Below are positions 1-25,813 of a DNA stretch of 25,813 nt, piece after piece (within the stretch, counting starts at the first letter, position 1; the number at the start of each line of letters is the position of its first letter). The DNA comes from Promethearchaeota archaeon (GTDB lineage Archaea > Asgardarchaeota > Lokiarchaeia > Sigyniarchaeales > SOKP01): the NCBI GenBank assembly GCA_048941265.1, contig JBHLNT010000051.1:1-25813 (forward strand), in the 5' to 3' direction. The notes beneath the pieces were generated by a model that saw nothing but the letters and a program-made list of their open reading frames with translations, ran no database searches and was not told the origin of the DNA. The position numbers were made by a program, and so were the translations under genes.

Positions 1-1
1 G

Positions 2-535
2 GTAGCTGGGGAAAACCTATCAAAAAATCCTAATAAACTGTTTGATTCTAATAGTGTTTATTTATTTATCGATAAATCATTGAATTTAATTTGGATATGG
101 GCAGGTTTACAATCTCGATTATTTCATAGATATATTGCAGCAAATTGGGCAGGTAAACTGAAGAATAATAAAGAATTTTATGGATTTAAATATGAGGTTA
201 TTAAAGAGGGAAGAGAACCTATAGAATTTCAATATATTACTAGTGAAATCAAAAGGGGTCCTGAAAATTATAATTTTCCTGGAGAATCAAGAAACAAAAA
301 TTCTAAAGCTAGAACATTAAAAACAACTGTTTCAAACAAATTAGGTTCTCAACAACTTCAAGTTCAACAATCAAATTCTTTGAATAGATCAAAAATCAAA
401 ATTAATAGAAATGTTCAACTTAAAATTTCCCAGATAGTTAATGAAATTAAAGAAATTCATTCTCATGTGAAATATTCAATTCAACATATAGATAAAAGAA
501 TAAATCAACTCGAGGAATTACTTAAAAATCTTTAA
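2..535 (+). CDS. Gelsolin-like domain protein with C-terminal low-complexity linker and coiled coil (5'-truncated by the window edge)
   Basis: The frame of ORF 80..535 is open back to base 2 and reads VAGENLSKNPNKLFDSNSVYLFIDKSLNLIWIWAGLQSRLFHRYIAANWAGKLK...KYEVIKEGREPIEF. This matches the gelsolin-repeat pattern (LxSxxxF/YhhD...hWhWxG..S......A...A..h...h.EG.E..EF). The tail LKISQIVNEIKEI...IDKRINQLEELLKNL looks heptad-like. Confidence 0.8.
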   Translation, partial: VAGENLSKNPNKLFDSNSVYLFIDKSLNLIWIWAGLQSRLFHRYIAANWAGKLKNNKEFYGFKYEVIKEGREPIEFQYITSEIKRGPENYNFPGESRNKNSKARTLKTTVSNKLGSQQLQVQQSNSLNRSKIKINRNVQLKISQIVNEIKEIHSHVKYSIQHIDKRINQLEELLKNL

Positions 536-558
536 TCATATTAAAGGAAGGGAATTCA

Positions 559-1461
559 ATGGAAAATATTGCATTAAATCCTAAATCCATCCACAATTTG
601 TTAGATCAGCTAAAAGCTTCTACCGGTATAGAATTTAAATGCTATAGAACGAATTTTCTTGAAAGAAGGATTAAAGCTCGGATGATTCGACTTGACCTGA
701 AAACTGATCAAAGCTATCTTGATTATATTTTATCAAATCCCCAAGAAATTGATTTATTTTTAGAGCGCTTTACCATTAATTATAGTTATTTTTTTAGAAA
801 TATTGAAATTTTCAATAAACTCCGTGATATAATTTTTGCGTGTAAGAGTGAAAAATTTCAAACCCCTTCAGATAATTATGAATATATTTCAGATCTTTCT
901 ATATTTGACAAAATCCGGAGATCTTATGCTTATAAAGATTCAGGACTGAGAATTTGGTCATGTCCTTGCGCATCAGGTGAAGAACCTTATTCTTTGGTGA
1001 TGCTTTTGGAACACCTTAAAAAACTAATTACTGAATTTCCCAATTATGAGATTACAGCTTCCGATATAGATAAAAATGCTATTAAAATAGCAAGAACTGG
1101 AATTTATGGTGCAGAATCTTTAAAAGAAACACCTTATGATTATATTTCTAATTATTTTTCTAAATTTCACGACCCACTTGGGCCTAAGTATTTAATCAAT
1201 AATGATATTAAAAGAAAAGTAGAATTCATAACCGAAGATGTAACCAAAGGGCATAACAAGGATCAAAAATACGATATTATTTTTTGTAGATATTTATTAA
1301 TTTATATTAATAGGGATTTTAGGGAAAATTTATTGCGAATTATTTATAATCATTTAGCTCCCGGTGGGCTATTAGTTCTTGGAAAAACAGAAACTCTTTT
1401 AAATTCCAACCTCAATCTCAAATTATTTGATGGAAGGAATCATTTTTATATAAAAAATTAA
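559..1461 (+). CDS. cheR: Chemotaxis protein-glutamate O-methyltransferase CheR
   Basis: Motifs FLERRIKARM, TINYSYFFRN, LRIWSCPCASGEEPYSL, ITASDID, YDIIFCRYLLIY and LAPGGLLVLGKTETL. Purine-rich AAGGAAGGG upstream of the ATG. Confidence 0.95.
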   Translation: MENIALNPKSIHNLLDQLKASTGIEFKCYRTNFLERRIKARMIRLDLKTDQSYLDYILSNPQEIDLFLERFTINYSYFFRNIEIFNKLRDIIFACKSEKFQTPSDNYEYISDLSIFDKIRRSYAYKDSGLRIWSCPCASGEEPYSLVMLLEHLKKLITEFPNYEITASDIDKNAIKIARTGIYGAESLKETPYDYISNYFSKFHDPLGPKYLINNDIKRKVEFITEDVTKGHNKDQKYDIIFCRYLLIYINRDFRENLLRIIYNHLAPGGLLVLGKTETLLNSNLNLKLFDGRNHFYIKN

Positions 1462-1475
1462 AAAGCTATAACACC

Positions 1476-2021
1476 ATGGCTCATGAAGAACAAATAGATC
1501 GCATTGTTAAACCTAATCAATATGGAATAATCCACTTACCAATAGCCCATTATGCTTTAATAAACTCCAGTAAAGAATATAAAAAATATCTAAAAATTTC
1601 TATACATGGATTAGGATCTTGTATGGCAATACTCTTAGTAGATCCAATACAACATTTACATGCAATGTCCCATTCTTTACTTCCATCATCTGAAATCGAA
1701 AATATTTCTCAAATAAAATACCCTCATAAATTTGTAAAATCTTCCATCGAGGATTTATTAGATAAATTATTACAACGTGGATCAAAAATAAAAAACTTAA
1801 AAGCAATTATAATTGGAGGGGCTACTATTTTTGATAATGAATTTAATTACATTGGTCAGCAAAATATTAAAATCGCTCGAGAAATACTAAACTCATTAAA
1901 AATTAAGATTTTTTTCGAAGATGTTGGGGGGAGAAAAGGGAGGACAATAATATACAATATAAAGGATCATTCAATTTTAATAGAAACAAATAAAGGTACA
2001 ATTACTAAAGAAATCAATTAA
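1476..2021 (+). CDS. cheD: Chemoreceptor glutamine deamidase CheD
   Basis: GLGSC (catalytic Cys), AMSHSLLP (catalytic His), LKAIIIGGA, IGQQNI and EDVGGRKGRTI. Adjacent to cheC. Confidence 0.93.
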   Translation: MAHEEQIDRIVKPNQYGIIHLPIAHYALINSSKEYKKYLKISIHGLGSCMAILLVDPIQHLHAMSHSLLPSSEIENISQIKYPHKFVKSSIEDLLDKLLQRGSKIKNLKAIIIGGATIFDNEFNYIGQQNIKIAREILNSLKIKIFFEDVGGRKGRTIIYNIKDHSILIETNKGTITKEIN

Positions 2022-2044
2022 AATAAAAAATAATTTGAGTAAAA

Positions 2045-2704
2045 ATGAAGTTAGAAGTAAATTCAAATGGAGAAAATGAATTTATAAAATTGACCCCTGG
2101 ACAATTGGATTCATTAAGAGAATTAGGGAATATAGGATCAGGAAATGCGGTCGTTGCATTGTCAGAATTAATCAATAAAAGAATTGAAGTTTCTTTAACT
2201 GGGATCAATATAATTCCTTTTTGGAATTTGAGTAAGGTATTTCCTGATTCCGACACAGAAATATTTGGAATTTGTTCAAATATCAGAGGAGAACATAACT
2301 TGACTCTATTACAAATATACACTAAAGAGTCTATAATTAGTATGATCAATATAATTTTGATTGAGAGTGAAAAAAGAATTGAAAATATAAATAGCATTGA
2401 AGAATTAGATGAATTAACTAAAAGTACAATTTTAGAAATCGGAAATATTTTAGTAGGACATTATGCAAGCTCATTAGCTAATTTAATGGCGATAAAATTA
2501 ATACCTGATGTTCCTGATTTAGCTTTAGATACTATTGGAGCAATCTGTAATTCCATTGCTGCAAACTATTCCAAGCTAACAGATTTTATAATAATAATCA
2601 ATACAGAAATAAAAATTGAGAAATTAAGTATAGAAGGAATTATTTTTTTTATTCCAAGTATAGAAACCATTGAATCAATATTTAGACTTCTTAATATCAA
2701 GTAA
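2045..2704 (+). CDS. cheC: CheY-P phosphatase CheC
   Basis: Two E-x-x-N phosphatase motifs: LDSLRELGNIGSGNAVVALSELI and STILEIGNILVGHYASSLANL. Also PDVP and C-terminal IFFIP. Confidence 0.93.
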   Translation: MKLEVNSNGENEFIKLTPGQLDSLRELGNIGSGNAVVALSELINKRIEVSLTGINIIPFWNLSKVFPDSDTEIFGICSNIRGEHNLTLLQIYTKESIISMINIILIESEKRIENINSIEELDELTKSTILEIGNILVGHYASSLANLMAIKLIPDVPDLALDTIGAICNSIAANYSKLTDFIIIINTEIKIEKLSIEGIIFFIPSIETIESIFRLLNIK

Positions 2705-2763
2705 TTTTTTAAAACGTTAATGAAAACTTAAGTTAAGTGTTCAATTTCTCGGGTAAGGTCTTT

Positions 2764-2792
2764 TAAAATTAGGTTCCCCATACCTAATTTTA
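2764..2792. repeat. Perfect 11-bp inverted repeat (TAAAATTAGGT-N7-ACCTAATTTTA) downstream of cheC
   Basis: Read directly: arms at 2764-2774 and 2782-2792, loop TCCCCAT. Function unknown. Confidence 0.55.
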
Positions 2793-2983
2793 CTCTATCA
2801 GAAAAAAATAAAACCAAAATAACTATCTTTTTGATAGTCTACTTAGATTTTTAAAATTATTTAAAGGGGTTTTTTTCACTTTTTTTTTGTATCATGAACT
2901 AATACATTTTTCTATTTCATTAATTTTTTAAATAATTAGTTTATAAGGTTTATAAAATAGAATATGTCAGTTAGTCTTACAAA

Positions 2984-3005
2984 AATTTCTAAAATTTTAG
3001 AAATT
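2984..3005. promoter_or_regulatory. 22-bp perfect palindrome AATTTCTAAAATTTTAGAAATT upstream of cheY, candidate operator
   Basis: Perfect dyad ending 41 bp before the cheY ATG, just downstream of a TATA-like TTTATAAAA at ~2950. The AT-rich context makes a chance occurrence possible. Confidence 0.35.
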
Positions 3006-3046
3006 CATACTTAATATCTTTCATGAAAAATTAGGGGAATGTTTAT

Positions 3047-3436
3047 ATGTCTAAATACAATAATAAAAAAAGGGTAATGATCGTTGATGATGCTGGATTT
3101 ACAAGAGCAATGCTTAAAAACATTATAAACGATACTAATTATGCTGAAGTTATTGCAGAAGCAAAAAACGGAAAAGAAGCAATTATGTTATATGAAAAAT
3201 TAAAGCCTGATATGGTTACGATGGATCTCATCATGCCAGAGGTAGGAGGGCTCGAAGCCATAGACAGTATCCTAAAAATTGATAAATCAGCATCAATCAT
3301 AGTAGTGTCTGCTATCGGTCAACAAGATTTGATCCTTGAAGCCACAAAAAAAGGAGCTAAGGATTTCATCCGTAAGCCCTTTAAAAAAGATCAAGTTGTT
3401 GAGATACTAGAAAGACACATTAAAGCAAGAACTTAA
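3047..3436 (+). CDS. cheY: Single-domain response regulator CheY
   Basis: IVDDAGFTRAML, phospho-acceptor TMDLIMP, VVSAIGQ and FIRKPF. Bacillus/archaeal CheY type, located in the che cluster. Confidence 0.92.
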   Translation: MSKYNNKKRVMIVDDAGFTRAMLKNIINDTNYAEVIAEAKNGKEAIMLYEKLKPDMVTMDLIMPEVGGLEAIDSILKIDKSASIIVVSAIGQQDLILEATKKGAKDFIRKPFKKDQVVEILERHIKART

Positions 3437-3505
3437 AAGTAGGAATAAAACTACTTTTTTTCAACATTTTAAAGGATTTGATTTGAAATCAAATACGAGT
3501 TATTT

Positions 3506-4678
3506 ATGAGTACTCTTAAGAATGCAAAAATTAATGATAATTTACAAAGGAAAGTTAAACTATTAATCGCTGAGGACTCCAGTTATCAACGGAAAGTTAT
3601 TTCAGATATGCTTTCAGAACATCCTCAAATCGAGATAGTTGATATAGCAAGAAATGGAGAAGATGCCATTGCGAAGATTGAATCATCTAATCCAGATGTT
3701 CTGCTCTTGGATCTAATTATGCCAAAAATGGATGGATTATCGCTATATAAATATCTTTCGAAACATTATCCTGTACCGACGATAGTTTTTTCTGCTCTAG
3801 ATCCCAAAGAAGCATCGAAAACACTAAATGATTCCATTGAGGCGCTTCTTTTGGGAGCATTCGATTATATTATAAAACCTAGTGGAATATGGAAAGAGGA
3901 ATTTCCTAAATTTAAGGAACAATTAATTGATAAAGTCTTATTAGCATCTGAAATCAAAATTAAAAAAGATTTAATTAAACAGAAACTAAAGAAAAAAGAA
4001 TCGGCTATCATTCAACCTAAAAAAGCATTTGATGCCGAAGATTTAAGTTTAAAAAGAATCTCTGAGACTCCAGGAATTATAAGAAAAGCAATAACAAATG
4101 GCATAATAGTTATGGGCGCAAGTGTTGGAGGACCTCGTACACTAAAATCGATATTAAAAAATATACCCACAAATTTTTTAGGATCAATTTTAGTTGTCCA
4201 ACATTTAAACCCTTTTTTTATGGAACAGTTTGCCAAGTCTCTAGATCATTTATGCAAAATAAATGTCAAAATTGCTCTTAATGGTGAAAAAATTAAGCCT
4301 GGACATGTATATATCGCTCCTGGAGACAAGCACATGGAAATTGTCTTAAGAGAGAATAAACCGAGTATTAGAATTTTTGATAAAGAGCCTGTAAATTTTT
4401 GCAAACCATCAATTGATGTTCTTTTTTTCTCGGCGGTGAAAATATTCAATAAAAAAACATTGGCCATTCTATTGACTGGGATGGGTAAAGATGGTGTTCA
4501 AGGTTTAGGTGCAATTCAAAAATCTGGTGGTATAACTATAGCGGAGTCTGAAGAAACAGCAATTCTTTATGGTATGCCAAAATTTGCGGCTAATTATGGC
4601 TTTGCTGAGATTATAAGTCCAAATTACAAAATTAAAGACTATATTTTAAGATATGCTTCAAAATTTTTAAGTTCTTAA
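3506..4678 (+). CDS. cheB: Chemotaxis methylesterase CheB (REC + methylesterase), paralog 1
   Basis: REC domain (IAEDS, LLDLIMP, AFDYIIKP). Catalytic Ser/His/Asp in GASVGGP, VVQHL and LTGMGKDG. Also KPSIDVLF and LYGMPK. Confidence 0.95.
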   Translation: MSTLKNAKINDNLQRKVKLLIAEDSSYQRKVISDMLSEHPQIEIVDIARNGEDAIAKIESSNPDVLLLDLIMPKMDGLSLYKYLSKHYPVPTIVFSALDPKEASKTLNDSIEALLLGAFDYIIKPSGIWKEEFPKFKEQLIDKVLLASEIKIKKDLIKQKLKKKESAIIQPKKAFDAEDLSLKRISETPGIIRKAITNGIIVMGASVGGPRTLKSILKNIPTNFLGSILVVQHLNPFFMEQFAKSLDHLCKINVKIALNGEKIKPGHVYIAPGDKHMEIVLRENKPSIRIFDKEPVNFCKPSIDVLFFSAVKIFNKKTLAILLTGMGKDGVQGLGAIQKSGGITIAESEETAILYGMPKFAANYGFAEIISPNYKIKDYILRYASKFLSS

Positions 4679-4857
4679 TAGATTTGGAAGGGGTTATTTT
4701 TCAATTCATTTTGTTTATGATTTACTAAAGAACTAATATTTTCTTTTTGTTGTTCTATCGGTATAAAAATCTTTGTTAAACATTGAATTTAAAAATGGTA
4801 AAAATATTAAGATTTTGAATTTAAATTCTCTAACCTAAACGTTAGAAGATAATAAAA

Positions 4858-5823
4858 ATGTTGCGCGTAACGTTATTAGAAGAATTGCTAGCAAATTTTT
4901 TGAATGAAGTTAACGATTTGTTTGCTATCTTAATTGTGGATTTGGATGGCTTAATAATCGCTCGCCAATCTGTAAAGAATTTTGATGAAGAAATTATTGG
5001 AGCGATTATGAGTATTCTTGAAGGAGCTCTTAATAAAATTAAAAGATTTGCTAATACTTCTTATGGCAGTGGCACATTTGATACAAATGATTTTCGTTTA
5101 TTTTATTTAGAATTGGGAAAAGTCGGGTCAACTAGGGCGCTATTTGTTTTGGTAGCAGATGCTTACTCTGATATTGATAAATTCATCCCATATTCATATA
5201 TCGTGGCTGAAAAAGCATCACAAATTCTAAATGATCGAAAAATTTCTACTAAACTTCCAAAACTTGTTAATGGTGGGAGCATAGAACTGGAATCTAATAA
5301 CGATTCTAATGGTAAAAATATCATTAATAAAATTATATTAATTGGAGCAGAAAATGTTGGTAAAAGTGCCATTTCAAATATGTTTGTTAATGGTGAATTT
5401 ATCGAACAATATAAACCTACAATTGGACTTTCAATAATTGACAAAGAACTTCAGATTATGAGAGATATTAAAATTACATTCTCATTGTTCGATTTAGGAG
5501 GTCTAAAGAGTTTTGCGAAGATACGTAGGCATTTCTACAAATACTCGAGGGCAGTTCTTGTTATATTCGATTATTCTCGGACAGAAACTTTAGGTATGAT
5601 TAACGAGTGGATTGAAGAAGCTCGCCATTTTATTAAGGATTCGACAATCCCTTATATTATTGTCGGCAATAAGATTGATAAATTAGATAATAGAGAAGAA
5701 TTCAGGAGCAATGCTAACAAACTTGCGAATCAATATAACTTTCAATTTTTTGAAACCTCTGCTTTAACAGGGGAGGGTTTGGATGAATTATTTATGCGTT
5801 TAACATCAAATCTAGGTATATAA
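4858..5823 (+). CDS. Roadblock/LC7 (MglB-like) domain fused to a Rab-like small GTPase
   Basis: The N-terminal ~125 aa has the roadblock pattern (LANFLNEV..AILIVDLDGLIIA...IIGAIMS...ALFVLVAD...VAEKASQIL). The C-terminal G domain has G1 GAENVGKS, G2 PTIG, G3 DLGGL, G4 NKID and G5 ETSA. Confidence 0.9.
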   Translation: MLRVTLLEELLANFLNEVNDLFAILIVDLDGLIIARQSVKNFDEEIIGAIMSILEGALNKIKRFANTSYGSGTFDTNDFRLFYLELGKVGSTRALFVLVADAYSDIDKFIPYSYIVAEKASQILNDRKISTKLPKLVNGGSIELESNNDSNGKNIINKIILIGAENVGKSAISNMFVNGEFIEQYKPTIGLSIIDKELQIMRDIKITFSLFDLGGLKSFAKIRRHFYKYSRAVLVIFDYSRTETLGMINEWIEEARHFIKDSTIPYIIVGNKIDKLDNREEFRSNANKLANQYNFQFFETSALTGEGLDELFMRLTSNLGI

Positions 5824-5896
5824 AAAATTCTTAAAAGAACGAATCAAAAATATAAGAATAACAGATAAAATGAGGGATAGAGGGGTTTTTTAATAG

Positions 5897-7330
5897 ATGA
5901 GTAGTGAGACAATTAGTGTTATTATAGCAGATGATTCAGAGTTTTTAAGAAAATCAATCACAAATATCCTTTCTACTGATGAAAAAATTAATATTGCAGA
6001 TTATGCAAAAAATGGAATAGAAGCAGTCAAATTAGTAAAAAAATATCGTCCTGACGTATTAATTCTTGACTTGATTATGCCTGAAATGAATGGCCTTGAT
6101 GCCTTTAAAGAAATTATGGACTATAATCCTACTCCCACAATTATATTATCAGCTGTTAATCCTCAAAATATGGATACTTCAATTCAAGCCTTATTAATGG
6201 GAGCTTTTGATTATGTAATTAAACCAGGGGGATTAGGGGCAAAAAATTTACCAAGATTTAAAGAAGAACTACTTGCTAAAGTTCTTCTCGCATCAAAGTC
6301 TCAAATTAAGAAAATTTTTGCAACAGAGAATAATTTAAGTAAAAAAACTTATATCCGACAAGAGCTAGTGAGCGAGACTTTTAAATTCGGAAAATACATT
6401 AATAAATTAGAACCTATTAAAGAAACTGAAAAAATAACACAAAAAGAAGGGCATACTGCAAACAAACCTATCGAGACTATTCAAGTTAAAATAATGCCAG
6501 AAATAAAAGAAATTAATCAACAAAAGGAACCTCCTGTAAAAATAATTAAAGAACCAATTAAACAACAAGTAAATACAAGCACAACAACAGAGGTAGCCGA
6601 ACAGTCGACAAAAACGGTCGTCGAAAAACCAAAAAACAAAATTAAATCATTAGACCGTATATCTAAATCAATATTAAAATCTAAAATTAAAAGGGACAAA
6701 GTATTAGAAAAGACCAATCTCACCCCATTTAAGGGGATCCATTTAGTATCTAATGTGATTGTTATTGGAGCGAGCGTAGGCGGTCCAAGAACCTTAAAAA
6801 CTGTATTTATGGAGATTCCTAATAATATTTCATGTCCAATTTTGGTAGTTCAACACTTAAGCGACCCTTTTATAAATTCTTTTATTAATAGCTTAAATGA
6901 AGCATGTGATATTTATATAAAAGTGGGTGTTGATGGGGAGTTTCTTCAACCCGGGGTTGTCTATTTTGCTCCAGGTGGCAAACACATGGAGATTTCTGTA
7001 AAAAACAATAAACCTTGTATCCGCATATTTTCAGGAGAACCAGTTCATTACTGTATACCTTCAATTGATGTGTTATTCTTTTCTGCTTGTAAAGTCTTTC
7101 GAAAAAAAACAATGGGAATCTTACTAACAGGTATGGGAGAAGATGGTGTTGACGGATTAGAAGCTATTAAGCGTATAGGCGGAAAAACAATCGCAGAATC
7201 CCAAGAAACATGCGTCTTATACGGTATGCCAAGAATCGCCATTGAAAGTGGTGCTGCTCAAATTCAAAGTCCAAGTTATAGAATACCGAAACATATTGCA
7301 GACTTTGCTAACCTTAAAAAGATAAAGTAG
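5897..7330 (+). CDS. cheB: Chemotaxis methylesterase CheB paralog 2 with a ~150-aa interdomain linker
   Basis: REC domain (ADDS, ILDLIMP, AFDYVIKP). Methylesterase motifs GASVGGP, VVQHL, PSIDVLF, LTGMGEDG and LYGMPR. Long K/E/P/T-rich linker. Confidence 0.93.
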   Translation: MSSETISVIIADDSEFLRKSITNILSTDEKINIADYAKNGIEAVKLVKKYRPDVLILDLIMPEMNGLDAFKEIMDYNPTPTIILSAVNPQNMDTSIQALLMGAFDYVIKPGGLGAKNLPRFKEELLAKVLLASKSQIKKIFATENNLSKKTYIRQELVSETFKFGKYINKLEPIKETEKITQKEGHTANKPIETIQVKIMPEIKEINQQKEPPVKIIKEPIKQQVNTSTTTEVAEQSTKTVVEKPKNKIKSLDRISKSILKSKIKRDKVLEKTNLTPFKGIHLVSNVIVIGASVGGPRTLKTVFMEIPNNISCPILVVQHLSDPFINSFINSLNEACDIYIKVGVDGEFLQPGVVYFAPGGKHMEISVKNNKPCIRIFSGEPVHYCIPSIDVLFFSACKVFRKKTMGILLTGMGEDGVDGLEAIKRIGGKTIAESQETCVLYGMPRIAIESGAAQIQSPSYRIPKHIADFANLKKIK

Positions 7331-7371
7331 TTAGACCTTTTAATTGGTTCTTAACTAAAATCTTAGTAATT

Positions 7372-8145
7372 TTATATTTTTTTGACTATTTTGGTATCAA
7401 TTTCATGAACTTGAAACTCTTTCTCAATAAGTTTCTCAATCTTATGTTTGACCCTTAACAACTGAAAATCGTCATAGATGTAATCAGTTACGAATTTAGA
7501 TTTTATTGTTATAGTTATTAGTTTGTCACTTTCTTCTTTGGTAATTTCTAAAGCATGTAAAACCTTGCTTAATTCTTCCACTCTCTGCACTCTTTCTTTT
7601 TCTCGACGTTTTAAGTCAATCTCATCCACTTTTTCAAGTTTCCCGCCTTTTGTGAAAAATTCTATGAGACCTTTCATCATTTCTTCTCTTAATCTTGGAG
7701 TATCCCATTCAGAGGGGAATTTCTCGATATTCCCTAATTCCGTTTGTTCATCCAAGTAAGGTTCTTTCGCACTCAATGCTTCCAAAGCTCTTGCGGCAGC
7801 AGTATAGGCAGTAAGCATATTCCCTTTTGGTTTCGCGTAAACGATAACTTTTCTTTCATCATCTTTCGCCCCTAAAATGTGCCCTTTTCCTTTAATTGAG
7901 GTTGCTACTAATCTTTCTGGTGTCGCTTGGAGAATAGAATATTTATTTTCAGAAACAGTTAGAGATTTTCCATGCATCGATTCCCAAATTCCAATTAGTT
8001 TGCGAATATCTCCACTAATATCCCAATCTTCCGTTGAATATACTATTTTATATTTACCTTCTATAATTGCTACAGATTGAATATCTGTTTCAGTTTTTAA
8101 ATCTTTAACGGCTTGTTCGTAATCTATTGTCATTTCTTTTTTCAC
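7372..8145 (-). CDS. Profilin-like domain protein with ~130-aa C-terminal extension
   Basis: Residues ~5-125 (SVAIIEG..KIVYSTEDWDISGDIRKL...SLTVSENKYSILQATPERLVATSIKGKGHILGA..VIVYAKP) follow the pattern I recall for Loki/Asgard profilins (IAII...I..TENWNI..D...SL.I.G.KY.I...T.ER....N..GKGH). The start is GTG 8145 or ATG 8133. Confidence 0.75.
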   Translation of the reverse strand: MKKEMTIDYEQAVKDLKTETDIQSVAIIEGKYKIVYSTEDWDISGDIRKLIGIWESMHGKSLTVSENKYSILQATPERLVATSIKGKGHILGAKDDERKVIVYAKPKGNMLTAYTAAARALEALSAKEPYLDEQTELGNIEKFPSEWDTPRLREEMMKGLIEFFTKGGKLEKVDEIDLKRREKERVQRVEELSKVLHALEITKEESDKLITITIKSKFVTDYIYDDFQLLRVKHKIEKLIEKEFQVHEIDTKIVKKI

Positions 8146-8257
8146 TATCGATATGTTGTTAATATAATTAAAATCGTGGGTTATTAAAATTTGTAATCTT
8201 TTTCTATTTTTATTTAATTATATAAAATTTATAGAAATTCGAGTATTTAATATTATA

Positions 8258-9040
8258 ATGAAGAATGTTGATCTTAAATGGGATGCAAAATTTTATCAAA
8301 AACACTCACCAGTTCAATATGAGCTGGGGCTACAGACACTCGAAAAATTACATCCTAGAAATAATGAGGAAATTTTAGAAATCGGATGTGGAAATGGTGT
8401 CCTCACCTCCTTACTCGCAAAAAGAGTACCGTACGGGAAAATTGTTGCACTGGAATCCTCTAAAGAAATGGCCCAACAAGCACAAGAAAATCTTAAAAAT
8501 CACGGGATTAGTAATGTTAAAGTGGTTTATACAGATGCGATCAAAATGAATTATGAAAACCAATTTGATGCTGTATTTTCTAATAGTACAATTCATTGGA
8601 TAAGAAAACAAGAAATACTTTATGAGTTAATCTACAAATCTCTTAAAAATGATGGGAGAATCATGATTCAGACGGGTTTAAAGAAGATTTCAGCATACTC
8701 CCAAGCGTTAATCAACGTCGGTATTGAATTTAAGGACCAATTAAAAAATTTTAAACCTCCATGGCGTTTCCTTACTAAGAAAGAAACTGAAAAAATACTC
8801 ATTGAGGCTAAATTTAAGGAAATTTCTGTAGAAGTCTATCCTTACATTGTAGAATTTGAAAGTGATACAGATTTGATTAATTATTTTAAAGCTGCCGGTT
8901 TTGTTCCCTTTGCGGCTGTATTGCCTAAATCCCATCATGATGAATTTATTCAAAGATATAAAACATTACTTTTTGAAATAAACCAACCTAATCCATTACA
9001 GCTTAAATTGGATAGACTGTTTATCAGTGCTAAAAAATAA
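8258..9040 (+). CDS. Class I SAM-dependent methyltransferase (trans-aconitate methyltransferase-like)
   Basis: WDAKFYQKHSPVQ, motif I ILEIGCGNG, FDAVFSNSTIHWI and LKNDGRI. Confidence 0.88.
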   Translation: MKNVDLKWDAKFYQKHSPVQYELGLQTLEKLHPRNNEEILEIGCGNGVLTSLLAKRVPYGKIVALESSKEMAQQAQENLKNHGISNVKVVYTDAIKMNYENQFDAVFSNSTIHWIRKQEILYELIYKSLKNDGRIMIQTGLKKISAYSQALINVGIEFKDQLKNFKPPWRFLTKKETEKILIEAKFKEISVEVYPYIVEFESDTDLINYFKAAGFVPFAAVLPKSHHDEFIQRYKTLLFEINQPNPLQLKLDRLFISAKK

Positions 9041-9146
9041 AATCCTTAATTTTCTTTTTCCTTAAATTTTTAAATTCTGGCTTTATGGTTTTAATAGAGC
9101 ATTAATTAATTTGTTAAATTCATATAAAGGTAGTCAAGAATAAAAA

Positions 9147-9923
9147 TTGATTGAGAGAGTAAAGCACATCCTTAGAAAAGTAGAATTTAAAAATAAAAAG
9201 TCGTCATCCGAAGAAGATCACATACATTTAAGTGAAGAACAAATTCAAATGATTGCCGAATATGCAGTGGCGAAGCTTACTGAAAAACTAGGAAAAGAAA
9301 AATCCTCAACTAATGGTATAAAAGGTACTCATGATATTATTAGCTCCGATATATTAGAACCTAAGAGAAAGGTTATAGAGCAAAAAGAATTTTCTACGGG
9401 TGTTCGAATTGGAGGTATTATTCTCTTAGGAATGTGCATTTGGTATTGGATATGGTTTTTCTTTATTGTACAGCAGCTCGAACCTTTAACGTATTCGGTA
9501 TATATTACAATGATCTTAGTTGCCTTAACGCTTATTAATAAATTTGAGTCTGTATTGCTTAACTCTATTACAAGTATTACTGTATACGGATTCATTATGA
9601 TAGCAATTGGTTCTATTCGAGTAGCAACAGATATTTATAGTTTTTATACCGGACCAATCTTATACGGGCTTATTGGGGGGTTCCAATTATTTATTGTTTT
9701 ACATCGAAAAATCGCGGTCTCTAAACGATATATGTTCTGGGGGTTTCTTTTTTATCTGTTATTTATAAGTAGCTTTGAGTCTTTTACTCATGTAAATGTG
9801 ATAATTGGTACAGAAGAAATATTTCCTGAACTGGTAACCGCAGTTTTGTCTTTTTACATTCTGGGCTTAACTTTTATTGTGATTTATTTTTATAAAAAGA
9901 GATTTGGGATCTTACTTCCATAA
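9147..9923 (+). CDS. Multi-pass (~6 TM) membrane protein of unknown function, paralog of 11283..12065
   Basis: Soluble N-terminus followed by hydrophobic segments. Shares LEP.RKV.E.KE.S.GVR..GI.LLGMC..YWI.FFFIV, INKFES..LNS, GPIL.G, SKRY and YFYKKR...LLP with 11283..12065. TTG start, uncertain. Confidence 0.8.
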   Translation: MIERVKHILRKVEFKNKKSSSEEDHIHLSEEQIQMIAEYAVAKLTEKLGKEKSSTNGIKGTHDIISSDILEPKRKVIEQKEFSTGVRIGGIILLGMCIWYWIWFFFIVQQLEPLTYSVYITMILVALTLINKFESVLLNSITSITVYGFIMIAIGSIRVATDIYSFYTGPILYGLIGGFQLFIVLHRKIAVSKRYMFWGFLFYLLFISSFESFTHVNVIIGTEEIFPELVTAVLSFYILGLTFIVIYFYKKRFGILLP

Positions 9924-10023
9924 TATATTAAACAAAATTTTTTTAGAGAGACTATATTTAATAAAATCAAAAAATCCTAACTAATTTCGTCTATAGGCTT
10001 TCATTTAATAATTATCGAGTTGC

Positions 10024-10758
10024 ATGGAGAGAATCTTATTGAAATCAGAGAGAGTAAAAAAAGTAATTGAGTCAGAAAAATTAAAAAGAGCAATTGAAAG
10101 TTTTCCGATTCCAAAGAAATGGCCAATTAGCGTGGTGTCGGGGCTCTTTGCAATCATAATTTTTTGGAGTTTTGCGTTTATTTCGATGGCATTTTTTCCT
10201 GGAACTTACAATCCTTTTGTAAATTGGATGAGCAATCTAGGAAATTCAAATTTAAATCCTGAAGGAGCTATCTATTTTAATGTTGGGATTATAGCCGCTG
10301 GAATTGCTCTTTTCCCGTTCTTTATAGGCTTATATGAATGGTATATTGGAGGTAAAAGGAATAAAATACTTACGATGTTAACTCAATTATCAGGACTTTA
10401 TTGCGCATTTGCGATGATAATGTGTGGAGTATTCCCGGAAAACTATTTCCTCATCCACATTTTCTGGTCAATGAGCCTCTTTATTGTGAGTGTATTGACT
10501 TTTCTCTTTCCATCAATCGCTTTATACAAATATAAGTTTACTAGGAATGTGGCAAAATTTGGATTCTTAGCAACAATAGTTAATCTTGTTTTATGGTTTT
10601 TTATAATTCCTATTATGGAATGGGTCACGATTCTCTTATCATTCCTCTTTATTGGTGTTATCGTGCATAGCATGAAAGTACGTATCGAACGTTTGCGAAT
10701 GATACGTAAACAAGGTATAGTTATCTCCTCTAGAAAAAGGAAAAAGAAAAAAATATAA
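10024..10758 (+). CDS. DUF998-like multi-pass membrane protein
   Basis: YNPFVNWMSNLG..NPEGAIYFNVG and GVFPEN...IH pattern, ~6 TM segments, basic C-terminal tail. Confidence 0.7.
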   Translation: MERILLKSERVKKVIESEKLKRAIESFPIPKKWPISVVSGLFAIIIFWSFAFISMAFFPGTYNPFVNWMSNLGNSNLNPEGAIYFNVGIIAAGIALFPFFIGLYEWYIGGKRNKILTMLTQLSGLYCAFAMIMCGVFPENYFLIHIFWSMSLFIVSVLTFLFPSIALYKYKFTRNVAKFGFLATIVNLVLWFFIIPIMEWVTILLSFLFIGVIVHSMKVRIERLRMIRKQGIVISSRKRKKKKI

Positions 10759-10808
10759 AGAATTTAAATAGTTAGGATTCACTGCGATAATACTTTAAAA
10801 ACTACATT

Positions 10809-11018
10809 TTACTTTTTTATTCTCTTGATTAAATAAAAGATTAATCCCATAATCCCTCCAGCAATCGACCAGATAATCGCAACCCACATCCAAAAAAAAA
10901 TATCACCGGGAAGGAAAGGATAACTAACCCATAAAAATACTAAAATAATGACCCATATAGTTCCAATTATCTTTTCTATTTTTTCAAGAACTTTACTTTC
11001 TTCTCCCATTTTATTCAC
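10809..11018 (-). CDS. Small two-TM hypothetical membrane protein
   Basis: 69-codon ORF filling an intergenic gap, with two hydrophobic helices and a basic C-terminus. The start could be the ATG at 11009. Confidence 0.55.
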   Translation of the reverse strand: MNKMGEESKVLEKIEKIIGTIWVIILVFLWVSYPFLPGDIFFWMWVAIIWSIAGGIMGLIFYLIKRIKK

Positions 11019-11282
11019 TTACATTATTCAATGATAATAGCTAAGGAATTTTAATTAAAAAAGATATTGTGAAAGAGAAAGTAGAATATTTCCCTCAAGG
11101 CAAAATAAGAAAAAGAAGTAGTAAATATTTTGATTAAAAAAATGAATCACATTTTGTGGTAAAAAGAATCCAGGATTTGTACAAAACTTACTTAAATTTG
11201 ATAACAAATACATTTAAATATCCTAATTCCTATATTCTTAATAGTATTATTTGTTTTTTTTAATAAGGTTTCTCTTATTCCT

Positions 11283-12065
11283 TTGAAGGGGTTGATGCAA
11301 AAGATAAGCAAAATTTCTAAGGGAATTAAGGAAAATAAAAAGATAGGAGCTATATTATCTCAAGAAGATTCTAGACAATTTCAAATCAGTGATAATGATA
11401 TAGCTATAATAACAGATAAAGTTATTGTTCGAATAAGAGAGGAATTAGAAAAAGCCGAACTATCAAATAATCTTTCGTATAATTATTTAGCTTCCTTAGA
11501 GCCAAGAAGGAAGGTCCTTGAGAGAAAGGAATATTCAATAGGAGTGAGAACATTTGGAATAGGTTTGCTTGGCATGTGTGTAGCTTATTGGATTTATTTC
11601 TTTTTTATAGTTCACGATTTTGTTCCCTTAACTCATACAACCTATTTGACACTAATTTTGATATCTTTAACCTGTATTAATAAATTTGAATCGGCGGTGT
11701 TAAATTCATTTGTTTCTGTCTCATCTATCGGATTTTTATTGATTTCTTTGTTTTTGATTAACGCATCATATGATATTTATACGTGGATGGGCGGACCTAT
11801 ATTACATGGTGCTATGGCATCATTTCAAATCTATATAGTCTTAAATAAGAAAGTCTATATTAGTAAACGCTATCTTTTAATTGGCTTTCTCTTTTATATA
11901 ATATTCCTTAGCAATTATGATGATTATTCGAGATTAATTCAAATTACAAACATGGAAAAATTTTATACTGTATTAAGTGCGGCAATTCAAATATTCTATA
12001 TATTTATTCTTACTACTATCTTTATTTATTTTTATAAGAAACGCTCTAAAGCATTGTTGCCTTAA
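11283..12065 (+). CDS. Multi-pass (~6 TM) membrane protein of unknown function, paralog of 9147..9923
   Basis: Colinear similarity to 9147..9923 along its whole length. The start may be ATG 11295 instead of TTG 11283. Confidence 0.8.
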   Translation: MKGLMQKISKISKGIKENKKIGAILSQEDSRQFQISDNDIAIITDKVIVRIREELEKAELSNNLSYNYLASLEPRRKVLERKEYSIGVRTFGIGLLGMCVAYWIYFFFIVHDFVPLTHTTYLTLILISLTCINKFESAVLNSFVSVSSIGFLLISLFLINASYDIYTWMGGPILHGAMASFQIYIVLNKKVYISKRYLLIGFLFYIIFLSNYDDYSRLIQITNMEKFYTVLSAAIQIFYIFILTTIFIYFYKKRSKALLP

Positions 12066-12220
12066 AAATTTTAATTTAAAATTTAAAAACTAAAAAACAA
12101 ATTTTAATGGAATTGGATTTTATTTTTTCCAATCTTTTTTTTTTAGAATCGAGTGATTTACTAAAAAACTCCCATTAAAGATAATACTTTTATGTTTCTA
12201 AGATTTAATAAATAATTAAT

Positions 12221-12260
12221 TGAACCATAAATTTTAAAATTGAACCACAAATTTTAAAAT
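12221..12260 (+). repeat. 20-bp tandem direct repeat x2 (TGAACCAYAAATTTTAAAAT) upstream of ppsA
   Basis: 12221-12240 is TGAACCATAAATTTTAAAAT and 12241-12260 is TGAACCACAAATTTTAAAAT. One mismatch, no spacer. Confidence 0.85.
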
Positions 12261-12286
12261 AAAAATTAACTCAATAATGACTTGGA

Positions 12287-15190
12287 ATGAGTGACTATAT
12301 AAAATTTTTCGACGATCTTAGAAAAACAGATGTCCCATTAGTTGGAGGAAAAAATAGTTCCCTTGGAGAACTTCTGAGTTTTGACATTCCAGTACCACTA
12401 GGGTTTGCTATCACGGCTAAGGCTTATGATTATGTGTTAGAAGCTAATGATATTTTGTTTGATGGAGAATTAATTTCATTAAAAGCATATATTGCGCAAC
12501 AAATCACTAGAATATCCGAAGAGTTAAAAAAAGAAGATATTGAGTCGATTGCTGAGGTTGATAAAATATGTGCAAATATTAGAACACATGTTGAGCAGGC
12601 AAAAATCCCAGATAGTTTAGCTGATGAAATATTAGACGCATATCGTAAATTAGTTTCACGGATTGGAGATTCCTCCACATTCGCAATACGATCGTCAGCT
12701 ACAGCAGAAGATCTTCCAGATGCTTCCTTTGCTGGTCAACAAGACACTCATTTGAATATTAGCGGGGAAGATGATGTTTTAGAGTATATTCTTAAAGATA
12801 TGGCTTCTGTGTTTACCACTAGGGCTACAATGTATAGGGAACGAGCGGGATTTGACCACTTTGCCGTTAAGTTGAGTGTAGGCGTTCAGGAAATGGCAGG
12901 AGGGATTGGTGGTGTAAAGGCTTCGGGAGTTATGTTCACTGAGGATCCTGATTCTGGGTCTCCCAATGTTGTATCTATTCGCGGAACATGGGGATTAGGA
13001 GAACTTATTGTTCAAGGCGTAGAGAAAGGGGATGAATTTTTAGTTTTTAAACATGCACCTGAATTAAGAATTATTCGCCGAGAACTGGTTAAAAAGGAAA
13101 AAATGATGATCTTTGATCCCAATAAAAGAGTGGGTACTATTGTAGTTCCCGTTCCCCAAGAGAAACAACAAAAGTTTTGCTTATCTGATGATCAGGTATT
13201 AACTTTAGCAAAACATGCAATAAAGATTAGAAAACATTATGCAGTGCCGATGGATATTGAATGGGCAGTCAGTAATAATAATAAAATCTACATTGTTCAA
13301 GCTAGACCCGAAACTGTTCATTCACAGAAAGGTGATACCGAAGAAATTTTCTATCTTCTTGAGGATCCCAAAAAACTGACAGAAGAGGGTCTGTTAGTAG
13401 AAAATACGGGTACAGCCATAGGGAGAAGGATTGATTACGGTAAAATCAAGGTAATAGAATCAATAAATGATGCTCACTTATTAAGGGAAGGAGATATTTT
13501 AATTACTGAAGAGACTAACCCAGATTGGACCTCTTATATGCAAAATTTAGGGGGGGTTATCACAGAAAGGGGAGGACCCACTTGTCATGCAGCGATTGTG
13601 TCGAGAGAGCTTAATATCGCTTCAATTGTAGGAGCTGACAATATTGTTGAAATAATGAAAGGCAAGCAACGGGATGGTCTTCAAAATGTCACTATAGATT
13701 GCAGCGAAGGTGAACCGAGAATTTGGTTAAAAACTGTTGAGTATGATTCCGACACCATTGAATTCGCTCAACTCCCAATGACAAGGACTCAAGTGTTAGT
13801 TAATTTAGGAATTCCAAAAGGAGCATTGTCTTCAGGTAAATATCCTGATGGAACGGGTCTTGCAAGACTGGAGTTTATAATAAATGATGAAATCCAGATG
13901 CATCCGAATGCGTTAATCGATTATGAAGCCCTACAAATGAGATATGATATTTTGGTGGAGCAAAGAAAGAAAATTGAGAACATTAAAAAAAGTACTCTTT
14001 ATTATAAAGACCCTTTTAATGAAGAAATTAAAAAAATAAAAGAAACATTGACCAAAATAAGAGAATTGACCGTTGGGTATGAAGATAAAGAAGAATTTTA
14101 TATTGATAAATTAGCAGAAGGAATTGCCACGATTGCCGCTGGCGTTTGGAAGGAATTACCTGATGGATCAATAGCTCCATGTGTAGTAAGGCTTTCAGAC
14201 TTCAAAACAAATGAATATCAGAATCTTATAGGTGGGTGGATATATGAGGGAGAAGAAAACAATCCGATGTTGGGTTTTAGGGGGGCCTCAAGGTATGTAT
14301 CCGATGATTTTCAAAATGCGTTCATTTTGGAATTGCGGGCAATAGGCAGAGCCCGAGAGTGGGGATTAATTAACATCATTCCTATGATTCCTTTCTGTAG
14401 ATCCCCTGAAGAGGCTAAAGCTATAGAAGTAATAATGAAATCGGAAAATTTAGTTCGGGGAAAAGATGGGTTACAAATATATTGTATGGCAGAAATCCCC
14501 TCAAATATTATATGTGCTGATATATTTTGTAATTATTTTGATGGATTTTCAATTGGATCTAATGATCTAACCCAATTGGTTTATGGTAGCAGCAGAGATG
14601 AGGCCAAATTGATACCTCTTTCAAAACAATTCAATTATATAACTAATAGTGAAGCGATTAGGCGGTCAGTAACCCATTTAATCAAGGTAGCACATGAAAA
14701 CGGAAAAAAGGTAGGAATATGTGGTCAAGCCCCAAGCGATGATCCCGACTTTCTTAGATTTTTAGTACGAGAAGGAATAGATTCTATATCCTTGAATTTC
14801 GATACCTATGCAAGTGGACGCATCAACACTTGGAGGACCGAAATTATTGAAGCTAAATTACAGGATGAGGAAAGGCATAAAGCTTATGAACTCCTTCATA
14901 ATTGTGATGATTTAATTGATAAAATACGAGTACCTCGTGGAAAGCTGCGTAATATGGTAAGAAAACAGAGGAGTAAAGGCATAGACTCAAAAGTTATGGA
15001 GAATTCAGAGAAATTCAATGAGATTTTTAGCGCGCTTCAGAATGCTTCTTATGAATTTGTAAAGGAATTAGACAGTCAAGATATTTCAAAATTCAATGAT
15101 ATTTACTCGAAATATAACAGTCTTATAACTCAACTCGGAGACACTATTCCGGAAATAAAGAAAAATATCCGTGAATTCGGAATTTATTGA
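12287..15190 (+). CDS. ppsA: Phosphoenolpyruvate synthase (pyruvate, water dikinase) with C-terminal extension
   Basis: GGKNSSLGEL, RSSATAEDLPDASFAGQQDT, DIEW, QARPETVHS, phospho-His GGPTCHAAIVSREL, NPMLGFRGA, DGFSIGSNDLTQ and GICGQAPSD. Confidence 0.95.
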   Translation: MSDYIKFFDDLRKTDVPLVGGKNSSLGELLSFDIPVPLGFAITAKAYDYVLEANDILFDGELISLKAYIAQQITRISEELKKEDIESIAEVDKICANIRTHVEQAKIPDSLADEILDAYRKLVSRIGDSSTFAIRSSATAEDLPDASFAGQQDTHLNISGEDDVLEYILKDMASVFTTRATMYRERAGFDHFAVKLSVGVQEMAGGIGGVKASGVMFTEDPDSGSPNVVSIRGTWGLGELIVQGVEKGDEFLVFKHAPELRIIRRELVKKEKMMIFDPNKRVGTIVVPVPQEKQQKFCLSDDQVLTLAKHAIKIRKHYAVPMDIEWAVSNNNKIYIVQARPETVHSQKGDTEEIFYLLEDPKKLTEEGLLVENTGTAIGRRIDYGKIKVIESINDAHLLREGDILITEETNPDWTSYMQNLGGVITERGGPTCHAAIVSRELNIASIVGADNIVEIMKGKQRDGLQNVTIDCSEGEPRIWLKTVEYDSDTIEFAQLPMTRTQVLVNLGIPKGALSSGKYPDGTGLARLEFIINDEIQMHPNALIDYEALQMRYDILVEQRKKIENIKKSTLYYKDPFNEEIKKIKETLTKIRELTVGYEDKEEFYIDKLAEGIATIAAGVWKELPDGSIAPCVVRLSDFKTNEYQNLIGGWIYEGEENNPMLGFRGASRYVSDDFQNAFILELRAIGRAREWGLINIIPMIPFCRSPEEAKAIEVIMKSENLVRGKDGLQIYCMAEIPSNIICADIFCNYFDGFSIGSNDLTQLVYGSSRDEAKLIPLSKQFNYITNSEAIRRSVTHLIKVAHENGKKVGICGQAPSDDPDFLRFLVREGIDSISLNFDTYASGRINTWRTEIIEAKLQDEERHKAYELLHNCDDLIDKIRVPRGKLRNMVRKQRSKGIDSKVMENSEKFNEIFSALQNASYEFVKELDSQDISKFNDIYSKYNSLITQLGDTIPEIKKNIREFGIY

Positions 15191-15385
15191 GCTGGATTGT
15201 TCTAACATTATATTTTAAAATTAGCATTCGCTATTTTTTTAATATTTTAAGCCTTTACTTTTCCCTGCTCCAAATGGATTCTATAAAATCAAAAAAATTA
15301 AATTGTTTTATTAATTTAAAAATTTAAATTCCTTCGATTATTTCGACTTTAATTCTATTATTCAAAATACTAGTTAGGTGTCTTA

Positions 15386-15667
15386 ATGATGGCAAAAAAA
15401 AAACTTACCGTAGAACAAGAAAAAGCTTTTAAAAATGTAATAATCTTATTGCAGGGTATGTTACAAGACCGCTCTGTTCCTCGAAACATAAAACGAATTG
15501 CTCAGCAAGGAATTAATATAATTAATGAAGGCAATGATTCTCCAGGGATACTTGCATCAAATGTGATGTATTTAGTAGGAGATCTCTCACAAGACCCGAA
15601 CATTCCTTTTCATTCGAGAACAGTTATTTATAGAATCATTTCCCTCTTGGAAACTATTAAAGATTAA
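15386..15667 (+). CDS. UPF0147 family archaeal protein
   Basis: DRSVPRNIKRIA and DPNIPFHSRTVIYRIISLLETI are characteristic of UPF0147. Confidence 0.88.
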   Translation: MMAKKKLTVEQEKAFKNVIILLQGMLQDRSVPRNIKRIAQQGINIINEGNDSPGILASNVMYLVGDLSQDPNIPFHSRTVIYRIISLLETIKD

Positions 15668-15754
15668 TATGAAAAAATAAGATTAAATAAACTTATTAGT
15701 TGATAATACTTTTCATATTAAATGAACGGAATTTCATATATTTTACGTAATTCT

Positions 15755-15888
15755 GGGAAGGTAGTCTAGCTTGGTATGATTCTGTTTAAGAATTAATTCT
15801 ACGGCATAAATCTTGGTTCGGAACTTAAATAATTTTCTTTCTTAAGTGAAACACCAAGAGGCCGGGGGTTCAAATCCCCCCTTTCCCA
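15755..15888 (+). tRNA. tRNA-Pro(CGG) with two 30-nt introns (25/26: 15781-15810; 37/38: 15823-15852)
   Basis: Acceptor GGGAAGG/CTTTCCC plus A73, D arm GTCTAGCTTGGTATGAT, anticodon stem CTTGG/CCAAG and T arm GGGGG-TTCAAAT-CCCCC. Both introns fold into BHB motifs (central helices TATG/CATA and TTCG/TGAA). The spliced product is 74 nt and CCA is not encoded. Confidence 0.9.
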
Positions 15889-16208
15889 TTATATGTTAAT
15901 AATTAGAATTTGATTTTATTTTTAACAAAAAATAAAAGACCTTTTTTAAATATTTAATATTTTCCAATTAAGAAAAGCATTCGAACACGGTAAAAATAAT
16001 GTCTTGAGTAAAAAACTTATTATATTATGATTCAAAAATTTTTTAAAATTAAGTAACTTAATTGTTAATATTCTCATAAGGAAAAACACAAGAAGTTAAA
16101 AGAAAGTAAACTATTATTGCTATAAAGTAACAATATTTTCCTAGATGGAGTTTTTATTGGTTATTTAACAATACAATGAATCGGAATTAAACGATAAAAA
16201 GTTTTAGT

Positions 16209-17249
16209 ATGGACGAATCTCTTATATATGGTATCATTTATACTGAAGTTGATGAGGAAGTAGGACCAAATCCGCAAATATGGGACCCTGCTGATTTATC
16301 TGACGATCTTTTAACCCATGTTAGCATAAAAGCAATAACTCTTCTAACTGCAGAACAAGGATTAATTCCAGAATCAATAGCAATCATTCCATTTCCTTCC
16401 ATTGGCTTAAAGGGATTAATTAAATATCTTCAATTTAAAGACGATGAACGTCGCGGAGGGGTTGGTCAAGCGGCCATTACTTTACTCTTTAATGAAGTCG
16501 ATGATATCGTATTTTATAAAGGCATGGAATATTTTAATCCTGATTTTGATGAAATAGCTCAAAATATCATTGAAATTGAAGAATTAAAAAGTGATAGAGA
16601 TAAAATTCAAACGGAGATTAAAAATTTACGTGTAAAGGTCTTAGAAATATTAAATGATCTACGAATTAAAGAAACCACTCTTCAGGAATCAGAAGCGTTT
16701 CCTGAAGAAATTATTGTAGATAAAAGTAAAATCGATTACCAATTTAAAATCATAGTCTGCGGTGATCCGATGGTTGGCAAGACAAGCACCATACTTCGCT
16801 TTACGGAGAGCGCTTTTGATAGAAAATACATACCCTCGATTGGAATTAATGTAAAAGATAAAGTTATAAGGGTCAAAAAATTGAATATTCAGCTCGTAAT
16901 ATGGGACATTGCGGGCCAACAAAAATTTGAGACAATGAGATCAGCATTTTATAAGGGAGCTAGAGGAGTTCTCTTAGTTTTTGACTTAACTAATCCTAAG
17001 AGTTTCGATGATCTTAGAAATTGGTACAAGGATATTCAGCGACATGTCGACATAGAAGAACAATTAATAGGATTCATTTTGGGAAATAAGAGTGATAAAG
17101 TTGAAGATAGAAAAGTTACAAAACAACAAGCTACAGCTTTGGCTGAAGAATTAAATCTTGAATATATTGAAACATCGGCTCTAACGGGCGATAATGTAAA
17201 AGAATCTTTTTATAAAATGGGGAAATATTTATACGAGAGTTCTAAATAA
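16209..17249 (+). CDS. uDENN/longin-like N-terminal domain fused to a Rab-like small GTPase
   Basis: G1 GDPMVGKT, G2 PSIG, G3 WDIAGQQKF, FYKGARG, G4 NKSD and G5 ETSA. The N-terminus IIYTEVDEEVGPNPQIWDP resembles the uDENN/NPR2-type first strand plus D...GP....P motif (domain call is inference). Confidence 0.85.
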   Translation: MDESLIYGIIYTEVDEEVGPNPQIWDPADLSDDLLTHVSIKAITLLTAEQGLIPESIAIIPFPSIGLKGLIKYLQFKDDERRGGVGQAAITLLFNEVDDIVFYKGMEYFNPDFDEIAQNIIEIEELKSDRDKIQTEIKNLRVKVLEILNDLRIKETTLQESEAFPEEIIVDKSKIDYQFKIIVCGDPMVGKTSTILRFTESAFDRKYIPSIGINVKDKVIRVKKLNIQLVIWDIAGQQKFETMRSAFYKGARGVLLVFDLTNPKSFDDLRNWYKDIQRHVDIEEQLIGFILGNKSDKVEDRKVTKQQATALAEELNLEYIETSALTGDNVKESFYKMGKYLYESSK

Positions 17250-17469
17250 AATTTAATGTATCTCAAGATAAATTAATTTAATTTGAATCATCTTTTTATA
17301 AGGATATTTGTTTTATATTAGACATTTTTGTGAATAGTCTTATTATTCTAATGAATTATCTAAAATAGATGAAAAGATAAATTCTATAATTTTCTATAAA
17401 AAAAATCTTTTAATATAGTGTAAGTTATTTAGCTCTAAATAAATCTTAAATAAATTAGCTTTAGGTAAA

Positions 17470-17979
17470 TTGATTCAGAATTTATTTGTAGTCAAAGATG
17501 GAATTGCATTAGTAAATCAGAATTTTGGAGAGTGTCATTCTTTAACTCAGGATATAGACTTAATTACTAGTTATATCTCTGCTCTTCAAATGATCTCGGA
17601 GGAAATCACAGGATCTTCTATGAGAAGTATTAATTTTGATGAAATAACTTTTCATTTTTATAAAGATACTAATAAATTAGGATTATTTTATATTCTTGTA
17701 GTGGATATCAATGATAATCAAGGAGATATAAGTAATAAAATCCGTAAAATAAGTGAATTATTTAATCAACTTTACTTTCAAAAAATAGAGCATTTTAATG
17801 GTAACATCTCTCAATTTGAGAATTTTGGTGAAATTTTAATCGAAAAGAATATCGCTCAAATTAACTGCGGAGAAAATTCTGAATGTGTTTCTTGTTCTAA
17901 TAGGAATAATGAAGGTAAATTTATTGAAGATTTTAAATCTGATAGAGAAAAGCATTTAGCTCGTTTCAAATCAGCTTAA
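17470..17979 (+). CDS. Longin-like domain protein with C-terminal Cys cluster
   Basis: MIQNLFVVKDGIALV...DLITSYISALQMISEEI...LFYILVVD...IRKISELFNQLY...FNGNISQFENF follows the Asgard longin/sedlin-like pattern. C-x5-C-x2-C near the end. TTG start with AGGT upstream. Confidence 0.75.
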   Translation: MIQNLFVVKDGIALVNQNFGECHSLTQDIDLITSYISALQMISEEITGSSMRSINFDEITFHFYKDTNKLGLFYILVVDINDNQGDISNKIRKISELFNQLYFQKIEHFNGNISQFENFGEILIEKNIAQINCGENSECVSCSNRNNEGKFIEDFKSDREKHLARFKSA

Positions 17980-18028
17980 ATTTTCTGAGGTTCATAAATA
18001 AAAAAATAAATTTGAGAAATGCTTAGAA

Positions 18029-18310
18029 TTACCATTTAACGGTTATAGCTTTTTCGGGACAAGCTTCAACACATTTTATGCATTTTAGACACACAGATGG
18101 CCACACTGCTGTTATTCGCCATATTTGAGGATCGTTCGGATCTTCTTCTTTCGCTCCTATTACATTATGCATTAAAAACACACAGGGATCACAAACTTTT
18201 AGACATATTGTACATTCTCGAGGCTCTATCCCTCCCTTGTCCCCACATTTAGTATAATCGATTTTAATTTTTGTTTTTTTCATTTTTACACTCCCTTTAG
18301 CTTTGCTCAT
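18029..18310 (-). CDS. 4Fe-4S dicluster ferredoxin-like protein
   Basis: IDYTKC...ECTICLKVC and CLKCIKCVEACP. Start set at ATG 18310, which is preceded by Shine-Dalgarno AGGTGA and does not overlap the upstream gene. Confidence 0.85.
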   Translation of the reverse strand: MSKAKGSVKMKKTKIKIDYTKCGDKGGIEPRECTICLKVCDPCVFLMHNVIGAKEEDPNDPQIWRITAVWPSVCLKCIKCVEACPEKAITVKW

Positions 18311-18318
18311 TTTATCAC

Positions 18319-19191
18319 CTAATATATTCCATCCCATCCAGGATATTCTTCTCTTGGGATTAGCTTCAGTGCGTCGTTTTTACACGCATGACGACATACA
18401 CCACATCCAAAGCATTTATCATAATCTACAATGACTCTTTTTTGTGAAGGAATATAGCGTAAAGCACTAAATTGACACATAGACACACATTGTTTACAAC
18501 CCTGACATTTATCTTGATCTAATTGAATAATATATTCTGCTTTATAAAACGCATTCAAATCAAAACTTGTTCTTAATCGTAGTCCTCCACATTCGGGACT
18601 TTCACAAGAACATATTGCGTTAATATAAGGTATTGGCTGAAACCATACAGATGCAATATATCCTTTTTTATTAAACTCTTCTAATTTTTCCATAGCTGTC
18701 TCTCGATCAATTCTTACTGTGCGATTTTTGGGAACATATCGAGGGATCTTCTCAATTATTTCAGAGAGAACCCCAAAATTAATGCAAACTTGCTCTTTGG
18801 TACCACGTTGCATGTAGCGGCACAAACAATAATTGCATATTATGGGCTCAGCAGCCAATTCAGACATAATTAATTTTGCCTCTTCTAAAGGAATAGCTTG
18901 CCCAAAATGACCATCTGCTCGAGCTGGATTCCTATGTTTCTTCTCGCTGTGAATCATACTTTCAGCAGTAGCTCGAAGAACCCTTCCTATAATAGGCATC
19001 TTCATTTTATATCCTAAGCCAATCGAAGAGAATCCTTTAATTTTTCGAATGAATAAATTTTCCATATTCTTCCATTGTTCTTCCAGATATTCCCTCATTT
19101 CGTTTTCGGGAGCAATCTGATCGGCAAAATAGTTCTTTGAATTAAGGTACCATTTCTTTCCAGCGCCATGTTTCATACACCATTGACACAT
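18319..19191 (-). CDS. 4Fe-4S binding protein (N-terminal CxxCxxHG; C-terminal 2x[4Fe-4S])
   Basis: MCQWCMKHGAGKKWYL, CLCR, ICSCESPEC, CQGCKQCVSMC and CFGCGVCRHAC. Shine-Dalgarno AGGAG upstream. Confidence 0.88.
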   Translation of the reverse strand: MCQWCMKHGAGKKWYLNSKNYFADQIAPENEMREYLEEQWKNMENLFIRKIKGFSSIGLGYKMKMPIIGRVLRATAESMIHSEKKHRNPARADGHFGQAIPLEEAKLIMSELAAEPIICNYCLCRYMQRGTKEQVCINFGVLSEIIEKIPRYVPKNRTVRIDRETAMEKLEEFNKKGYIASVWFQPIPYINAICSCESPECGGLRLRTSFDLNAFYKAEYIIQLDQDKCQGCKQCVSMCQFSALRYIPSQKRVIVDYDKCFGCGVCRHACKNDALKLIPREEYPGWDGIY

Positions 19192-19492
19192 TTTAAAAAT
19201 CTCCTAATTGTCTAAATATTCTTATATAACATGAAAATATTATTTTCCTTATTTCTTATATAGTTTAATGTTTAAATTCTAAAGTATTTAATCATTTCTT
19301 CATGTTTTTTAAAAATCATTAAAAACGTAAATTATCGCAAATCAACTCAAATACTCCACTGGGTTTTTAGAAGAACGAAAATTTAACTACGGTTTTAAAA
19401 TGAGAAGAAATTATTTAAACAAATTTCTCTTAAATGTTGATTAAAAAAAGATATTAAAATTTATAATTAATTAAAATTCAAGGAGATTAAAT

Positions 19493-21490
19493 ATGGTCAG
19501 TTTAGGAAAATTTAAAGAAGCAGTATATATTAAGGCTAAGCATTATCCAGAAAACAGGTTAGCAATAATCTATGGCGACAAAGAATTCACCTGGAAGGAA
19601 TTGAATATGCTTATAAATAAAATGGCTAATGCTCTAAAATTATTGGGAATTAAAAAAGGCGATAAGGTTGCATTTCTTTTTTATAATTCACCGCAATTTA
19701 TCATTACGAATATTGGAATACAAGAGTTGGGAGCAATTCCAGTCCCTATGAACTTTCGTTATGTTGCTTCTGAAATGGAATTTTTACTTAATAATAGCGA
19801 CTCTATTGCTTTCATTTTTGATGATGATGCCCTTCCAGAGGTTCAAAAAATCCAAGATAAGATCCCAAATGTCAAGTATTTAATTCATGATGGTCCAAAT
19901 ACCCCCATTGGTATGTTAAATTATACAAAAATGATTCAGGAAGCAATAGATAAAGAGATTAAGGTAGATATCGATATAAATGATGTCGCTGTAATTATTT
20001 ATACAGGCGGAACTACAGGACGCCCTAAAGGGGTTATGTTAACCTATGATAATATACTTTCTAATGAAGAAATGGCATTAGCTTTTCTTTCGAGATTATT
20101 ACCCCCCATTGAGGAACTCGATGAACCAGTATATGCAAAAAATGAGCTACAAAGGCGTCTTTTGGAATATACAGAATCAATAACGGGAATTCCAGAAGTA
20201 TTTTATGAAAATCCAGAAATGCAGGATAAGGTTATCGTAATAGAGACACCTAGCGAGATTGGGCCTTCCCTTGCAGAGATGACATATGCTATACGGGAAG
20301 GAAAACTAAAACATTTTTTCGGCAAACCTCCGGAAGGTAAATATCACGGTTTAGTGCATATGGAATTGGCGAATAGGTTACGAGAATATGCAAATATCAG
20401 TACTCTTTCCTATTCGCGAAGGGGAAAAGTGAAATTAATGTTCAAGATGATTAGATTAATGTTGCAAAAGAAAATAAGAGTTACAGGAGAGAAAGAAGTC
20501 GTTAAAGCATTGAAAAAGGCGATGCGAAACCGACCAGAACACGAAGAAATTGAAAAGAATACAATGGTCCCACCCCTTTTTCATCTTGCTTCATATGCAG
20601 TGTTTTTGATCGGTTGGATGTTTCGAGGTTCCACAGTGGTCTTTCTTACGAATAAAAAATTTAATCCTACAGAGCTATTAGAAATAATTGAACAACAGCA
20701 GTTAAAGACATTATTTCTTGTCCCCACCATGTGGAAACGAGTCTTAGATACTTTGGAGAAGTCAGAACATAAGTATGATTTATCGTCCCTTTCTATCGGC
20801 TTGTCTGGGGCAGCAGTGCTGCAAGGTAAATATAAGAAAAAGATTTTACAGTATTTTCCCAATGCTGTGATTGTGGATGCTTTTGGTCAATCCGAAACGG
20901 CCCCTGTGACTACAATGAAAGTGGACGGTGATGTTGATGATGTGCAGGATAGATGTGTAGGCACTATTCTTGATGGATTGGAAATGAAAGTAGTCGATGA
21001 GAATAATAATCCGGTTCCTGATGGTGATATTGGTGAAATTTGCTATCGTGGTCCATCGGTGATGAAAGGATATTATAAAGACCCCGATAGGACCGTTCAA
21101 ACGATAGATGCCGATAATTATCTCCATAGTGGCGATCTTGGTTATGTGAAAAATGGGCAATTTTTTGTTGTGGATCGCATGAAAGAATGTATAAATACTG
21201 GGGGGGAAAAAGTGTTTCCTATTGAAGTGGAAGAGGTTCTGATTGATCACCCAAAAATAGACCAAGTATGTGTCATTGGAATACCCAATGAAGAGTGGGG
21301 CGAGACCGTCCGGGCTGTCGTAATTTTAAAAGAAGGCGAAGCAATGACTCAAGAAGAGGTCATACAATTTGTTGAGGGAAAAATTGCAGGTTATAAAAAG
21401 CCAAGATCTGTCGTATTCGCCAAAGAATTTCCCATATCACCCGTGGGTAAGGTTTTGAGATCAAAAATTCGAGAACTATACGGAAAATAA
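19493..21490 (+). CDS. Long-chain acyl-CoA ligase (class I adenylate-forming) with a ~150-aa internal insertion
   Basis: YTGGTTGRPKGV, PPLFH, FGQSET, SGDLG, DRMKECINTGGEKVFPIEVE and GKVLR. Shine-Dalgarno AGGAG upstream. Confidence 0.93.
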   Translation: MVSLGKFKEAVYIKAKHYPENRLAIIYGDKEFTWKELNMLINKMANALKLLGIKKGDKVAFLFYNSPQFIITNIGIQELGAIPVPMNFRYVASEMEFLLNNSDSIAFIFDDDALPEVQKIQDKIPNVKYLIHDGPNTPIGMLNYTKMIQEAIDKEIKVDIDINDVAVIIYTGGTTGRPKGVMLTYDNILSNEEMALAFLSRLLPPIEELDEPVYAKNELQRRLLEYTESITGIPEVFYENPEMQDKVIVIETPSEIGPSLAEMTYAIREGKLKHFFGKPPEGKYHGLVHMELANRLREYANISTLSYSRRGKVKLMFKMIRLMLQKKIRVTGEKEVVKALKKAMRNRPEHEEIEKNTMVPPLFHLASYAVFLIGWMFRGSTVVFLTNKKFNPTELLEIIEQQQLKTLFLVPTMWKRVLDTLEKSEHKYDLSSLSIGLSGAAVLQGKYKKKILQYFPNAVIVDAFGQSETAPVTTMKVDGDVDDVQDRCVGTILDGLEMKVVDENNNPVPDGDIGEICYRGPSVMKGYYKDPDRTVQTIDADNYLHSGDLGYVKNGQFFVVDRMKECINTGGEKVFPIEVEEVLIDHPKIDQVCVIGIPNEEWGETVRAVVILKEGEAMTQEEVIQFVEGKIAGYKKPRSVVFAKEFPISPVGKVLRSKIRELYGK

Positions 21491-21518
21491 ACGAATTAAA
21501 CCTATTTCGACAAGTTGA

Positions 21519-21528
21519 TTTTTTTTTT
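21519..21528 (+). terminator. Oligo-T tract (T10), candidate archaeal terminator after the acyl-CoA ligase
   Basis: T10 run 28 bp after the stop codon. Similar T10 runs follow the genes ending at 12065 (12135-12144) and 22910 (22931-22940). Confidence 0.45.
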
Positions 21529-21680
21529 AAAAGACTAGCAAGAATATAAAAAAGCTAAAATTTAAAGAAGGGAATTTTTTTAATCTTTATTAATTAGCTT
21601 TTTGCAAAATATTTAATTCATAGAAGCTCAAGGATATTCTCTTATATATTATAATATTTTAGAATTCATGGGTTGAATCG

Positions 21681-22259
21681 ATGTCAAGCAAATCACATCC
21701 TGCATATATTTTTAAGATATGTTTATTAGGTGCTGGTGCGGCTGGCAAGACATGTATAGCAAGAAGGTTATGTTATGATACATTTGATGTGAACACAAAA
21801 TTAACGATTGGAATTGATTTTTATACCTATGACTTACCGATTATAATCAACAATGAGGAAAATTTCATTCGATTATCAATTTGGGATTTTGGTGGCCAAG
21901 AGCAATTCAAACGGTTATTTACGTATTACATTAATGGAGCTAATGGAATATTTATGGTTTTTGAGTTGATTAATCTTCAAAGTTTAGTTAATTTAGATTG
22001 GTGGTATGAAAGATTAGTAGAACAAAATGTTACTGATTCTCCAAAAATAGTAATTGGCACAAAGCAAGATCTGGTAAGTCAAGTCGATGAGAAAACTAAA
22101 ATAAATGATTTGATCATTGAGCAATTTCTTAAACGACATAATGAAAAAGATTTTATAAGAACCTCCTCAAAAGATAATATAAATATTAATCGCTGCTTTA
22201 AAGAAATTTCAATAAAAATTTTAGATTTGCATGAATTAGCTTATGATAGGCTTTTATGA
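21681..22259 (+). CDS. Stand-alone Rab/Ras-like small GTPase
   Basis: G1 GAGAAGKT, G2 LTIG, G3 WDFGGQEQF, G4 TKQD and G5 TSSK. No C-terminal prenylation cysteine. Confidence 0.9.
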   Translation: MSSKSHPAYIFKICLLGAGAAGKTCIARRLCYDTFDVNTKLTIGIDFYTYDLPIIINNEENFIRLSIWDFGGQEQFKRLFTYYINGANGIFMVFELINLQSLVNLDWWYERLVEQNVTDSPKIVIGTKQDLVSQVDEKTKINDLIIEQFLKRHNEKDFIRTSSKDNININRCFKEISIKILDLHELAYDRLL

Positions 22260-22454
22260 GTCTTTTAAGCAATCTCTATATTTTTATGGGATAATTTTTC
22301 TTATAAAATGATTAAAGGATTTAATCTACTTTCAAATATTTATTGATTTTAAATAGAGTATATTATTTACTTAGCTTTATAAGAAGGATTATCATATTTT
22401 TTATTAGAAATTCAGTTTATAAAAAAATAAAACACATTTTTGAAAAGTGAGGTT

Positions 22455-22910
22455 ATGGCATTGTCAAAATCAAAATTTTTAACAGAATCAAAAAACTTGA
22501 ATATTGCCATTATATCATTAATTATTCTGGACCTAATAATGATGATAATGGGGCTATTATACGTTATACTAGGTACATTCCAGACTTATCATGTAGATTA
22601 TATCGGAATGTCGGCTTCAAGAGTGAGAAGTTTCAATCCTAAATTGATGAATTTAATAAGTATGTTTATTAGAATGATAGGTTTTGGATTTCTTAGTGTT
22701 TCCATTGGTGGTTTAATTATATTATTTACAGGTTTTAAAAATAAAGAAAAATGGGGTTGGATGCTTTATCTTTTCCAGCATTTAATGCTCGCTATCCCTC
22801 TTATGTGGATAACCTATGTAGTAGGCGGACTTTCTTTAATCTTGGTAATCATTGGTTGGATTCTGTTAATTATAGGTATAATGTTTTCCTATAAAGAATT
22901 CTTTAGATGA
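22455..22910 (+). CDS. Four-TM hypothetical membrane protein, tandem paralog A
   Basis: Four hydrophobic helices. Shares SKFLT.S.NLNIAII, GTF..YHV.Y.G, PKLM.LIS.FIR..G, KEKW.W and SYKE.F with the next gene. The ATG at 22455 has GAGGT upstream. Confidence 0.8.
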   Translation: MALSKSKFLTESKNLNIAIISLIILDLIMMIMGLLYVILGTFQTYHVDYIGMSASRVRSFNPKLMNLISMFIRMIGFGFLSVSIGGLIILFTGFKNKEKWGWMLYLFQHLMLAIPLMWITYVVGGLSLILVIIGWILLIIGIMFSYKEFFR

Positions 22911-23044
22911 ATTGTGAATTGTTTAAAATCTTTTTTTTTTGTTTTCTTCTTTAATTAAGAAGTTTTAAATATACTTTAGTTTAATTTAATATACAAAAAA
23001 GTATTTTTTAGATTAGGATTAACTAAATAGAAGGTAATAAAACT

Positions 23045-23500
23045 ATGGCGGAATCAAAATTTTTAACAGATTCAAGAAACTTGAATATAGCGATTATCAT
23101 CATTCTTATTACTAGCATATTTCTTATTATATCAGGGGCAATTTACGCTATTTTAGGAACTTTCATGCCTTACCATGTCGAATATACCGGTTTGACCGAA
23201 TCAGAAGTAGCAGCATACAGCCCAAAATTGATGTTTCTTATAAGTGTATTTATCAGATTATTAGGAATAAGTGTAATGATTATAGGGATTTCAAGTATAT
23301 ATATTACAGTTTATGGAATTAGGAAGAAGGAAAAATGGGCATGGACTGGCTATACAATTGCTTCTAGCATTTATATTATTCCAAACTTTATATTAACGCT
23401 GCTGGTAACTGGTTTTCTCGGATTTCCATTTTTATCGAGTTTAATAGGAGGAATTTTTACTATAATTGCTCTCTGGCTTTCTTATAAAGAGATTTTTTAA
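23045..23500 (+). CDS. Four-TM hypothetical membrane protein, tandem paralog B
   Basis: Colinear paralog of 22455..22910. The 5' DNA is also conserved (AATCAAAATTTTTAACAGA). Confidence 0.82.
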   Translation: MAESKFLTDSRNLNIAIIIILITSIFLIISGAIYAILGTFMPYHVEYTGLTESEVAAYSPKLMFLISVFIRLLGISVMIIGISSIYITVYGIRKKEKWAWTGYTIASSIYIIPNFILTLLVTGFLGFPFLSSLIGGIFTIIALWLSYKEIF

Positions 23501-23591
23501 TTTTTATAATTTTCTTTTTTCTTGATTATACTATAACACTTCAGCATAGAATTATTTATAAGCACTAATTTTCTCTATATTCTAAAAATAA

Positions 23592-24512
23592 ATGGTAGAG
23601 TATGTCGAAAAGATGACGGATTATGAAAAGATGAAAAAAGCATATCAGGCATCTTCAAAAATTATGGAAAAAAGAATGGAAAAAGAACGCCCAGCAGATT
23701 TAGATATATTGAAGAAAGTAGAAGAAAGTTCTATTATAATTATAGCTGGATCTTATGATAAGGTGGAATTAGTATTAGATTTGATTAATGTTCCGTATGT
23801 TCTTATTAATGCTTATGAATTAGATCAAATTGAATTAAATCCAGATCAAATGTTTATTGTTAACTGCCCGGGAAGCGATATCTCATCTCAGAGTTTAAGG
23901 AAAATCAAAACATATGTAGAAAAAGGAGGTTTTTTATTTACCACTGACTGGGCACTGCATCACGTGTTAGAGAAAATATTTCCAGAGTTAGTTAAATATA
24001 ATCAGAGACCTACTGGGGATGATTGCGTTCGGGTAGAAGTTGTCAGTAAAGAAAATAAATTTTTGGAAGGCTTATTTGAAGGAGATTCTGATCCTATTTG
24101 GTGGCTTGAATCAAGCAGTTATCCAATAACTATTCTTGATAAAGAAAAGGTTAAGGTTTTAGTGAAAAGTAAAGAAATGGAGAATAAATATGGAGAAGCA
24201 CCAATTGTAATATTATTCGATTATGGTGAGGGCCTCGTATTGCATATGACGAGTCACTATTATCTCCAACGCGCAGAGCTTAGGACTAAAAGGCATAAAA
24301 CGAGCGCTAAAGATTATGTGATGTCTGAAATGGCATTTTCAGCTAAAGAAGCAGAAGAATTAGAAAATGATTTAAAAGATTTGTCCCTTGGGGAAGCAGA
24401 ATCCGCCTATTCGACAACCCAATTCATTAGTAATGTCATAGTAGAACAACAAAAAAAGGTTAAGCTGCGAAAAAAGAAGAAGATTAAGGAAAAAGTAAAA
24501 AATAACAAATAG
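23592..24512 (+). CDS. Hypothetical protein, probable class I glutamine amidotransferase-like fold
   Basis: GSYDKVELVL, IVNCPG, YVEKGGFLFTTDWA (typical 'FV..GG.L' GATase1-like motif) and YGEGLVLHMTSH. Lys-rich tail. Confidence 0.65.
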   Translation: MVEYVEKMTDYEKMKKAYQASSKIMEKRMEKERPADLDILKKVEESSIIIIAGSYDKVELVLDLINVPYVLINAYELDQIELNPDQMFIVNCPGSDISSQSLRKIKTYVEKGGFLFTTDWALHHVLEKIFPELVKYNQRPTGDDCVRVEVVSKENKFLEGLFEGDSDPIWWLESSSYPITILDKEKVKVLVKSKEMENKYGEAPIVILFDYGEGLVLHMTSHYYLQRAELRTKRHKTSAKDYVMSEMAFSAKEAEELENDLKDLSLGEAESAYSTTQFISNVIVEQQKKVKLRKKKKIKEKVKNNK

Positions 24513-24585
24513 TTATCTCATTTTTAAAAAATTTTTATTATCCCATATGGCATTGAAAAATCTCAAAAGATCTAATTAAAGTAGT

Positions 24586-24599
24586 AAAAAAAAAAAAAA
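24586..24599 (-). terminator. Oligo-T tract (T14 on the minus strand), candidate terminator of the acx operon
   Basis: A14 run on the plus strand, 26 bp beyond the acxC stop, in a convergent intergenic gap. Confidence 0.5.
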
Positions 24600-24625
24600 T
24601 TTTAAAATTTCTTTAGAATTTTATT

Positions 24626-25123
24626 CTATTCTTTATCTGGTGCTTTTCTTCCTAACCATTTTTCATAAAACGCATCAATATCAGGCAGAAAGTTGAAAAT
24701 TGTCGGATAACCTGGTGGAACAGCCTCAACATCCAATAAGGTAAGACATCCTGGGCATATATATTCTCTGAGTTCCTCCCAATCAGGATCGCTCCCCATA
24801 TATTTAGGATATAATTCCCCTATAGATTCTACGGTATCTCTTACCCTTATTCTACATTTATATTTCCAATTTTGACGATAATCTCCAAATTCGTATCCGC
24901 AATCGCATTTGACGATTCTTTGGCTCTCTTTTGAAACTATGTATAAATGCTCATGAAGCGGTAAAAGTATTTTTTCCTTCCATGGGACCCGTTCTTGCAA
25001 GATTTTAAGCATAATATCAAATCTGTTGGGATCTTTTCTTCCACTAATAATTGGTTTTAGTTCCTCCCAGGTTAGTTCACCATCGATCATTCTTTCTAAT
25101 GTCTTTTGATCATATTCTACCAC
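24626..25123 (-). CDS. acxC: Acetone carboxylase gamma subunit
   Basis: LPLHEHLYIV, VKCDCGYEFGDYRQNWK and LREYICPGC.TLLDVEAVPPGYP (Zn-binding CxC/CxxC). The GTG start abuts the upstream stop, with Shine-Dalgarno GGAGGTG. Confidence 0.9.
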   Translation of the reverse strand: MVEYDQKTLERMIDGELTWEELKPIISGRKDPNRFDIMLKILQERVPWKEKILLPLHEHLYIVSKESQRIVKCDCGYEFGDYRQNWKYKCRIRVRDTVESIGELYPKYMGSDPDWEELREYICPGCLTLLDVEAVPPGYPTIFNFLPDIDAFYEKWLGRKAPDKE

Positions 25124-25813
25124 TTATTTCACCTCCAATTGGAAATCTTCGGGTAATTTCCAAAATTCTCGGAATTCTTTTCCCCAATATCCCTTAGAGA
25201 GTTTCAAGCTTTCCGAATACATTCTTTTTACTGCTTCATATAATCTATCTTCAGTTATTTTCTTCTTTTCATATTCCCAAAATTCTTCAAATGTCATCGA
25301 TTTTTCTAATCGTTTCTTTTTAATTGCCTCTCGACGCTCTTCAGAAGCTTTTTCATCTATAGTCCATTCTTCTTTATTTTCATCGTAATTGGCGACGATG
25401 CCATAGATATTGTAAATAAAGTCTTTTGTATAAATCTCATCATTAAGATCTTTTCTAATACTTTCAAATTTTCTCTCCAAGGGATCACCATATCCTGGAC
25501 CTCCTGATAGGGCATAATGTACTAGATCGTAATTGTCTAATGCTATCGGGAAAGTAGAACAATTGGGTTTTCTAGTGATTTCTCCTGTTAATAATCGTTC
25601 AAATTCACCATTACTAGGATCAGGGTCGCCTAATGGGTATTCTTTCTGATTTTTGAAAATTTCCTCTAAATTAGTGTTTGTGGCATAGAGACGATATGCG
25701 GTTGGATTTGGATAGCCTCCGTGCATTCCTCCTGTTCCATGAAAGCATAAACCATCTCGAGCTCCAAAGAATTCGACTCCCCTCGAGAAGGCGACCATTG
25801 CTATACCTGCATA
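25124..25813 (-). CDS. acxB: Acetone carboxylase alpha subunit (hydantoinase B/oxoprolinase family), C-terminal part; runs off the window
   Basis: GMHGGYP and GGPGYGDPLER motifs, C-terminal FREFWKLP, directly upstream of acxC. The frame stays open (YAGIA) to the window end. Confidence 0.85.
   Translation of the reverse strand, partial: YAGIAMVAFSRGVEFFGARDGLCFHGTGGMHGGYPNPTAYRLYATNTNLEEIFKNQKEYPLGDPDPSNGEFERLLTGEITRKPNCSTFPIALDNYDLVHYALSGGPGYGDPLERKFESIRKDLNDEIYTKDFIYNIYGIVANYDENKEEWTIDEKASEERREAIKKKRLEKSMTFEEFWEYEKKKITEDRLYEAVKRMYSESLKLSKGYWGKEFREFWKLPEDFQLEVK

Follow-up and report, generated by a model that had tools for sequence, protein, structure and literature searches.

The window, by which we mean the whole stretch of 25,813 nt that was analysed, comprises the first bases of one contig (G000:C282:1-25813) of a genome of 5.0 Mb, which is assembled in 361 contigs and is 91% complete. 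It opens inside a gene for a gelsolin-fold protein, and the features described below, all on the forward strand, continue into a chemosensory (che) gene cluster. The 3′ part of the gelsolin gene occupies positions 1–535; codon 12 ends with base 1, codons 13–189 lie at 2–532 and the TAA stop codon at 533–535. A spacer of 23 nt (536–558) leads to cheR, which encodes the methyltransferase (559–1461, with its ATG at 559; Pfam CheR 2.7e-40, CheR_N 7e-10). This is followed by cheD (1476–2021; Pfam CheD 5.4e-24), cheC (2045–2704; Pfam CheC 2.6e-15), a second cheY-like receiver gene (3047–3436; Pfam Response_reg 9.9e-26), cheB, encoding a receiver and a methylesterase (3506–4678; Pfam CheB_methylest 3.2e-56), a gene for a fusion of a Roadblock/LC7 domain with a Ras-like GTPase (4858–5823; Pfam Ras 7.2e-35, Robl_LC7 2.9e-5) and a second cheB, in which a long linker separates the receiver from the methylesterase (5897–7330; Pfam CheB_methylest 9.2e-54). 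The second cheY-like receiver is an extra copy, seen only in the window and in the closest relative (locus L002).

Extent of the gelsolin gene and its junction with cheR

In the mechanical list of open reading frames the gelsolin gene starts with a TTG at base 80. The frame is in fact open from base 2 through the stop codon at 533–535, giving 177 codons, and 26 of these lie 5′ of the TTG, as the initial annotation had observed; the strings that it quoted, LFDSNSVYLFID, IWIWAG and EGREPIEF, are all found in the translation of 2–535. Its attribution of the truncation to the ORF caller holds for the called start, but the contig end also cuts the gene, with the loss of 12 residues. This number follows from a database protein (P0001), which is 189 aa long and 100% identical across all 177 residues encoded in the window. 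The sequence for the missing residues was located at one end of C253, a further contig from this genome, and with this contig and P0001 the extension to the full N-terminus that had been proposed initially was obtained. C253 carries a gene for a 636-aa CheW-CheC-CheC protein, then approximately 86 nt, and then the first 35 nt of the gelsolin gene, which run from the ATG through the second base of codon 12. Past those 35 nt there is unrelated sequence up to the end of the contig (128 nt), which has no other match within the genome, is not covered by contigs of the runs X1–X3 and may be a chimeric end or a rare variant. The public run X2 contains a contig of 1,300 nt that agrees with C253 from position 129 on and, past that position, is the exact reverse complement of window positions 1–30. 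As this contig bridges C253 and the window, the gelsolin gene is intact in nature and the break is a matter of assembly. The reading frame at 2–535 is the last 177 codons of a gene of 189 codons, cut by the end of a contig and not by biology.

The stop codon does lie 23 bp before the cheR ATG, as first reported. Within the spacer, a purine-rich stretch, AGGAAGGG, at 545–552 is read as a ribosome-binding site. Neither a terminator-like hairpin nor a run of five or more T residues occurs at 536–558, and the sole terminator-like site across positions 1–3500 lies within cheR, at 1355–1371. A scan for promoters of the sigma-70 type, the model for which was not made for archaeal promoters, gave no excess over shuffled sequences. 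With neither a terminator nor a promoter found before cheR, and with the gelsolin fold present (see below), the two observations by which the initial annotation could have been overturned were not made. The gelsolin gene and cheR are probably translated from one transcript.

A divergent gelsolin domain and its relatives

Three parts make up the 189-aa protein: a single, divergent gelsolin-homology domain, a linker that is disordered and a heptad helix at the C-terminus. The gelsolin-homology domain (residues 13–117, encoded at 2–316) is supported by an AF2 model, by Foldseek and by comparison of a family profile with PDB sequences. In the model, which was built on an alignment of 40 homologues (alignment A1), there are five strands (residues 10–14, 17–20, 31–36, 41–46 and 75–80), a main helix (52–66), a second helix (86–97) and an extra helix (108–117), the last of these coming after a conserved YPGESR motif. 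The mean pLDDT is 81, with values of 92–97 over residues 11–110. Both the model and Foldseek give the arrangement that defines the gelsolin fold, a mixed β-sheet flanked by a long main helix and a shorter one. The best Foldseek match in the PDB is 7c2f_B, from the ProGel/actin complex (E 9e-7, target TM 0.75), which is aligned with an rmsd of 1.9 Å over 79 columns at 24% identity. There are 36 PDB matches at E≤1e-3, and those listed are entries for gelsolin, villin, adseverin, CapG and Asgard gelsolin. The initial annotation had suggested such a search and a comparison with the gelsolin-like domains of Sec23/24; gelsolin chains are the best matches, and Sec23/24 has no entry among the matches listed.

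The family profile, made from the 40 homologues, leads to the same proteins. Its best match among PDB sequences is again Thor ProGel (7c2f_B, 1.6e-8), followed by Heimdall 2DGel (7whf_G, 1.3e-6), Thor 2DGel3 (7c2h_G, 2.8e-5), Loki 2DGel (7whg_G, 1.1e-4), CapG (4e-3) and villin (0.011), so that the top of this search consists of Asgard and eukaryotic gelsolins only. The proposal of a hidden gelsolin domain is therefore borne out by profile and by predicted structure alike, though the Pfam Gelsolin model misses the sequence: PF00626 has no match to the window protein at E≤10, and it reaches 8 of the 40 family members at that level, the best with 1.9e-4. A scan of the whole genome with PF00626 matched seven other places and missed the gelsolin gene of the che cluster. 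The gene is thus invisible to this model, and it is routinely annotated as ‘hypothetical’ in databases.

The main helix is strongly conserved. At 15 of the 17 positions of residues 50–66 conservation in alignment A1 is at least 90%, from which it follows that both faces of the helix are constrained. Its invariant signature, LFHRYIAANWAGKLK, is found in the che-linked clade only and is absent from the paralogues and from ProGel; it could reflect a partner other than actin. The N/Q/S/K-rich, low-complexity linker (residues 118–147, encoded at 317–406) has a pLDDT below 50 for residues 115–144, differs among homologues in length and sequence, and gives gapped, unconserved columns in alignment A1. 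It is followed by an amphipathic helix at the C-terminus (residues 148–189, encoded at 407–532), which is seen in the AF2 model, as a single helix at 148–187, and in the alignment of 40 sequences. A hydrophobic seam runs along this helix at positions 154, 157, 161, 164, 168, 172, 175, 179, 182, 186 and 189, and the 3-4 repeat on which it is built is kept in the 40 homologues, with one 4-4 stutter at 168–172; beside it lies a conserved polar stripe (E160, E163, H167, S171, H174 and R178). The Pfam model for the TRPM tetramerisation coiled coil also matches the tail weakly, below threshold (E 0.002), and such a match recurs in 11 of the 40 family members. The initial annotation had described a linker and a C-terminal coiled coil. 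Its linker, and a helix with conserved heptads, are evident in the model and the alignment; the pattern of the tail fits a coiled coil or a docking helix.

A search for homologues returned 69 proteins of 100–220 aa, and those whose source is named are all from Asgard archaea (Promethearchaeota, Lokiarchaeota, Hermod- and Hodarchaeota). When the profile was compared with 1.84 billion cluster representatives, there were 18 matches at E≤1e-30, all of 100–205 aa. Longer, fused forms were sought in a word-indexed collection, where none of the 523 candidates that share words with the protein matched at E≤1e-5; with fused forms absent from the search, there is no Rosetta-stone pointer to a partner. 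The ESM Atlas holds only Promethearchaeota clusters labelled ‘hypothetical protein’, with scores of at most 0.87. Across 400 genomes of the phylum the bit scores are bimodal, 41 genomes having a match of at least 133 bits and the paralogues scoring at most 80; the line that defines an ortholog was placed in the gap of 80–133 bits after the gap had been seen.

Within the source genome, the nearest paralogue is a 174-aa protein on contig C271, which also has a gelsolin domain, recognised by Pfam, followed by a tail. It is 35% identical to the che-cluster gelsolin (BLASTP E 1e-14), and it lies beside unrelated genes. A maximum-likelihood tree was computed from 67 gelsolin domains, of which 40 are che-linked, 11 belong to short paralogues and the remaining 16 to neither group. 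For the paralogues, the rows came from the source genome and from 18 regions that were selected in other genomes among the profile's weaker matches; a duplicate locus (L040) was dropped. A long branch (support 99/97) sets all 40 che-linked rows apart, beside single-domain paralogues of about 180 aa; the tree rests on 105 columns only, and its deeper branching is unreliable. The che-linked proteins are a distinct, che-restricted subfamily of Asgard one-domain gelsolins.

Conserved neighbourhood and phyletic distribution

The surroundings of the gene were compared in 36 related loci from public genomes, and in all 36 a che gene adjoins the gelsolin gene. The initial view that the gene is coupled to che genes is supported by this, together with the spacer before cheR and its lack of a terminator. 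Directly 5′ of the gelsolin gene is the CheW-CheC-CheC gene, in each of the 34 loci with upstream sequence, and every locus that reaches far enough contains the same block, encoding CheW, CheY, CheA, a 670-aa DUF11 protein, a 278-aa orphan, the CheW-CheC-CheC protein and the gelsolin protein. The strict conservation of the gelsolin gene in the cluster is matched by that of the DUF11 protein and the 278-aa orphan. Among the proteins encoded there, sequence conservation is highest for CheY1, which in L002 is 72–83% identical to that of the other gelsolin-bearing loci. The 3′ side is more variable, the next gene being cheR (18 of 36), cheB (6), cheD (4) or the gene for the Roadblock-GTPase (3), which together account for 31 loci. 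In the other five nothing was detectable downstream; four of these loci end within 800 nt and one, L031, has 8 kb of sequence. A Roadblock-GTPase gene occurs on the 3′ side in 21 of the 36 loci, and in L017, L027 and L028 it follows the gelsolin gene directly, adaptation genes being absent nearby.

The intergenic distances, for which start codons are approximate, are short on the 3′ side. To a following cheR the gap is –4 to 30 nt, mostly –1 to 12, in a range that leaves out L015 and L021, in which cheR extends past the end of the locus, and L023, for which the script gave a gap of 1,054 nt. The last value is probably an artefact of ORF calling, and according to the neighbourhood map cheR is directly after the gene. 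If cheR and GTPase genes are taken together the gap is –4 to 59 nt, L023 again excepted. The gap 5′ of the gelsolin gene is 63–195 nt in 32 loci, and because it is consistently long the gelsolin gene may head a second transcription unit. In one cluster (L057, from G128, a member of another family) the block is kept, the gelsolin gene is absent and the CheW-CheC gene is shorter. The protein is therefore dispensable in at least one lineage, and the pattern may mean that its link is to the CheC module and not to actin.

The distribution of the gene follows that of CheA. All 41 genomes that bear the ortholog contain a CheA dimerisation domain. The family of the organism (f1) comprises 135 genomes including the source, and the ortholog occurs in 39 of the 43 that are CheA-positive and in none of the 92 that are CheA-negative. 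In the four CheA-positive exceptions, the che contig ends short of the expected site, as found by examination of the sequence for G152 and G155 and inferred from coordinates for G198 and G211. The ortholog is lacking in 23 CheA-positive genomes from other classes and in four from the same class; it therefore marks one type of cluster and not Asgard chemotaxis generally. The gelsolin protein is a dedicated, stand-alone component of the Lokiarchaeia-type chemosensory cluster, which co-occurs and is co-lost with CheA.

The genes by which archaea are known to connect such a cluster to a motor are scarcely seen in these genomes, on the basis of Pfam models applied to MAGs. CheF (PF04283) was not detected in the source genome, which is 91% complete; among the 400 genomes of the phylum it was found in one, which is not CheA-positive, and in none of the 72 that are CheA-positive. 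Archaellin (PF01917) was not found in the source genome and was over the cut-off in none of the 135 genomes of the family. Arch_fla_DE was not detected in the source genome either, and there is only one weak match there to the T2SSE ATPase. The same archaellin model gave six matches, four of them over the cut-off, in a genome of the same order (G138), which has a different, more canonical che cluster and no gelsolin ortholog. Other Asgard genomes carry archaellum loci and some CheF homologues, according to the available text of a 2026 survey (PMC13705601). Six actin-family genes are present in the source genome, one of which encodes Lokiactin (427.6 bits against the Pfam Actin model).

Possible roles of the che-cluster gelsolin

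The known proteins that most resemble the che-cluster gelsolin are actin regulators. Thor ProGel (PDB 7C2F; Akil et al. 2020, PMC7444086), the best match by profile and by fold, is likewise a single Asgard gelsolin/cofilin domain. ProGel is the domain alone, a chain of 94 residues, whereas the che protein also has an extra helix, a linker without order and a heptad helix of 40 residues and, unlike ProGel, belongs to a separate clade confined to che clusters. Closer in architecture is Thor 1DGelX, described in available parts of the same paper as one gelsolin domain with a predicted coiled coil at the C-terminus (PMC7444086), an arrangement that the AF2 model, in which the domain covers residues 1–117, and the heptads give for the che protein also. 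According to those parts, 1DGelX binds rabbit actin with a Kd of 7.7 µM and severs filaments without calcium control. The likeness is one of architecture; 1DGelX migrates near actin on SDS-PAGE, and is on that account about twice as long as the che protein with its 189 aa, and linkage to che is not described for it in the text available (PMC7444086). More generally, it is reported there that Thor one-domain gelsolins bind and regulate actin, that Asgard one-domain gelsolins are without calcium sites, and that ProGel, domain 1 of 2DGel and gelsolin G1 contact actin via the main helix (PMC7444086).

By analogy with these proteins, the che-cluster gelsolin is a candidate for a connection of chemical sensing with the actin skeleton, through which the chemosensory pathway would be coupled to the actin cytoskeleton; we give this reading a probability of roughly one half. 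The gelsolin domain would bind Lokiactin via its main helix, as do ProGel, 2DGel domain 1 and gelsolin G1, and the tail helix would self-associate, or else dock on the CheW-CheC-CheC protein, CheY or the Roadblock-GTPase. The pathway could thereby be coupled to actin physically or functionally, either because its output locally alters the dynamics of filaments or because receptor arrays are tethered to them. It is known that some Asgard archaea have chemoreceptor arrays and che genes (PMC9834061, in the text available), and that cultured Asgard cells crawl by protrusions that depend on Lokiactin (PMC13716822, likewise), so that there would be something for such an output to steer; the terms chemotaxis, chemosensory and CheY do not occur in the available main text of the latter paper.

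It is possible to be more specific, but with a good deal less confidence. In Lokiarchaeia, a two-component chemotaxis pathway of the bacterial type might use the dedicated gelsolin as its effector, probably with the Roadblock-Ras GTPase; either CheY-P or the CheC module would switch its action on Lokiactin filaments and so steer crawling of the kind recently filmed; we regard this as a tentative elaboration, more doubtful than not. There is a bacterial system with some of these features. The Frz chemosensory pathway of Myxococcus xanthus acts on MglA, a Ras-like GTPase, and MglB, a Roadblock protein. It is thus a Che-type pathway whose output is a module for polarity or the cytoskeleton, in place of a rotary motor, and the cluster described here encodes a Roadblock-Ras GTPase fusion; Frz is, however, bacterial rather than archaeal, and is not known to include a gelsolin.

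To our knowledge, the Asgard che system has no known output. A gelsolin-fold protein confined to che clusters would provide a concrete handle on that output, in genomes where actin is present and CheF and archaellin are undetected, and it is small, soluble and stand-alone, hence easy to express and test. If the protein does link the two systems, receptor-controlled, directed movement based on actin would be older than eukaryotes; in the more specific version given above, a prokaryotic sensory system would have been wired to a eukaryote-like cytoskeleton before eukaryogenesis. A connection between an Asgard gelsolin and a che cluster was not found in searches of full texts that are open without subscription. 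It is not made in the available portions of PMC9834061, PMC13053709 and bioRxiv 10.1101/2025.07.22.663070, nor in those of PMC7444086, PMC9433394 and the L. ossiferum paper with its Supplementary Tables 2–4.

The alternative that survives best, although we consider it unlikely beside the candidate link to actin, is that a gelsolin fold has been repurposed as a part internal to the chemosensory machinery and makes no contact with actin. Its task could be that of a scaffold or a regulator bound to the CheW-CheC-CheC protein, to CheD/CheC or to CheR; alternatively, it could belong to the receptor array. Such a role would suit the constant position of the gene, which has the CheW-CheC-CheC gene on one side, the adaptation genes on the other and short gaps to cheR, as well as the shortening of the CheW-CheC gene in the cluster without gelsolin (L057) and the restriction of the main-helix signature to the che clade. 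There is moreover a precedent in gelsolin-like domains for which actin binding has not been demonstrated, such as that of Sec23a (PMC7444086, in the text available). However, the proteins nearest to it in sequence, in fold and in the tree all regulate actin or are Asgard homologues of proteins that do, with Sec23/24 absent among the Foldseek matches listed, and in L017, L027 and L028 the Roadblock-GTPase gene is directly 3′ and adaptation genes are absent nearby.

The initial annotation went further than the general link to actin that we prefer, proposing that the protein could be an output adaptor that stands in for CheF. In its specific form, this would mean that the protein binds CheY-P and signals directly to actin filaments by capping, severing or bundling. 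CheF, which in archaea connects CheY-P with ArlCDE, the switch of the archaellum, is likewise a non-bacterial extra in archaeal che clusters; as such it is a precedent for an output adaptor encoded in the cluster. CheF was undetected in the source genome and in 399 of the 400 genomes, including all 72 that are CheA-positive, the gelsolin protein is specific to the cluster, and the high conservation of CheY1 is what would be expected of a protein with several partners. To this extent the suggestion is supported. Against it, the gelsolin protein is unrelated to CheF by sequence or fold, Pfam scans of it list no CheF match, and no CheY-binding motif was identified. The Roadblock-Ras GTPase, encoded in 21 of the 36 loci, is an equally plausible target of CheY-P and recalls Frz with MglA/MglB, and the DUF11 protein and the 278-aa orphan are conserved just as strictly. 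We therefore think it improbable that the protein is a CheF substitute in this sense. As output adaptors, the Roadblock-Ras GTPase, the DUF11 protein, the 278-aa orphan, which has a nuclease-like fold, and a 275-aa orphan encoded 5′ of cheW are equally eligible. The 278-aa orphan might itself be a hidden CheF, but a CheF entry is absent among the VIA-align matches listed for it. Its profile had no match to PDB sequences at E≤10 and Foldseek gave none at E≤1e-3; in a wide VIA-align search the best match was 1y88_A (Z 8.3), followed by nuclease-like folds of the PD-(D/E)xK type with Z of 5–8.

That an ordinary Asgard gelsolin lies beside che genes by accident, as might be thought from the many gelsolin paralogues of Asgard genomes and the seven Pfam Gelsolin matches elsewhere in this one, is scarcely credible, given that every one of the 36 loci is che-linked, that no CheA-negative genome of the family has the ortholog, that the che-linked rows form a separate and strongly supported clade, and that the genome’s own paralogue adjoins unrelated genes.

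Fixed non-Che genes and a variant cluster

Two non-Che genes hold a place in the che cluster as fixed as that of the gelsolin gene. Both lie on the minus strand of C253, the contig that carries the start of the gelsolin gene: a 278-aa orphan (2185-3021; counterpart at 5151-5984 in L002, the closest related locus) and a DUF11-repeat gene of ~670 aa (3057-5081; L002 counterpart 3098-5116). The AF2 model of the orphan is confident (pLDDT 88), and its fold neighbours are exclusively nuclease-like (PD-(D/E)xK-type; best Z 8.3). On inspection by eye, neither a signal peptide nor a membrane segment was obvious in the DUF11 protein. A related che cluster from another family (L057; G128:C5:928000-947000) retains the CheW-CheY-CheA-DUF11-orphan series, its CheW-CheC gene is shorter, and the gelsolin gene is absent ahead of cheR; this natural variant could reveal which function requires the gelsolin protein.

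The nearest paralogue of the gelsolin gene in the same genome encodes 174 aa (contig C271 446-970, + strand; locus L042). It has a gelsolin domain, which is recognised by Pfam, followed by a linker and a C-terminal helix, and it is adjoined by a FIST-domain gene, with no che genes alongside.

GTPase genes and an additional receiver

The two cheB genes flank a gene encoding a fusion of Roadblock/LC7 with a Ras-like GTPase (window 4858-5823, +). Of the 36 related loci, 21 conserve this gene on the downstream side of the gelsolin gene, three of them immediately after it. The fusion protein is another eukaryote-like candidate for the cluster's output. The window also holds two additional Ras-family GTPase genes (16209-17249 and 21681-22259, both +), one of which encodes an N-terminal extension of 175 residues without a Pfam match.

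An additional cheY-like receiver gene (3047-3436, +), between cheC and cheB, is confined among the 36 loci to this cluster and to L002. The 342 nt 5' of it (2705-3046) contain no ORF of at least 50 aa.

The contig end at the gelsolin gene start

C253, which carries the first 35 nt of the gelsolin gene, terminates in 128 nt of unrelated sequence (1-128; locus L060/L045) that adjoin window base 1 and have no match elsewhere in the genome. In a contig from public run X2 the tail is absent and position 129 of C253 abuts the start of the window, so the 128 nt have the look of an artefact at the assembly end or of a rare variant within codon 12.

A paralogous gene pair

Two genes of ~260 aa (window 9147-9923 and 11283-12065, both +), each with several hydrophobic segments and no Pfam match, are paralogues (42% identical, E 7e-73); an unrelated, hydrophobic ORF of 244 aa lies between them.
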